Of a stretch of 64,000 nt of DNA, positions 1-64,000 are shown in pieces. Where the stretch lies: the IMG/VR virus record IMGVR_UViG_3300009161_000023, positions 64,001 to 128,000 of that record; one strand, given 5' to 3'. Under the pieces are notes generated by a model. The model had not been told where the DNA came from. It saw nothing but the letters and a program-made list of their open reading frames with translations, and made no database searches. How positions within the stretch are numbered: position 1 is the first letter of the stretch; every line of letters begins with the position of its first letter. This DNA comes from a virus. The translations under genes were made by a program, and so were the position numbers.

Positions 1-198
1 ACGATAATTTATTTCTACAGAATATCTTGTGTGCTCAATTGATTCTGTTATAATATTATTGTTTTCTTTTAAAATATTTGAAAAATATTCTTTGCAAATA
101 GAAGTAAAGCCTTCTAAATCTTCTTGATTTATATCTTTAACATTATCAAAAAGATCAGAAAAAACTTCTTGTTTATATTGTTTGTAATTTTTCATCAT
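1..198 (-). CDS. Hypothetical protein, 5' part only (runs off the left edge); capsid-targeting-like N-terminus
   Basis: Not in the ORF track. Manual translation from ATG at 198 gives MMKNYKQYKQEVFSDLFDNVKDINQEDLEGF...SVEINYR, 66 open codons to position 1; divergent from the GT2 gene. Confidence 0.6.
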   Translation of the reverse strand, partial: MMKNYKQYKQEVFSDLFDNVKDINQEDLEGFTSICKEYFSNILKENNNIITESIEHTRYSVEINYR

Positions 199-247
199 AA
201 TTTATTTATTGTTAGAACTAAAATATAATAGATAAAAAGGAGAAAAT

Positions 248-1087
248 TTGAGTAAAAAATTAACAATAGGATTTGCTTGCTACGATGATGTAGAAGGAGC
301 ATTTTTTACAATTGGAGCTTTAAAGCTTTATCACAATAAACATGAAAAAGATATTGAAATATTAGTAATTGATGATTTACCTAATAAAACAGAAGGCCTT
401 CAAGGATTATGTGATATATCAGGAGCAAGATATGTTCATGCTTCTGTAAATAAAGGACCAGCAAGAGCTAAGAATAATGTTTTTCATTATGCAGAAGGTG
501 AATATGTATTATTGCTAGATAGTCATGTTTTATTATGCGAAAATGCAGTTGATAATATTTTTGATGGTATTTTTTATGATTTAATAAAAAAAGATATGTG
601 GGTAGGCCCTTTGATAAATGAAAGAGGTAATATTATAGCTACTCATTTAGATCCAAAATGGCGTGGAGCATTTTATGGAACATGGGGAGTAGATGATGAA
701 ATTGCTAAAGGAACAATGAAAGAAGTCGTAATGCATGGGGCTGCATTTATGCTAATGAAAAAAGAACATTGGCCAAAATTCTCTTCTAATTTTGAGGGTT
801 TTGCTGGAGAAGAAGGTTATATTCATGAGAAAGTTAGAATGAATGGCGGTAAAGTAATTTGTAATCCAAGATTAAAATGGATGCATAGATTCGTAAGAGG
901 AAAACCTATTACTTTTAAACTTGATAATACAGATAGAGTTTATAATTTTTTAATTGCATTTCATGAAATAAAATATGATGTAAATGAAGTAATTTCTTTC
1001 TTTAGAAAAGATGAAATGGCTGAAGATATTATTCAAAAAGCAATTGAAAGAGCAGTAAAAGTTTATCCAAATATGTTTAATAAATAA
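248..1087 (+). CDS. Glycosyltransferase family 2 (GT-A fold)
   Basis: TIGFACYD, ILVIDD, NKGPARAKN, VLLLDSH (DxD-equivalent), FEGFAGEE motifs; TTG start with AAAGGAG SD. Confidence 0.85.
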   Translation: MSKKLTIGFACYDDVEGAFFTIGALKLYHNKHEKDIEILVIDDLPNKTEGLQGLCDISGARYVHASVNKGPARAKNNVFHYAEGEYVLLLDSHVLLCENAVDNIFDGIFYDLIKKDMWVGPLINERGNIIATHLDPKWRGAFYGTWGVDDEIAKGTMKEVVMHGAAFMLMKKEHWPKFSSNFEGFAGEEGYIHEKVRMNGGKVICNPRLKWMHRFVRGKPITFKLDNTDRVYNFLIAFHEIKYDVNEVISFFRKDEMAEDIIQKAIERAVKVYPNMFNK

Positions 1088-1122
1088 TACATACAATTAA
1101 ATTATATTAATGGGAGAATATT

Positions 1123-1569
1123 ATGGCTGATTTAACTTTGGGTCAAAATAACATTTCTGTGGTAGTTAGTGATACCACTGGAAACATGGCTATAGTTAAT
1201 ACAGGTGGTGATTCTGGTAATTCTTTGACAACATTTGAAAGTTCCCGAGGTCAAAAATTAGCATCTGACTCTATACCAGTTGTTATATGTAATGAACAAG
1301 CAATACAAAGTTATTTTATAACAGACCAAATAACAGTTGGATTATCAGTTGTACAACTTTCTTCAAATATAATTGAAAATTCAATTAATATAAAAGCAAG
1401 TAATTCAAACAATGGAAATATTTACATTGGCAATTCAAATTCATTGACAATATCAAATGGATATGAATTAGTTGCAGGCGAAAGCATTACCTTACCTATA
1501 ATTAATTCAAATTTAATATATTTAATAGCAAATTTAGATAGTCAAAAAGTTTCTTTTATAGGTTCTTAA
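1123..1569 (+). CDS. Putative beta-rich virion structural protein
   Basis: Ser/Asn/Gly-rich; C-terminal IKASNSNNGNIYIG...GYELVAGESITLPI is typical of small phage beta-sandwich proteins; GGGAG SD. Confidence 0.5.
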   Translation: MADLTLGQNNISVVVSDTTGNMAIVNTGGDSGNSLTTFESSRGQKLASDSIPVVICNEQAIQSYFITDQITVGLSVVQLSSNIIENSINIKASNSNNGNIYIGNSNSLTISNGYELVAGESITLPIINSNLIYLIANLDSQKVSFIGS

Positions 1570-2395
1570 ATTTAAGAACAGCATTAAACTTTCTTATATT
1601 AAATAATTTTTTCATTAAAGCATCAACTTCTTTAATGTCATCTAATATTTTCTTAGTAAGATTATCTATATCTTTTTGCAATTTAGAATTTTCTTTTTTA
1701 ATTTTATTAATTTTTGTTTGCAGTTTACCAATGCAAGATTGGTTTCCATTGCATTGTGATAATGCATTATTTAAATTGTTTAAATTAGTAGCGTTAGCTT
1801 CAAATTTGGCACCTACATTAAACTTATCAATTTTTGTATTTATTATAGATTCTAAAAGCTTAGTTAATTTATTAAGACTTCCTCCTAAATTATTTTGATC
1901 GTTACGGTCTAGATTTTTTATAAAATCATCTATATTTGTTTGTAAACATTTATTGTCATTGCAATCTCTTAATTTTGAAATAACTGCATTAACTTTACTT
2001 ATGGTTTTAGATTTATTAACATTTCTAATTTTATTCATACCACCACCCATACCACCCATACCACTCCTACCACCACCCATACCACCGCCCATACCCATGC
2101 CCATACCACCGCCCATACCACCGCCCATACCACCGCCCATACCACCGCCCATGCCCATGCCTCCCATACCATTCATGCCACCGCCCATACCACCGCCCAT
2201 GCCCATGCCTCCCATACCATTCATGCCACCGCCCATACCACCACCGCCACCGCCACTACCGCCACTACCGCCACTACCGCCTCTGCCAGCTTTACCATTA
2301 GAGGCAACGCCCCCATGTTTAATCGTGTAATGAATCATGCCAACATTATTTGTGTTTTTTAAATTTTTTAATTTTTCAATCTTTTTATTATTCAT
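1556..2395 (-). CDS. Gly/Met-rich low-complexity protein with a helical Cys-paired C-terminal domain
   Basis: AAAGGA SD; about 90 aa of GGS/GGGM repeats, then a coiled/helical region with CNDNKC and CNGNQSC. Confidence 0.75.
   Translation of the reverse strand: MNNKKIEKLKNLKNTNNVGMIHYTIKHGGVASNGKAGRGGSGGSGGSGGGGGGMGGGMNGMGGMGMGGGMGGGMNGMGGMGMGGGMGGGMGGGMGGGMGMGMGGGMGGGRSGMGGMGGGMNKIRNVNKSKTISKVNAVISKLRDCNDNKCLQTNIDDFIKNLDRNDQNNLGGSLNKLTKLLESIINTKIDKFNVGAKFEANATNLNNLNNALSQCNGNQSCIGKLQTKINKIKKENSKLQKDIDNLTKKILDDIKEVDALMKKLFNIRKFNAVLKFKNL
2040..2290. repeat. GC-rich coding microsatellite (GGGM/GMGM units)
   Basis: Runs of ccaccgcccata/ccaccgcccatg, a local GC island in AT-rich DNA. Confidence 0.9.
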
Positions 2396-2437
2396 GATTT
2401 TCCTTTTTAAAGTTTATTATACAAAGCAATCAAGAAA

Positions 2438-3340
2438 CTACCCCCAAGTAGGTCCAAGTACATCACCAAATCTTGTTAAAAGTCTTTCTTCCCAGTCTTT
2501 TTTCTCTTGTAATCCTTCTGCAAGAATTGTGTCTCCATCTAGTGTTATTCCTCCGTTAGGCCCTGGAGGATTTTTTATTTTACTTCTAATTCTACCTAAC
2601 ATAATTTTTGCAAATGCTATAGCTCCTTCTTGCATAGCTTGAGTGACACGATTCCAATCTTTATTTTTTTGAATATAATCAACTATAACACTGTTGCTTC
2701 TCATTGGAATTGGATAAATTTTAATAGTATCATAACTTCCATACCATTCCCAACCACCTGTATTACTTGCTATATTAGAATACATTTGTTCATATTGTTT
2801 ATAAAGAACCCATTCTCCCATATGCCCCCAAATAGGTTGTAATGGATCAATCATGCCACCTTGAATAGAATTGTATGCACCGCCTGGATAAAAATACTCT
2901 ATTGGTATTGCTCCGCCTAAATCGCTAGCAGAAAAATTAAAACTTGGAACATCTTTATAAGAAACTTGTCTGATATATCCTACTTCTGGAGGCATTTTAT
3001 AAATGCTTTTACCAGGAGTAGTATTAAAAACATAGAATTGGAAGTATTCTCTTGGAGCGTAATCTTCTAAAACTTGCAAAGAAAGATCTACACATGCATC
3101 TAATTGTTGTTGATCTAATTCAATTTGAATAACAGGAGCACCTAGCATTAGAAGCACATAATCTTTTATTTGTTCAATAACTTTGCTTCTATTTTTTCTT
3201 GATCCTAATTCATTTTTACATAAAGGATCAGAAACTCCTAAATTTGAATTTGAAGAATCTGTGCATTTATAATTAGCATTAGATTGATTTGATCTAGAAA
3301 AATACATCATATTATTGTTAATCATATTAATATATATCAT
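2438..3340 (-). CDS. gp13: Neck / head-tail adaptor protein, T4 gp13-like
   Basis: LLMLGAPVIQIELDQQQLDACVD...LEDY and AKIMLGRIRSK...GPNGGITLDGDTILAEG match gp13-family motifs. True start may be 3325 or 3310. Confidence 0.85.
   Translation of the reverse strand: MIYINMINNNMMYFSRSNQSNANYKCTDSSNSNLGVSDPLCKNELGSRKNRSKVIEQIKDYVLLMLGAPVIQIELDQQQLDACVDLSLQVLEDYAPREYFQFYVFNTTPGKSIYKMPPEVGYIRQVSYKDVPSFNFSASDLGGAIPIEYFYPGGAYNSIQGGMIDPLQPIWGHMGEWVLYKQYEQMYSNIASNTGGWEWYGSYDTIKIYPIPMRSNSVIVDYIQKNKDWNRVTQAMQEGAIAFAKIMLGRIRSKIKNPPGPNGGITLDGDTILAEGLQEKKDWEERLLTRFGDVLGPTWG
3330..3337. promoter_or_regulatory. ATATATAT putative late-promoter element between divergent genes
   Basis: Same self-complementary motif recurs at several divergent junctions (see finding). 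Confidence 0.4.
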
Positions 3341-3369
3341 GCAATGTTTAAATTATTAAGAGGTTAATT

Positions 3370-6300
3370 ATGTTGAAGAAATTTTATGAGTGGAATTTTT
3401 TTATAAATGAATACAAAGATTCTAGTTATCTAGAAGAAAAAGATAATTATTATAAGAATTTGTTAAATGAAGCTACCCAAGGAAATGTTACTAAAGAAAC
3501 AATTCCTCATTTATTTTCAGATGATACTATAAAATTCTTGTATCAATTTAACCCTGATTATTGGGATCAAGCTGAATATGAAAGATATCAAATTCTTTAT
3601 GAGGCTATGGTAAAAAGACAGGCTTATTATAATGATTTTTTGCTAGAGTACATCGAAGAAGAAAAACAAAAATTAATAAAGATTTTTGATGAACAAAAAG
3701 AAATGACTAAAATCTACTTTAGTAATTCTATTACTGAAACTATTATTAATCATTGTGCTCAAAAAGCTGCTTTTGAAAAAATAAATACAGAAAAGATAAA
3801 TGATTGGTGGAATGATACTTCAGAAAATGGTGGTAGTCAATATTTAAAATCTGATTTTTCAGTTAAGGTTGGCCCTAAAAGTACTAAAACAGGAGAAGTT
3901 TTTCATGAATATAAAATTAATTTGTTTTTAAAAGAAATGATTAAAAGAATTGAAAAAGATCCTAATAGTTCTTCTGGTGCCGACTTAAGTTTTCCACAGG
4001 AATGGCATGTGATTAACTCAAGAAGTGGTAAAAACGAAACTATAAAAAGATTTGCTGGCATGTTATTACCAACGCTTATAGCAATACAGAACAATATTGT
4101 AATTTGGAAAAATTCCGTTGCTAATAATATGTTATCCACAGAAAACCCAGAACACGGTGTAACACACCATGTTACTCATTTAAAAGCAAAAAAAAGCGAA
4201 AGTCCTTTGAAGGCTGAAATAAAATACACTTCAGAAGGCAAAGAAAATATAGAATTGTATGAAATCGAAGAGGCTATTCTTACGAAAGAATTAAGAAGAC
4301 TACTTGATCGTAATAACTGGGTTTTTGAAGAAAAAGAAAATACAAAACTAATTTCAAAATTAGAAAAAGAATTAACATCATTACCAGAAGGTTCAGAGAA
4401 AACAGGAATAAAAGAAAGAATTAAAAGTTTATTAGAAAAAAAGAAAGGTGTTTATAATGCTTTTATAATTGATTTTAAAAATACATTTCCATTTGCACAA
4501 AAAGTTTTTGAAAATATAGATAGTAGTTTTAAAATTTCTGATGGTGGTAAAATAGTATTAAATAATCCTCAAATATTTTTTGATAAAATAGTTAATTTAG
4601 ATGCAGAAGATAGAAAGGCTTTATCTTATATTGGGTCACATATAGAAGGAATTAAATCAGAAAGTGATAAAAAGAAAAAGAAAGATGAAGACCCAAGAAT
4701 AAAATATAATAAAGTAATAGATGTTGCTAAAAAAGATTTTATTGATATTTTTAAAGATCAAACTTTAGCTAATAGTTTTAATAATTTAATGGTAACAAAA
4801 CAACTTTTAGATTGGGTTAGAGATAAGAATATAAAATCTTTTAATCCTATTACTAAAGAAGAAGAATATGCTGAGATAGATGAAGATGGAAATGTAAAAT
4901 TTCCAAAAGTTTACATGCCAACATTTAGCAAACATGTTACATTTACTAACAATAAAAATGGTGAAGAAGTAACAAAAGAAGTCTCGATGCCATTATTAAT
5001 AGCAGGTAAAATTTTAAAAGAAAAATCAAGAGAAGAATTATTGCAAGATGATAAAGAAGAAGATACTGGTGCTGGTATGTGGAATCCTTACCATGGAAAA
5101 TATCAAAAAAGATATTTTGATAGATCGAGAGATATCTATGCTGGTATTCAAGGGCAAGAAGATAAGATTAAAGGAGGTTTAAGACCAAATCAGAATATTG
5201 AATCCTTTGAATTTATGTGTCCTTCTGAAAATGACAAAGAAAAATTAGATAATTTTTGGAGTAGATTGAAAAAAATTATTACAGAAAACGGAAATTTATC
5301 AACAGTTAAAGTTAAAACAAGTTCTGATTTGAAAACTCTTTTAGATAAAGATGTACCAAAAGAAGATAAAAAACATTTATACCCAGAATTAATTTTTAAC
5401 TCAGGATCTTCTGGTTCTTTAAAAGAAAAGAATACCGTAATTACTGGCATAGCAGAAATAATATGGAATTATTTAAAAGTTAATATTATTGAAGATCAAA
5501 AAGCTTTGACTCCTGAAAGAATTGTTGCAGCGTCAAATTTTATCAATATTTATAATTTAATAATGTCAAAAATACTTTCTAACATTGGCGATGTTGAAAT
5601 GATGGATAAGAAATATTTGAAAAAGTTTATCATAGATAAAATGCAGCTTTTTACACAACAAAATTTAATACCTGAAAGGAAAGGAAGGGCTACTAGAAAT
5701 GAAGATCCAAAAGAAGGCGATAAATTAAAATCATTTGAAGACCCTGATAAAATTTTACAAAAAGGTTATGCAACTTACAATATAGAAAAATATGTAAATG
5801 CATTGCAACAATATGCCTTGCATTTGTGTAGAAAACCAGCTGGAGAAGATGTTATATCTTGTGGAAAATGCGTAGATCCAATTGATGGAAAATGCGAAAT
5901 ATTTATGGATGGAGAAGAGTATAAAAATGATTTGCATAAAATTTCAAGCCTTTTAAAAGAACATGATAAGGTAGTTAGAAAAGTTTATAAAAAACCTACT
6001 TCTACTTCTACTTCTGCTTCTCCTGTTATTTCACGCACTGCTATTGCTGCTCCTTCGCCAACTCTAGCACCTCCTTCATCAACACTTGCACCTCCTTCAT
6101 CAACACTTGCACCTCCTTCATCAACACTTGCACCAACGCTAGCACCAACGCTAACTCCTTCTATTTTACCTGCTGCAAAACCTGTTGCTGATTTAACTCC
6201 TGCTTTGCCTCAAGAAAAAGAATATATAATGCATATTGAAAAAGAAGTTATGGAGATATTAGTTAAAAGAATGTTATCTTCTATGGAAAACGAAAGACTT

Positions 6301-6567
6301 AAGTTAGCTCAAAAAAGATATCAAAAAATGAAAGACGCTTACGAGGATGATTATATGAGCGATGAAAAAAAAGATGAATTAATTGAAGCACATGAAAATG
6401 AATATAACGATTTAATAAAAGGTTTAGAATTTGATAAAGAATCTCTAAAATTAAAACTTTCTAAATTTAAAAATGAAATTCAGGATTTTCAAACATTTGT
6501 AAATTCTATAATTAAAACTTATAATATGAAAGACATTGAAGAAGGAATTTCAAAAGACAAGGTATAA
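3370..6567 (+). CDS. Large hypothetical protein (1065 aa), possible internal head protein
   Basis: Long Lys/Glu-rich ORF with AGAGG SD; N-terminus MLKKFYEW..FINE; Cys cluster CRKP..SCGKC..GKC; Pro/Ser/Thr linker and C-terminal coiled coil. Confidence 0.85.
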   Translation: MLKKFYEWNFFINEYKDSSYLEEKDNYYKNLLNEATQGNVTKETIPHLFSDDTIKFLYQFNPDYWDQAEYERYQILYEAMVKRQAYYNDFLLEYIEEEKQKLIKIFDEQKEMTKIYFSNSITETIINHCAQKAAFEKINTEKINDWWNDTSENGGSQYLKSDFSVKVGPKSTKTGEVFHEYKINLFLKEMIKRIEKDPNSSSGADLSFPQEWHVINSRSGKNETIKRFAGMLLPTLIAIQNNIVIWKNSVANNMLSTENPEHGVTHHVTHLKAKKSESPLKAEIKYTSEGKENIELYEIEEAILTKELRRLLDRNNWVFEEKENTKLISKLEKELTSLPEGSEKTGIKERIKSLLEKKKGVYNAFIIDFKNTFPFAQKVFENIDSSFKISDGGKIVLNNPQIFFDKIVNLDAEDRKALSYIGSHIEGIKSESDKKKKKDEDPRIKYNKVIDVAKKDFIDIFKDQTLANSFNNLMVTKQLLDWVRDKNIKSFNPITKEEEYAEIDEDGNVKFPKVYMPTFSKHVTFTNNKNGEEVTKEVSMPLLIAGKILKEKSREELLQDDKEEDTGAGMWNPYHGKYQKRYFDRSRDIYAGIQGQEDKIKGGLRPNQNIESFEFMCPSENDKEKLDNFWSRLKKIITENGNLSTVKVKTSSDLKTLLDKDVPKEDKKHLYPELIFNSGSSGSLKEKNTVITGIAEIIWNYLKVNIIEDQKALTPERIVAASNFINIYNLIMSKILSNIGDVEMMDKKYLKKFIIDKMQLFTQQNLIPERKGRATRNEDPKEGDKLKSFEDPDKILQKGYATYNIEKYVNALQQYALHLCRKPAGEDVISCGKCVDPIDGKCEIFMDGEEYKNDLHKISSLLKEHDKVVRKVYKKPTSTSTSASPVISRTAIAAPSPTLAPPSSTLAPPSSTLAPPSSTLAPTLAPTLTPSILPAAKPVADLTPALPQEKEYIMHIEKEVMEILVKRMLSSMENERLKLAQKRYQKMKDAYEDDYMSDEKKDELIEAHENEYNDLIKGLEFDKESLKLKLSKFKNEIQDFQTFVNSIIKTYNMKDIEEGISKDKV
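6067..6129. repeat. 3 x 21-nt exact tandem repeat (APPSSTL)
   Basis: gcacctccttcatcaacactt three times. Confidence 0.95.
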
Positions 6568-6572
6568 AATAA

Positions 6573-6848
6573 ATGAAAAACAATTCTTTTAATAATAATT
6601 TTGATACTCCTTTGAAAAATAAGATATTAAATGATTTTATTAAAAATTTAATTGGTAACAAAGGACTAGATCACAAAGAAATTTTAGCAAGATTGGCTAA
6701 TTTTTTAGTAATAGATAAAGACATGGAATCTTTTGCATCATTATGTAATGATATTTTTATTACTGGTTATTCAAAAGCTGTTTATCAATATAAAGAAAAA
6801 ATTGAAGAAAAAGGATTTAAGTTTAATATTACAAATCCTCAAAACTAG
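6573..6848 (+). CDS. Hypothetical protein
   Basis: 91-aa ORF 5 nt after the upstream stop, normal composition. Confidence 0.7.
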   Translation: MKNNSFNNNFDTPLKNKILNDFIKNLIGNKGLDHKEILARLANFLVIDKDMESFASLCNDIFITGYSKAVYQYKEKIEEKGFKFNITNPQN

Positions 6849-7401
6849 GTGTTATATTACTAGGACTGCAAGATAATAAAAATCCATCAAATTTTTTACT
6901 TGTACTATTTACCTTCCACCATCTTTTGTCAAAATTTTGAGGATAAAGTATAGAACCATTTCCAAGTTCTATAGCGTTAGTCCATACTTCAAAGCTTATA
7001 TCATTATTGCTTATTAAGATTGCTTCAAATTTAAATTTTTTATCATATTTTATTGTTTTCCTAATTTCTCCGTAAAGAATATCTTCATGAACTTCAATTA
7101 TGGCAGGTAGACAGTAAATGGTTATTTTTTTTACTTTTGGAACATCTTCTTCTTTTGGAACATCTTTTTCTTTTGGAATATCTTCTGGAATATCTTCTGG
7201 AATACATTCTGGAATATATTCTGGAATACATTCTGGAATATATTCTTTTTTTGGAATATCTTTTTCTTTTTTAATTAGATCATTAACTTCTTTGAAGTTC
7301 ATATTATGTAATTCAAAGTGATCCCATAATAATTGATTTTTCATATGTGGATTAGGCCCAGACAATTTATAATTACTTCCATCTTTGTTTTTGATAGCCA
7401 T
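6829..7401 (-). CDS. Neck protein gp14-like paralog with an IPE repeat insert
   Basis: N-terminus IKNKDGSNYKLSG resembles IYDNNGLPYKTSG of 9310..9843; GSILYP..RWWKV resembles GSRFHTP..NWVIV; central IPE(C/Y/D) repeats. Confidence 0.5.
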   Translation of the reverse strand: MAIKNKDGSNYKLSGPNPHMKNQLLWDHFELHNMNFKEVNDLIKKEKDIPKKEYIPECIPEYIPECIPEDIPEDIPKEKDVPKEEDVPKVKKITIYCLPAIIEVHEDILYGEIRKTIKYDKKFKFEAILISNNDISFEVWTNAIELGNGSILYPQNFDKRWWKVNSTSKKFDGFLLSCSPSNITPSFEDL

Positions 7402-7431
7402 AAATTTTAAATGTTTTAATAAGTTAAAAAC

Positions 7432-7440
7432 TATATATAT
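7432..7440. promoter_or_regulatory. TATATATAT putative late-promoter element between divergent genes
   Basis: Lies between starts at 7401 (-) and 7477 (+). Confidence 0.4.
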
Positions 7441-7476
7441 TAAAGTAGTTTTTGTTTTAAAAAAAGAAAGAATATT

Positions 7477-7878
7477 ATGGCTTTAACTGTACCTGATGTT
7501 GGAAAAGTAGAATTATTAAAATATATGCTTAAGAATTCTGTTGTGCAAAATCAAATATTGCATTTGTATTCAAATGATCCAACTATTTCTGATTTAACTG
7601 TTATATCTGATTTTACAGAAGTAATAGGATCTGGATATAATAGCATAAACATAACTGGATCAAACTGGACAGTTAATCCAACTAATACAACTGCAAGTTA
7701 CCCAGATCAAACTTTTATTTTTTCAAATGTTATATCAGCATATGGTTATTACATAACTAATACAGATGGTGATTTGTTATGGTGTGAAAGATTTACAAAC
7801 GCACCATTTACTATACCATCTTCTGGTGGACAAATTTCTATATCTTTAAATATTTCTCTAAGCGATTATTTGCCTTAA
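7477..7878 (+). CDS. Virion structural protein (tail/baseplate-associated beta protein)
   Basis: LHLYSND..FTEV..SGY..W..ASYPDQTF..YGYYI..LLWCERF pattern common in phage structural proteins. Confidence 0.6.
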   Translation: MALTVPDVGKVELLKYMLKNSVVQNQILHLYSNDPTISDLTVISDFTEVIGSGYNSINITGSNWTVNPTNTTASYPDQTFIFSNVISAYGYYITNTDGDLLWCERFTNAPFTIPSSGGQISISLNISLSDYLP

Positions 7879-7924
7879 ATAGTTTAATTGAATATTGAAT
7901 TATTTTATTTTAAGAAAGCAGGAT

Positions 7925-9277
7925 ATGGTAGATATAACTTTAGAATTTAAAACATGGTTAGAAGCACATGATTATAGATGTCCTGATAAAAGAAGGCACT
8001 TCAATAGAGTAATGGCTATTTTAAAAAAAAGTAGCTATAGAAACGAATTAAATTCTTCTATTACTCAAAATTTAAAAAATTATGTATTGGAAAATATAGA
8101 TAAAAGTTTACATTTAGACTTTTTTAAATTTGCAGAAGGTAATTTTGATTTTCCAGATTTCTGCGAGATTGTTTTAAATAATATTAGTTATAAGACTACA
8201 CTTGGAAGAGATTTTTTAGATTTTTGTGCAATGGAACCAGATGAAGTAGTTAATAATATTTATGCAATTGTTTCTGATATGCTTAATAACAAATCTGTTT
8301 TTAATAAAATGCTTAAATTAACTTTAGAAGATGAAAAAAATAATTTTATTAGCAATAAGAATGATTCACAAGCTTCATTTCTTGTTCGGAAAAAAACTGA
8401 TGGTGAAAACCATGCAAAAATGGTTTTTGATAACCAAACAAAATCTTTTTTCAAAAAATTAATTGGAAGAACTGTTTCTAGATTTATGATAAATCCTAGA
8501 GAGATGGTCAAAGGATATGATCCTTTATTTAAACAATTTTTTAAGAAGGAAGTAGAAAGTGATATGGCAGATTGGGAAAGTATAAAAGATTCATCGGTAG
8601 AAAATGAAGCTGAAGATGAAGTACCAAGCGAACAGAGACTGTTTTATTATAGCCTTTTAGAAATTGAATTAAAAGAAACAACACCAGTATTAAAATCATT
8701 AATTAACAATTCTATTTCTAGTAATTGTTTTAAAATAGAAGAAATTATTGCTTTTAAACCATATATTGGAATAAAAAGAACACCAGAAGAATTTTCTAAT
8801 TTAAAAGTTTGTTTTTACACAAGGTTTTTAAAAGATGCATTTGATAAAATTATTGCAAACGATAATATCACTGATTCAGATTTGCAAAATTATTTGAATA
8901 ATTTTGTTAATGAAATTAAAACCAAGCATTCAGGATTAGAAAAAGATCAAGTAGAAATAATTAAAAATGTTGCTAGTTATTTTTACACAAAAACAACAGC
9001 ACTAGTTTATCCTAAGCTTTTAAAGATTTTACTTGCATGTAAAGCATCAGAAATAGTTAAAAATAAAAATAGCAAACTAACTAATATTGAACCATCGTGT
9101 GGTTTATTTATGGCTTGGATTAAAAAGTATTTTACTAGCACTGGTACAAGATATGTATCAGAAGATATGAGTATTATTAAAAATAATAAATTGTTTAATA
9201 CTATCTCAAAAGCAATTATTGGCAAAGAATTGACAGGTTTTTGTCAATTCAATAAAAGCGATGATGAATTTGAATAA
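7925..9277 (+). CDS. Hypothetical protein (450 aa), capsid-targeting-like N-terminus
   Basis: ORF track starts at TTG 7895; ATG 7925 gives MVDITLEFKTWLE. Confidence 0.8.
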   Translation: MVDITLEFKTWLEAHDYRCPDKRRHFNRVMAILKKSSYRNELNSSITQNLKNYVLENIDKSLHLDFFKFAEGNFDFPDFCEIVLNNISYKTTLGRDFLDFCAMEPDEVVNNIYAIVSDMLNNKSVFNKMLKLTLEDEKNNFISNKNDSQASFLVRKKTDGENHAKMVFDNQTKSFFKKLIGRTVSRFMINPREMVKGYDPLFKQFFKKEVESDMADWESIKDSSVENEAEDEVPSEQRLFYYSLLEIELKETTPVLKSLINNSISSNCFKIEEIIAFKPYIGIKRTPEEFSNLKVCFYTRFLKDAFDKIIANDNITDSDLQNYLNNFVNEIKTKHSGLEKDQVEIIKNVASYFYTKTTALVYPKLLKILLACKASEIVKNKNSKLTNIEPSCGLFMAWIKKYFTSTGTRYVSEDMSIIKNNKLFNTISKAIIGKELTGFCQFNKSDDEFE

Positions 9278-9309
9278 AATGTAGATTTGATTTAGTTACA
9301 AGGAGAATT

Positions 9310-9843
9310 TTGATCTACGATAATAACGGATTGCCGTATAAAACTTCAGGAGAATACAAGCTATTTAACGATAACTTGCCTGAAAGAAGTTTGTTTAATC
9401 AATGGGATGCTGAATCTATTAGAATGGGTGGATCTCCCATTCAGTATTACGAAGTTTTTATTGATATGAATAGCATAGATCCTATTTATTTAGAAGCAAG
9501 AGGCAAGTTATTTAGTCAATCTTTCGTTGAATTGTATTGTTTTTACGAACCAATTCCTAGTCAAAATTTTCAATCATCTTATGGACTTGATAGTCCAGAC
9601 GAAATGATTTTTGAATTTAATTATGCAGATGTTTTGAAAAGATTAGGTTATGCACCAAAAATCGGGTCTAGATTTCACACACCTTTTTTAAACGAAAACT
9701 GGGTTATAGTTGAGAGAAAATTAGGTGAATTTAAAATGTACCAAACTACTAGATTACAATGTGTTTGTAGTAGATTCCAAGAAAGTCTTACTGATGGCTC
9801 TAATGGAACCAAGCAAGAAAATGTCGATTTTAAAATTACATAA
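9310..9843 (+). CDS. gp14: Neck / head-closure protein, T4 gp14-like
   Basis: LFNQWDAESIRMGGSPIQYY, DPIYLEAR, YGLDSPDEMIFEF; AAGGAG SD with TTG start. Confidence 0.75.
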   Translation: MIYDNNGLPYKTSGEYKLFNDNLPERSLFNQWDAESIRMGGSPIQYYEVFIDMNSIDPIYLEARGKLFSQSFVELYCFYEPIPSQNFQSSYGLDSPDEMIFEFNYADVLKRLGYAPKIGSRFHTPFLNENWVIVERKLGEFKMYQTTRLQCVCSRFQESLTDGSNGTKQENVDFKIT

Positions 9844-9852
9844 GGAGAACCA

Positions 9853-10458
9853 ATGAAAAGTTTCTATGATTTTTATACTAAACTTAAAACTTTAAAAGAA
9901 GAAAATATGCCTGTTGATGCAAAAGTAATGGATAATCCACCACCACCAGACACAGACAGTTCAAAAGATATGTCTTCTGGGATGGATATGTCAAAACCAA
10001 ACAGTCCACAAAAGCTTACAGATAAATCTCAAGATAAACCATCTGAAGAAGAATCTAATCTTTCTCCACCAGAAGGTAAGATTAATTACAAATCTATCAG
10101 TAAAAACTTAAAACGCATTTCTAAGTTTTTATCAAAATTTAAAAATATTGATCAAGAAAAAGGAGATCAACTTGAGCAACTTTTAAGTCAAGTTTCAAAT
10201 TTAGTAAATAGTTTTGAAGGAGCACCAGAAGAAGAATCTGAAGAAGGAAGTGAAGATAAATCTTCTGAAAAAGACTCAGGTGAAGTAGGTTCAATGGCTG
10301 GAGATACTAATAAACCATCTGATGCTGGTGGTGGTATGGATATGAGTGGCGGTGGTGGCGGTGGTGGCGGTGGTGGCGGTGGTGGTGGTGGTGGCGGTAT
10401 AGATATGAGTGGTGGCGGTGGCGGTGGTATGCAACAAGGAATGAATCCGCCTTCTTAG
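9853..10458 (+). CDS. Low-complexity acidic/poly-Gly protein, capsid-targeting-like N-terminus
   Basis: TAAGGAG SD; MKSFYDFY..LKEE; GMDMS motif twice plus GIDMS; poly-Gly tail. Confidence 0.85.
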   Translation: MKSFYDFYTKLKTLKEENMPVDAKVMDNPPPPDTDSSKDMSSGMDMSKPNSPQKLTDKSQDKPSEEESNLSPPEGKINYKSISKNLKRISKFLSKFKNIDQEKGDQLEQLLSQVSNLVNSFEGAPEEESEEGSEDKSSEKDSGEVGSMAGDTNKPSDAGGGMDMSGGGGGGGGGGGGGGGGGIDMSGGGGGGMQQGMNPPS

Positions 10459-10467
10459 TATTAAAAA

Positions 10468-10611
10468 ATGAAAATAGTAAAAACAAAAAAGTCAGATTCA
10501 CTATTTAAACATAAACCAGATAAAATTATATTTTATACTGATTTAAAACCTAGAATTCCATTGGTTTTTTTTAATAGAAAAAATAATAATGATAAAAAAA
10601 ATTCTAATTAA
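10468..10611 (+). CDS. Small basic hypothetical protein (47 aa)
   Basis: Below the ORF-track cutoff; MKIVKTKKSDSLFKHKPDKIIFYTDLKPRIPLVFF... fills the gap and overlaps the protease start. Confidence 0.4.
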   Translation: MKIVKTKKSDSLFKHKPDKIIFYTDLKPRIPLVFFNRKNNNDKKNSN

Positions 10612-11368
10612 TTTTGGCTTTATGTATTTGTTTTTATTTGTTTTAAATTTTTTACATGCTATAAATATTGACTTGCAAAATAAATGTTTGTTGCCATCAG
10701 TAAAACTACTTTCCTATGCTAAAAAAAGCATAGGAAGTGGTGTTATTATTAAATCATATCTTATGAAAGATAAAAGTTATTCAAATATTGTAATTTCTTG
10801 TAATCATGTTACTAAAAACAATAAAATTATTATAGAACTTACGAATATAAATAACAAAGTTGAATGTTATTACAGTACAGTTATATATGAAAATCAAATC
10901 AATGATATTTCTATAATTCAATTTAGAACAGATGAAAAACAAGCTGTAGCAGAAATTGATTTTAAAAATGATATTTTTATAGCTGATGATATAATTAGTG
11001 TTGGATATGGATTATCTAATTTGCCAAAATTAGGATATGGAAAGATAATTACTCAAAAACAAAACGATAAGTTATTCAAAGGTACATTTTTTACTAATAT
11101 ACCTATGGTCATGGGAGACTCTGGTGGCCCAATATACAAAGATAATAAATTAATCGCTATATCTCAAGCAATTAGAGTTATAGAATGGAACGAAACTATA
11201 TTACCATTTCCTAACATATCTGTAATAATACCAATTAATAAATTAATAGAGATAAATAAAGAAGAATCTGGCAAACTAAGGTTTATTATAGAAGAAAAAA
11301 GTAGCCCGCCAATGTTTCCTCATTTATTTTTACAAATGCAAGAATTTGATAAGATTTTAATTAAATAA
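10589..11368 (+). CDS. Trypsin-like (S1) serine protease with N-terminal membrane anchor/signal
   Basis: Complete triad: ISCNHV, NDISI, GDSGGP; hydrophobic N-terminus. Confidence 0.9.
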   Translation: MIKKILINFGFMYLFLFVLNFLHAINIDLQNKCLLPSVKLLSYAKKSIGSGVIIKSYLMKDKSYSNIVISCNHVTKNNKIIIELTNINNKVECYYSTVIYENQINDISIIQFRTDEKQAVAEIDFKNDIFIADDIISVGYGLSNLPKLGYGKIITQKQNDKLFKGTFFTNIPMVMGDSGGPIYKDNKLIAISQAIRVIEWNETILPFPNISVIIPINKLIEINKEESGKLRFIIEEKSSPPMFPHLFLQMQEFDKILIK

Positions 11369-11401
11369 AACTATAATAATTAATATTATGGAGTTTAAAA
11401 T

Positions 11402-11617
11402 TTGATACAAAAAGATTGCTTTTTTTACATAGATACATCTTTAGATAAAGACAAACAAAAAATACAATCTATTTGCGTTGAATGTTATAATAAAAATTTC
11501 AAGGAAAAAAATTGTTGGTTTTGGAATGGTAAGAATTTAGGATATGGGCCTTGGGATATAAACTGTGATATTTGCAATTGTTTTATAAATGAAATTTACA
11601 GGAGTAAAATTGATTAA
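11402..11617 (+). CDS. Small Cys-rich (putative Zn-binding) protein
   Basis: CVEC and CDIC pairs; GGAG SD with TTG start. Confidence 0.6.
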   Translation: MIQKDCFFYIDTSLDKDKQKIQSICVECYNKNFKEKNCWFWNGKNLGYGPWDINCDICNCFINEIYRSKID

Positions 11618-12257
11618 AGATTTGTACAATGTAAAATCAAAAGAAATAAAAATACCAAGCGAAGTTTTAGATAAAATATTTAAATCATTAGAAGCAGATT
11701 TTTTTGTTGAAATTAATGTTAAAAAAACTAGCATTATTAAATATTTAAATAAAAAAAACAATAACTTAATTCATTTTTTAAAACCAGAAGATGCTGAAAT
11801 ATTTAGAGAAATTAGGGATAATTTAAAAGAATTTATCAATGAAGTAAAAAGTTTAAAAATAGACAAGAAAAAGATTGATGAATTAAGTGATAGAGAAGCT
11901 TTGATTTTTAATTTTATAAAAACTAGTCAAGATAACGATAATATATCTATTAAGAAATTTAAAAGTGATGCTGAAGTCTTGTCTAAAGATTTAAAAGATT
12001 TTTTTATATCAAATAAAAAATCATTAGATATTGTAAAAGGCTTTAATGAACCAACCAATGTAATTTTAATTCACTTGAATTCATTAAGCTATCAATCATT
12101 TTTTAAAATTCATGGAAATTTTTTAATGTTTAATAAAGCAAAAATATTATTAATCGGAGATGATATTTCTGCTAATATAAATTTCTTTAAAAAATATGAA
12201 TTTAAACCATTGTATAAAAATCTTACTAAGAATACTATTTGGTCTAAAAATGTTTAA
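11589..12257 (+). CDS. Hypothetical protein
   Basis: 222-aa ORF overlapping the upstream gene, no recognised motif. Confidence 0.7.
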   Translation: MKFTGVKLIKDLYNVKSKEIKIPSEVLDKIFKSLEADFFVEINVKKTSIIKYLNKKNNNLIHFLKPEDAEIFREIRDNLKEFINEVKSLKIDKKKIDELSDREALIFNFIKTSQDNDNISIKKFKSDAEVLSKDLKDFFISNKKSLDIVKGFNEPTNVILIHLNSLSYQSFFKIHGNFLMFNKAKILLIGDDISANINFFKKYEFKPLYKNLTKNTIWSKNV

Positions 12258-12565
12258 ATATAACCTAATTTTTCAGCTGCCATTACTTCTGGTGCTGTAA
12301 CATATCTGCCAACCATTTCAGATACACATTTTAAAAAATGCTTTGCTATATCTTCTTTAATTTGTTTCCCAAGGCCCATTCTATGTGCTTCGTAAAAAGC
12401 AGACATATCTATGGAATAATCAAGAATTATTCCATCAATCATAATTTGTTTTTCAAAGCTGCCATTTGGATGATGAATATATCCAACTTTAAAGCTTTTC
12501 TTTCCTTCTGGTATGTTCTGATTAACCAGAAGATTTAAATTTCTAATTGGCTCTTCTTTTTCCAT
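12254..12565 (-). CDS. Hypothetical protein
   Basis: 103-aa ORF with normal composition, convergent with 11589..12257. Confidence 0.75.
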   Translation of the reverse strand: MEKEEPIRNLNLLVNQNIPEGKKSFKVGYIHHPNGSFEKQIMIDGIILDYSIDMSAFYEAHRMGLGKQIKEDIAKHFLKCVSEMVGRYVTAPEVMAAEKLGYI

Positions 12566-12591
12566 GTATTATTATAATAATGTGTATAAAT

Positions 12592-13221
12592 TTATTTTAA
12601 TATTTTATATAATTTTACATCTTCAGAATAATAAGACTTGACTCTTTCAATGATATCTTCTGATAGTTTTGGCTTTTCAAACTTTCCTTCATTGACTTTT
12701 TCCATTGGCCAATTTAATTCTGCATCTTTGCATAATTTTTCTAAGTCATCAGGAAACAAATAAAGTTTAGTAATTGGTTTTATCAAATAAGATTGCGTAA
12801 GAAAATGAGTGTTTTTTCTTAAATTTATACTTGTTTTTTCCAATACAACATTTTCATCGTTCTCAAGTGCTTTAATTGCTTTTTCAGGAGCTATTTCAAG
12901 ATAAGCTACTGTAGAAGCAAATCTAACTATTGGATCACGAACAGGCAATAAAACAACTGTATCTGGATCTTTTGAATAAGGACAAATGTTTTGCCAAAAA
13001 GCTATTGAATCTAATTTTTCATTTTTTAACATTTTTTGAAAAGATTCTGGCAAACTATCTTTAAAATTTTGTGAAAACCTTGACCAAATTCTTTCGTGAT
13101 CATCTAAAGCTTTTTTTAATTCTTCAGGATAATACTGTTTTACAATAGCACACGCCAAAGTGGATGAACCAACTTTGGCGTTAAATGCAATATGACATTT
13201 AGGTAATTTAAAATATCTCAT
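12592..13221 (-). CDS. Sulfotransferase family 2-like protein
   Basis: NAKVGSST (5'-PSB loop-like), VRDPIVRFAS (3'-PB), HFLTQ, YYSEDVKLY. Confidence 0.7.
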   Translation of the reverse strand: MRYFKLPKCHIAFNAKVGSSTLACAIVKQYYPEELKKALDDHERIWSRFSQNFKDSLPESFQKMLKNEKLDSIAFWQNICPYSKDPDTVVLLPVRDPIVRFASTVAYLEIAPEKAIKALENDENVVLEKTSINLRKNTHFLTQSYLIKPITKLYLFPDDLEKLCKDAELNWPMEKVNEGKFEKPKLSEDIIERVKSYYSEDVKLYKILK

Positions 13222-13252
13222 AAAATATATTAGTTAATTTATGAGATATTTT
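13210..13252 (-). promoter_or_regulatory. 15-bp hairpin covering the sulfotransferase start codon
   Basis: aaaatatctcataaa (13210-13224) and tttatgagatatttt (13238-13252) are exact reverse complements around a 13-nt loop. Confidence 0.7.
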
Positions 13253-13257
13253 TAAAA

Positions 13258-13608
13258 TTATACTGCTGGAGCAGGAGTTGTTGCTTCTGGAACAGGGGTT
13301 GTTGCTTCTGGAACAGGAGTTGTTGCTTCTGGAACAGGAGTTGTTGCTTCTGGAACAGGAGTTGTTGCTTCTGGAACAGGAGTTGTTGCTTCTGGAACAG
13401 GAGTTGTTGCTTCTGGAACAGGAGTTGTAGTTGGAATTGTACCAATTACTTCAATTTCTGCTTTAGGATTACCTTCTTTGTATTTATCAATACATAATTG
13501 TAAACCGCCAGCATCTTCAATTATTGAATTACTCCAAATACTCATAACAATGTCATCTTTATTAGTAACTACTACTCTTGTTTCTTCAATTTTAACTTTA
13601 ATCTTCAT
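13258..13608 (-). CDS. Small protein with a Thr/Pro-rich (ATTPVPE)n tail
   Basis: AAGGAG SD; globular N-terminal 60 aa, then repeats. Confidence 0.85.
   Translation of the reverse strand: MKIKVKIEETRVVVTNKDDIVMSIWSNSIIEDAGGLQLCIDKYKEGNPKAEIEVIGTIPTTTPVPEATTPVPEATTPVPEATTPVPEATTPVPEATTPVPEATTPVPEATTPAPAV
13274..13428. repeat. 7 x 21-nt tandem repeat plus a partial copy
   Basis: ggagttgttgcttctggaaca units; one a>g change in copy 2. Confidence 0.95.
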
Positions 13609-13988
13609 TTTGGACTCCTTTTAACATGATGTTTGCCATCTATTTCTGTTATTTCACAACCAAATTTTTTGTACCATTTTAATAATTTTTCTTGGTTCAT
13701 TCCCAAAAAAAACTTATCTTTTTTTGTAACAGAAGGCCCAACTAATGTTGGATAAGCTATTCCTAACATTGTAATTTTATTTTTATCTGCTAAATTACAT
13801 AAAAACTTGCAAGTTTTATTTGCCTCAAAAGGATTGAATGAAATTATTTTTATTAATTTAAAAGTACTTTCATTAATCATTTTGCATCTTAGAAGAGTTT
13901 CCCCATGTTTCAAATGATGTCCACATGGGGATGTATTTTTATTTAACTCTTCCCAAAAAGAATTATCAATAGGTGTAATAATATTCAC
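13605..13988 (-). CDS. GNAT-fold acetyltransferase-like protein
   Basis: FLCNLADKNKITMLGIAYP...KLLKWYKKFG resembles the GNAT C-terminal motif; the acetyl-CoA GxG loop is not clear. Confidence 0.45.
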   Translation of the reverse strand: MNIITPIDNSFWEELNKNTSPCGHHLKHGETLLRCKMINESTFKLIKIISFNPFEANKTCKFLCNLADKNKITMLGIAYPTLVGPSVTKKDKFFLGMNQEKLLKWYKKFGCEITEIDGKHHVKRSPK

Positions 13989-13999
13989 CTATAATGAAA

Positions 14000-14359
14000 T
14001 TAATTATCATAGTCGCCATCAACAAACTTACCATTTGCATCTTTGATAACTAAGAAATCAACATCTCTTTTCTTGTTTCCTGAAATGGTAAAGCTAGTTA
14101 CAAGACCATCACCATTTCTATTTTTATAAAGACCCCAAGCTTTGCCAGCAGTAACAATAGTTAATTTTTCTGGAACATCCCAAACATATTCAGGAAGTTC
14201 AACATTGGCTTCTCCATTATTACCTTCTTCAATATAAACAGTTCCACTATAAACAACATGTGGATCTAAAATAGAAACATATTGTGTTCTATTGTTTAAT
14301 GGCCCTTTGTTAGGCTCTCCTGCACCATTGCCAACACCTGTAACACTTGAAGCACCCAT
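14000..14359 (-). CDS. MGASS-family small fibre/decoration protein D
   Basis: MGASSVTGVGNGA N-terminus; beta domain VELPE..FTISG..VDFLVIK; AAGGAG SD. Confidence 0.8.
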   Translation of the reverse strand: MGASSVTGVGNGAGEPNKGPLNNRTQYVSILDPHVVYSGTVYIEEGNNGEANVELPEYVWDVPEKLTIVTAGKAWGLYKNRNGDGLVTSFTISGNKKRDVDFLVIKDANGKFVDGDYDN

Positions 14360-14432
14360 AATATTCTCCTTTTTATAATTGTTAAAATAAACAATTCTTA
14401 TACTATCTATTAATTTTAAAAAATATCTTACA

Positions 14433-14466
14433 AATAAATATACTCATGTAGATGAGTATATTTATT
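14433..14466. terminator. 15-bp stem-loop (terminator or processing site)
   Basis: aataaatatactcat-gtag-atgagtatatttatt. Confidence 0.7.
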
Positions 14467-14472
14467 AAGATA

Positions 14473-15006
14473 CTAAAGTGCAGCTATTGCTGTTTTAAAA
14501 GCAGCAAAATCAGCACAGCTAGAAACTAAAGTCTTTAAATCAGATATTTTAATCCAAATATTATTGTTATTAAAATCTTTAATATCTCCGCCATCTGGTA
14601 ATGTCATAATGCCATTATCATGAAATCTCCAGTTGTTATTATCAACATCAATGTTTACTTGATGTTCATCGCTAGCACTATCTCCACCATCAAGATTATC
14701 ATCAAGGCTGTGATTGCCTACAGTAATACTTACAGCAGGACCATAATTTTCTTCCATGTCTCTTTGACCACCCCACCATAATCCTAAATATTCTGTATTA
14801 CTTGAAGCCCAAATTACTGATTCTTGATCAAGAGATTCCTGATCTGATGCCCATAGTGTTCCAACTAAAAGATCACCAGTAAAGGCAGTAAGGTCTACTA
14901 TGTTTGATAAATTCCTTACATTTTCTGGTTTAATATTATTTTGAATTCTTGGAAAAGAATTCTCCACTGCTCCACTACCTGTACCTTCTGTTGATGTTGC
15001 TCCCAT
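14473..15006 (-). CDS. MGASS-family fibre protein C
   Basis: Start refined to ATG 15006 (AAAGGA SD; MGATSTEGTGSGA). WRFHDNGIMTLPDGGDI and C-terminal DFAAFKTAIAAL resemble phage fibre motifs. Confidence 0.8.
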   Translation of the reverse strand: MGATSTEGTGSGAVENSFPRIQNNIKPENVRNLSNIVDLTAFTGDLLVGTLWASDQESLDQESVIWASSNTEYLGLWWGGQRDMEENYGPAVSITVGNHSLDDNLDGGDSASDEHQVNIDVDNNNWRFHDNGIMTLPDGGDIKDFNNNNIWIKISDLKTLVSSCADFAAFKTAIAAL

Positions 15007-15030
15007 AATTATTTTCCTTTCTATAAAAAA

Positions 15031-15063
15031 AATATTACAGGGTTTTATAAACCCTGTAATATT
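15031..15063 (-). terminator. Rho-independent terminator
   Basis: aatattacagggttt / aaaccctgtaatatt stem; A-tract at 15025-15032 gives a U-tract on the minus strand. Confidence 0.75.
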
Positions 15064-15076
15064 AAGTTGCATTACA

Positions 15077-15487
15077 TTAAATTACATTAAGACCATACTT
15101 AACAACTTGATACATGAATACTCTTTCATCATTATCGCCTGTATGAAGATTGAAGCCACCGAATCCACTATCCCAACCTTCATCAGCATTGTTGCCGTTG
15201 GCATCAAGCTTTTCGATATGTGGTGGATAGTTATTACGACCATCACTATTAGTAAAGTCAGATTGCATAGCAAAAACGCCATACTTTTCTGGACCTTCTG
15301 GAAATTCTGGTAGCCTCACAATAACTTGCCAATTGCCAGAACCTGTAGTATCTGGCTCTGTGGTACATTCTCCACATGCTACCACAACACAACCAGCACC
15401 TATTGGAGCAAAATAATCACGACCATTGTGTGGCCCTTTGGTAAAAGCTGCACCAACGCCTGTACCAGTAACACTTGAAGCACCCAT
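15077..15487 (-). CDS. MGASS-family small fibre/decoration protein B
   Basis: MGASSVTGTGVGAA N-terminus; VRLPE..FNLH..MYQVVKYG. Confidence 0.8.
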   Translation of the reverse strand: MGASSVTGTGVGAAFTKGPHNGRDYFAPIGAGCVVVACGECTTEPDTTGSGNWQVIVRLPEFPEGPEKYGVFAMQSDFTNSDGRNNYPPHIEKLDANGNNADEGWDSGFGGFNLHTGDNDERVFMYQVVKYGLNVI

Positions 15488-15522
15488 AATAAGTTCCTTT
15501 CTAAAAAACTTAATTTTTAATT
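15477..15522. repeat. 46-nt exact direct repeat, copy 1 (leader + RBS + start)
   Basis: gaagcacccataataagttcctttctaaaaaacttaatttttaatt, identical to 15846..15891. Confidence 0.95.
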
Positions 15523-15856
15523 ACAATCCTATTCCTTTATAAACTACCATATAGTTTACAACATCACTTCCACTTGCATATACAGTAAATTTCCAATTTG
15601 CATCAACTGCGGAAGCAGAAGTAGCAGCAGGACTAGAAGCATCAGTATTAGTTACTAATACAATCCATTCTGTATTATCATCACTTAATTGTGGTAATTG
15701 AACAACTTTTGAACCGCCTGAACATGTTACAGAATTAGCTGCACCAATATAAGGCCCAATTAAGTGTGAAACTCCAAGAGTTTGACGACCACTAGCACCT
15801 TTGTTTGATGATTCAGCAGATCCTACACCTTTACCGCTAACACTAGAAGCACCCAT
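15521..15856 (-). CDS. MGASS-family small fibre/decoration protein A
   Basis: MGASSVSGKGVGSA N-terminus; VQLPQ..FTVY..VNYMVVYKG. Confidence 0.8.
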   Translation of the reverse strand: MGASSVSGKGVGSAESSNKGASGRQTLGVSHLIGPYIGAANSVTCSGGSKVVQLPQLSDDNTEWIVLVTNTDASSPAATSASAVDANWKFTVYASGSDVVNYMVVYKGIGL

Positions 15857-15891
15857 AATAAGTTCCTTTCTAAAAAACTTAATTTTTAATT
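15846..15891. repeat. 46-nt exact direct repeat, copy 2
   Basis: Identical to 15477..15522. Confidence 0.95.
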
Positions 15892-15976
15892 TAATTAAAG
15901 TCTAATTTATATATTTTTAATTTAAATTAATTATTTATTTTTTGGTTAGAATTCCTACCAAAAAAGTAAATAATAT

Positions 15977-16567
15977 ATGATTCAAAAATGGCAATACTTT
16001 GAAAGTAATTTAACTTTAAGTGAAAGAGAATCACAAATTATAACAGGTACATTGCTTGGAACATCTTCTATTGTATTTCCTGATAAATCTAAGAATCCAC
16101 ATCTTTTAATGAGATCTCCTAAGAAAGATCCAATTTGGATTAGATGTAAAGCTTTTGAATTAAAAAAACTATCTAGACCTAAATCTTTTATAGAAGATAA
16201 ATATTATTATAGGTGGAATTCATCATCGACAGAATTATTAAAAAATCATTATAATATTTTTTATAAAAAAGGAACCAAACAAATATCTTTTAAATTATTA
16301 GAATCATTAAAACCATTATCTATAGCTTGTTGGTTTTTAGATAAAGGATTTATCAATGAATATGAATGTGGATTAAAATTAAATACATCTAATAAATCAC
16401 TTGAAAATATATTAAATTTTTTTAAATTATTAGACATTCCTTTATTTAAAAAACAAAACTATTACATTTTTAAAGAAAAGAAAAATGTAAATTCTTTTTT
16501 TAATATAATAAAAAATCATATACCAATTGAAATAAAAAAGAATATATTAATACATTTGGAATTTTAA
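15977..16567 (+). CDS. LAGLIDADG-family homing endonuclease-like protein, apparently degenerate
   Basis: IITGTLLGTSSI and LSIACWFLDKG correspond to the GTLLGDG and WFMDDG motifs, each with an acidic residue replaced. Confidence 0.7.
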   Translation: MIQKWQYFESNLTLSERESQIITGTLLGTSSIVFPDKSKNPHLLMRSPKKDPIWIRCKAFELKKLSRPKSFIEDKYYYRWNSSSTELLKNHYNIFYKKGTKQISFKLLESLKPLSIACWFLDKGFINEYECGLKLNTSNKSLENILNFFKLLDIPLFKKQNYYIFKEKKNVNSFFNIIKNHIPIEIKKNILIHLEF

Positions 16568-16798
16568 GACATTATCATATAAATCTTTTAAAGTTATGCC
16601 TGTATTTAAATTATTATAAATAGTATCGTCAACTTTAATTTTAAATTTAATCTCAATATCAAAAATAAGTTGCATCATATCCAAGGAATCAACTTTTAAA
16701 TCAAAGATTTTTGTAATTTCGTTTATTTCATCTACAGAACATGAATCTGCTAAAGATTCACAGATAACTTCTTTGAATGTTTCAAAATTTAGTTCCAT
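16547..16798 (-). CDS. acpP: Acyl carrier protein
   Basis: 83 aa, acidic; DLKVDSLDMMQLIFDIEIKFKIKV has the DSL phosphopantetheine site; GGAG SD. Confidence 0.8.
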   Translation of the reverse strand: MELNFETFKEVICESLADSCSVDEINEITKIFDLKVDSLDMMQLIFDIEIKFKIKVDDTIYNNLNTGITLKDLYDNVLKFQMY

Positions 16799-16911
16799 GA
16801 TATTCTCCGAATATGTATCATAACTTTAATTATATTATTAATAATCATATTATGTGTCAAGTAAAAATTATTTATTGTTAAACTTTATAATTTTTTTTTA
16901 TATATTTCTTT

Positions 16912-18462
16912 TTAAAGCGGTTCCTCACAATCTAAGAGTTGATTTTCTAATTCTTGAATTTCTTCATTTAATGTTTGAATCATATTAAGAAGTTGGTTTA
17001 TATCGCCTTCTAACTCATCATCTTTATCTTCGGCCTCACTTCTTTTTTCTCGCAGAGGTTTTAAGATAGAATTATAATATTCAAGTTCATCAAGCGTATA
17101 TTGCGTAGTTTCTTTTTTTGTATTTTTTAAGTTATCAGCAAGGCTACGCACAGAAGCTATTCCATCGTTACCAATTCCATAGGCTGTATAATCAGGATTA
17201 TTCATAATGTCACCAATAGCTCTAAATCGCTCTTCGTTGTCTTCCTTATATTGCGATATTCTTAGCAGATCATATGGGTCTAGAATTTCGTTAGAATATA
17301 TTTTTTGCAATTCTATATTGTTAAATTTTATGGAATTGTTTGCGAATTCATATTGTCTTACAAGGTCTATAATATTGGACACAATACCATATAATCTATC
17401 AATTTCATCTTGTATTTGTTCATTATATTCATTATTAGAATCACTATTAGGATCATCTTCTATTAATTGGTTTATTTTATCATTTAATTCGTCATATTCT
17501 TTTTGAGTGTCATTTAAATATTTTTGAGGTTCTTCTCGTTCTTTTGTTTTATCAGCAATACTTGTTTCCTTATTTAGTACTTGGATTTCTTTTTCTCTTA
17601 TGTTTTCTCTTATTGTATCACAATTTGGTCGTTGTGTTGTTGTACTTGTTGTTGTACTTGTTGTTGTACTTGTTGTTGTACTTGTTGTTGTACTTGTTGT
17701 TGTACTTGTTGTTGTACTTGTTGTTGTACTTGTTGTAGTCGTTGTAGTCGTTGTAGTTGGTGCTTCTGTTGTTGTAGGTGCTTCTGTTGTAGAACCATCA
17801 CCGTCAAAAGAAAATATTGTTCTTGTTCTTGTTCTTGCTATTGTTCTTGCTCTTGTTGTGGTAGGTGCTTCTGTTGTGGTAGGTGCTTCTGTTGTTGTAG
17901 GTGTACTTTTTGTATGGCCATTACCGTCAAAAGAAAACATTGGTTTTGTTTTTATTTTATTTAAAGTAGAATTATTTAAATTTTTTATTGTTCTTTTAGA
18001 TTGATTAATTCTGTCAAGTTCTACATAAGTATTTGTTAATTTATTTATACTAACTTTTGTTTTTTTTAATTTTTCTATTAGCTCTAATGTATTTTCTGTA
18101 TTTTCTAGAAGATTATTCTCTGTTTTTTTGAATTTACTTTGCAATGATGTAATTTTATTAGAAAATAAATTGTTTTTATCAATTGCAATATTTTTTTTAT
18201 CTTTAACTAATTTTAAGTTTTGTTCAGTTGGATTATCAATATAATCATTAATAGTTTTTATTAATTCATCTGCTGAAACATTATTTCTTCTAAATGAATT
18301 TTTGCTATTATCAAATGATTGCTTGGTTTTTTTAAAACTTAAAGTACTTTTTTTTATATTATTTAAAAGTTTATTAGATTTTTCTATAGATTCTGTTGTA
18401 TTTGATTTTATCAAATTAACAAATTGTCTTGCTTCTTTAATTTTAGATTTTATTTTTTTCAT
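16912..18462 (-). CDS. Coiled-coil protein with a central mucin-like Thr-rich linker
   Basis: Basic N-terminal coil, TTTEAP and STTT repeats, acidic C-terminal coil; directly downstream of the capsid gene. Confidence 0.85.
   Translation of the reverse strand: MKKIKSKIKEARQFVNLIKSNTTESIEKSNKLLNNIKKSTLSFKKTKQSFDNSKNSFRRNNVSADELIKTINDYIDNPTEQNLKLVKDKKNIAIDKNNLFSNKITSLQSKFKKTENNLLENTENTLELIEKLKKTKVSINKLTNTYVELDRINQSKRTIKNLNNSTLNKIKTKPMFSFDGNGHTKSTPTTTEAPTTTEAPTTTRARTIARTRTRTIFSFDGDGSTTEAPTTTEAPTTTTTTTTTSTTTSTTTSTTTSTTTSTTTSTTTSTTTSTTTQRPNCDTIRENIREKEIQVLNKETSIADKTKEREEPQKYLNDTQKEYDELNDKINQLIEDDPNSDSNNEYNEQIQDEIDRLYGIVSNIIDLVRQYEFANNSIKFNNIELQKIYSNEILDPYDLLRISQYKEDNEERFRAIGDIMNNPDYTAYGIGNDGIASVRSLADNLKNTKKETTQYTLDELEYYNSILKPLREKRSEAEDKDDELEGDINQLLNMIQTLNEEIQELENQLLDCEEPL
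17636..17731. repeat. 8 x 12-nt exact tandem repeat (STTT)
   Basis: gttgttgtactt eight times. Confidence 0.95.
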
Positions 18463-18580
18463 ATATTATATATACTTTTATTTATTTTTTCAAAGAAGTT
18501 TATGAACTAAACATAAGCTTGGATGATGTTTTAAATAATTCTGAAATAATTACACTTTTTAATAGCAAATAATATTAAAT

Positions 18581-18620
18581 AAAAAAACCCACTTAGTTTA
18601 ACACTAAGTGGGGATTTTTT
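18581..18620. terminator. Rho-independent terminator after the major capsid gene
   Basis: A7-cccacttagt-ttaac-actaagtggg-gaT6. Confidence 0.85.
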
Positions 18621-18664
18621 ATTATTCTAAAGTTTTATGTTAGCTTAAGAATATAGTGTAAAAA

Positions 18665-20095
18665 TCAAATAATAAAATTTGCAATGGAAAGGCGAGCATA
18701 AAACTTCGAACCTTCACGCAATAGTTTCTTACCATAACGGGTAAGAATACCACGCCTTGGGCAGAAGCTTTCAGGATCAAGAACAGTAGGAGTCTGGGTG
18801 AGTGGAACATATGGGCAATAGAAATATCCACTGTCCATGTAACTGTCGCCCTTATAACCCATTAAGATCTGATTAGATTGGAATAATGGATCTTTGTATA
18901 TTCTCCAACGATTGTTGATAGTACCAACATACTGTACACCTAAAGAAGAGGTGAAAGTTTCACTTGGTGCAGGTGCGAAACCAGCAGTTGCGGTTTCAAA
19001 GATTGAAGCAACTTCAGGGGAAGTTACTAACCAATTTGCACCACCACGCAAAGTTTTGCGATGGATAACATTGGAAACCTCAACTACTTTAACATAGAGG
19101 GATTCGTATTTTTCTTTAACCGTATCACCTAAAGCAGTGCTGTAATCCCAAGCTGCTACAGTTCCAGCATTCAAGCGAAGATCTTGAAGAATTTCACGAT
19201 CAATTTCAAGATTGATTTCTTGAGCAAGAACAGCAGTCAATTCAGCTTCAGCGTCAAGATTGTGTTGGCTACGAAGATCTTGTTGAGCTTCATAAGACCA
19301 TACTGCCTTCAATTTACGAGTTTTTGCAACGATTTCTTCACTTTCAATTACAAGATTGATTTCGGGAAGATCTTGATTGCATTCCATGTTATACTGGTAA
19401 TTGATAACAACACTAGAAGCACCCAATGCGTTATTCGTAGTTAATGAAATTAAGCCAGTAGTATTATCAACGCTACCGCTAACAACCTTATCAGTAGGAG
19501 TACCAATATCAGTTGCACTAAAGCTATTAGAAGCACTAAAGTTGAAAGTCTGGATAGCAACACCGCCATCATAAACGGTTCCAGTGAAGGTTCCAGCTAA
19601 GATTGGAGTATGTTCAGCTACGAAAGTTAAACTAGTAGTTGCACCAGCATCGCTGTGAGATTCGTTTTGAACGAATTGGCTACTATAGTAAACATCAAGA
19701 TTTGAAGTACCATCAGCTAATTGTTGCAAGCTATTTGCATCATCGCCTGGAAATCCACCATTATTAGATGCACCACGAATTGCACCTTTATTGGATGAAT
19801 AACGAAAACGGAGATAATACACAAGACCAGTAGGCCCTAAAAGAGGTTGTACTGAAACAATCTTGTTAGCAATTAGTTGAGGATAAATCCTGCGTACTAA
19901 AGGAATACTGATTCGTTTGAACTGAGCAACATCTGAAGTGTCAGTTGAAATTTCGTTAATAAGTCTTTGATTTTCTAAGAGAACTGCTGTAGAAGAGCGA
20001 GTGTTAGGATCGGTAATGCCATCAAGGATGCCAGTAGTACCCCAACGAGAAACAAGCTCTTTACTCTCAGTTAAAAATTTTGCATTTGCGTTCAT
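18665..20095 (-). CDS. gp23: Major capsid protein, T4 gp23-like
   Basis: LLENQ, LVRRIYPQLIANKIVSVQPLLGPTGLVYYLR, KTRKLKAVWSYEAQQDL, EINLEIDREI, YCPYVPL, GILTRYG. Confidence 0.97.
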   Translation of the reverse strand: MNANAKFLTESKELVSRWGTTGILDGITDPNTRSSTAVLLENQRLINEISTDTSDVAQFKRISIPLVRRIYPQLIANKIVSVQPLLGPTGLVYYLRFRYSSNKGAIRGASNNGGFPGDDANSLQQLADGTSNLDVYYSSQFVQNESHSDAGATTSLTFVAEHTPILAGTFTGTVYDGGVAIQTFNFSASNSFSATDIGTPTDKVVSGSVDNTTGLISLTTNNALGASSVVINYQYNMECNQDLPEINLVIESEEIVAKTRKLKAVWSYEAQQDLRSQHNLDAEAELTAVLAQEINLEIDREILQDLRLNAGTVAAWDYSTALGDTVKEKYESLYVKVVEVSNVIHRKTLRGGANWLVTSPEVASIFETATAGFAPAPSETFTSSLGVQYVGTINNRWRIYKDPLFQSNQILMGYKGDSYMDSGYFYCPYVPLTQTPTVLDPESFCPRRGILTRYGKKLLREGSKFYARLSIANFII

Positions 20096-20120
20096 TGTAA
20101 AAAAACCTTTCGTTTAAAAT

Positions 20121-21035
20121 TTAGTTGCTTTTCTTCACACCAGAAAGAACTAATAATTCGTTGTTTACACCGTTCCCAGAGTTATATTCCGCAATAACCT
20201 GAACATTATCGGTGTTGATATGTCCTCTCCCCGATGCATTCTTTACTTTTTCAACTCTTTCATTCTGCTCAGATATAATCTGGGCTTTTTTAACTTTAGA
20301 ATTTTTAGATTCTAATGTATAATTATTTCTAGATTCATTTACCATACTATTAAACTTTTTAACGGTTTCATTAAGTTTGGTATTTTCAGTAGAAAGTCTA
20401 ATGCTGCGAGCTTCTAGGATTCTAAGTTGACCACGAAGTTCTTCAACATTTTTATTGGATTCATTAATTTTATTAGTTGTAACAAAAGATATATCTTCAT
20501 TTTTGATATAATCAGAAGTAAGATCAACGATTTTGTTAAGAACAACTTTATGTTCAACTAAAGATGGATCGCTAAGAATATCAGTTTTTGCTTGTTCATA
20601 AATTTCAGAACCTTTTTGTTGAAGGAATTGATCTACCTTTTCAACAATATATTCTTTCATTTCTGCCAATTTAGAATCGTATTCTTCATACAAAGAAGTT
20701 TCGATGTCTTTATTTTTGCTGCGTTCATTAAGAAGCATTTGATATGCTTCTTCGTAACCTTCATCAAGAGAGTTATCGAATTCATCTTTTTGAGACTCTA
20801 AGCGATTGCGAAGGTCAGTGATAATTTCATAAGCTTCTTGATAACCCTTATAAGCAGTTTTTTCTGCTTTTTCTAAATCGGTAGTAAGCTGTTGATAAGC
20901 TTCCTCTAAATTAGAATTATATTCTTTTTCTATTTCTTCCTTAGCTGAGGATAGCATTTCCTTAACAGCCGAGGCAACTTCAACTAATTGATCCTGTGGG
21001 ATCAAGTTTTTCAATGATTCAGTAATTTTGTCCAT
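20121..21035 (-). CDS. gp22: Prohead core scaffolding protein, gp22-like
   Basis: Glu-rich coiled coil between protease and capsid genes, as in T4 21-22-23. Confidence 0.7.
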   Translation of the reverse strand: MDKITESLKNLIPQDQLVEVASAVKEMLSSAKEEIEKEYNSNLEEAYQQLTTDLEKAEKTAYKGYQEAYEIITDLRNRLESQKDEFDNSLDEGYEEAYQMLLNERSKNKDIETSLYEEYDSKLAEMKEYIVEKVDQFLQQKGSEIYEQAKTDILSDPSLVEHKVVLNKIVDLTSDYIKNEDISFVTTNKINESNKNVEELRGQLRILEARSIRLSTENTKLNETVKKFNSMVNESRNNYTLESKNSKVKKAQIISEQNERVEKVKNASGRGHINTDNVQVIAEYNSGNGVNNELLVLSGVKKSN

Positions 21036-21039
21036 TATC

Positions 21040-21705
21040 CTAACCTCTCTCTTTTAAGCTGGAAGTATGTGATTTAATAATTCCGCCAATGCAAGCAATT
21101 AAAGCGTTTTTATTTACTTTATTATTTATGCTTGTATCATTATTTTTTTGAGAAATAATAGAATTATTTTCAGGAAAGTTTTGAAAGCCTTCCTTTGTTG
21201 CAACGATTTTTTCTTGAAAAGCACCATTTGTACTTGGATCTGCAACAATATCAAAAGTGATAAGTTTATAGCCTTCGCTAATAACTAAAACACCACTTTC
21301 GTTATTTTTTCCATTTCCAACGCCACGGCTGCTGATGCCTACTCTTACACCATCGTTGATAAGTGCTCTAAGAGTTCTACCATAGGGTGTATTAAGGATT
21401 TCTCCTTCACCCATTAAAGCATTGCCTTCCCACCATAATTTAGTAATTAAGTGAGATGCATGTTCAAAGTGAATAATAGAATCGGTTGGATGATCTAACT
21501 CTCCAACTAATCCTCTAGCTTTTATAATTTCATTTAAAGAATCTACATTGTTCTTTAAAACAGTTTCAGGGTATAACCTGCCATTTTTATTAGCTTCGTT
21601 ACAAGCTTGGAATTTGCCACGAAATTTTACAACTCCGTTACTTCCCTCATTAAGCGTGAGGTTAACTCCATTATTAAGGCAAGAATCTATTAATAACATA
21701 CTCAT
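21040..21705 (-). CDS. gp21: Prohead core protease, T4 gp21-like
   Basis: NKNGRLYP, GELDHP, GISSRG.G, LITFDIVADPS. Confidence 0.95.
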   Translation of the reverse strand: MSMLLIDSCLNNGVNLTLNEGSNGVVKFRGKFQACNEANKNGRLYPETVLKNNVDSLNEIIKARGLVGELDHPTDSIIHFEHASHLITKLWWEGNALMGEGEILNTPYGRTLRALINDGVRVGISSRGVGNGKNNESGVLVISEGYKLITFDIVADPSTNGAFQEKIVATKEGFQNFPENNSIISQKNNDTSINNKVNKNALIACIGGIIKSHTSSLKERG

Positions 21706-21725
21706 ATTACCTCCTTAATAATTGG

Positions 21726-23423
21726 TTATTTGTCACTATTGTGTAGGTGCATAAAGCTTTGATCCAAAGTCATTCCATTTTTTGGAATATAAGGATTGCT
21801 TAGGTTTGGCCAAGTATCACTTCCTTGATTAGTAGCTAAACCATCACCTTCTGTAGTGTTTGGATCTTTATCATTTACTTGAGGAATAACATCCTTAAGA
21901 ACATAAGGATTATTCAAGGCTGGGAAAATATCTTTACCAGCAGAAGTATATGCAGATTTTGCAGAGTTATCTATGCCAATTTTATTACCATCAGAAGTTA
22001 CAACACCTTTATAATCACCGTTATATTTGCTTGGGAAAGCTTCAATTTTAGCTTTCTTAGCAAGAATAGGATGATCGCCATTTAAAGAATTGTGTGGTTT
22101 GTCATAATTACCAATAGTATTGCTTGACATTGCAATATTTGAAGCTTCTGTTAAAGACTTAATTAAATTATTACCAGCTTCTAAAACATTATAATTTAAT
22201 TCACTATCACCAGAAATAACAAGCTTAAGATCTTCAAGACCTTCGGAAATTTTTGCTTTTGCTAACTTATTTCCATTGTTTCTTGAAATAACATTATATA
22301 CTTCATCGAGTATTTTATATGCATCTACAAAAGATTGAAATTCACGATTGTATTGATCATCAAGACCTGGTAATACTTTTTCGCAAGTTTTACGATAAGC
22401 ATTATAATCTTCTGTATATTCTTGGCCATTAATCTTGAATACTTTATTAACACTGTCTGCGTAAGCATTATGTGCAGTTCTTAAAATGCCTTCTGCCATA
22501 AAGTTACAAGTTTGATCATCATAATTATTACTATCAGATGCTTCTAATGATTCTTTTATCATGTTAGCTAGTTCATTTTGGTTTAAGAAAACTAAACTTG
22601 GCCAAGCACCAACAATATTTTCAAGAGTAGTTTCTACTTCTTTAACATCTGAAACAGCGTTTGCTCTACGCAAATCATTAATAGCTCTTAAAAAATTATT
22701 TTCTTTAACAAGTTTTTTAGCATTAGATCTTTGATAAGTAACCTCAGAGCTTGGAGTTTTCCAATTAAATGAAAGTATTTTTCCTTCATTTCTTAATTTC
22801 AAACGAGGTAGTTTTACAGAAACAACATTGTTACTATTATCGTGGGATAAAGAAACATTATTAAATAAAGGATTTCCTTTTTTGAAATTTAAGAATTCTT
22901 GTATGTTTTCAGACATTGCTTTGAATTCTTCAATTTTAGATTTTCTGAAAAGCATTTTTACACTATCAAATTCAGAAGGTTTGTTATAGCTAGATTCATT
23001 AATTTTATTGGCTTTTTTATTCTTACCAAGTCCTTCTTTGAATACTTTTTTGTTAATTGGCATGTGTATATAGTTTTCAAACATTTCACTAGCAAGGTTT
23101 TTTTTATCTTCTAGAATTGCTTCAACCATATTGGTAATAAACTTTTTATTAGCAACTCTTTCAGATTCTTCATTAACGACTAATTCCTTAATATTATCTA
23201 ACAAAAGATTGTTATTATCTAAGTTATAAGTTGCGTGAATGTAAGTATCTTGTGGAGTAACAAAAGTTACTTCCGTTTCGTTAAGACAATGAACCTTTAA
23301 AGATTCAAGCCTTAGCCTTTTAGCTAAAATATCGCAAGATTCATTAATTTCTTTCATAGCGACATTAATAGATTTTTTTTCAATTTCATTAATAACATTG
23401 ATATCAATAAGTTTTCTCTTCAT
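21726..23423 (-). CDS. Hypothetical head-assembly protein (565 aa)
   Basis: Long ORF, GGAG SD, between portal and protease with many L/I-x-E sites; function inferred from position only. Confidence 0.75.
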   Translation of the reverse strand: MKRKLIDINVINEIEKKSINVAMKEINESCDILAKRLRLESLKVHCLNETEVTFVTPQDTYIHATYNLDNNNLLLDNIKELVVNEESERVANKKFITNMVEAILEDKKNLASEMFENYIHMPINKKVFKEGLGKNKKANKINESSYNKPSEFDSVKMLFRKSKIEEFKAMSENIQEFLNFKKGNPLFNNVSLSHDNSNNVVSVKLPRLKLRNEGKILSFNWKTPSSEVTYQRSNAKKLVKENNFLRAINDLRRANAVSDVKEVETTLENIVGAWPSLVFLNQNELANMIKESLEASDSNNYDDQTCNFMAEGILRTAHNAYADSVNKVFKINGQEYTEDYNAYRKTCEKVLPGLDDQYNREFQSFVDAYKILDEVYNVISRNNGNKLAKAKISEGLEDLKLVISGDSELNYNVLEAGNNLIKSLTEASNIAMSSNTIGNYDKPHNSLNGDHPILAKKAKIEAFPSKYNGDYKGVVTSDGNKIGIDNSAKSAYTSAGKDIFPALNNPYVLKDVIPQVNDKDPNTTEGDGLATNQGSDTWPNLSNPYIPKNGMTLDQSFMHLHNSDK

Positions 23424-23637
23424 CTTTATGCTCCCTAATTAGGTTTCAACAAAATATTTATTGAATCACTTCTCAATTTTTATTTTTTTATAGATTGTGT
23501 TACAATCTTTTGTTCTCATGAGAAACAAATTTAGCTTTTTACTAAAACTAAAAATAAAATAAAATTTATGAACTTTTTTATATGTTCACATATTACATAG
23601 TTATGTATGCATAAGTTTTGAAAATTAAAGGAAAAAG

Positions 23638-23937
23638 ATGTATTCTTTTAAAAAATTTATAAAAATCAAAGAAGCGTATCAAGTAGATATTGAATATGAT
23701 TATGTAACTGAATTGGATGATATAATTAATGCTGCTAAGATATTTATCATTAAAAACCCTAAAAAAATGAAAGAATTTCTTGAAAAGGAAAGTAAGAATG
23801 ATGAGGAATTAAAGAATTTATATCAATTTAAATTTTTAGATAAAAGTAACCAACTTAATAATATTAAAAAACCTAATACTCCACTTGGGTATTTTGCTGG
23901 ATATGATTTTTTGCAAAAAATTGATTCTCCAATATGA
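23638..23937 (+). CDS. Small hypothetical protein, capsid-targeting-like N-terminus
   Basis: AAAGGA SD; MYSFKKFIKIKE. Confidence 0.65.
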   Translation: MYSFKKFIKIKEAYQVDIEYDYVTELDDIINAAKIFIIKNPKKMKEFLEKESKNDEELKNLYQFKFLDKSNQLNNIKKPNTPLGYFAGYDFLQKIDSPI

Positions 23938-23985
23938 TAAAAGTTATCAATACTGTATATTGTGTTTAATAAATAAAATTAATTA

Positions 23986-26514
23986 TTAAAAATTTTCTTC
24001 TGAATGATCAATATCTTCATGATCTTGCTCAGAAGCATAGTCTTCAATATTCATATCGTATTTTTCTAAATCTTCTTTGCTTGGTTCCGCTAAAAGCGAA
24101 CCAGATTGTTTTGAACTTGTAGGAGGAGTAGTACCGCCTAATTCTCCACCTGTATCAGGACTTGGAGAAGTTTCGCCACTTTCTGGTGGCTGTAATAATG
24201 TATTTGGGCCTTCAGGGGTTGCTCCAATTTCAGGATTTTCCTTAGAATCTGTTCCTTCGGCAGGAATACCTACACCAAGAAGCTGAGGATTTTGAGTAAT
24301 AATTTGCATCTTAGCATCTTCAAGTTTTTGAAGTTTCATTCTTGCTACAATTTCTTCAGTCTCATCAGGAGTATACTTCATCCACTTGTTTAGAATGTCA
24401 TAATCAGAAAGCATAAGAGAACTCTTTAGAGATGTGGCATTTGTAATTCTAGCTGCCATAACATCTGCTCTGCTAAGTTCTCTCCAATCTGATGGAGGAG
24501 TCATTTTTATAGTTAAATCTAAATATGATTCTTTGGGATAACCTTTTAACCTTAAATGTCTATCAGCAATTTCCCATAACCCATCTTCGAAGCAAGATTG
24601 AAATCTTTCAATTAATCTTGCAAATCTAACATCTTGAGCACTTAATGAAATTTTTGTAATATTTACATCTTCAACATTAAAATAATTTTTAGGAAAATTA
24701 AGTGCTGTGAATAATTTATTTCTAAAGTACAAGCAATCATCTACCTCACCTAAGTTTTGAGCACCAGGTAATGTTTCAATTTTAGTATTGCTATTTGGTC
24801 TTATTGGTAGCCAATAATCTTCGTCTTGCGAAGGAGCATGCCATTTTTCATCTACACTATTTGCACCAGATGAGTAACGCATTTGCGTTTTTCTTTTTCT
24901 AAATTGATCTTTCATTCTTTCGATAAATGATTCTGCTTTAAATGGAGGCAAAGTACCAACATCTATGTAAAAAACCCTGCGTTCTGGTGCTCTACTTAGT
25001 CTGTAAACAAGCATTGCATCTTCACATAGTCTTACTTGTTGTGCAGGTCCTCTGGCAGCTTCAACAACTGAAACACCATAAGGATAAAAGCTTTTCCTAT
25101 CTTCTCCAATTCTGATGTGAATTATTTGTTCTGGTGCAAATCTTATTGCTGTAGAATTTATCATTTGCGTATCAGTAGTAGCTACTATTGGAGAAGAAAT
25201 TAAAGATGTGTAATCTGGCCCTTCTTTGCTTTGTTGAAACTCAACTATTTTACCTTTTGTAGTTTCTATTCGATACATAGAATCAACTGGCAACCTTGCA
25301 ATTTTATAAATTCCCTCTGTAGGATTTTCTTGATTAATTACAATTTCCCAAAACAAATCTCCATAAACTAAAAGATTTTTAAAATCTCCCCAAACTGTAC
25401 GATTTAAATTAAGCATGCTTCTGTGATAAAGCAAAAATTTTAATTCTGATTTAATATCTTCATTTTCACAAGAAATTGTAAAAATATTACCATCTGTATC
25501 TCTTTGGCAATTATGAACAATAATTGAATCTGTTGCGAAGTTATGATGGTTTTCAACTGTCATATCATATACTTCCTGTACAGATCCTTTTTCTACAGCC
25601 ATTACAACTCTTCTGTCTTTATAAGTTTTTAAATACTTCATTTCTTTTACAGAAAATCCATTTTTGCTAAGTCTATATTTTGTAGTTCTCCAATCAACTT
25701 TAGTTAAGGTTGCAACATCTTTGCATTTTAATCCAAGGCTTATAAGTTTCGTTGTTTCGTTTATTTTTTCATATTTATTTAAATCTTTTTCAGCTTTAAA
25801 TTCTTCAATAAATTGTCTTTCGTGAATCCATCCCTTTTGGTGGGTGTATATTCTTGGAAATTGATTTATTTTTGATTTTGTTAAATCTTGATTTGCTTTT
25901 AATCTATAAAATGGCATTAATTGATCATGAAATTTTAAGTCGCCAGCTTGTTTCCAAGTTCCATTTTTCATTAAAATACGATGATCAGCAGTACATTCAA
26001 TGTGTTCACCATTATCAAAATATACCTTTACTGTTTCTGCTGTTTTTGTAATTCTTACATCGTAAGCCCAACTTAAGGCATAATCTTCTTTTTCAAAATC
26101 ATAACAATAAACTAAAAATTTCTGATTTTTCTTTATTTCATATAATTCTTTTATAGTTTTTTGACCAAAAGGCGTTGATATTTTTGTATCGCCAGCCAAG
26201 CAAGCTTCATCTGTATAAACATTTATTACAGATTCAATTTCTGGCATAGATCTTAATCTATCATATTCCTTATATCTACTCATTCTATTTGAAATCGTAG
26301 AAAGATCTATAAAATCATTGCTTTCTCTTAGTCTTACCAACCTTTGATCTTGATTTCCATAAAATCCACCGTCTGGTGAAATAGAAGGAACTGAATCTGG
26401 ATTTTGAATACCAGCACCAACAATATCTCTCGTAGAAATCTTTTTAGAGATTGGATCATCTGAGAAAGCGTAAGTAAAAGTCTTGTAAAAATTAGCCCAA
26501 ATTGGTGAAGGCAT
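23986..26514 (-). CDS. gp20: Portal protein, T4 gp20-like, intein-containing
   Basis: PYGVSVVEAA, EDAMLVYRLSRAPERRVFYIDVGTLP, EDYWLP, IETLPGAQNLGE, YFRNKLFTALNFP. Confidence 0.95.
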   Translation of the reverse strand: MPSPIWANFYKTFTYAFSDDPISKKISTRDIVGAGIQNPDSVPSISPDGGFYGNQDQRLVRLRESNDFIDLSTISNRMSRYKEYDRLRSMPEIESVINVYTDEACLAGDTKISTPFGQKTIKELYEIKKNQKFLVYCYDFEKEDYALSWAYDVRITKTAETVKVYFDNGEHIECTADHRILMKNGTWKQAGDLKFHDQLMPFYRLKANQDLTKSKINQFPRIYTHQKGWIHERQFIEEFKAEKDLNKYEKINETTKLISLGLKCKDVATLTKVDWRTTKYRLSKNGFSVKEMKYLKTYKDRRVVMAVEKGSVQEVYDMTVENHHNFATDSIIVHNCQRDTDGNIFTISCENEDIKSELKFLLYHRSMLNLNRTVWGDFKNLLVYGDLFWEIVINQENPTEGIYKIARLPVDSMYRIETTKGKIVEFQQSKEGPDYTSLISSPIVATTDTQMINSTAIRFAPEQIIHIRIGEDRKSFYPYGVSVVEAARGPAQQVRLCEDAMLVYRLSRAPERRVFYIDVGTLPPFKAESFIERMKDQFRKRKTQMRYSSGANSVDEKWHAPSQDEDYWLPIRPNSNTKIETLPGAQNLGEVDDCLYFRNKLFTALNFPKNYFNVEDVNITKISLSAQDVRFARLIERFQSCFEDGLWEIADRHLRLKGYPKESYLDLTIKMTPPSDWRELSRADVMAARITNATSLKSSLMLSDYDILNKWMKYTPDETEEIVARMKLQKLEDAKMQIITQNPQLLGVGIPAEGTDSKENPEIGATPEGPNTLLQPPESGETSPSPDTGGELGGTTPPTSSKQSGSLLAEPSKEDLEKYDMNIEDYASEQDHEDIDHSEENF
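25510..26202 (-). mobile_element. Intein (231 aa) in the portal protein
   Basis: DEA|CLAGDTKISTPFG (block A), IECTADHRIL (block B TxxH), VYDMTVENHHNF (block F), IIVHN|C (block G, Cys+1). Confidence 0.95.
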
Positions 26515-26560
26515 ATAATTCCTTTGAATCTTTATATTATTATTATTATAATAGTTATAA

Positions 26561-27175
26561 ATGTTAAGTTTAAAATTATTACAAAAGAAAGCTATTTTAC
26601 TTGCAAGCCATTATGGTTGTGAGGTCTTTAATTTATATAACAATTTAATTAATATCAATAGAATCAACGGATTTTTGAGGAAAAGTCCTAAAAGAATTAG
26701 TGATTACGATGATCCAGCATGTTCTTATTTATTTTCAAATAAACATTTATATCCAAAAAAAGACAAGATATATTTAGATGTTTTGTTATTTAATTACCAA
26801 ATAAGCTGTAAAGAATTATTTAAAAATCAGAGTTTAGAATTTTTATTCTATTTAGGAAATGGAATTTCTACAGTAGAAAAAATTGTACAAACTACTGGAT
26901 TGGAAAAAGAAGCTGCAAGAAGATATTATTGTTTTAGATTAAGAAGGCTTTGCGAAATGATAGAAAAGCTTCCAAATTGTTATGTTTTCATCGAAGGAAT
27001 TTCTAAACTTGAAAATTTAAGTATTTATCTTAACGAAAAGTATAAAATTATACCTGATGTTAAATTAAATTATTCTATAAAAATTGAAAGTCAAGGAATT
27101 CCTGAAAATTGCTTTGAAAGATATTATGCTTTTATACAGCACTGCGATGAGAAAAAATTTCTTAAAATAATTTAA
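26561..27175 (+). CDS. Hypothetical protein
   Basis: 204-aa ORF on the opposite strand to the packaging genes. Confidence 0.7.
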   Translation: MLSLKLLQKKAILLASHYGCEVFNLYNNLININRINGFLRKSPKRISDYDDPACSYLFSNKHLYPKKDKIYLDVLLFNYQISCKELFKNQSLEFLFYLGNGISTVEKIVQTTGLEKEAARRYYCFRLRRLCEMIEKLPNCYVFIEGISKLENLSIYLNEKYKIIPDVKLNYSIKIESQGIPENCFERYYAFIQHCDEKKFLKII

Positions 27176-27489
27176 TCGATCAGAATTGTTATTGGGTTGT
27201 TTTCTTGAGAATTAGTAGGATTTTTAATTTTTTTAATGTTTTTTTCTTGTTCTTTAATCATATTATCAAGATTATTTACAATTGTTTTTAATTGATAATC
27301 ATTAAGTTGCACAGCTAAATTATTGGAAATATTATTTTGTTCTCTTTTATCTCTTTTTTTTTCAACTTTTTCAACAATAGAAAGTGCAGACCTAAGAATT
27401 GGTTTAATATTTTCAAAAACAAAGTCATTAGGTGTATTCTGCAAAGCCAATAATAAATGTTTTTTTAAAATACTAGTATTATGTTTCAT
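27172..27489 (-). CDS. Hypothetical coiled-coil protein
   Basis: 105 aa, starts 1 nt after the upstream stop. Confidence 0.7.
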   Translation of the reverse strand: MKHNTSILKKHLLLALQNTPNDFVFENIKPILRSALSIVEKVEKKRDKREQNNISNNLAVQLNDYQLKTIVNNLDNMIKEQEKNIKKIKNPTNSQENNPITILID

Positions 27490-27490
27490 G

Positions 27491-28312
27491 TTATTTCCTT
27501 ATAAAGTCAAATATTTGAAATTTATTATCAAAAATAGAAAAAGCATTTTTGTCGTCAGATACAACTTCATTTTTCCTGCATTTTACCTGAATATTATTTT
27601 TAAAAGGCCTAATACTTAATTTTTCATTTTCTAAAAACGCACATTTTAAAAACAACATATTTTTCTTAACTTCATCTATGTTTTTTATATGTTCAAAACT
27701 TACAAATAAATTAATTAAAGATTTATCTTTATTTCTATTTTCAAAAAATTCATTAAATTCTTTGTTTTTACAATTTAAAATATTTATTTTTTTATTTTCA
27801 AAATTAATATTCAATTCAAATTCTTCTTTTTTATTTGTAATTTTAAATTTATTTATAGGTAAAAAACAATCATAATCTTTAGATGTTATTTCAAAATAAT
27901 CATCTTTATTAGTTGATATTAGCATCTCAGAAATTAATAATTTTGCATAATTAGCATTTTTAAATGTTTGATTGCTTAATTCATCTGCATAGCTTTCAAA
28001 AAAATCATTTATGCAATTGTCATCAGCGTATATTTTTAAAAAATCTGGTATTGCATTTTCTTTATAATAATTTCTACATTCTACTAAAAATTCATTTTTA
28101 TTTTTATTAATATTTCTATTAAATAATGAAATTTCTTTCAAACTTAATTTGTCTAGATTGTAATCAATAAAATTTTTATCAATTAAACAATTTTTAATCC
28201 ATTCCGATGAAAACATATTATTTCTTAATGCTTTTTTATATTCATTAAGTTTTATTTTTATACTTAGCTTAGTTTCTTTTTTAAGTAAGCTTTCTTTAAA
28301 AGATATTACCAT
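27491..28312 (-). CDS. Hypothetical protein
   Basis: 273 aa, start overlaps the terminase stop; MVISFKESLLKKE N-terminus. Confidence 0.7.
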   Translation of the reverse strand: MVISFKESLLKKETKLSIKIKLNEYKKALRNNMFSSEWIKNCLIDKNFIDYNLDKLSLKEISLFNRNINKNKNEFLVECRNYYKENAIPDFLKIYADDNCINDFFESYADELSNQTFKNANYAKLLISEMLISTNKDDYFEITSKDYDCFLPINKFKITNKKEEFELNINFENKKINILNCKNKEFNEFFENRNKDKSLINLFVSFEHIKNIDEVKKNMLFLKCAFLENEKLSIRPFKNNIQVKCRKNEVVSDDKNAFSIFDNKFQIFDFIRK

Positions 28313-30090
28313 CCAAACTCCTTAAGCATGTCATTGTTTTTTCTGTACTTTTCTATTAATAAAGTCTTTGCTTCTTCGTTTAATTTACTGCCTTCAAACT
28401 TATCTTCTTTATAATTATTGCCATAATCTGATATATTTAATCTTAACTCTCTTTTAAGTTCTTCTAATGTTTGATTTTTAATCACAGCTAAATTATTTGG
28501 ATCTGTAGAATTATTATCTCCAACATTAAATGAAGCTATATCTCTAAAAATTTGTTCTCTTGCGTATAAAGCTATAGATAAAGACATTATAGCATCATCA
28601 TGCTTTCCTTTTTGTGCTTGGGCTTTTTTACTTACTGTATTATATTCAAATGTTTTAATCTCTTTGGAAAATCTTGTGGAATTAATTTTAATTTGACTAT
28701 TATAAATTTTTTGTTGTAAGTTTTGTAAAATTACTGTTCGATTTTTAATCGTAATTTTAATACCAGGCTTTATATTGTTTTTAGTTTGATTGTCATAGTA
28801 CAAATTTTCATAATAATAATCATGTTGTAGAGCATTTAATATTGCACCTCCTGTGGACATATCTTCAATTACCAACAAAGCATTATTGTAAAAAGAGCCT
28901 ATTTCTTTACAGACTTGAGAAAATTCATGGGTTGGAATATTATTACTATAAAATTCAGCTACTTGCTCTAAGGTATTTTGATTTATTATTTGTATACATG
29001 AATTATCTCCGTGATCTCCAATTCCTTCGGCTGAATCTACACCAGCTATATATTCTTGTCCATTTTGCGGTTCTTTCCATATCCATAAAGAACCTTTAGA
29101 ATCTTCTTCTTCTAATTCATCGTTCCGATTTGCAAATTGAGGAAATAATTTTTTTAATGGTGGTGATTCTCTAGTGTATTTATCTATCTCAGTCAACTTA
29201 TTAGAAGCAATATAAGTTTCTCCAGAACCTAAAAACACCCTTAGCACTTCTTGTAAAAACCCTCTTTCTCCAAGTTGAGATTTTTGTTCTTTTACCCATT
29301 GTGGATTTAGTTTATCATTATAATCAGGATGTTCCCAATAATCTAAATCAATAACATTAAACATGTTTTTCTTTTCATTTGCAGCATTATAAGTTTCTTC
29401 GTACCAGTTACCAACACCGTTTACAGTAGAAATTATAACACAGCTTCCACCTGTACTTAAAACAGGCCACATAGCTTTCCAATGAGTTTCCATATCTGGG
29501 ATAAATGCAGCTTCATCAATTATTAATAATGTTGTTGCTTTACCACGGGCAGCTTCAGGCGAATAAAACATTAAATTGCCACCAGTTTCAGAAAATTGCT
29601 TTAAATGATCATTCCATTTTCCTTCTTTTTTTGGCTTCAACCATTCTGGTAAATTTTCTGCTGCTCTGTCTACCATCATACCAATAACAGTTGCTTCACG
29701 ATCAGTTTTTGATAAAAGCATGACTTGTTGATCTAACCTAAACATACATCGCCACATTCCCCAAAGCAAAGTAGTGGTCGTTAATCCTCCTTGACGGAAT
29801 TTACTAATAATATTAAATCTTTTTCTCTCGTAATCTTTAATACATTTTACTTGATAAGTAAACATAATAAATGGTATCAAGCCTTTTGTTGGATGTAGTA
29901 TTTTTACATATTTATGACAAAAATAAGAGAAACTTTTAGTGCATTTTACAATTTCTTCTTGTTGTTTTCTTACATCATAAGTATTTAATTCAGCTACGGT
30001 TTCATTTGGATTAATTTCAAATTGATAGTTATCAAAATGATAGAAGCTTTGATTGTATTTACTGTAATAAAAATTTTTATAATTTGCCAT
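28306..30090 (-). CDS. terL: Terminase large subunit, T4 gp17-like
   Basis: KFRQGGLTTT (variant Walker A), LLIIDEAAF (Walker B), IISTVNG (motif C), YIAGVDSAEG and HDDAIMS (RNase H-like nuclease). Confidence 0.95.
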   Translation of the reverse strand: MANYKNFYYSKYNQSFYHFDNYQFEINPNETVAELNTYDVRKQQEEIVKCTKSFSYFCHKYVKILHPTKGLIPFIMFTYQVKCIKDYERKRFNIISKFRQGGLTTTTLLWGMWRCMFRLDQQVMLLSKTDREATVIGMMVDRAAENLPEWLKPKKEGKWNDHLKQFSETGGNLMFYSPEAARGKATTLLIIDEAAFIPDMETHWKAMWPVLSTGGSCVIISTVNGVGNWYEETYNAANEKKNMFNVIDLDYWEHPDYNDKLNPQWVKEQKSQLGERGFLQEVLRVFLGSGETYIASNKLTEIDKYTRESPPLKKLFPQFANRNDELEEEDSKGSLWIWKEPQNGQEYIAGVDSAEGIGDHGDNSCIQIINQNTLEQVAEFYSNNIPTHEFSQVCKEIGSFYNNALLVIEDMSTGGAILNALQHDYYYENLYYDNQTKNNIKPGIKITIKNRTVILQNLQQKIYNSQIKINSTRFSKEIKTFEYNTVSKKAQAQKGKHDDAIMSLSIALYAREQIFRDIASFNVGDNNSTDPNNLAVIKNQTLEELKRELRLNISDYGNNYKEDKFEGSKLNEEAKTLLIEKYRKNNDMLKEFGW

Positions 30091-30161
30091 TGGTTTCTCT
30101 TGTTTTATATACTATGTTTATTTATAATATTATTGTTATTATTTAATAAAAAGGAGATAAT

Positions 30162-30599
30162 ATGAATTTAGAAACATTAATTCAAAATTTAAAAGAAGAT
30201 TTAAAAAACGAAAGAAAGCATATGCTTTTTTATTTAACAAACGCAAGTACTGTAATAGGACTTTGTAGATTTGAAATAAAAGAGTTTTTATTAGAAGAAG
30301 CTGCTAGTGAGATGAAACATGTTGAACAATTTCAAAATTTAATTTTAGGATTAAATGGTGAAATTAATGATTGTGAGCATAATCACTTTGATGTATTTAA
30401 AGATGCTGGTGAAATATTAACATATGCTTACAAGATGGAAACTGAAGTAGTTTATAACTACACAAGAAGAATTAAAGAAGCACAAGAATTAAATGACTCT
30501 AATGGATTATGGATTGAAATATTCTTAGAAAGTCAAATTGCTAAGAGCAGAGAAGATATAGATAACATTAAACAGGTATTGGCAGGTATTAAACAATAG
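30162..30599 (+). CDS. Ferritin/bacterioferritin-like di-iron protein
   Basis: 145 aa four-helix pattern with NE..., SEMKH, METE; AAGGAG SD. Confidence 0.8.
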   Translation: MNLETLIQNLKEDLKNERKHMLFYLTNASTVIGLCRFEIKEFLLEEAASEMKHVEQFQNLILGLNGEINDCEHNHFDVFKDAGEILTYAYKMETEVVYNYTRRIKEAQELNDSNGLWIEIFLESQIAKSREDIDNIKQVLAGIKQ

Positions 30600-30643
30600 T
30601 AAAAATACTTATTAATAATTTTTATATTATTAATAAATATTAC

Positions 30644-31327
30644 ATGCCAATATCAACACCCAAAAAATTAGTATTTGTTCATGTGCCAAAAACTGGTGGC
30701 CAAACAATTTTGAAGTATTTAAAATTTGAAAGAAAAATCAGAGCTTTTTACGGTAGAACAAAACATGTTTTTGAAAATACTAAATACGGTAAAAAAACAA
30801 TTTCTGGTATTGAATATAGCCATTATACTTTAAGCCTTTTTAAAAAATATTTAAATTACAAAGAATTTAAATATTCTTTTTCTTTTGTAAGAAATCCATT
30901 TGAAAGATTAGTTTCAGAGTTTCATTGGAGAATAAGAGCAAGAATCTCGTGTTGGCCTCTCCAAGATATAGAGCTTAAACCAAGTAACTTTGAAATGTTT
31001 GTACATAAATTATCAGAATATAAACTTAGTTATTCTGAAAAAGATCTTATCTTGGAATCTCATTATTACCCACAGACTAAATTTGTTTATTTAGATTCAT
31101 ATTTTGAAAATAATAATAAAAATGCAAAGGTTTCATTTATTGGTAGATTTGAAAATTTAGAAGAAGATTTAAAAAAAATAGGATCTATTTATAATATTGA
31201 TCGTATAATTCCTTGGCGAAATTCCACATCACATGAAGACTATAAAAGTTTCTATAACAAAACTACTAAAAAGCTAGTTGAGAAAATTTATGAAACTGAC
31301 TTAAATAATTTTAATTATATTTTTTGA
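30644..31327 (+). CDS. Sulfotransferase family 2
   Basis: FVHVPKTGGQT, FVRNPFERLVSEF, HYYPQ, IGRFENLEEDL, IYETDLNNFNY. Confidence 0.88.
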   Translation: MPISTPKKLVFVHVPKTGGQTILKYLKFERKIRAFYGRTKHVFENTKYGKKTISGIEYSHYTLSLFKKYLNYKEFKYSFSFVRNPFERLVSEFHWRIRARISCWPLQDIELKPSNFEMFVHKLSEYKLSYSEKDLILESHYYPQTKFVYLDSYFENNNKNAKVSFIGRFENLEEDLKKIGSIYNIDRIIPWRNSTSHEDYKSFYNKTTKKLVEKIYETDLNNFNYIF

Positions 31328-31396
31328 AAATTATGTTACTTATTATAAATAAAATTAAGAAAACTATATCAGTTAAAATATAAGAAAGCAGAAGTT

Positions 31397-32269
31397 ATGG
31401 CATTTTTTCAAAATCCGTTTGAGTTTACATTTAATGGTTCTTTATTTGGGATTGGCCCTCAATACAATATTTCCTATGGAATAGGGGCAAATAGAAATAA
31501 ATCTAATTATATTACTTTGTATAATCTTGAACCTTATGATTTGTCTCAAGGAGCAGAATTAATTTTTAATGTTGCAATTGATCCAGACATGCTTCACTTT
31601 GGTTCTTTTTCTGTTACTATAACAGGATTAGATCTTACTGCTATTACAGCTGCTGAAGTTGCTGCATCTTTAAATTCGAATGTTAATTTTAGTCAATATT
31701 TTACTGCGAAAACTATTAAATTTGCTGCGAGCGATATTAATAGTACAGTTTTAATGGTTGCTAAAAATAGAATGTTCTTTAGATGTTATGTTTCTAATGC
31801 AAGTGCATGCTTTCCTTTAGCTATAAATAAATATGCACCAGTTAAAGAGCTTCCAGATCTTTTTCAACAATATGCTGTTAAAAATATTTTTAACTATTTA
31901 AGCTATGGATCTCAAAGAATAATTTATCTAGATCCTTCTTCTCCTGATGATGCTAAGGTTATTACTAATGCTGGATTTGATCCTGATAATCCAACTCCTG
32001 ATTGGAAGCTCCTTGCTAGTGCATCTCCTCTTTATACATTTACTAAAACAGTTTATAATTCTGAAGATTCTTCCATTTATTGTAAATTAGTTTATCACGC
32101 TGGTGCTATTGCTGGTCAAATGTGTAAGAAAATTATTTATGAATATGATGAAAGTGAAAATGTCATTGGAGTATGTGAAATACCTTATATTTTAAAAAAT
32201 GATGATTTAATATATCCAGCAACTACAACTACAACTACAACTACAACTACAACTACTCCTACTCCTTAA
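31397..32269 (+). CDS. Putative virion structural protein with a poly-Thr tail
   Basis: Beta-rich MAFFQNPF protein ending in T12-PTP ((acaact)n microsatellite). Confidence 0.7.
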   Translation: MAFFQNPFEFTFNGSLFGIGPQYNISYGIGANRNKSNYITLYNLEPYDLSQGAELIFNVAIDPDMLHFGSFSVTITGLDLTAITAAEVAASLNSNVNFSQYFTAKTIKFAASDINSTVLMVAKNRMFFRCYVSNASACFPLAINKYAPVKELPDLFQQYAVKNIFNYLSYGSQRIIYLDPSSPDDAKVITNAGFDPDNPTPDWKLLASASPLYTFTKTVYNSEDSSIYCKLVYHAGAIAGQMCKKIIYEYDESENVIGVCEIPYILKNDDLIYPATTTTTTTTTTTTPTP

Positions 32270-32280
32270 TTTATAGAAGA

Positions 32281-32838
32281 TTAAATAAAATCATTCCCCC
32301 AATTTTTTCTTATTTCATTAATAAGTCTTTCTTTATTCTTTTCTTTTACTAATTGATTTTCTTCAATTATTTTTTTATTTTTTTCAATTATTATTTTCTT
32401 TGAATGATGATATAAAGATTCTATTGTAGGTTCCCAATTTCCATCTGGATTATAAACAATTAAATTACTTGATTCTTCGTGATATTTTAAGTATCCTTTA
32501 TAATAAAGTTTTATTTCAGAATCAGAATTTAAATATTTAATTTCTAATCCATTTCCATATCTTAAACCATCGTACCATAAACCAATTTGATAGGACACAT
32601 TGTTTTCTGAAAATGTTTTAACTTCATCATCTTCTTTATCGTAAAATCCATCGTTTATATCTAGTAAATTTTCTGTTTCCGAACCTTCGTTATCATAAAT
32701 AATAGGATCTCCAAGAGCTTGACAAATTAACGCTAGCTTGCCTTGTGTTCCCATTAAATCTTTATTGATAGCTTCTACTATTCTTTGTTGTTTTATTTTA
32801 TTATTTATGTCCATACGGATATCTATAATTAGAGACAT
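32281..32838 (-). CDS. Hypothetical protein
   Basis: 185-aa ORF, normal composition. Confidence 0.75.
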   Translation of the reverse strand: MSLIIDIRMDINNKIKQQRIVEAINKDLMGTQGKLALICQALGDPIIYDNEGSETENLLDINDGFYDKEDDEVKTFSENNVSYQIGLWYDGLRYGNGLEIKYLNSDSEIKLYYKGYLKYHEESSNLIVYNPDGNWEPTIESLYHHSKKIIIEKNKKIIEENQLVKEKNKERLINEIRKNWGNDFI

Positions 32839-32864
32839 TTTTTATTTTAACAAAAGGAGTAGTT

Positions 32865-34463
32865 ATGTTTGATTTAATAAAGTCTATAATTGATAATATT
32901 TTTGTTTTAGTTGGATTTAAAAAATCAAAAAAAGAAACTTGTCTTTTCAATAACAAACCAACAGTTCAATTGCTTAATGATCCAACAACACCAAGACTAA
33001 AAATTTCTAAAGTTATTATTCCAGCAAATTTTTTAAACTTTACTGTTAAAGGATTTAATTCAACAGGAAATATTTTATTGAGTGAATCTTGGCAAAAAGA
33101 AAATGTTTATGCAAACATTAATGGTGCATTGGCTTACCTTAAACAATATTTTCCTCAGAATGTTAATAAATGGGCAGCAGTAAACAGTTTGACTGTTGAT
33201 ACTAGAGCAGGTAATGATGCAAATGCATATTACGATAGAAGGAATTTAAAGTTTTTTTATTTTAATGCCAATAAAAAAACTATTTATACATGTGATTCTG
33301 CTGATGTTGTAGTACATGAATTAGGCCATGCTATATTAGATTCTATCAGACCAGATTTTTGGAATTTAGCAGCATTTGAAATTGGTGCATTTCATGAATC
33401 TTTTGGTGATTTAACTTCATTATTAACTTGCCTTAGTTATGATCTATGTTTAAATTCTGTTTTAAAAGATACTAATAATGATTTGAGTAAATCAAATTTT
33501 GTAAGTAAACTTGCAGAACAATTTGGTGTTTCATTAAAAATTGGTAATTCATTAAGAAATGCCTTGAATGATTATAATTATGTTGATCCAAAAACATTGC
33601 CTTATGATGGCAATGGATTGATTCAAGAAATTCATAGTTTTTCTCAAGTATGGACAGGAACATTTTATGATTTGCTAGTTGAATTTTTTAATTTGTATGG
33701 TAAAAATTATGCTGCTTTAGTTAAAGCTAGAGATTTATCAGCAGAATTTTTGTATAATGCAATTCAAAACACACCATCAAATCCTAATTTTTTCAAAGCT
33801 TTAGCAACTAATTATATTTCATACGATTTAACAAAATATAATTCTCAATATAATTCTATTTTAATAAAAGTTTTTACAAAAAGAAATTTAATTTCTGCTT
33901 CTTTATCTGATTCTTTGACAAATAATAAATTTAATATTATGAACGAGGGAAACAATATATTATTTAAAGAAGAAAAATTTGTTTCTTTAGATGCTAAAGA
34001 ATTCGATATAAATATTGATGAATTCAATGTTCAAATTGCAGCCGATACTTACAAGCCAAAAAACAATTCGTTTAACATGCTTTCTATTGAAAATAATATA
34101 GATGAATCTTTAGAAGCAGCAAAATTATTTGTTAGATATTTAAAAAACAAAGATAGTATTGGCAATAATAAAAATCAATCTTGGGAAATTGATTCAAAAA
34201 CAAATTTATTGACAAGAAAATTTTCTTGTTATGGTGATTTGGGATTTATTAACAATTGCACAATTGAAGGTCAGCCAGAGTTTGGCAAGTGTTGGAAAGC
34301 AGAAAATAATTCTGGTTGTTGTCCTTTTGGTTGTAAAACAACCACAGAATCATCAATTCCAGAAAAACCTGTATGTAGCATAAGCTATAACAGCTGCAAT
34401 AAAAGTTCTTATATTAGCTGCAACGGAACAGTTAATAGTGTTTGTAATTGTAAAACAAGATAA
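32865..34463 (+). CDS. Zinc metalloprotease, M4/M36 (thermolysin/fungalysin) type, with a Cys-rich C-terminal tail
   Basis: NAYY, DVVVHELGHAILD (HExxH), FHESFGD (third ligand), EIHSFSQVW; AAAGGAG SD. Confidence 0.9.
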   Translation: MFDLIKSIIDNIFVLVGFKKSKKETCLFNNKPTVQLLNDPTTPRLKISKVIIPANFLNFTVKGFNSTGNILLSESWQKENVYANINGALAYLKQYFPQNVNKWAAVNSLTVDTRAGNDANAYYDRRNLKFFYFNANKKTIYTCDSADVVVHELGHAILDSIRPDFWNLAAFEIGAFHESFGDLTSLLTCLSYDLCLNSVLKDTNNDLSKSNFVSKLAEQFGVSLKIGNSLRNALNDYNYVDPKTLPYDGNGLIQEIHSFSQVWTGTFYDLLVEFFNLYGKNYAALVKARDLSAEFLYNAIQNTPSNPNFFKALATNYISYDLTKYNSQYNSILIKVFTKRNLISASLSDSLTNNKFNIMNEGNNILFKEEKFVSLDAKEFDINIDEFNVQIAADTYKPKNNSFNMLSIENNIDESLEAAKLFVRYLKNKDSIGNNKNQSWEIDSKTNLLTRKFSCYGDLGFINNCTIEGQPEFGKCWKAENNSGCCPFGCKTTTESSIPEKPVCSISYNSCNKSSYISCNGTVNSVCNCKTR

Positions 34464-34483
34464 AAACTCTTAGAAAGGATTAT

Positions 34484-34606
34484 ATGTTCGATGAAATACT
34501 TTTTTTCTGTGCTGGTTTACTTGTTGGTTGGAATTTAATACCGCAACCAACTTGGGTTAAATTACTTTATGATAAAATAATGTCAAAATTATTTCAAAAT
34601 TCATAA
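34484..34606 (+). CDS. Small membrane protein (40 aa)
   Basis: Not in the ORF track. AGAAAGGA SD; MFDEILFFCAGLLVGWNLIPQPTWVKLLYDKIMSKLFQNS, one TM helix plus a GWNxxPQPxW motif recalled from other phage small proteins. Confidence 0.75.
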   Translation: MFDEILFFCAGLLVGWNLIPQPTWVKLLYDKIMSKLFQNS

Positions 34607-34627
34607 TTTATTTAAATTGATCAATAT

Positions 34628-34667
34628 ATAACAAAAGAAATTTATTTAAATAAATTTCTTTTGTTAT
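34628..34667. repeat. Perfect 40-bp palindrome (probable terminator or cruciform)
   Basis: ataacaaaagaaatttattt|aaataaatttcttttgttat with no spacer. Confidence 0.9.
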
Positions 34668-34716
34668 TTTGTGTTTTAAAATATAATAAATTATGTTTTC
34701 TAAAAGGGAGGAAATT

Positions 34717-35133
<417 letters not shown>

Positions 35134-35174
35134 ACAAGAAGCATATAGAAACTATTAAAAAAGGCGGTGTACAA

Positions 35175-36467
35175 ATTAAAACTATCATTGTGATTGGTGC
35201 TGGAATTTCTGGATTATCAGCAGCTAAAAGCTTGAAAACAAAAGGTTATAATGTTACTGTTCTTGAAGCTAAAAATTATATTGGCGGAAGAATTAAAACA
35301 CATGATTTTAATGGTATAAAATTAGAAATGGGAGCTTCTTGGGTACATGGACAAATTGGTAATCCTGTAGGAAAAATTGTTAAAAAACAAGGAGGAAGGC
35401 TTGTTCTTTCAGATTATAAACCTCATATTTACTATAATAAAAAAAATAAAAAATTTAATTTTAAAAAAGGAATTCTTAAGAAATTTTATGATAATTTAAA
35501 AGCTATTAAAAAAGACAAAGTTGACCAATCAATACTTAATGCTTGGAATACTTTTGTAAAAGAATCATTAAAAAATTCAAAAAAATATACTCCTTCACTT
35601 ATTGGCGATTTATTTCAAACCATTATATATGATTTTCAAGCTGAGGTTGGAGGTGATTTATCAGAAATTTCTGCTCAACAATGGGATGAAGATGGCGAAC
35701 TTGAAGGAGGAGATCACTTAGTTTTAAAAGGATATGAAAGAGTAACTGAATTTTTAGCTAATGGTTTAAATATAATCTTGAATACACCAATTAAAAAAAT
35801 TGAAGATAATAAAAAATCTGTTAAGGTAACAACAGTAGGAGGCACTGAATACATTGCGGATTATGTTGTTGTTTCAGTGTCTTTAGGAGTGTTAAAAAGC
35901 AACTCTATTACTTTCATTCCTGCTTTACCTAAAAACAAGAAAATTGCTATAGATACAATTAAAATGAGTAATTTTTTAAAAACTTGGTTAGTTTTTGAAA
36001 AAGATTTTTGGAGCAACGCACAAGATATACAGTTTTTTACAAATCATTTATTTTTAGATTTTTTTAACCCTTTATCAGTATCAGCTAATCACTCGGCATC
36101 TTTTAAAAATCCAATTTTATTGGCAATGCATGGAGGAAAACAAGCTGAAAAGGTTAGAGGACTTACAAGTGATCAGATCTCACAAAAAGTTTATAATGTA
36201 CTTGAAAAAGTTTATGGTGGAAAAACAACAAAACCTACTGTGCATCAGAGTTCATGGCATAACGATCAATATACATTAGGAAGTTATTCGTTTATTCCAG
36301 TTGGAGGCAATATAAGCATGTATGATGATATGGCCAAACCATATGGAAAAATTTATTTTGCTGGGGAGCATACATTTGGTAGATTTCATGCAACAACACA
36401 TGGTGCATTTTGGTCTGGTAAAAGAGCAGCAATCGAAATAGATTCTAGAATTTCTTCAATCATTTAA
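35175..36467 (+). CDS. Flavin-containing amine oxidase (MAO/PAO family)
   Basis: IVIGAGISGL.AA, LEA..YIGGR, GASWVHG, W..DQYTLGSYS, FAGEHT..TTHGAFWSG. Start placed at ATT 35175 (see finding); track start GTG 35190. Confidence 0.92.
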   Translation: MKTIIVIGAGISGLSAAKSLKTKGYNVTVLEAKNYIGGRIKTHDFNGIKLEMGASWVHGQIGNPVGKIVKKQGGRLVLSDYKPHIYYNKKNKKFNFKKGILKKFYDNLKAIKKDKVDQSILNAWNTFVKESLKNSKKYTPSLIGDLFQTIIYDFQAEVGGDLSEISAQQWDEDGELEGGDHLVLKGYERVTEFLANGLNIILNTPIKKIEDNKKSVKVTTVGGTEYIADYVVVSVSLGVLKSNSITFIPALPKNKKIAIDTIKMSNFLKTWLVFEKDFWSNAQDIQFFTNHLFLDFFNPLSVSANHSASFKNPILLAMHGGKQAEKVRGLTSDQISQKVYNVLEKVYGGKTTKPTVHQSSWHNDQYTLGSYSFIPVGGNISMYDDMAKPYGKIYFAGEHTFGRFHATTHGAFWSGKRAAIEIDSRISSII

Positions 36468-36938
36468 TTTTAATTGAATGTTTTTAACCATAGATATTCT
36501 TATGCTTTTTAAATTTAATATTCCAATAGCCTTGTCTTTAAAAAAACCATTCGAATGTAAATGTTGAATCATGTAAAACAAATAATTAGGATCAATTTTA
36601 TTAGATGTAACTTTTATTCCAATTTTTTCTTTATCAAAATGTTTATTTGGTTTTCCTACTTCTTCAACAGAACCTTTTCTTGTTATCCAAAAATTAGCTT
36701 CTGGTAAATTAACTTTAACATTTGCTATATCTGAAAATTTTAAAATTTCATTATTTTCTAGCTTGTAAAATTTAGGTTTGGGTTTTCTTTTTCTAATACC
36801 AGTTGGTGGCAAGTTACTGAAATCATAATTTAATCCAGGTCCACCTAAACCATTAATCCAACTTGAAATTGCTTGATTGCTAACACCATCTTGATTGTTT
36901 GTCGCAATTTCGTTTAAAAATTTTAAAAATGATTTCAT
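36456..36938 (-). CDS. Putative internal protein: capsid-targeting-like leader plus an HsdS TRD-like domain
   Basis: ATG 36938 gives MKSFLKFLNE; C-terminal KFSDIANV...IDPNYLFY...F..KAIG...SIRISMVKNIQL resembles a type I R-M specificity half-domain. Confidence 0.6.
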   Translation of the reverse strand: MKSFLKFLNEIATNNQDGVSNQAISSWINGLGGPGLNYDFSNLPPTGIRKRKPKPKFYKLENNEILKFSDIANVKVNLPEANFWITRKGSVEEVGKPNKHFDKEKIGIKVTSNKIDPNYLFYMIQHLHSNGFFKDKAIGILNLKSIRISMVKNIQLKLND

Positions 36939-36948
36939 AATATTACTA

Positions 36949-36956
36949 ATATATAT
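36949..36956. promoter_or_regulatory. ATATATAT putative late-promoter element between divergent genes
   Basis: In the 22-nt gap between ATG 36938 (-) and ATG 36961 (+), where neither gene has an SD. Confidence 0.5.
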
Positions 36957-36960
36957 CATT

Positions 36961-37467
36961 ATGAACAACAAAAATACTTGGAATGGCGTTTTAATTATTG
37001 ATGAATTTATCGTATACAGAGATAAAAAAATAATTTATAAAGAAAATAATATTAATAATATTTTTCATTCTAGTGGGCAGTTTTATTTTTTGAAAATATT
37101 ATTTAAGCATTTAAGTGCTCCTAATAATTATTATTTAGGACTGGATAACAGAAGTGTTGTTACCTTAGAAAACACTCTTGAATCTATTGAAGGTGAACCA
37201 GTAGGAAAAGGATATATAAGACAATCTGTTTCTTCTAATAATTTTCAATTAAATCAAGGACAAAATGGAAACTATAGAGTTGTTGGCCCAACAGTAACAT
37301 TTAACGCAACTACTAACAAATGGGGTCCTGTTAAAAATATATTTCTTACAAATTCTTCTTCGGGAACCGATGGACATTTAATTTCTTCTGCTAATTTAGC
37401 TGAATCTATAACTTTAAATCCTCCAGATTCAGCAACATTGAAATTTGCCTTTGCTTTTTCTAATTAG
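36961..37467 (+). CDS. Virion structural protein (tail/baseplate-associated)
   Basis: YYLGLDNR..E..G.GY.RQ..VTF.A..WGPVKNIFL pattern, related in style to 7477..7878; start refined from 36895. Confidence 0.65.
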   Translation: MNNKNTWNGVLIIDEFIVYRDKKIIYKENNINNIFHSSGQFYFLKILFKHLSAPNNYYLGLDNRSVVTLENTLESIEGEPVGKGYIRQSVSSNNFQLNQGQNGNYRVVGPTVTFNATTNKWGPVKNIFLTNSSSGTDGHLISSANLAESITLNPPDSATLKFAFAFSN

Positions 37468-37855
37468 ATTTTAAATAAAAAGAACTTAATAATTCTTTTT
37501 TGTTTATAAACTTAATATAATGTATGAATTTAACATTTGTATTTTTATTTAAATCATAAGTATTTAATGAACTAAAAAAATTATTTTTTTCTAAAGTTTT
37601 TTTATTTTTTAAATTAATTGAATAACAATTATTTTCACAAGATATTGTTTTTTCTTTTTTATCAAATAAAATTTTATATTTTGTAAATATTTCTTCAATA
37701 TTATTTTTGTGCTTTTCATTTATAAATGAAGATTCAAAAAAAGATCCATATGCTTCAAAGCTTTGTTGTTTTTTAATTAAAGCTAACTTTTCTTCTTCAA
37801 TTACAATTGTGTGACAAATTAAATATAATTTTGATTCAGGTTTTTTAACTTTCAA
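37460..37855 (-). CDS. Hypothetical protein
   Basis: 131-aa ORF starting 2 nt after the nuclease stop. Confidence 0.6.
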   Translation of the reverse strand: MKVKKPESKLYLICHTIVIEEEKLALIKKQQSFEAYGSFFESSFINEKHKNNIEEIFTKYKILFDKKEKTISCENNCYSINLKNKKTLEKNNFFSSLNTYDLNKNTNVKFIHYIKFINKKELLSSFYLKSN

Positions 37856-37857
37856 GA

Positions 37858-38628
37858 TTATCCTTTTTTAAAAAATGGACAGATATCATTATAATCGCAC
37901 CTTCTGCAATGTTCTCCGACATTTCCATGTACTTCGTCTGGATCTTTATTTATGATTTTTTTGTAAGTTTCAATTAAAGTTTTTTTGCAATTTTGTAAAG
38001 TTTCTTCGCTAAAGCTTACTGATATTAATTCACATCCATCAAGATAAAACAAAGCTAAAACAATATTTTCTGCTTTTATATTAAACAATTCTTTTACAAC
38101 TAAAGCATAAGTTTGCATTTGCAAATCGCTTTTAATTGTAAATTTATTTTTTCTATAAGGCCCTTTTTTAGTTGTTTTATAATCAATAATAAATATCTTA
38201 TCGTTTTTTTTAATTAATCTATCTATGAATCCATATGCAGTTATATTATTAGGTGGATCTAAATCAAGTTTGAATTCAAATTCTAAATCACCATCAAATC
38301 CTAAGTATTCAGTTATATTTTTAATGGCTCTTACATGATCGCCTATTTTTCTTTGATAGGCAATTGGCAAGCTAATTTTTGATTTATTATCAGAATCTCT
38401 CTGTATAGCAATATTTCCTTCTATTATATTTTTAATATAATGTTCTAAAGTATTGCTGCCTTTTGATTCGACATATAATTCGGCCCCTTTATGAATAATT
38501 TGACCGTATGTAAAATAAATTTGTTGCGGTTTATTTGAAACTACATTAAGATGATATCGGTATTTATACTGCTGTTCGCATAAATCCCAACACTGTTTTC
38601 TACTTACGCTTAAATGTGAAATTTTCAT
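37858..38628 (-). CDS. PD-(D/E)XK exonuclease, Cas4/RecB-like with an Fe-S-type Cys set
   Basis: GQIIHKGAE, GFIDRL, IIDYKT, QMQTY, HCRRCDYNDICP plus an N-terminal Cys; start refined to ATG 38628 (MKISHLSVSR). Confidence 0.9.
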   Translation of the reverse strand: MKISHLSVSRKQCWDLCEQQYKYRYHLNVVSNKPQQIYFTYGQIIHKGAELYVESKGSNTLEHYIKNIIEGNIAIQRDSDNKSKISLPIAYQRKIGDHVRAIKNITEYLGFDGDLEFEFKLDLDPPNNITAYGFIDRLIKKNDKIFIIDYKTTKKGPYRKNKFTIKSDLQMQTYALVVKELFNIKAENIVLALFYLDGCELISVSFSEETLQNCKKTLIETYKKIINKDPDEVHGNVGEHCRRCDYNDICPFFKKG

Positions 38629-38656
38629 ACTGTATTTTACACTATTGGAAATAATT

Positions 38657-39658
38657 ATGCAAATTAGTTTTGATGCTTTTAAAGATTGGGCAGATAAAAG
38701 ATTTTCCAACATCTTAATAAAAGGCAATGAAATTAGATTAAATTCTATTTTTTCTGAAGATAAAAGTCATCATATGTGGTGTAATCCTTATGGTGGCAAA
38801 AAAACTATAGATTATGGGGTTTATCATTGTTTTAAAACAGATAAAAAAGGAACTTTGATTGGTTTGGTTATGGAAGTAGATAAGTGTGATTTTTATACCG
38901 CATTAAGGATTTTAAAAGGCGATGCAAGGGTAAGTAATAAACCATTGAATAAAATATTAGATTTTTATGATAATAAAATTTATTCTAAAGTAAGAAAAAT
39001 TAATTTCCCAGAACATTGTTTTAAAATTGATGAATTTTCAAATGATAAAATTCATCAAAATGCAATCGAATATTTAAATAAAAGAAAAATTGATTTTAAA
39101 GATTTTTATGTTTGTTTGAATGGAAATTACAATAATAGAATTATTATACCTTATTTTAATGAAATGAAAGAATTAATTTATTTCAATTCTAGAGCGTTGC
39201 ATGAAACAAAATTAAGATATTTAGGGCCACCAAAAACAATTGGCGTAGGCAAAGAAGATATTCTTTATTTCCCAAGCATTCCAACATCAAAGAAAGTTTA
39301 CCTTACAGAAGGCGAATTTGATGCTTATTCGTTAAAAACATGTGGGTTTAATAGTGCAGCTTGTGGAGGTAAAAATTTATCTGATATTCAAGCATCTATG
39401 TTATCTACTTTTAAAATTTGTCTTTGTTTAGATTTAGATAATGCAGGTACTACCGCTTTGAAAAGCATGAAAAATAAGTTAGATGCTTTTAATTCTTCTG
39501 GATCAAAAAATAGAATTACTATAATTAGACCAGCAGAAGGGTATAAAGATTGGAATGAAATGCTTGTTAAGTTCAACATAGATGTTGTAAATGCATATAT
39601 TGAAAAACACGAAAAATTATTTTCTTTAAGTGACTTTGGAGGCTTCAATGAATTCTGA
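38657..39658 (+). CDS. dnaG: DNA primase (DnaG / T4 gp61-like)
   Basis: N-terminal Zn-ribbon-like region (CNP..HCFKT), RIIIPY, TOPRIM YLTEGEFDA and DLDNAG; start refined to ATG 38657. Confidence 0.88.
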   Translation: MQISFDAFKDWADKRFSNILIKGNEIRLNSIFSEDKSHHMWCNPYGGKKTIDYGVYHCFKTDKKGTLIGLVMEVDKCDFYTALRILKGDARVSNKPLNKILDFYDNKIYSKVRKINFPEHCFKIDEFSNDKIHQNAIEYLNKRKIDFKDFYVCLNGNYNNRIIIPYFNEMKELIYFNSRALHETKLRYLGPPKTIGVGKEDILYFPSIPTSKKVYLTEGEFDAYSLKTCGFNSAACGGKNLSDIQASMLSTFKICLCLDLDNAGTTALKSMKNKLDAFNSSGSKNRITIIRPAEGYKDWNEMLVKFNIDVVNAYIEKHEKLFSLSDFGGFNEF

Positions 39659-39947
39659 TATTAAAAAAATATTTTTAAATAAAATTTGTACCATAATATT
39701 AAAACCAATTAATAGAAACTTTAACGAAGAACAAAACATTAATTATTTTGTTGGATCTGTTATTGATATTAACGAAGAAGGAATCTTAATGGAACACCCA
39801 GAAAATAAATGTAAAAGTTTTTTTTATAAAAATTCTATTATTGGTTTGGCAGAAGAATTAGTTGTTTATAAAAAAGATGAAGTAAAAAATAAGAATTTTA
39901 ATCCTTATGAAAACATAGATGATTTGACGGATGTTATTAAAAAATAA
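39648..39947 (+). CDS. Small hypothetical protein, possibly Sm/SH3-like barrel
   Basis: KICTIIL...FVGSVIDINEEGILME...FFYKNSIIGL; start refined to ATG 39648. Confidence 0.6.
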   Translation: MNSDIKKIFLNKICTIILKPINRNFNEEQNINYFVGSVIDINEEGILMEHPENKCKSFFYKNSIIGLAEELVVYKKDEVKNKNFNPYENIDDLTDVIKK

Positions 39948-39949
39948 TA

Positions 39950-40759
39950 TTAAATATCTGGTATACCAAGACATCCAATTGTTATTCTTGATAGAAAAAT
40001 ATCAAGATCTTTTTTGTTATAACTGTCAATGTTTTCTTCTATGCATCTATAAAGATCATCAACTTTATTCTCTTTGATAGTTAAAATTATTTTTTTATTT
40101 AAAAGTTCTTCAAATTTAGTAATTTGATTTTTAATATCAACTACAAAATCTTTTCTATCAAGATTATTTAACAAGTCTGATATTTTTTCTTTTATTTCTT
40201 TAATTTTTTCAACTAAATATAAATCTGGTTTAGTAGCTTCTTCTGGTTCTTCTGGTTCTTCTGGTTCTTCTGGCTTGCTTGGTTCTGCTAGTTCAGAAGA
40301 AGGTTCTACAGTAACTTTTTTTGCTGCTTCGTATCTTTTTTCGTTTTTTAAAACATTAATAATTACATTTAAAGTATTTTCAATTTCATTTATTTTATCT
40401 GATATTTCTTGAACCATTTTATCTCGACTCAATTCAATTGAATAATAATTAGATTGATTCCAAGTTTTTATAGCATCATAAATTAAATTATATGTTTTTT
40501 CATCAAGACAAAAATCAGGAATGTTGTTGTAAACTGGCTTCTTTTTTCCAAATAATTTTTCTAATACAGTTTTTTTTTCAGAATCAACATCTGGATTCTG
40601 TGTTTTTATTTCAGATTTGCATTTCTCTTTTAAATCATTTAGAAATTTATTATAAGACGGAAAATTGTCATCAACAAAACTTCTTGTTTTGCCAATAAAT
40701 TCTCTTTTTAATTCTTTCAAAGTTGAAACAAGATTATATAACTGTCTTAAGTTTGCCAT
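39950..40759 (-). CDS. Hypothetical helical protein with a PEE repeat
   Basis: 269 aa; 4 x 9-nt ttcttctgg at 40238-40273. Confidence 0.75.
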   Translation of the reverse strand: MANLRQLYNLVSTLKELKREFIGKTRSFVDDNFPSYNKFLNDLKEKCKSEIKTQNPDVDSEKKTVLEKLFGKKKPVYNNIPDFCLDEKTYNLIYDAIKTWNQSNYYSIELSRDKMVQEISDKINEIENTLNVIINVLKNEKRYEAAKKVTVEPSSELAEPSKPEEPEEPEEPEEATKPDLYLVEKIKEIKEKISDLLNNLDRKDFVVDIKNQITKFEELLNKKIILTIKENKVDDLYRCIEENIDSYNKKDLDIFLSRITIGCLGIPDI

Positions 40760-40762
40760 GTA

Positions 40763-41230
40763 CTATATATTATTTTTTTTTAAAAAGCTTCCGATTTTTT
40801 TCAAAGACATTATTTTTGAATCGAAATCATGAAAATCACTATTTGTATACTGTATGTTTAATTCATTGAATTGAGATTCTTCTTCGTTTGAAACAACATC
40901 AAAATAAAAACTTTTTCCTATTTTGCTTATTAATTTAAACTTATGCATTAAAAGATATGCAGCAACTCCTAAATCAGTAACAAAGCAGTCTGAGTTGCTT
41001 TTAATATTAAAATCTTGTAATTTTTTAAGTCCCATTAAACAATGATCAAAGTAATGAAATTCACTTAATAGATAGCTAACAATTAATTCATCAAATTTAA
41101 GTTCATCATTTTCATTAATTTCAAAAAAAAATATTTTTTCTTTTTTACCTAATAAATTAAACTTATTCATTAGCAAATAAGCTGAAATTCCTAAATCTGC
41201 TTGTGATTTAACTATTTTATTATTTATCAT
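40763..41230 (-). CDS. Tandem two-domain protein (DUF5659-like), coupled to the actin gene
   Basis: Two internal repeats DLG(I/V)(S/A)AYLLM.KF.L...K.F.F.....S.FH.FD...M.LKK; ATGA overlap with the actin stop. Confidence 0.7.
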   Translation of the reverse strand: MINNKIVKSQADLGISAYLLMNKFNLLGKKEKIFFFEINENDELKFDELIVSYLLSEFHYFDHCLMGLKKLQDFNIKSNSDCFVTDLGVAAYLLMHKFKLISKIGKSFYFDVVSNEEESQFNELNIQYTNSDFHDFDSKIMSLKKIGSFLKKNNI

Positions 41231-42237
41231 GATAAGGATGCCTCTGCTGCAATATAACAGCCTCTAGTTACACTAAACAAAGGATCAGGTGGCATTATTA
41301 CATTTCCAATTGGAATGCTTAAATCGGCACTTTTAATTGTTTGTTCAAATATTTCTTTAAATCCATCTATACTTGCAGTTCCACCAGCTACAACAAAATC
41401 AATTGGTTCAGCAATTCTTACTGATTTACCAGCATTTGCTAATCCATTCTTAATACCGACTACAGTTTTTTCAATCATCAACTTATATTGAGTTTGTATT
41501 GCTCTTTCAATCAAGTTTGTTGGTTCTTTTATTAGACTAACTTTCATTTTTTCTTTATTTATGAAAGTTGGGCTTTCGCCAGTAGCCTTTGCAGCTTGTT
41601 TATCAATCCAATCTCCTGAATTTACTATTGCAAATTGAAAAATTGGATTTCCATACATTGCAAAACAAACATTAACCATGCCCCCACCGCAACTACAACT
41701 TATACCTGTAAAATTTTTATTTCCTAATTCAGCATAGACTAATGCTAATGCTTCATTTATTGGTCTAGATTCTAATTTTGATCCATTGTTAGATTCATAA
41801 GCATTAAAAATAGCTTGTAATACCTTGCTGTGATAATCAGCATCTGTTTCTAAGTTAATTGCATTTGCTGGCACACAATAATACAAAAGAGAATTTTCTT
41901 GAATATCACCAATTAAACTATGTATCATAATGCTTAAAATTTGAAATGCATCTTTTTCTTTAGGATTCACACATCCATCACACATCGGTCTTTTTAATTC
42001 TAAGCTAGGTAAAGTATAAGCCATGTTTACAGCAGATTCGCCTAATGCATATGCTACCTTTCCTTTTTCAATTAATGGAACGCCTGCATTTTTCATCATG
42101 TTGAAAACGAATCTGTTTTCTAAAGGTAGCTCTAAGAAAGCATTAATTTCTTTTTTGTATGAAAACTCTTCTTTGTTTTTCTTGCTACAAATTAAAGTAT
42201 ATGTGCCAACATCGAATCCAATAATTGATTTTGCCAT
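41227..42237 (-). CDS. Actin-like ATPase, salactin/MreB/ParM superfamily
   Basis: IGFDVGT (phosphate 1), YCVPA, PINEALALVYAEL (connect 1), NFTGISCSCGGGMVNVC (phosphate 2), GDWID.QAA.ATG, VVAGGT (adenosine), PLFSVTRG; AAGGA SD. Confidence 0.88.
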   Translation of the reverse strand: MAKSIIGFDVGTYTLICSKKNKEEFSYKKEINAFLELPLENRFVFNMMKNAGVPLIEKGKVAYALGESAVNMAYTLPSLELKRPMCDGCVNPKEKDAFQILSIMIHSLIGDIQENSLLYYCVPANAINLETDADYHSKVLQAIFNAYESNNGSKLESRPINEALALVYAELGNKNFTGISCSCGGGMVNVCFAMYGNPIFQFAIVNSGDWIDKQAAKATGESPTFINKEKMKVSLIKEPTNLIERAIQTQYKLMIEKTVVGIKNGLANAGKSVRIAEPIDFVVAGGTASIDGFKEIFEQTIKSADLSIPIGNVIMPPDPLFSVTRGCYIAAEASLS

Positions 42238-42246
42238 GACTTCCTT

Positions 42247-42489
42247 TTATTTACCAAAGTTTAAATTGTTTGTCTTTGTGGATTTAAAATCAGGTATCTC
42301 CCACATAGGATTTTCTTCTTTTTCTTTAGTATCATTAGTTAAATTTATAATAGTGTTTTGTGGAGAATTTTGAGAATTAAAATTAGGCATACCAGTAAAA
42401 TTGATATTTACATCTAGTGTTATATGAAGAGAACACTCTCCATCTTTTGTAACTACTTTCACTTTATTGTTGTCTATTTTGTAAACCAT
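42247..42489 (-). CDS. Small protein upstream of the actin gene, possible adaptor
   Basis: ATG 42489, 4 nt after the upstream stop; beta-hairpin head, N/Q/T linker, C-terminal WEIPDF..LNFGK. Confidence 0.65.
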   Translation of the reverse strand: MVYKIDNNKVKVVTKDGECSLHITLDVNINFTGMPNFNSQNSPQNTIINLTNDTKEKEENPMWEIPDFKSTKTNNLNFGK

Positions 42490-42493
42490 AGTA

Positions 42494-43459
42494 TTAAAAA
42501 TATTTATTAATAAGCTCTTCGATTTTTCCAACGAATTCTTCATTAGTTAATTCAGAAACACAAGGTTTATTACTTATTACATTTGTTTTAGTACAAGCAC
42601 CATAATTCCAGCAAGGGCCACAATCCCAATTACCATTTTTCCTATGTCTTTGTAAAACAATTGTATTTTTATAATACTTGCAATATACATATCCATCTAC
42701 ATAGCTAAAAATTGCTAAATTTGGTTTATTTAACCCACCAGAGCAGTGTAAATGTCCTGTATCTACAGTTATTGTTGCTTTTGATAAGTAATGGGCAGCA
42801 ATTACATCATCAAAAGAATTTAAGCATAAAAATGGATATCCTTTTCCTATTAAACTTAAATTAATTTGATTATGTAAAATTATACAATTAATTTTCCTCT
42901 GATATAAATACTTCAATATAAATTCAATTTGACCAACTAATAAATCTTTAGCTGGTTGAGCAGAAAAAGGGCATAATAATACAACAGGAGCTTTATTAAA
43001 TATTATAAATTTTTCAATATAAGAGTTTACTTTGATTATCGATTCTTCTCTTGGAGACAAATACATATTATGATTCTCAGGGTAGACACCACAATGTTCA
43101 GCCCATATGTCACTTCTGTGAGTAACACAATTAACTAAATATTTCCATTCGTGTCTAATGCAAGCATTTTTTAAATCAAATACTTTTATAAAATCATTTT
43201 TATTTATTGATCCTGAATCTGAAATTTCATCTATAAAAGGATGGGATCCTATAGAGTGATAAGCTTTTGGAATTGACCAATTAATATAAAAATGAGGATA
43301 TTTTTTCTTTATATCTTCAAACATCATTCTCATCATTAGAATGTCACCAAACCCACCCATTTCTCTCAAAAATAATATTTTTTTTCTTTTATTATAATAT
43401 TCATCAATTTTATTTATGTAAATATCATTGTTTGGTTTTTTAATTAAACATTTAAGCAT
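42494..43459 (-). CDS. Glycosyltransferase family 9-like (heptosyltransferase, GT-B)
   Basis: FLREMGGFGDILM, LCPFSAQPAK, ITVDTGHLHCSGGLNKPNLAIF. Confidence 0.85.
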   Translation of the reverse strand: MLKCLIKKPNNDIYINKIDEYYNKRKKILFLREMGGFGDILMMRMMFEDIKKKYPHFYINWSIPKAYHSIGSHPFIDEISDSGSINKNDFIKVFDLKNACIRHEWKYLVNCVTHRSDIWAEHCGVYPENHNMYLSPREESIIKVNSYIEKFIIFNKAPVVLLCPFSAQPAKDLLVGQIEFILKYLYQRKINCIILHNQINLSLIGKGYPFLCLNSFDDVIAAHYLSKATITVDTGHLHCSGGLNKPNLAIFSYVDGYVYCKYYKNTIVLQRHRKNGNWDCGPCWNYGACTKTNVISNKPCVSELTNEEFVGKIEELINKYF

Positions 43460-43474
43460 AACTTATTATAATAA

Positions 43475-43504
43475 AAAAAGTCATCTTGTTAAAGATGACT
43501 TTTT
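43475..43504. terminator. Rho-independent terminator
   Basis: aaaaagtcatctt-gtta-aagatgacttttt. Confidence 0.8.
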
Positions 43505-43528
43505 ATTTTTTAAAGTTTTATATGCTTT

Positions 43529-44095
43529 TTAGGTATAGCAAATACTTTTTACGCCAGCAATAATTTGAATAGAAGCAGATCCTGCACCAGCAGCAGAGAA
43601 ACCAAGACTAGTAATTTGCAAATCGCCATGATTAAAAGTTTGGGTAGAAGTTGAACCAATTGTGAACTGTGCAGATGGTAATCCGTTTAGTTCGCAAACA
43701 ACATCATCTTCACCATTGTTTGTTATTTGAATAAATGATGCAAATGAATTATAAAGAGTTAAATAATTAATAGCTTCTACAATAGAAGTTGTAACAGTAG
43801 TGACATTAGTTACTACTGGGAAACTATTTTCACTTGGATCATTACTGTATACAGATCCATCATCGGTTACAGTTTCAACAATAGCATCTTCATAAGATGC
43901 TTGAGGATAAGCAAATTTTTTCCAATAGTTACAATCAGTAAAAGTTTCACCATCCATTAATTCTCTGTAAATCCCATTAGGGCCAGCAACATACATTCCT
44001 CTTTGAACAGAAGGATTTATTTGTGATCCATTAGAAGGATTAATGTCTAATTTTCCTTGATCTATATTATTAAGGGCTACTTTAAATTCACTCAT
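43529..44095 (-). CDS. Putative virion structural protein
   Basis: AAAGGAG SD, own TATATATA motif upstream and terminator downstream; C-terminal beta-sandwich pattern. Confidence 0.7.
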   Translation of the reverse strand: MSEFKVALNNIDQGKLDINPSNGSQINPSVQRGMYVAGPNGIYRELMDGETFTDCNYWKKFAYPQASYEDAIVETVTDDGSVYSNDPSENSFPVVTNVTTVTTSIVEAINYLTLYNSFASFIQITNNGEDDVVCELNGLPSAQFTIGSTSTQTFNHGDLQITSLGFSAAGAGSASIQIIAGVKSICYT

Positions 44096-44152
44096 TTTTT
44101 CTCCTTTAAGATTTATATTGTATTCTTACAATTATCTAATCTATATATAAAG

Positions 44153-44758
44153 CTAAGAGCTAAAAATGATATTTTCTGGGAAGATTTTCTTATAAATATC
44201 TTTACAATAGCTGTCTTCTACTAGAATTGTTTCTAACCCTCTGTATGCTCCTAGATATAATTCTGGGGATTCTAGACCAGCAATGCATCCTAATTCGTTT
44301 ACATTGTAATCCTCATTAACTATTTCATATCCTTTACTTATAATAAACTCTTTTAGATTTTTAAGCTTGTTTGAATTTAAAGTTGTCCTTCTAGTTGATT
44401 CTATTATTAAACATTTTTTTGATAAATTTTTTACTAGAGGCTCTTTCTTTACAACTAAATTAATATTCGTATCAAGAATCAACGATGTCAATGGATGAAC
44501 CTTGAAGTTTTCTTTACAATCATAAATACAACCAAACTTTTTCTTGTTGTTTATTAAGAAATCAAAATCAATAATGTTTTTTTGTTTATTAAAATTTCCA
44601 GATACTGATTTGTTGAATCCATAAAATATTTTCAACTCTGGGAAATATTCTTCTAGTTTTTTTCTAATTAACAAAAGAATTATTGGTATTTCTAAGTTGT
44701 GACTTAGATATGATATGCAGTAATTATTGTAAATCATATTATAATTTTCAATTATCAT
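44153..44758 (-). CDS. Degenerate GT-B (GT9-like) protein
   Basis: CIAGLESPELYLGAYRGLETILV resembles the GT9 FxGxDSG..HLAAA.G.P motif; start uncertain (44788, 44758 or 44737). Confidence 0.45.
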   Translation of the reverse strand: MIIENYNMIYNNYCISYLSHNLEIPIILLLIRKKLEEYFPELKIFYGFNKSVSGNFNKQKNIIDFDFLINNKKKFGCIYDCKENFKVHPLTSLILDTNINLVVKKEPLVKNLSKKCLIIESTRRTTLNSNKLKNLKEFIISKGYEIVNEDYNVNELGCIAGLESPELYLGAYRGLETILVEDSYCKDIYKKIFPENIIFSS

Positions 44759-44773
44759 GTATATATTTATTAT

Positions 44774-44935
44774 ATGGATGAAAAACAAAAAACAACTGAT
44801 ATTTTAATTGAAAGCAAAGAAGGTTTACAAGAATTAATGAATAATTTTGATAATAAAGAAGAAGCATTAATTAAATTACTTGAAATTATTAAAGAAAAGG
44901 GGAAATTAGATGAAGCATTTTTTATACCTTTGTAA
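44774..44935 (+). CDS. Small acidic helical protein (53 aa)
   Basis: Not in the ORF track; MDEKQKTTDILIESKEGLQELMNNFDNKEEALIKLLEIIKEKGKLDEAFFIPL fills the gap and overlaps the next gene. Confidence 0.6.
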   Translation: MDEKQKTTDILIESKEGLQELMNNFDNKEEALIKLLEIIKEKGKLDEAFFIPL

Positions 44936-45257
44936 AAGGGATAAAAAAGGGGTTATCCTCCTTTTAACTTTAAATGGCGGGAAAATACCAATAACATACC
45001 TTAACGATTTTGATAATATTGGATTGCCAGATAATATAAAACAAAAATGTGAAAGATATTATGATTCTTTAAGATTTAATTGGCAAATTGTCGTTGAGTC
45101 AAATGATAACTTTGATATAATTAAAAAGAATCTTCATAAGAATGGTTATAAAAATATACAATTTGATAATGCTCCTTTGTTTTTCAACTTAGAATCAAAT
45201 AAATTGAATATTTTAGAAAAATTACCAAAAAAGATGTTGCAAAAAAAAATTATTTGA
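44910..45257 (+). CDS. Hypothetical protein
   Basis: 115-aa ORF with a GGGG purine run upstream. Confidence 0.7.
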   Translation: MKHFLYLCKRDKKGVILLLTLNGGKIPITYLNDFDNIGLPDNIKQKCERYYDSLRFNWQIVVESNDNFDIIKKNLHKNGYKNIQFDNAPLFFNLESNKLNILEKLPKKMLQKKII

Positions 45258-45319
45258 TTAAACTTAAAATTGTGTTGCTTGTTAAATTTATTTTGCTGTG
45301 TTTAAACACGGAGGTATTT

Positions 45320-45889
45320 ATGAACGGTGTTAAGAATTGGTTGGCATACGCTGGGTTGGCTTGCGTTACAGGCTTTGCAATTTTTCAAAATTATCAAATT
45401 AATAAATTGCAAATGATTAATCAAATTACTTTTGAAGCTCGCCATCTTACTGATGATAGCTTTAAAGAGTTATTCATGATAACAATGGGTAACATTCGTG
45501 ATAACCAAATGGAAAACATCAAAAGCACTGGTAAGGTAGAAGGAATGCTGGCTGTTATTTCAAATCAAAAACCACAAGACAGTGAAACATCTGCATTATG
45601 GCATGCTGGATATTACAGAGGCATTGATCAAAGCCAAGATATGGCTGCAATTTCTTATGAGACTGGATATCATGCTGCTTTAGATGATATTAGTTGTCCT
45701 ATAAACAAAAGACCAAACTCTGAAACCATAAAAGCTAAGAGTCCTTATAACAAAGATTCTTTAGATTCAGAACAAGATAATAAAATCAAGCCTGTTTCTA
45801 ATAATTCTAATGAAGGTAATAAGCCAAAAATTACTACCAGTCCTGAACAAAAAATTGCTCCTGTTAAAGATAAGCCTAATAATAATTAA
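45320..45889 (+). CDS. Membrane-anchored hypothetical protein
   Basis: GGAGGT SD before ATG 45320; N-terminal TM helix; AGYYRG and TGYHAA repeats; disordered tail. Confidence 0.8.
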   Translation: MNGVKNWLAYAGLACVTGFAIFQNYQINKLQMINQITFEARHLTDDSFKELFMITMGNIRDNQMENIKSTGKVEGMLAVISNQKPQDSETSALWHAGYYRGIDQSQDMAAISYETGYHAALDDISCPINKRPNSETIKAKSPYNKDSLDSEQDNKIKPVSNNSNEGNKPKITTSPEQKIAPVKDKPNNN

Positions 45890-45909
45890 GGTATTAGTAT
45901 GTAATTTTT

Positions 45910-45946
45910 AAAAAAGCACCATCATTATTAATTTTGGTGCTTTTTT
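45910..45946. terminator. Bidirectional terminator between convergent genes
   Basis: aaaaaagcacca-13 nt-tggtgctttttt. Confidence 0.7.
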
Positions 45947-46221
45947 AAATTTTCTTTTTCTATCAGAAATTTGCCTTTTTTAGTTTCAATGATGATTAAT
46001 CCTTCAGTTGAAATTTCTGCGATCCTTCCTCCATGCTTTCTGAAATATTTAGCCATTTCATAATCATCATTATTTGAATCTACACTTTCAATAACTTCTA
46101 ATAAATTAGAAAAGCTTATTTTAGAATAAACTTTAACTCCTATAATATTATTATTATTTGTGTCTTGATCGTTTCCCAGCCATTTTTGAAATCCATCTAT
46201 TGAAAGATAATTTTTACTCAT
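45928..46221 (-). CDS. Hypothetical protein
   Basis: 97 aa, overlap-coupled to the upstream gene. Confidence 0.7.
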   Translation of the reverse strand: MSKNYLSIDGFQKWLGNDQDTNNNNIIGVKVYSKISFSNLLEVIESVDSNNDDYEMAKYFRKHGGRIAEISTEGLIIIETKKGKFLIEKENLKKHQN

Positions 46222-47132
46222 AATTTTAAATATTCTATTAGACTTTCTTTGTTTATATATGTAGCAAAATTAAAAGTTTTTTCTAAACCATGGTGAAAAA
46301 TATTTAAATTATTATTTTTTTTCTTTAACCAGAATACCATAGAGTCAATAATTGATTCCGATAATTTATTTTGTTGATATTGATAATGCAATTCATTGTT
46401 GTGTAAAATAGTTGCAGGTCTTTCTTTTTCAAAAGCCTCAGAACAATAAAGTAAAAATATATTTTTTGCATTACAATAATAACAATAATTAATTGCAGCA
46501 CAAATTGGATTTCTATAATCATCTAAATGTTTTGAATCATCATTTTTAACACTTGGATTGTAGTTTTCTAATGGAGTTGGATTGTAAAAATTTATATTTT
46601 TATATTTATAATAATCAATAAATTTATTATAAACCCTAGTGCTTAATAAACAATTTGGATAAAATTTATTACTAATATTGTTTAAGCATTCTTGAAAAGG
46701 ATTGTTTTCAACAAACAAATCAGGTAAAACTTTTATATTATTCCATTTTTTCAAAGAGTTATTAGTTAAAATAATAAATTTTTTATTAATGTTTATTTTT
46801 TCTAAAATGTTTTCTATGTTATTAAAACCAAAACCATCTGAGACTATTATTACATTTTTTTGACTTAAATCTTTTGGTTCAAATCTTGGAATGTTTGAAC
46901 CAATGTTTTTATTATCATTTTCAATGAAGAATTTTATTTCATCATCTTTATAAAGTTTATTAATATCAATTGGTCTTGCATGTGGCAAAGTAAAATTTCT
47001 TACCCATATATTTTTTTCTACATAAATATATTGATTGCCATTTTTATGATTTTTTATTGTTAAATTTTTATCTTTATTTTCTAGGAGGACACGGTATGAT
47101 TGCAAAACAGGGGAGGTCTTCGGCATTTTCAT
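46218..47132 (-). CDS. Maf/MptE-like (DUF115-type) sugar-transferase-fold protein
   Basis: NVIIVSDG, ILTNNS, PDLFV, NPICAAINYCYYCNAKNIFLL mirror the GPS, xN.A, PD.. and A..LA..MG...I.L motifs, with substitutions. Confidence 0.45.
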   Translation of the reverse strand: MKMPKTSPVLQSYRVLLENKDKNLTIKNHKNGNQYIYVEKNIWVRNFTLPHARPIDINKLYKDDEIKFFIENDNKNIGSNIPRFEPKDLSQKNVIIVSDGFGFNNIENILEKININKKFIILTNNSLKKWNNIKVLPDLFVENNPFQECLNNISNKFYPNCLLSTRVYNKFIDYYKYKNINFYNPTPLENYNPSVKNDDSKHLDDYRNPICAAINYCYYCNAKNIFLLYCSEAFEKERPATILHNNELHYQYQQNKLSESIIDSMVFWLKKKNNNLNIFHHGLEKTFNFATYINKESLIEYLKL

Positions 47133-50100
47133 CTCCAGTTAATTTCTTGTAATCAATCTCAACTTTTACTTCTATAGGTGATCCCTTGTAAACCATTTCA
47201 ATCTCTGGATTGTCAGGCATACTTAATTTTATTTCACTTGGAATTGAACCAATAAGTTCAATGTAATCTGGTATGCCTGTTACACTTATACTTGTTGGCA
47301 TGTTTTCAAAGTCAACTTTAATAGTTTTAGGAATTTCAATATCACTATGTAACTTAATAATTGAAGGTAAATTTTCACTGTTAATTTTAATAAATTCTGG
47401 AATTGAACCAGCATCAATGTTAATTTTTTCTGGTATGTTATGATTAATGTTAATTTCATTAGGTATTTGTTGATTAAATATTACATTAATATCTTTAATT
47501 TCTGGAACAATAACTGAAATATATTCTGGTATATCATGCAAAACCATAATATCGTTAATTTCAGGAACAACAAGCTTAATTTCATCTGGAATACCAACAA
47601 AATCATAATTAACTTCCATTCCTAATTCATCGTAGTAACCTTGTCCATTGTCACTAGGAGAAATATTTGTTTTCCCAGAGTTTAAAGCTGCTGACACAGC
47701 ATTCGAAGGACATACAACTCTTACTATACATGAAACAATAGGAGGAGTTCCCCAATCAACAGAAATTCTTGGTGGTCTACCATAATCTAAACTTATATTT
47801 GGAGGATTATCAAATTTAATAATTAATGATGGTGGTTTTCCAAAAGGTATTGGTGCAAATGATGGTGGCTTATCAAATCCAACTTTTGAAAATGAAGGAG
47901 GCGTATCAAAACTTACTTTTCCAAGTGAAGGTTTATCAAATCCAACTTTTGGAAACGAAGGTATATTTTCAAAACTTACCACAATCTTTGGCACTGGCCC
48001 AAAACTTATAAATCCAAATGATGGAGGTTCACAGAAGCTTATACATTCAAATGATGGAGGAGAACCAAAACTTATTAAAAAATTAGATGGTGTACAAAAA
48101 CTAATACATGGAATCTTTACACAAACACTTATGCAAGGCATCACAGAAGGAATTAAAAAGCTAATTGGTGGTATTAATGGTATATTGGAAACAAAACTAA
48201 TTGGTGGTATTTTTGGCGGGGGACAAATGCTAATACAACTAATAATAGGAACATTACAAAAACTTATACAGGGAGGAGTTGACCAACTTACAATTAAAGA
48301 TGGAGCCTTTTCAAATCTTATTTTTTCAAAGCTTGGTGGCTTTTCAAAACTAATAATATTTGGCAATGAAGGTATATTGCAGAAACTTATACATTTAGGA
48401 AAACTTGGTACATTAATAAAACTAATAGGTGTAAAACTTGGTGCATCACAAAAACTAACGCATGGAAACGATGGTGGCTTACAGAAGCTTATGCATGGAA
48501 ACGATGGTGCTTTTGTAAAACTAATAATATTTGGCAGTGAAGGTACATTGCAGAAACTTATACATTGAGGGAAGCTTGGCACATTACAGAAGCTTATACA
48601 TGCAAACGATGGTGCTTTTGCAAAGCTAATAATATTTGGCAGTGAAGGTACATTGCAGAAACTTATACATTGAGGGAAGCTTGGCACATTACAGAAGCTT
48701 ATACATGCAAACGATGGTGCTTTTGCAAAACTAATAATATTTGGCAATGAAGGTATATTGCAGAAACTTATACATTGAGGGAAGCTTGGCACATTACAGA
48801 AGCTTATACATGCAAATGATGGTGCTTTTGCAAAACTAATAACATTTGGCAATGAAGGTATATTGCAGAAACTTATACACTTAGGAAAACTTGGAACATT
48901 ACAGAAGCTTATGCATGTAAACGATGGTGCTTTTGCAAAACTAATAACATTTGGTAGTGAAGGTACATTGCAGAAACTTATGCACTTAGGAAAACTTGGT
49001 ACATTACGGAAACTTATAGCACTTGGTATACTTGGTAAGTTAACAAAACTTATAGATTTTGGTAAACTTGGTAAGTTAACAAAACTTATAGACTTGGGTA
49101 AACTTGGTACATTTACAAAACTTATAGACTTGGGTAAACTTGGTACATTTACAAAACTTATAGTGCAAAAACTTGGCACATTAACAAAACTTATAGTGCA
49201 AAAACTTGGCACATTAACAAAACTAATTGCTGGAAAACTTGGTGGTTTTTTAAAACTAATTGCTGGAAAACTTGGGGTTCTATCAAAACTAATCTTTGGA
49301 AAAGATGGTGGCTTTGCAAAACTAATAACTTTAGGGAAACTTGGTACATTAACAAAACTTATAGACTTAGGGAAACTTGGCAGATTAACAAAACTTATAG
49401 ATTTAGGGAAGCTTGGCACATTAACAAAACTTATAGACTTAGGAAAACTTGGTACATTTACAAAACTTATAGATTTAGGGAAACTTGGGACATTAACAAA
49501 ACTTATAGATTTAGGGAAACTTGGTACATTAACAAAACTTATAGCTCTACAAAAGCTTGGTATATTAACAAAACTAATCGGTGGAAACGATGGTGGCTTC
49601 GTAAAACTAATTGGTGCAAAAGATGGTGGTCTTGTAAAACTCAACTTTGGAAAACTTGGCGGTCTATCAAAGCTTATCTTTATAAACGATGGCGGTCTAT
49701 CAAAACTTATCTTTGGAAAAGATGGCGGTCTATCAAAACTAATCTTTGGAAAGCTTGGTGGTCTATCAAAACTAATCTTTGGAAAAGATGCTGGCTTTCC
49801 AAAGCTAATCTTTGGAAAACTTGGTGGTTTATCAAAACTAATCTTTGGAAAAGATGGCGGTCTTGCAAAACTCAACTTTGGAAAACTTGGTGGTTTATCA
49901 AAACTAATCTTTGGAAAAGATGGCGGTCTTGTAAAACTCAATTTTGGAAAAGATGGTATTGTAAAACTAATTGGTGGAAAAGTTGGTGGTCTTGTAAAAC
50001 TAATTGGTGCAAAACTTGGTGGTTTTCCAATGCTTATTTCTGGGAACTTTGGAGGACAAATACTAATACAAAATTTTGGAGGACAAATACTAATACAAAA

Positions 50101-51321
50101 ACTTGGAGGAAATAATTTAATTCCATCATTTGGATTAAATTTAATATTTATAACAGATGGAATACAAGGAAAAAAACAACTAATTGGTGGAATATTAGAT
50201 GGAGGAATAATCGTTATTACACTTGGAATATAATTTCCAATTGGTGGAATAACTACACTAATAATGCTAGGTATTGGTTCGGTAGGAATAATTAGTATTG
50301 TAGATGGAACATTAATAGGACTAAATTCAATTAATGACGGAATAGTATTTAGTGGGCCAAAATTAATTTGACTTGGTATTGGAGGAACAACTGATATGAT
50401 AGAAGGTATATTTATATTTGGAATACCAATATCAAAATTAGGAAATATTATAGGTGGAAGATTAATTATTGCATCTGGAACTTGAGGAATTGTAATATCT
50501 AAAGGAGGTAAGGCAGGACATTCAGGAATTTGAATAAATACTGGCTCTGGTGCTACTGGCAAAGTAGGTTCATTTGCATTATTTCTTATCGTTGGAGTTT
50601 GAACTATATTACAGTTATTTGTTTCTACATTAACAACTGGATCTATTTGAACAGATGTTGCATATAAATGCGTACCAGTTAATTCATTTGTAGTAGAAGT
50701 TCCATCGCCAAAATCAATTTTAAAATTTTTATAACCACCTATAATTTTTAAATTGTAACTTATAACAGTTCCGCTATTTGGATCTTTGCTTAATGTAATG
50801 ACAGAAAAATTTACATCTGGACATCCATAATCATCAAATATAGGAGGTGTATTGAATAAGTTTCTTATTTTCCAATCTAAAGTTTTTTGATCCTCATCAA
50901 AATCAATTCCAATAAAATTTTCAATATTTACAATTGCTTGAGCTAATTGATTGTGATGCTCAGCTACAACAAGACCTCTAATTGATACACCAGCTAAGTT
51001 ATAGCGAGTTGGCTTGCCACCTATATTCCTGATACAGTCTTTTAAAGCTACAACTTTTCCTGTTTGATAATCTTTATCAACTCTTCTGTAATAAAGAAGT
51101 TCACCTTCTATAGTTGCAAATCCATTATCTGGCCAAGGATCTTCAATTAAATTAGTATTTTTATAACCTTCAATATAAATTATTTCAGACCAAGCTTCAT
51201 TATCTACAACAAGAAATGACTCGGTAGTATTATGTACCTTGTATAAAGTATAATCAGAATCTATTCCTAAAGGATAGATTGGTTGTGGTATGAAGTTTTG
51301 TTCTTTGTCTATACTTTCCAA
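47074..51321 (-). CDS. Giant repetitive fibre-like protein (1415 aa): AEHHN domain, PKD domain, Pro-rich repeats
   Basis: N-terminal domain shared with the two upstream genes; IDFGDG PKD motif; about 800 aa of 11-12-aa repeats. Confidence 0.85.
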   Translation of the reverse strand: MESIDKEQNFIPQPIYPLGIDSDYTLYKVHNTTESFLVVDNEAWSEIIYIEGYKNTNLIEDPWPDNGFATIEGELLYYRRVDKDYQTGKVVALKDCIRNIGGKPTRYNLAGVSIRGLVVAEHHNQLAQAIVNIENFIGIDFDEDQKTLDWKIRNLFNTPPIFDDYGCPDVNFSVITLSKDPNSGTVISYNLKIIGGYKNFKIDFGDGTSTTNELTGTHLYATSVQIDPVVNVETNNCNIVQTPTIRNNANEPTLPVAPEPVFIQIPECPALPPLDITIPQVPDAIINLPPIIFPNFDIGIPNINIPSIISVVPPIPSQINFGPLNTIPSLIEFSPINVPSTILIIPTEPIPSIISVVIPPIGNYIPSVITIIPPSNIPPISCFFPCIPSVINIKFNPNDGIKLFPPSFCISICPPKFCISICPPKFPEISIGKPPSFAPISFTRPPTFPPISFTIPSFPKLSFTRPPSFPKISFDKPPSFPKLSFARPPSFPKISFDKPPSFPKISFGKPASFPKISFDRPPSFPKISFDRPPSFPKISFDRPPSFIKISFDRPPSFPKLSFTRPPSFAPISFTKPPSFPPISFVNIPSFCRAISFVNVPSFPKSISFVNVPSFPKSISFVNVPSFPKSISFVNVPSFPKSISFVNLPSFPKSISFVNVPSFPKVISFAKPPSFPKISFDRTPSFPAISFKKPPSFPAISFVNVPSFCTISFVNVPSFCTISFVNVPSLPKSISFVNVPSLPKSISFVNLPSLPKSISFVNLPSIPSAISFRNVPSFPKCISFCNVPSLPNVISFAKAPSFTCISFCNVPSFPKCISFCNIPSLPNVISFAKAPSFACISFCNVPSFPQCISFCNIPSLPNIISFAKAPSFACISFCNVPSFPQCISFCNVPSLPNIISFAKAPSFACISFCNVPSFPQCISFCNVPSLPNIISFTKAPSFPCISFCKPPSFPCVSFCDAPSFTPISFINVPSFPKCISFCNIPSLPNIISFEKPPSFEKIRFEKAPSLIVSWSTPPCISFCNVPIISCISICPPPKIPPISFVSNIPLIPPISFLIPSVMPCISVCVKIPCISFCTPSNFLISFGSPPSFECISFCEPPSFGFISFGPVPKIVVSFENIPSFPKVGFDKPSLGKVSFDTPPSFSKVGFDKPPSFAPIPFGKPPSLIIKFDNPPNISLDYGRPPRISVDWGTPPIVSCIVRVVCPSNAVSAALNSGKTNISPSDNGQGYYDELGMEVNYDFVGIPDEIKLVVPEINDIMVLHDIPEYISVIVPEIKDINVIFNQQIPNEININHNIPEKINIDAGSIPEFIKINSENLPSIIKLHSDIEIPKTIKVDFENMPTSISVTGIPDYIELIGSIPSEIKLSMPDNPEIEMVYKGSPIEVKVEIDYKKLTGDENAEDLPCFAIIPCPPRK
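47735..50110. repeat. Degenerate 33/36-nt coding repeats with a 105-nt higher-order unit
   Basis: The ctaata anchor recurs at 48521, 48626, 48731, 48836 and 48941 (105-nt period). Confidence 0.9.
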
Positions 51322-51340
51322 TTATTTACTTTCTTCTAAC

Positions 51341-51376
51341 AATAAAGTATATATTAATAAAGTATATATTAATAAA
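51341..51376. promoter_or_regulatory. Tandem 15-nt duplication carrying two TATATA motifs
   Basis: aataaagtatatatt x2 plus aataaa, upstream of the 51321 start. Confidence 0.5.
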
Positions 51377-53609
51377 TTCCCATAAACCATTGCTTTAATA
51401 TTGGTCTTTGATATAATTTACTAAAAGTAAGTTCTAAATTATTGAATTTAACCATACTGTTTTGACTGTAATCATAACTTAAGTACGCAAAATGATCATA
51501 ATTTGATGTTCCTATTAGTGAATTTGATTCTTTATCAAAGCCAGAAGTTGTTTTATCTTGTAAGCTTCTAAAGCTTAAGCTGCTGTTATTACCAGCAACA
51601 TACCATGTGTTTGAACTATCTTCGTAAATTGAAATATTACTTGAATTATTAAAAAAGAATAATCCATTACTCATTGTCAAAAATTGACCTTCTTTATAAT
51701 TAGAATTTGGTAAATCTTGTAATTTTTTAATTGCTATAAAAGGATTACTTGTGCTTCCTATTGTACAATATAAGCTAGAAATTAATATTTCGGTTCCAAT
51801 TAAAGTATTTCTTAAAAAATACCCAGTTTCATTTTTCCAAGTCGATCTATACAAAGAAAAATTACCTGTTATTGTTTTACCACTTTGATTATAAACAGAT
51901 TCATTTTGTTTCAAGTCAATAGCGTTTGCTTGAAATGCATGATCGTTAAAGTCATTAATAGAAACGGTTTTTGAAGCTAAGTTATAAGTTTGTAATTTAG
52001 TTTTTGTTGGTGAAATATAAGCACCATAACCAGAGCTTGTCATACCAAGCATAAAATACGCATTAGATTGTGTGTTTAGAAACAACCAATTATAAGGTCT
52101 TTGAAAAGAATTTTCTGTTTTGTATGTTTTTTCAAATCCATTAAATGTTTTTACATATACTTGCTCGGTGTTTGGTTGATTTTCTTTACTTCTACCAGAT
52201 GCCCAGAATAAAAATGAATCACCTCCATCGCCACTTGTTGATAAGCCAGAAGAACAAAATCCTATATTTCTTTTAAATTCATATTTTTGCACTTCAGAGT
52301 TTGGTTCATTTTCTAAAAAATCGTCATTTGTATTTAATTTTAAAGAATTAGATTGTGGGGCTTTATAGGTTTCAGATATTAAACCAAATTCAGCAGCTTG
52401 AACTTCATCTGTACCAGCTATTATATTGTTTAATTTTTCTTTATATAGCCAATGCCATAAATTAACATTTTCTACAATGTCTATAACATTTTTTTTATTA
52501 GTTATTCTGAAAGATCCTGATTCTGTATCGCATCTAATAATAGCATTGTATACACCACCAGTCTCAAAAAGAGCATTAGTAGATTTTGAATTTGCATGAG
52601 ATATGTCATCTGATAATTCCCAAGCATATAAAACTACAGGATCTATTGGTTTTCCTTGACTGTTTACTTCTTCTCCTGAAAAAGTCTTACCAGTTTCTTG
52701 ATTTATACCATTTGGAATTTTTAAATACAAAACACTATTTGCAGAAGCTCTTATTTTTGAATTTAAGTCACCAGAAGTAATTTGATTTCCTTTTGGATCA
52801 AAAGAAATAACTGCTTCATCTGGTGCTGGATATCTTGAATTAATTAAATTTTTAAAAGTTAATTCATCTTCACCAAATTTATTAATTATTTTAAAGGTAA
52901 CAGTATAATTACCAGGTGTTTCATAAGTTTTTTCAATAGTTTGATTAGTGTTAGTAGTTTCTTTTGAATTATTTAAATATTCAAATGTTCTTATATCTCC
53001 ATCTCCAAAATTCCAAATTGTTTTAATATTATTATTTGCATTATCTGTTGCTAATCTAAAACTTAAATCAGTAAAGGTTATTTTTAGAGGTATGATTCCT
53101 TCTCTTATGTCTGCTTGGAACCATGCTTTTGGTTTTAAGGCAATTCTCCTCAAATAATTAATTCTTGCTTCTACTGAACCAGTTTTTGGAATATTTACTC
53201 TATCATTTCTTACACCAGTAAATTTTTCAATTTCAATTAATGCATCTTTAATATTATTATGATGTTCTGCAACTACATTCAAAGTAATGTTTGTTACTTT
53301 TCCTAGTTTTTTTACATCTGGGAAACCATCTAATAATTCAATATCTAAAAATGTTTGTGTTGCATTATCTTTTAAGCCATAATAGAAACTTATTCCTCTT
53401 TCATCTAAATCAGAACATTGGTCAGTCAATGTAATTATTCCACTTGCTGGGAAAAAAGACATTTCATCTGTAGTGGCGTTTGCATAAATGATTTTATCTT
53501 TTGGATTATAATCTTTTAGCAAAGGAATTCTTAATGAATCTTTAACAGAAAATAAATTTGTATCAGTATCTAAAATGTTTGGATATGTAATTTTTATTTG
53601 GTTTAGCAT
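51369..53609 (-). CDS. PKD-domain virion protein (AEHHN family)
   Basis: VAEHHNNIKDALIEIE; WNFGDG, YETPGNYTVTFKI (PKD); C-terminal beta-rich region. Confidence 0.8.
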   Translation of the reverse strand: MLNQIKITYPNILDTDTNLFSVKDSLRIPLLKDYNPKDKIIYANATTDEMSFFPASGIITLTDQCSDLDERGISFYYGLKDNATQTFLDIELLDGFPDVKKLGKVTNITLNVVAEHHNNIKDALIEIEKFTGVRNDRVNIPKTGSVEARINYLRRIALKPKAWFQADIREGIIPLKITFTDLSFRLATDNANNNIKTIWNFGDGDIRTFEYLNNSKETTNTNQTIEKTYETPGNYTVTFKIINKFGEDELTFKNLINSRYPAPDEAVISFDPKGNQITSGDLNSKIRASANSVLYLKIPNGINQETGKTFSGEEVNSQGKPIDPVVLYAWELSDDISHANSKSTNALFETGGVYNAIIRCDTESGSFRITNKKNVIDIVENVNLWHWLYKEKLNNIIAGTDEVQAAEFGLISETYKAPQSNSLKLNTNDDFLENEPNSEVQKYEFKRNIGFCSSGLSTSGDGGDSFLFWASGRSKENQPNTEQVYVKTFNGFEKTYKTENSFQRPYNWLFLNTQSNAYFMLGMTSSGYGAYISPTKTKLQTYNLASKTVSINDFNDHAFQANAIDLKQNESVYNQSGKTITGNFSLYRSTWKNETGYFLRNTLIGTEILISSLYCTIGSTSNPFIAIKKLQDLPNSNYKEGQFLTMSNGLFFFNNSSNISIYEDSSNTWYVAGNNSSLSFRSLQDKTTSGFDKESNSLIGTSNYDHFAYLSYDYSQNSMVKFNNLELTFSKLYQRPILKQWFMGIY

Positions 53610-53616
53610 ATTTGTT

Positions 53617-54642
53617 TTATCCTACTACTAATATATCTTGTAAAAATACTTTTTTAACATTTTGTGTTTCAAATGTGTCAATAATAAATGGTTTATATTC
53701 ACCTGGCTCATCATAAATATGTTTTACCGTATGTATATTTGGATCACTTATAATTTTATCTTTGCCGTCACCAAAAACAAAAAATCTATTAAGTATATTG
53801 CCGTCAGTCTGATCTACAAAATTATATTCAGTTGGATTTAAATTATTTTTCATTGCTGTTTTTTTAGATATTCCGCCAAACCTTGGCAAAATATAAAACA
53901 AAGGAATTCCATTTTCATTATTTGAATTAATATAATTAGATTTTGTTACTATTCCTTGACCGCCTAATTCATTAATAACATTTAATTGAATAGTAAAAAT
54001 TCCTTCACGAATGTAAGTGTGTTCTGGAGATTCTTCTATAGAAGTAGTATTATCTCCAAAATCCCAAAAATACTTACTATTATTTCCTATTGTAAAGTTC
54101 TTAAATTTAACTGTAAAAGGTGGTTTCCCAATTACTGGAAATCCTCTAAAGATAGGTTTTGGACTTAAAATATCATTTTCTAATGTCTTCAATATTCCAT
54201 TCAAAGAATTTTCTAAAGGAAAGTCTTTTTCTCCAAGTTTATTTTCAATTTTTAAAACAGCATCTTTAACAGCATTATGATGTTCTGCAAAAACACCAGA
54301 TGTTACAGTTGTTCCTTTTGGCCATACTGTAGCTCTTGTATTTTGAAATCCTCTGATAACATTGAGGATTGTATTTCCTTCTTTTTTAAAGTAATATATT
54401 AATTCACTAATGCCATCTTTACTTGAAAGATTTCCTACTTTTAAAATTCCTTGAATTGGAAAGTTAGTAGCATCTTCTAAGTTAATTATTTTTGTATTAA
54501 GACTTATCCCAATTAGTAGTTTAGTCTCAGATAAATTCCTTGCCTCGTATAAGGTAGTAGAAGAATCTATAATTGTTGGAAAACCTGATAGATTCCCAGT
54601 TAAATAGTTTTCATCGTAAGAAGATGCTTTTTGAAAATACAT
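53617..54642 (-). CDS. PKD-domain virion protein (AEHHN family)
   Basis: FAEHHNAVKDAVLKIE; two PKD repeats (WDFGDN..HTYIREG; VFGDG..HIYDEPG). Confidence 0.85.
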   Translation of the reverse strand: MYFQKASSYDENYLTGNLSGFPTIIDSSTTLYEARNLSETKLLIGISLNTKIINLEDATNFPIQGILKVGNLSSKDGISELIYYFKKEGNTILNVIRGFQNTRATVWPKGTTVTSGVFAEHHNAVKDAVLKIENKLGEKDFPLENSLNGILKTLENDILSPKPIFRGFPVIGKPPFTVKFKNFTIGNNSKYFWDFGDNTTSIEESPEHTYIREGIFTIQLNVINELGGQGIVTKSNYINSNNENGIPLFYILPRFGGISKKTAMKNNLNPTEYNFVDQTDGNILNRFFVFGDGKDKIISDPNIHTVKHIYDEPGEYKPFIIDTFETQNVKKVFLQDILVVG

Positions 54643-54667
54643 AATGTTCCTGTTTAAATATTTATGA

Positions 54668-55324
54668 TTATTGCATTAATTTATTTACTTCTTTGTTTTG
54701 GTTATTAGAAATATTATTTTGAATTTCATCTAATGCACTTGTAAGTTGTTTTTTTACAATAGAAATATCTGGTAATGCTAAAATTGTTTTACATAACTCT
54801 AAATCTGTAGGAATGTTAAGTAAAAATCTTAAATTCAAGTCATTCCCTAGCTTAGCTGACCAATATTGATTTTGAGATTCAACATCATCAAAAGATTTAA
54901 GTTTTTCTACCTTTTCAATTTCCATAAATGTTTTAACGAAAAAATCTAATTCTTCATTTACACTTTTTAATTTATCGTTGATTTTTTTAAAAACAAAATC
55001 TTTTCTATCATAATTTCTTATCATTTTCTTTAATTTTATTTCTAATATCTTTCTTTTGTATGTACATGATTCTTTTTCAATTAAGGTTTTATATCTATCT
55101 ATTTTTAAAGATAATATTTCATAATTCTCTTCAGAAATTAAAATTTCTTCTTTGTAAGAATCTACTGTTTCTATTCTTGCGTTAATTTCTCTTGTGCATT
55201 GCCATAGCTTAGATTGTAAAGTAGGTTCTTTTCCTACTATGAAGTGATTTAATTGAAAAAATGAATGTCTTTCTTTTAAATCTGAATTATTAATAATTTC
55301 TTTTGCTTTTTCAATTAGTTCCAT
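54668..55324 (-). CDS. Coiled-coil hypothetical protein
   Basis: AAAGGA SD before ATG 55324 (track start 55369); SFFQL.HF, long coil, QYWSAKL. Confidence 0.75.
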   Translation of the reverse strand: MELIEKAKEIINNSDLKERHSFFQLNHFIVGKEPTLQSKLWQCTREINARIETVDSYKEEILISEENYEILSLKIDRYKTLIEKESCTYKRKILEIKLKKMIRNYDRKDFVFKKINDKLKSVNEELDFFVKTFMEIEKVEKLKSFDDVESQNQYWSAKLGNDLNLRFLLNIPTDLELCKTILALPDISIVKKQLTSALDEIQNNISNNQNKEVNKLMQ

Positions 55325-55332
55325 GTTTTCCT

Positions 55333-55857
55333 TTAAATTTTTATGCCTACAACAGCTTTTAATTTGCATCCTTCAATTGATGCATTATATCCCCATGATA
55401 ATTTAATAATATCTAAATGGTTATCTTTTCCAAAACCACCTACTTTATTATAAGTGTTTTTATTTATTAATAAACCATTTAAAGGATTTTTTACAAATTC
55501 ATAAATTCTATTTTTAACTGGGAAGATTATATCTTTTTCATTTAGAACAAAAATAGATAACTTTTTAATAAGATGCTTTGTTAAATATGTACCTGCTTGA
55601 ACTAAAAAACACCATTCTGTTTTACAGTTTCTTAAAGCAATATCATAATTTTCTAAAATTTGAAAACTATCAGAATGATAAATATCATATTCCTGACCTT
55701 TGTTGTAATAATCAAATTTTAAATCATTAGTTATTAATATTTTTTTATAATTTGTATAAAAATCATAATAATGCCTTAGTGTTTCATTTATTTTATTTGT
55801 ATCTCTATCAATTGCTACAATTGCCATAGAAACATTAAGCTCTTTTGGCTCATACAT
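55333..55857 (-). CDS. Degenerate GT2-like protein
   Basis: YDIALRNCKTEWCFLVQAG and GLLINK..YNKVGGFG follow the GT-A pattern, but DxD is replaced by QAG. Confidence 0.5.
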   Translation of the reverse strand: MYEPKELNVSMAIVAIDRDTNKINETLRHYYDFYTNYKKILITNDLKFDYYNKGQEYDIYHSDSFQILENYDIALRNCKTEWCFLVQAGTYLTKHLIKKLSIFVLNEKDIIFPVKNRIYEFVKNPLNGLLINKNTYNKVGGFGKDNHLDIIKLSWGYNASIEGCKLKAVVGIKI

Positions 55858-55878
55858 AATAAAACCCTTTTAAATAAA

Positions 55879-56676
55879 CTATTCTGCCAAGGAAACATCA
55901 AAATCTATTTTAATTATGTCATATTGTGAAATAGAATTCAATAATTGAAATGAAATTAAATCATCATTTAATGAAAATTTATTTTTATGCCATTTACTAT
56001 TTGTATTTGGATTAGCTGGAGGAACAAAAACTTCGAAATCTGAAAATATCTGAACGCCATTTATGAAAACTCTTAAAGTATTATTCATTATCTGCTTAGA
56101 TAAACTCGTAGTGTAGTTTTTATAATCAGATCCTAAAAAAGATGGTTTAGGAGTTACACCATAATAATGAATATGGGCACTTTCTAAAGGATAATTTAAA
56201 TCGGCAGTAAGATTATTAGGAGCATCAAATCTCCATTTTAACGATGAAGAATTTTTTAATTCTAATATTCCTGTTTGAAAGAAAATACCACTGCTAATAC
56301 TTGGAATATTAATATTCAAAGATAAATAATTTGCACCTTCTTGAATTTGAGCTAATTTATTTCTCTCGTCAAGCTTCATTCTTATGTAGCTTATTTCATT
56401 ATAAATTCCATCTTCGTGATAACCAATATTATGTAAAGAAATATCAACCGCAGTTGGCTTTAAATCTCCATTACTAGTTAAAGATTGATTTAATCTAGCA
56501 GCTAAGTCTATTCTTGAACCAATTGAATTTTCTAAAACACCAGTGTTGAAATCAACTGCATCATTTAAAACTTCTTGTCTTTTAATTAATGCTGCAATAG
56601 GTAAATTATCATAAATATAATGATAAGGCTGTAAAGCTTCATAAGATGGAACTGTGATATTATTAATATTTGGCAT
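55879..56676 (-). CDS. Putative virion structural protein
   Basis: In the baseplate/fibre block; N-terminal coil, C-terminal LRVFINGVQ beta domain. Confidence 0.7.
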   Translation of the reverse strand: MPNINNITVPSYEALQPYHYIYDNLPIAALIKRQEVLNDAVDFNTGVLENSIGSRIDLAARLNQSLTSNGDLKPTAVDISLHNIGYHEDGIYNEISYIRMKLDERNKLAQIQEGANYLSLNINIPSISSGIFFQTGILELKNSSSLKWRFDAPNNLTADLNYPLESAHIHYYGVTPKPSFLGSDYKNYTTSLSKQIMNNTLRVFINGVQIFSDFEVFVPPANPNTNSKWHKNKFSLNDDLISFQLLNSISQYDIIKIDFDVSLAE

Positions 56677-56706
56677 ATTTTTATATATATTTTAAAATTT
56701 ATTTTA

Positions 56707-57210
56707 TCAAATAAAATTAAGATTCCAATTCCAAGTAATCTGCATTTGATCCGTTTTGTTAATAGCACCAAAGGTTAACATACTGTACAAATCTCCTGTT
56801 CCCATAACTAATGCCATTTCGTTAATTGCATAACCATTAGCATCGTTATAAGTTAAAACAGAAGTGAAAATACCCTGAGTTTGATTAGTTGGATTAACTT
56901 GAGAAATAACAGGCTTAGTAGACCTTGTTATTCCATAAAGACCGTTTCTGTTAGAGTCTACATAAAGCGGAACTCCACCTGATTCTCCACCATCGCCAAA
57001 AATCATTGATTTAATATAATATTCAAAACTAGAAGCTATTTCACCTGCTTCGTTAGTGCATCCTTGTAAATTTCTAGTAAGCGATCTTACAAGGGCTTCT
57101 CTACCAGTCTTTAAAACTGTATTTTTAAAGTGACTTTTAATAGTTGAACCGTTTTTAAATTCTATAATCATGTCTACATCGCCAGTTGTTTCAACTCTAG
57201 AATTATACAT
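56707..57210 (-). CDS. Baseplate / tail-fibre attachment protein
   Basis: NTVLKTGRE..L, MIFGDGG, ANGYAINEMAL, F.AINK..I.WN.NF typical of phage fibre N-terminal/baseplate domains; start refined to ATG 57210. Confidence 0.7.
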   Translation of the reverse strand: MYNSRVETTGDVDMIIEFKNGSTIKSHFKNTVLKTGREALVRSLTRNLQGCTNEAGEIASSFEYYIKSMIFGDGGESGGVPLYVDSNRNGLYGITRSTKPVISQVNPTNQTQGIFTSVLTYNDANGYAINEMALVMGTGDLYSMLTFGAINKTDQMQITWNWNLNFI

Positions 57211-57211
57211 T

Positions 57212-60200
57212 TTAAACCTGACCTTTCGTATTGTTGCCATCTTTTGTTTCAATTGTAAAAGAAACATTTTCTTCTTGATTAATTATATCTGTTGGCCCAT
57301 CTTTCTTTTGGCCGTTATTTAATGCAATAACAGAATTATTTAAATTATCTAAATTTAAAGGAGAACTATCACATAGATAAATTTCATTATTTTGTTGATC
57401 TTTTCCAGACACCTGATTAGCTCCTCCTCTATTTAAATCATGAATTATTACATAATCACCAGTTGGCTTTAAGTAAATTTGTGGTATTCCATTTTCTCTA
57501 ATGAATTCATCATAATTTAAAGTAATAGTATAAATAATATTTTCTTTTTTCTTAAATTGCTTACAATTTACAGAAATAGAAGTACCGCCACTAAGATATG
57601 TGCCTAAATCTAATGGAAGTCCTTCAATCTCTAAATAATTGACTGATAATTCATTAAAGTAACTTACAATTTTATAAAAAACATCATTTATAACTAAAAT
57701 AAAATTTTCTTTAAAACTGTCATTATCTAATGAACCAGATATGGTTGAATCTTCAAAAACAGGAAGTAATGATGGTTTTTCAATTATTATTTTATTGTAA
57801 GCTAAGTTACCAGTGTGCTCTTTAACAACCCTATCTAATATCTTACCACTTGTTCCTATTACATCACCGTTTTCCCAATTGCTAATATAAAATTCATTTT
57901 CGTTATATCCATAACCTAAAACAACATATTGGGTGTCATCGTTTAAATAATAAAAATAATTTCCTATTTTTATTCTTTCAACTGCTTTGCCAAAATTGCC
58001 ATCATTTCCTATTACTAATCCTTTATTTTCAGAAGTTAAACTTCCATTAGATGAAAAATATATTTTTTCATTGTTTTCATTTAATAAGTCATAGTTAATA
58101 TCATCTATGGTTAAACCTTCTGATAATGAAGGTAAGGTAAAATCATTCTCTAGTACAATTGAACCATCAGGATTAACATCATAAATATTATAAATATTAA
58201 ATGTGTTTGGATATACAATATAATATTTTATTTTCCAACAATCATTTGATCTTTGGTTTTCTACATCTACAACAGTTGTAATATTGTTTTGTTTTTTTTC
58301 ATTTATTATTAGTTCATCTTTAAATGTATAAATGCTTTCTTGCTTAATTGTAAAGTTTGTACCAGTGTAATTTATGTTGCTTAATCTATAAGCAAATTCA
58401 GATTGGTTTATAGGTTGAGAAATTAATGCTTCTTCATATATTCTAATTAGATTTTTTTTAGGCTCAAAAACAGTATATTTACCAGTGTTTGAACTTGGAT
58501 TTAATATTTCAAGCAAAGTATTTACTCTTGAATTAATACCAAGTTCTGAAAAATCTACTAAAGGAGAAAATAGGTTTATTTCTTTGTTGTATCCTTTAAC
58601 TGTTTCATTGCCAAGATTGTCCATTATTGCTAATGCATTACGATGAACAACTCTTTGTAATAATCCCAAAAACATATTTCTATTAAAAGCCATTTGAGCA
58701 TTACCAGAAATAATAGTTTCTGTTAGCTTGTAAGTAATCAAAGCCTCTATTTTTTCTTCTGGCGGAAGAATCATAGTTTCAAAGAAACCAGAATAATTTA
58801 AACTATGTAAAATACTGTGAAATGGCGTAAACTCTTTAAGTACATTGAAAACTTCTTGAATTCTTTCACTGTTTAAATTTTCAATTTCAACATCTAAATT
58901 GTAAAGCGTTGATAAATAACCATTGCATGTATCTAAGAAATTCTTGTCAATATCACAAGGGTTTTCACTCTCTCTTAAAGAACCATTGTATTCATCCATG
59001 TTGTAAATGTTTTCAGAATATGGAAATTCTGTTCTAATATCTCCGAAAACAATTGGATCATGAAATGCGTTTTTAAATGGTATAATTTCATTGATTAATA
59101 CATCATCTTCTTCTATTACTTTGGCATTCCAATTTTTCAACGGATGAATTATATTTAAATCGTTTCTAAGGTCTGCAACAGGTAAACTCCTGATGTAATT
59201 TTCTATTATTTGCTCTGAATCATATTCTACTTTTCTTATTTGATAAATTATTTTTATTGCTTCACCGTCTTTTAATGAAATTCCAATTAATATTAATGTG
59301 CTTTTATTATTACTTGTTTCTATTTCAATGTTAGAAATAGGAATCTCTATAAAACTATTATTCTTAGCACGATAATACAAAACAAAATTTTCATCGTTAA
59401 TTGGTAAGCTTATTTTAGAAAGATCAAATCTTATTTTATTACTATCTCCATAAAAAACATCAACCCAAGTGTATTTTGAGTAAATCTGATAAAGTTGAGT
59501 GTATTTTTTAAGTATTATACCAGCATCACCCAAAGCAGAATTTAATCCATTTAGCGTTCCTTTCATTTTGAAATTAGGAATAGCTTTTGCAATCTGTCTT
59601 CTCCATCTTATTGGATCATTTGATTTAAATTCTAAACGATATAAATTTCCCAGATAAGATAATAAATGCTCTGGTATTAAATTTGAATCAATTAAAGTAG
59701 CAATATTATTTGCTAAGTTCTCAGTATAAGAAAATGCATCTCCTACAGCATTATTAAACTTTTCTAATATTTCTGGACTTACATCCGTTGTACTTAAATA
59801 ATTCTTGTAAAGATCAGGCAAATATCTATTTAATAAATTTGTATACTTTTTTTCATTTGTTTCTAAATTCTTAGGAGAAATATAACTTGATGTATTTGAC
59901 GATAAAGAAAAATAAATACTAGAAGAAAGTAATTGAGAAGATATATTTGGTCGCCAACTATAGGAAATAAAATAATCTCCCTCTCTTAAACCACTTTGCT
60001 CAAATTTAAATTTAAAATGACCATTGACTATGTTGCTATCGTTATCGATAACTTTCTTAATTATAAATCCTTTTTTTTCTGGAGTCCAAACTGGATTTTC
60101 TGAAGATCCAAATTTTGCTACAGCAATTAAATTATCAAATTCAACTTTGTTTAAAGATTTCTGAAGCAAATCCCTTTGTGCAATTTTTAATTTTTCTTTT

Positions 60201-60454
60201 AAATCTTGATTATTTGGATATTCGTATGAAGCTTGTTTTAATTCTAGATACTTTACTTCTAAAGTAGGATCACTTATATTAATATTTCTGAAACTTGATT
60301 TATCATAAACAAAATTTCTTTCAACAAAATATACAGTAATTGATGTTACTTCATAAGGATCTGATTTAAAAACACAATTAGTATTTGGAGTATATAAATC
60401 AAATACTATTGTGTCGCTTACTTTCGGATTTTTTGTGTAATATTTTTCTGCCAT
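57212..60454 (-). CDS. Large baseplate wedge protein (T4 gp7 / P2 gpI-like)
   Basis: HLLSYLGNLY...RWRRQIAKAI..KMKGT..GL..AL motif; directly downstream of gp6. Confidence 0.75.
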   Translation of the reverse strand: MAEKYYTKNPKVSDTIVFDLYTPNTNCVFKSDPYEVTSITVYFVERNFVYDKSSFRNINISDPTLEVKYLELKQASYEYPNNQDLKEKLKIAQRDLLQKSLNKVEFDNLIAVAKFGSSENPVWTPEKKGFIIKKVIDNDSNIVNGHFKFKFEQSGLREGDYFISYSWRPNISSQLLSSSIYFSLSSNTSSYISPKNLETNEKKYTNLLNRYLPDLYKNYLSTTDVSPEILEKFNNAVGDAFSYTENLANNIATLIDSNLIPEHLLSYLGNLYRLEFKSNDPIRWRRQIAKAIPNFKMKGTLNGLNSALGDAGIILKKYTQLYQIYSKYTWVDVFYGDSNKIRFDLSKISLPINDENFVLYYRAKNNSFIEIPISNIEIETSNNKSTLILIGISLKDGEAIKIIYQIRKVEYDSEQIIENYIRSLPVADLRNDLNIIHPLKNWNAKVIEEDDVLINEIIPFKNAFHDPIVFGDIRTEFPYSENIYNMDEYNGSLRESENPCDIDKNFLDTCNGYLSTLYNLDVEIENLNSERIQEVFNVLKEFTPFHSILHSLNYSGFFETMILPPEEKIEALITYKLTETIISGNAQMAFNRNMFLGLLQRVVHRNALAIMDNLGNETVKGYNKEINLFSPLVDFSELGINSRVNTLLEILNPSSNTGKYTVFEPKKNLIRIYEEALISQPINQSEFAYRLSNINYTGTNFTIKQESIYTFKDELIINEKKQNNITTVVDVENQRSNDCWKIKYYIVYPNTFNIYNIYDVNPDGSIVLENDFTLPSLSEGLTIDDINYDLLNENNEKIYFSSNGSLTSENKGLVIGNDGNFGKAVERIKIGNYFYYLNDDTQYVVLGYGYNENEFYISNWENGDVIGTSGKILDRVVKEHTGNLAYNKIIIEKPSLLPVFEDSTISGSLDNDSFKENFILVINDVFYKIVSYFNELSVNYLEIEGLPLDLGTYLSGGTSISVNCKQFKKKENIIYTITLNYDEFIRENGIPQIYLKPTGDYVIIHDLNRGGANQVSGKDQQNNEIYLCDSSPLNLDNLNNSVIALNNGQKKDGPTDIINQEENVSFTIETKDGNNTKGQV

Positions 60455-60456
60455 AA

Positions 60457-62004
60457 TTAATTATACAAGAAGTTAATTGTTACGCTTTCTGGTCGAATAA
60501 TTTCATAGTACTTTATTGCAATTGTTTTAGCAAATGGAACTTCTACAGTACTGAAAACAATATCTATTGTTTTAATTTGTTTTAAATCTGACAAAGCTTG
60601 AATAATATCTGATTCTTGTAAAGCTTGACCATAATCCCAATTTGTTAAATTAAAATAAAAATCAATTTTACTCTCCATAGATGCTCTGATGTTGTCTTCG
60701 AATTTCTTGTAGAATTTATCTAAAGTAACATCAATTAAAACATTAACATCTACTACTTCTCCATCTCTAATACAAATATTATCAGTAAGCATTTTAATTT
60801 CATTCAAAGAATCAGTTAGTTCTTCTTTAAATTGACTGCTAGCCTTAGATAAACCACTATTGCCACTTCTAACTAATACAAATAAATCAATGATATTTGC
60901 AGCACATCCATAATTTCTTAATGCAGCAAGTGCTTTTCCAGTTATACCATTGTAAACAGTAGCAAATTGATTTGCAAATGTTTTATAATCTTCTCCAGAT
61001 ACAGCACGATTTTGAGTTCTTAAATATAAAGGTATTTTACTTCTAATGTCTTCTATAGTATCACCTGAATAACCAAATTCTGCTTTTGTGTAATTAGTTA
61101 AACTAACAGTAATTATATTAACGCTTCCTTCAATACTTACTATTGTTTGTGAATTTGCAAAATTTGTAACAATATCTCCGTTGGGACTTCCACCAGTACG
61201 ATAAATTACATTAATATTAGTGCCAGAAGATGGAACTAATCCACCTTTGCCATTTCCAAAAATAAGATTTGCACTGTAATCAGGATTGTATTCTATTAAA
61301 TATTCTTTGTTTGCCGATCCAGAAGTAAAAAAATCAACCTGATCCCATTCTTGCCCATCAACAACTACTCTTATAGAATCTGAAATAATTGATATTGCAT
61401 CTAATTGTAATATTTGATTTATTTCTCCATTAGAAATAAAAGTATTTTCTCTTGTAATACCAGCTACACCAACTATATTTGAATTAATTAATTGACCTGC
61501 TCTGATAACAATTGGTTCATTAAATATAGGCCTGTTTAAAGAATCAGCAGGATAAAGCTCAAACCTACTAGGAATTTGATTTGAAACAATATCAATATTA
61601 AAAGGTGTTTCTATTTTAACATCAAAATCTTGAACAGAATTAATTCTTGCAGAAAACAATGCTTTTGAACCAATAGGAGGCTGAGGCTTTAATCCTGCTA
61701 GTTTTGCTAATCTAAATATATTATCTAATTCTGTAACCGTATCAATAAATACTTCATTTGCAATTTGATCAATTTTAAAAGAAAGGGTATCTGCTAAAAA
61801 TGCAAAATTTTCAATTAACATTATAGCAAGACTAGATTCTACAAAATCGTTGAAATCATTACCAAACTTTTCTTTGATGAAGCTTACCAACCTAGATTTC
61901 ATTGAATAAAAATCTTGATTTGTATAATTTAAAGAAACTATATTTGTTTGTTTTGGAGTTACTCCAATATCATAAGGTGTAATAATATCACATTTTTCTT
62001 GCAT
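60457..62004 (-). CDS. gp6: Baseplate wedge subunit, T4 gp6 / baseplate J-like
   Basis: YTNQDFYSMKSRL, FGNGKGG.VP, YRTGG..G, RAVSGEDY. Confidence 0.92.
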   Translation of the reverse strand: MQEKCDIITPYDIGVTPKQTNIVSLNYTNQDFYSMKSRLVSFIKEKFGNDFNDFVESSLAIMLIENFAFLADTLSFKIDQIANEVFIDTVTELDNIFRLAKLAGLKPQPPIGSKALFSARINSVQDFDVKIETPFNIDIVSNQIPSRFELYPADSLNRPIFNEPIVIRAGQLINSNIVGVAGITRENTFISNGEINQILQLDAISIISDSIRVVVDGQEWDQVDFFTSGSANKEYLIEYNPDYSANLIFGNGKGGLVPSSGTNINVIYRTGGSPNGDIVTNFANSQTIVSIEGSVNIITVSLTNYTKAEFGYSGDTIEDIRSKIPLYLRTQNRAVSGEDYKTFANQFATVYNGITGKALAALRNYGCAANIIDLFVLVRSGNSGLSKASSQFKEELTDSLNEIKMLTDNICIRDGEVVDVNVLIDVTLDKFYKKFEDNIRASMESKIDFYFNLTNWDYGQALQESDIIQALSDLKQIKTIDIVFSTVEVPFAKTIAIKYYEIIRPESVTINFLYN

Positions 62005-62007
62005 TTT

Positions 62008-62433
62008 TTATAATTCTCCCCCTGTAGGTAATTGTATCGTCAACACCTCAACATAATCAATTTTTTGTGGATCAAAAAAGCTTATACTTATGCTTAATAC
62101 ATGATCATTTGAATTTAATTCATTTGCATTTTCAGAACTGCTTTCACGACCATTTGTAATATCTATTTGAGAAATAACAATTCTTGGTTCCCAAGATTCT
62201 ATGGAATTTGCTATAAGTCTTTTAGTCTCAGCTACTAACGCTGCATCATTAGGTGAAAACAATAACTTTCTTAAAGGAGTTCCATAACTTGGCAGCATTA
62301 CTCTTTCTTTTGGATTAGTGAGTAATAATTGGATTAAATCAGATTTTAAAGTGGCTATTCCTTCTTGTGAAAATAAATATCCTAACGGACTTTTACTTAT
62401 TGGATAAGGAATACCTTTTAATACGAAACTCAT
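62008..62433 (-). CDS. gp25: Baseplate wedge / sheath initiator gp25-like
   Basis: LLLTNPKERVMLPSYGT.LRKLLF, ESWEPRI. Confidence 0.92.
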   Translation of the reverse strand: MSFVLKGIPYPISKSPLGYLFSQEGIATLKSDLIQLLLTNPKERVMLPSYGTPLRKLLFSPNDAALVAETKRLIANSIESWEPRIVISQIDITNGRESSSENANELNSNDHVLSISISFFDPQKIDYVEVLTIQLPTGGEL

Positions 62434-62460
62434 ACTATTATGTAGTAATTAAATATATTT

Positions 62461-64000
62461 TTAAACAACTAGATTGTTATTATTGTTGTTATTGTTGTTA
62501 TTATTGTTATTTTCATCAGAAACTGGATTAATTGCTGCTATTGATACAACTTTGGCATCGTCACTACAAGAACCAAATATTCTATCTGAAATTCTTAATT
62601 TTCCATCTTTGTAAACAATTACAGGAGCAATACAGAAAGTATCTTCTTTTGTAGATTTAGTTTTACAATCTCCAAGTCCTGCAAGTAAGTAAATCCTTTT
62701 CTTTGATGCATTGAAAAAATATTCATTTACACGATAATCATAATTGTCAGTTATGGATACTCTATCTTTTGTAACTAAACTTAATTTATCTGCTGGATTA
62801 TTTTTAGAATTACCTACAATTTCATAAGTGCTATCATAACTGTATTGTAAATAATTTCCTCCAGCCCTTAAATAAACATAACCTCTTCCAATAGGCCTTT
62901 CTTGCATTTCTAAAACATGAGAACCACGCTCCTTGTTATCTTTTTGTGGTGCAGTTAACCTTAAAAATTGACTAGCTGTTTTTTCTTGATCGTTTCTGTC
63001 GCTCATGTAAAGTTCAAGGCCATAACCACTTCTTAATTGAATATAAGCATTTGTTGCATTGCTCACAGGAAAATTATTCTCAGTCCTACATTCCATACTT
63101 TTTTGGAAAACGCCTTCATCAATCATTTTAAATACATGATTACTAGTAGAATTCATGGTTATTCCACGATTTGAACCACCAGTGCCAGGACATTCAGATA
63201 AAGTTTCATCGCATAAAAATATTTCATTGTTTAATGCAGATTTTATCCTTATTCCGTTATCAGCAGATCTTACTTTAGATGGTTGTTCATAATCAATCAT
63301 TGAAATTGAATGACCTGTACAACTCTTCCAATATGTTCTTCCTAAATACTTATCATTACATCCAAAATCAAAAGATTCTAAAGACCTTTGCCATTCAGGT
63401 GTTCCTCTAGGTTCTTCAACGCTATCATCCATAACAAAAGTATGACCAGATATAGAAAGAAGTTGTATTCCTGTTTGGGGAAGATCACATTTGTTATTCT
63501 GAGGTGTCTGTGGTCCTTTTATTGGCCTACATTCATTTGCTGATTTAAAAAAAGGATTTGTTCCTTTTTGAGTATTTGCGTAAATAGTTCCTTCTGGAGT
63601 ATCGGGATGACCACCAATTACATTTTCAGACTGCTTGCCACAACTTACTGGATTAGGGAAACCTTCTGGAGTTTCTTTTGAAAATGGTAAACCAGGTTCT
63701 ATAATATCAGTTATATAATCAAATCCTTTTGGTTCTTGGAAAGCAGTATCACTTTGTGGCGTTAAAGCAGTAACATCTTCATTGATATTTGGTTCTTTCG
63801 CATCAACATAACAATTTGTACTACCATCTCTGGTTCCATCTCCACATTGAGGATGTGCCCATTGACCAGCGTAGTGTAAATGATCATCTTTAAAAATCAT
63901 CCAATTACCACACCCAGATAAAAGCTCCATCCTTTTCCACTTCCTATTGCATTTACCATCACCATCAACCATTTTAAGCATGTGTTTTTCAGGAGTTTTA
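62461..64000 (-). CDS. Baseplate hub spike gp5/VgrG-like, 3' part only (5' end beyond the window)
   Basis: Frame stays open upstream of the track start (KTPEKHMLKMVDGD); repeated S.SGH.F.MDD-type units; upstream of gp25-gp6. Confidence 0.75.
   Translation of the reverse strand, partial: KTPEKHMLKMVDGDGKCNRKWKRMELLSGCGNWMIFKDDHLHYAGQWAHPQCGDGTRDGSTNCYVDAKEPNINEDVTALTPQSDTAFQEPKGFDYITDIIEPGLPFSKETPEGFPNPVSCGKQSENVIGGHPDTPEGTIYANTQKGTNPFFKSANECRPIKGPQTPQNNKCDLPQTGIQLLSISGHTFVMDDSVEEPRGTPEWQRSLESFDFGCNDKYLGRTYWKSCTGHSISMIDYEQPSKVRSADNGIRIKSALNNEIFLCDETLSECPGTGGSNRGITMNSTSNHVFKMIDEGVFQKSMECRTENNFPVSNATNAYIQLRSGYGLELYMSDRNDQEKTASQFLRLTAPQKDNKERGSHVLEMQERPIGRGYVYLRAGGNYLQYSYDSTYEIVGNSKNNPADKLSLVTKDRVSITDNYDYRVNEYFFNASKKRIYLLAGLGDCKTKSTKEDTFCIAPVIVYKDGKLRISDRIFGSCSDDAKVVSIAAINPVSDENNNNNNNNNNNNNLVV

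Follow-up and report, generated by a model that had tools for sequence, protein, structure and literature searches.

Gene layout of the actin locus

The window analysed here is a 64,000-nucleotide stretch of DNA (positions 64,001 to 128,000 of IMG/VR record IMGVR_UViG_3300009161_000023) with a GC content of 26%. It derives from a T4-like myovirus and carries genes for a gp23 capsid protein, a gp20 portal and a T4-type terminase, confirming an earlier reading, made from the sequence alone, that an actin-like gene found here is phage-encoded. Three tightly packed ORFs of 80, 336 and 155 amino acids, all on the minus strand, form the centre of the locus, which has the following features:

39950..40759, minus strand: 269-aa protein with a PEEPEE linker, fourth position in the gene string (homologs only in the two closest relatives)
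40763..41230, minus strand: downstream partner, 155 aa, with a tandem DUF5659-like domain (kept in 83 of 83 actin loci; predicted fold)
41227..42237, minus strand: volactin-family actin homolog, 336 aa (full-length match to Pfam PF25216)
42247..42489, minus strand: small upstream partner, 80 aa (ortholog alignment, conserved C-terminal peptide)
42494..43459, minus strand: GT9-like glycosyltransferase, 321 aa (Glyco_transf_9 and heptosyltransferase models match weakly, none of them reaching the cut-off)
43475..43504, no strand: terminator-like hairpin, 13 bp stem with T runs on both sides (sequence scan)

The actin ORF contains GFDVGT, RPINEALA, SCSCGGGMVNVC, VVAGGTAS, YAELGNKNFTGISCSCGGGMVNVC and GDWIDKQAAKATG, the first four being the actin-fold motifs that the sequence-only reading had placed here. 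Its description of the flanking genes holds as well. The 80-aa ORF, with the C-terminus ...MWEIPDFKSTKTNNLNFGK, ends at 42247, 9 nt ahead of the actin ATG, and the gap (AAGGAAGTC) is Shine-Dalgarno-like. The 155-aa ORF overlaps the actin stop codon by 4 nt (ATGA), and its tandem two-domain build is visible even in the DNA as an internal duplication (96 nt at 74% identity, spaced 222 nt). The longest frame for the small gene would encode 98 aa from a start at 42543; we prefer the start at 42489 because orthologs are mostly 73-82 aa long. The glycosyltransferase gene lies on the same strand, 4 nt ahead of the small gene, and possibly belongs to the same transcription unit; the 269-aa gene starts 3 nt past the 155-aa gene.

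Upstream of the glycosyltransferase, the gene string is delimited by the hairpin, which overlaps with the region's best sigma-70-like match (11/12, minus strand, 43492-43465); hairpin and promoter call alike are consensus matches only. A T4 late promoter was considered and rejected: TATAAATA occurs upstream of the small gene in just 2 of 51 unique loci, and all that the window offers is AATAAATA, 11 nt ahead of the small-gene ATG, which is unremarkable at its GC content. No multi-copy direct repeat family of centromere-like or iteron type was found in 39900-44200, where the only repeats are chance-level two-copy matches and the internal duplication of the 155-aa gene; a repeat array suited to act as a centromere is absent within 2 kb. 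Since far more than 100 independent viral contigs show the three-gene arrangement, it is not a product of chance.

The phage actin is a Volactin family member

Profile search places the 336-aa protein in the Volactin family of actin-fold ATPases. It scores 203 bits on the Pfam Volactin model (PF25216; cut-off 35) over profile positions 3-321 of 321, a model on which haloarchaeal proteins score 436-447 bits. A Haloarcula volactin-family protein, itself scoring 447 bits, aligns with it end to end at 31% identity (E 4e-57). Of 14 control genomes on which the model was run, only one passed the cut-off, and H. volcanii was among the four genomes giving signal.

The sequence-only reading had called the protein salactin-like, and this label did not survive. 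On the NCBIfam salactin model (NF053533) the phage actin scores 13.9 bits against a cut-off of 400, over residues 271-331 only, and it has no match to Pfam Salactin (PF25229) at E≤0.1. Genuine volactin-family proteins reach just 17-25 bits on salactin models, and the strings quoted earlier as salactin occur exactly in bona fide haloarchaeal volactin-family proteins. What stands of that reading is thus a phage actin-fold ATPase with conserved neighbours; what falls is the salactin family. MreB membership was likewise rejected (Pfam PF06723, where just 76 residues align, at 21.9 bits with a cut-off of 27), and the ParM, StbA and Alp Pfam families gave no match at E≤0.1. PHROGs yielded no family for the actin, the 80-aa or the 155-aa protein, and a PDB sequence search with the actin returned chance matches only. 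The haloarchaeal relatives show weak MamK and BeeR NCBIfam matches.

Searches of IMG/VR contigs recovered 126 relatives of the actin, with 64-93% identity in the 80 that were kept, and relatives fill over 1000 protein clusters at 90%; the Volactin family as a whole comprises 838 clusters at 50% identity. Compared across the same four genomes, identities are 65-71% for the actin, 73-81% for the capsid protein and 49-59% for the large terminase; by this measure the actin is conserved at the level of core genes. In the tree, actins of the three-gene loci form a clade (SH-aLRT 99) within a viral supergroup (SH-aLRT 100), and the haloarchaeal clade is separate (100). Because of this separation, the phage actin is a Volactin family member but no ortholog of haloarchaeal volactin. 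The phages that carry the three genes are an uncultured T4-like lineage whose complete members have genomes of about 0.5 Mb; complete relatives of the window phage measure approximately 530-570 kb, and no tubulin gene was found in two of them.

Predicted fold and nucleotide site

The AF2 model of the actin (pLDDT 90.8) has as its nearest PDB structures MreB, the MamK filament, the BeeR filament and F-actin, all of them filament formers (TM about 0.68; for MreB and MamK 0.66-0.70, with E about 1e-15 and 15-19% identity). Residues D9, G11, T12, E162, S182-x-G184-x-G186, D209, D212 and G285-G286 are conserved across the Volactin family, and the active-site residues are invariant in 47 phage orthologs and conserved among 91 diverse family representatives. 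The Volactin signature, S-x-G-x-G at phosphate-2 together with GDWID, is present, and as judged from these alignments the phage actin keeps every nucleotide-binding motif of its family. Some actin relatives carry homing inteins exactly inside the phosphate-2 loop.

The Asp that actin, MreB and ParM carry at phosphate-2 is replaced by Ser in the phage protein. This substitution, and the RefSeq annotation of one haloarchaeal relative as 'cell division protein FtsA', would fit an actin-fold ATPase that does not polymerise and has a non-cytoskeletal role as a chaperone, a kinase or an FtsA-type anchor. We regard such a role as very improbable. The Ser is a family-wide trait (S182 in 89 of the 91 diverse representatives), yet H. 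volcanii volactin polymerises and forms dynamic filaments in vivo (PMC10869688). The FtsA, Hsp70 and sugar-kinase Pfam families have no match to the phage actin at E≤0.1, and none of these proteins, which the sequence-only reading had named as best matches that would speak against a filament, leads the structural list.

The two partner proteins

The small upstream partner consists of a conserved N-terminal beta block, a variable acidic linker and a near-invariant C-terminal W-x-IPDF...NFGK peptide. Across 47 orthologs, N30, P66, F68, F78 and G79 are invariant, and W63, D67, K75 and K80 are conserved in at least 90%. Complex prediction of the actin with this partner gave a score of 0.38 (best control, 0.00), with runs agreeing in at least 58% of contacts and a partner pLDDT of at least 37. 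In the calibration of the prediction tool, 58 of 80 solved complexes attain that mark, as do 2 of 110 mismatched pairs, with just 7 of those 80 complexes, and both mismatches, at 0.60 or below; a score of this grade is by calibration more often wrong than right unless the prior is strong. The prediction thus lends weak support to a small partner that may bind actin. An apparent second IPDF/FGK element in the 269-aa protein, considered as a shared docking motif, is taken to be a coincidence, because none of the 64 positional counterparts has it, not even that of the closest relative.

The downstream partner was modelled by AF2 (pLDDT 93.4) as two beta-alpha-beta-beta-alpha-alpha repeats. In the structure atlas, residues 4-72 match a DUF5659 cluster, 89% of whose members carry PF18903 (TM 0.74 by match, rmsd 1.2 Å over 66 residues); a feature search also pointed to a DUF5659 cluster (score 0.80), as a lead only. 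Because the domain is short, we take this likeness to hold at the level of fold only. The DUF5659 HMM (PF18903) does not match the whole protein or either half at E≤10, a single-domain ortholog in a 572-kb relative scores 12.9 bits on it against a cut-off of 23.6, and single-repeat homologs have no Pfam annotation. Against PDB and BFVD, Foldseek found no known fold for the 155-aa protein at E≤0.001 and the best VIA-align match (Z 4.7) is a generic alpha/beta protein, which is no proof of a new fold. The partner is a single-domain protein in three loci (L163, L086 and L070). This form is presumably dimeric, and we read the 155-aa protein as a fused pseudo-dimer of the DUF5659-like domain.

Both partners are acidic to neutral rather than basic, with family medians of pI 5.2 and 6.3, and no RHH, HTH or other known DNA-binding fold was recognised in either of them, as judged for the 155-aa protein from a model of its single chain.

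Conservation of the gene neighbourhood

The sequence-only reading had named neighbours that are not conserved beside the actin as a finding that would speak against it; in fact they are conserved. The 155-aa partner occurs in 83 of 83 actin loci, and the reverse search from that protein finds the actin in 75 of 76 loci, the lone exception ending at a contig edge. The small partner was detected in 72 of the 83, and gaps between the three genes are mostly below 30 nt. The co-occurrence of the three is strict. Translational coupling is not obligatory, as an insertion of 600-1100 bp separates the actin from the 155-aa gene in some relatives. A glycosyltransferase homolog lies upstream in 56 of 83 loci and is part of a 687-aa protein in L163. 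At the fourth position, 60 of 67 unique sequences have a protein of a different family, which is not detectably homologous to the 269-aa protein (no HMM match).

Much of this co-occurrence could be inherited rather than functional, because most of the loci come from one lineage with broadly conserved gene order, in which the genes for the glycosyltransferase, a 188-aa protein, a primase and an exonuclease are syntenic too. The actin may accordingly work alone, or with partners encoded elsewhere, the flanking genes being inherited neighbours in a syntenic block. In line with this, the whole 8-kb region is syntenic across the clade; the distant actins of L085, L165 and L168 stand among other genes; and the predicted binding of actin to the small protein is weakly supported. 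We nevertheless think it quite unlikely that the flanking genes are bystanders. Retention of the 155-aa gene in every locus compares with 28-77 of 83 for the other neighbours, and L163 has both partners adjoining an actin that is only 42% identical to that of the window, with most other neighbours different. In the small partner, a terminal peptide that is near-invariant while the linker varies is typical of a docking motif.

Proposed function

On balance, we think it somewhat probable that the volactin-family actin and its two partners constitute a phage filament system that organises infection. Most likely, the actin would bind ATP and form filaments during infection, like the founding volactin in Haloferax, and the small partner would dock on it through its W-x-IPDF...NFGK peptide, a mode of binding to actin-fold proteins that would resemble that of ParR, WH2-domain and FtsZ tail peptides. 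The beta block of the small partner may link the filament to another target or regulate assembly, with the DUF5659-like pseudo-dimer as a second obligate partner. The cargo could be, for example, DNA, replication sites or capsids. Only tentatively do we extend this to a possible actin apparatus of T4-like phages of about 0.5 Mb, in which a volactin filament, a peptide adaptor and a DUF5659-like dimer position DNA or capsids, as an independently evolved actin counterpart of the PhuZ spindle kept as a core set.

A takeover of host morphology would explain part of the same evidence: the phage actin would act on the host envelope or shape, for instance enlarging or stabilising the cell during assembly of the large virions, with the partners as regulators or membrane anchors instead of cargo adaptors. 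No family member other than volactin has been characterised, and volactin influences the shape of the cell and touches the membrane with the tips of its filaments (PMC10869688). Among solved structures MreB comes nearest to the phage actin, a GT9-like glycosyltransferase gene is conserved just upstream, and the partners are not DNA-binding-like. By eye, the small upstream gene of L164 encodes an N-terminal hydrophobic, transmembrane-like segment; this gene and that of L166 resemble the small partner by eye only (C-terminal ..FG), and the HMM does not detect them. In the window itself, however, the small protein lacks a hydrophobic segment, the MreB score stays below its cut-off, and no RodZ-, MreC- or MreD-like partner was seen. 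We consider a morphological role unlikely and favour a filament system that organises infection.

Most of what is known about cytoskeletons encoded by phages concerns the PhuZ tubulin of nucleus-forming jumbo phages, a single prophage actin (AlpC) and plasmid-like Alp systems. We found no description of the present system in the literature searched, including overviews of jumbo phages, in which the word 'actin' does not occur; in the COBRA paper all matches to 'actin' are 'actinophage' or 'Actinobacteria'. A phage filament system of this kind thus looks undescribed. If our reading is right, a widespread actin-based system with core-gene-like conservation exists in uncultured, very large T4-like phages that apparently lack tubulin, and it offers a first functional context for DUF5659-like proteins and a new actin-docking peptide. 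The Volactin family, named from an archaeon, extends into a large viral radiation. All three proteins are small and soluble-looking, which makes polymerisation and binding testable in vitro without phage culture.

Comparison with known systems

The closest known relative is volactin of H. volcanii (VolA, HVO_2015), which belongs to the same Pfam family (PF25216). The phage actin matches this family over its full length, has about 31% identity to haloarchaeal members and shares with them the strings PINE..A..Y.EL...FTG...S.G.GM.NVC, GDWID.QAA.ATG and GGT.S..GF as well as the phosphate-2 Ser. Volactin is archaeal, whereas the phage actin comes from a bacteriophage-type virus and falls in a separate, strongly supported viral clade; moreover, volactin-family loci of Haloarcula and Halogeometricum are without the two flanking partners. 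The known role of volactin is in a cell-shape transition (PMC10869688). Salactin of Halobacterium salinarum has an actin fold too but is of another family, with an alignment confined to the last 60 residues. It is reported to be dynamically unstable and to have a link with DNA partitioning (PMC10746226), a role of the kind that we propose for the phage actin. MreB and MamK are the nearest solved structures, at low sequence identity and, for MreB, with a Pfam score below the cut-off.

ParM/ParR/parC resembles the phage locus as a compact operon of an actin-like ATPase and a small partner. The conserved C-terminal peptide of our small partner is reminiscent of the ParR tail that binds ParM. Here, however, ParM, StbA and Alp Pfam matches, an RHH or HTH partner and centromere-like repeats were not found, and two partners flank the actin, one on each side.

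AlpC, from prophage CGP3 of C. glutamicum, is likewise a phage actin with an adaptor, the DNA-binding AlpA. AlpC is of a different actin family, and the partners described here show no sign of binding DNA. An actinobacterium is the host of CGP3, a temperate prophage, whereas the phage described here belongs to a T4-like lineage with very large genomes. AlpC is reported to be needed for efficient viral DNA replication (PMC4446434).

The last comparison is with a cytoskeletal polymer of other very large phages. The PhuZ tubulin spindle is the cytoskeleton of nucleus-forming jumbo phages. PhuZ has a tubulin fold and occurs in chimalliviruses, whereas the protein described here has an actin fold and belongs to T4-like phages with a gp23 capsid; by inference, it is possibly a functional analogue of PhuZ.

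Organization of the actin gene string

In the window, five co-directional genes with very short spacers occupy the minus strand between 39950 and 43459:

43475-43504, terminator-like hairpin upstream of the glycosyltransferase gene, preceding the string
42494-43459, minus strand, GT9-like glycosyltransferase
42247-42489, minus strand, small upstream partner, 80 aa
41227-42237, minus strand, actin-fold protein of the Volactin family, 336 aa
40763-41230, minus strand, downstream partner, 155 aa, a tandem duplication
39950-40759, minus strand, 269-aa protein with a PEEPEE linker, fourth position, after the 155-aa gene

The arrangement described in the sequence-only reading was confirmed in its details: the motif strings are present, the small gene is separated from the actin ATG by 9 nt (AAGGAAGTC), and the actin stop shares a 4-nt overlap with the start of the 155-aa gene. 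The longest frame of the small gene is 98 aa; we prefer the start at 42489 (80 aa) because ortholog lengths are mostly 73-82 aa. The tandem two-domain gene is a real duplication, detectable in the DNA as 96 nt at 74% identity with a spacing of 222 nt, and a DnaG-type primase does adjoin the module, as does a PD-(D/E)XK exonuclease. At the fourth position, one family with a conserved ~120-aa N-terminal domain (RG.WDR.KN...NPY) and a Pro/Glu-rich tail occurs in 60 of 67 unique sequences from related loci (L005-L083), whereas in the window, and in the two relatives nearest to it, this slot is taken by the 269-aa protein, which is not detectably homologous to that family.

The phage actin is placed in the Volactin family

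The 336-aa protein matches the Pfam Volactin profile (PF25216) with 203 bits (cut-off 35) over positions 3-321 of 321; MreB_Mbl scores 21.9 bits, under its cut-off of 27, and the Pfam scan gave no match to the ParM, StbA, Alp, FtsA or Hsp70 families. We rejected a salactin identity, for which the NCBIfam equivalog gives 13.9 bits where 400 are required, with a match confined to the last 60 residues. Proteins encoded on haloarchaeal megaplasmids (Haloarcula, Halogeometricum, Natrinema) show 28-31% identity over 97-99% of the phage protein. The Volactin scores of two of them are 436 and 447 bits, and the Haloarcula protein alone of the two matches the salactin models (17.5 and 25.5 bits). The Haloarcula protein aligns with the phage actin at 31% identity (E 4e-57) and contains the exact strings that had been ascribed to salactin; the salactin label was therefore wrong, the strings being those of volactin-family proteins.

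A quick maximum-likelihood tree was built from 105 sequences, the midpoint root falling on the very long branch of E. coli MreB. In it, the phage actins that carry both partners form one clade (SH-aLRT 99), nested in a larger group (SH-aLRT 100) with four of the more distant, mostly phage-like contexts examined. The haloarchaeal proteins form a separate clade elsewhere in the family (SH-aLRT 100); the phage protein thus belongs to the Volactin family without being an ortholog of volactin.

The volactin-family genes on the megaplasmids Halogeometricum pHBOR01 and Haloarcula pNG700 each lie behind a hypothetical gene of ~300 aa in the same orientation. Since their RefSeq names are 'cell division protein FtsA' in one case and 'hypothetical protein' in the other, we judge the family poorly annotated. 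Some relatives carry the JGI label 'actin-like ATPase involved in cell morphogenesis', so the actin genes can be seen in databases but appear uncharacterised. N-terminal extensions are frequent among Volactin-family members (450-900 aa). One metagenomic member (P0158, 699 aa) combines the Volactin domain with a long N-terminal extension, whose sub-threshold ParB-HTH match (19.7 bits vs 22.6) hints that some members may be linked to DNA.

The AlphaFold model of the 336-aa protein (pLDDT 90.8) finds as its top PDB matches MreB (monomer and filament), the MamK filament, the BeeR filament and F-actin (TM 0.6-0.7, E about 1e-15), so that the nearest structures are all polymerising, rather than non-polymerising, members of the fold. 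All 47 phage orthologs retain the phosphate-1 Asp/Gly/Thr, the catalytic-region Glu162, the phosphate-2 glycines and the adenosine-loop glycines, which are nearly invariant among 91 diverse Volactin-family representatives. The Ser that replaces Asp at phosphate-2 is no defect of the phage protein, since it characterises the family as a whole (89/91 representatives).

Two partner genes accompany the actin

In this lineage of huge phages the three-gene unit is truly conserved, and its co-occurrence is strong. When co-occurrence was scored by tblastn across 83 loci retrieved via the actin, the 155-aa protein was present in 83/83 and the small upstream protein in 72/83; other neighbours were a 188-aa protein (77), the glycosyltransferase (56), the primase (40) and the exonuclease (28). 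Spacers are mostly <30 nt, although a subset of loci has an insertion of 600-1100 bp before or after the actin. A reverse search from the 155-aa partner found the actin just upstream in 75 of 76 new loci, the exception being cut by a contig end.

Because the main clade is broadly syntenic, a distant phage-like locus, L163, is more telling than these counts. Its actin is 42% identical and most of its surrounding genes are different, yet both partner homologs are still present: the upstream gene (73 aa) shares the KDGE-ITINLNLNI block and carries an aromatic-IPD motif at its C-terminus (family HMM E 0.004, small database), and the downstream gene (73 aa) contains the repeat only once (HMM E 1e-13). 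Single-domain versions also occur at loci L086 and L070, which together with L163 suggests that the functional unit of the downstream partner may be a dimer and the 155-aa protein a fused pseudo-dimer. The more distant actins at L165, L168 and L085 have other neighbours; at L164 and L166, small upstream genes resemble the partner (C-terminal ..FG motif) by eye only, and no partner genes lie at the haloarchaeal volactin-family loci. The L163 module is followed, three genes further downstream, by a gene for ribosomal protein S21 (L163:6583-6894).

Nature of the partner proteins

In the 80-aa protein, the N-terminal beta-type block is conserved and the C-terminal W-x-IPDF...NFGK peptide nearly invariant, with a variable acidic linker between them; we read this as the layout of a tethered docking motif. 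Complex prediction gave weak support for binding of this candidate adaptor to the actin: pairing its alignment with that of the actin scored 0.38 against 0.00 for the best control, on a calibration in which the mark was reached by 58/80 solved complexes and 2/110 mismatched pairs, with 7 of the 80 and both mismatches at 0.60 or under. The runs agreed in at least 58% of contacts, with a partner pLDDT of at least 37. The score is compatible with, and not proof of, peptide docking on the actin.

The 155-aa protein is confidently modelled (pLDDT 93.4) as two beta-alpha-beta-beta-alpha-alpha repeats. Searches of Pfam, PHROG and NCBIfam gave no match, and none of the structures in PDB or BFVD resembled it convincingly. 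A single repeat can be superposed on the model of a viral DUF5659 cluster (TM 0.74 by match, rmsd 1.2 Å over 66 residues), consistent with a weak feature-based lead and a sub-threshold HMM match on a single-domain ortholog (12.9 bits). A ParR-like, DNA-binding adaptor finds no support here, since the median pI values of the two partner families are 5.2 and 6.3, acidic to neutral, and no iteron-like DNA was found within 2 kb of the module.

The host phage and conservation of the actin

The window (GC ~26%) derives from a T4-like myovirus, with a gp23 major capsid protein (299.6 bits), gp20 portal and T4-type large terminase. Its nearest relative is a 120-kb contig rated 24% complete. Lineage genomes appear to span about half a megabase, since two IMG/VR relatives, a 572-kb contig bounded by direct terminal repeats and a record of 533 kb, are rated 100% complete; no tubulin-family gene was found in either. 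Only two GenBank phage records contain an actin relative, LR756511 (61.5% identity) and LR745208 (28.7%), both uncultured huge phages without annotation. The portal gene (23986-26514, minus strand, 842 aa) contains an intein, its Intein_splicing domain (residues 118-335) preceding Portal_T4 (residues 327-727), and a 532-aa protein at 32865-34463 (plus strand) matches M36/M4 (fungalysin/thermolysin-type) metallopeptidases, unusual for a phage structural/replication region. Although the IMG/VR source record of locus L033 (532,729 bp) has a completeness rating of 100%, its class there is provirus; it contains one full gp23 gene and six short, scattered gp23-like fragments.

Protein searches recovered >1000 actin clusters at 90% identity, and an exhaustive representative search gave 838 clusters at 50% identity (211 with E<=1e-30). 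An actin relative is encoded in 126 IMG/VR stretches, with 64-93% identity among the 80 loci kept. Three matches in species-representative genomes all lie on MAG contigs sharing the phage gene order and so are probably mis-binned phage DNA. Gene by gene, four relatives are 65-71% identical to the window in the actin, 73-81% in the capsid protein, 49-59% in the large terminase and about 40-44% in the primase; by these identities the actin is conserved like a core gene. Inteins typically occupy conserved functional sites of important genes. Some relatives carry one in the actin gene (L083:4001-6140 region; proteins P0121, P0126 and P0127, with LAGLIDADG matches in P0121 and P0126), inserted right after Ser182 in the phosphate-2 loop (...GVS / intein / CGAGM...).

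With a T4 late box upstream of the small gene in 2/51 unique loci, and a 7/8 match in the window, this signal is not conserved. In 19/50 unique loci the small gene is preceded, at a distance of 20-30 nt, by AACTATA, which occurs in 0.8% of random 60-nt windows and never precedes the actin. This pattern agrees with the small gene being first in a transcription unit across much of the clade. The extended form AACTATA(T/A)T (loci L008-L083) may be a lineage-specific promoter. The window has no AACTATA box at this site and 19 copies elsewhere; its only candidate signals, a sigma-70-like 11/12 match and the hairpin upstream of the glycosyltransferase, carry little weight as consensus matches in AT-rich DNA.

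A candidate volactin-family filament system

We found no description of volactin-family actins in phages in the literature searched, which covered work on volactin, salactin, the AlpC/AlpA prophage system and PhuZ, and the word 'actin' is absent from a jumbo-phage comparative genomics overview and a 2026 review of jumbo-phage biology. The analysis establishes the family identity and the conservation of the module. The most likely reading is that the phage actin would form a filament on which the 80-aa protein would dock through its peptide and the DUF5659-like dimeric protein would bind as a second partner, the system serving to organise infection, with a putative cargo. In place of salactin, the known system to which the family assignment points is volactin, which forms dynamic filaments in vivo (PMC10869688), and by analogy we infer that the phage actin polymerises.
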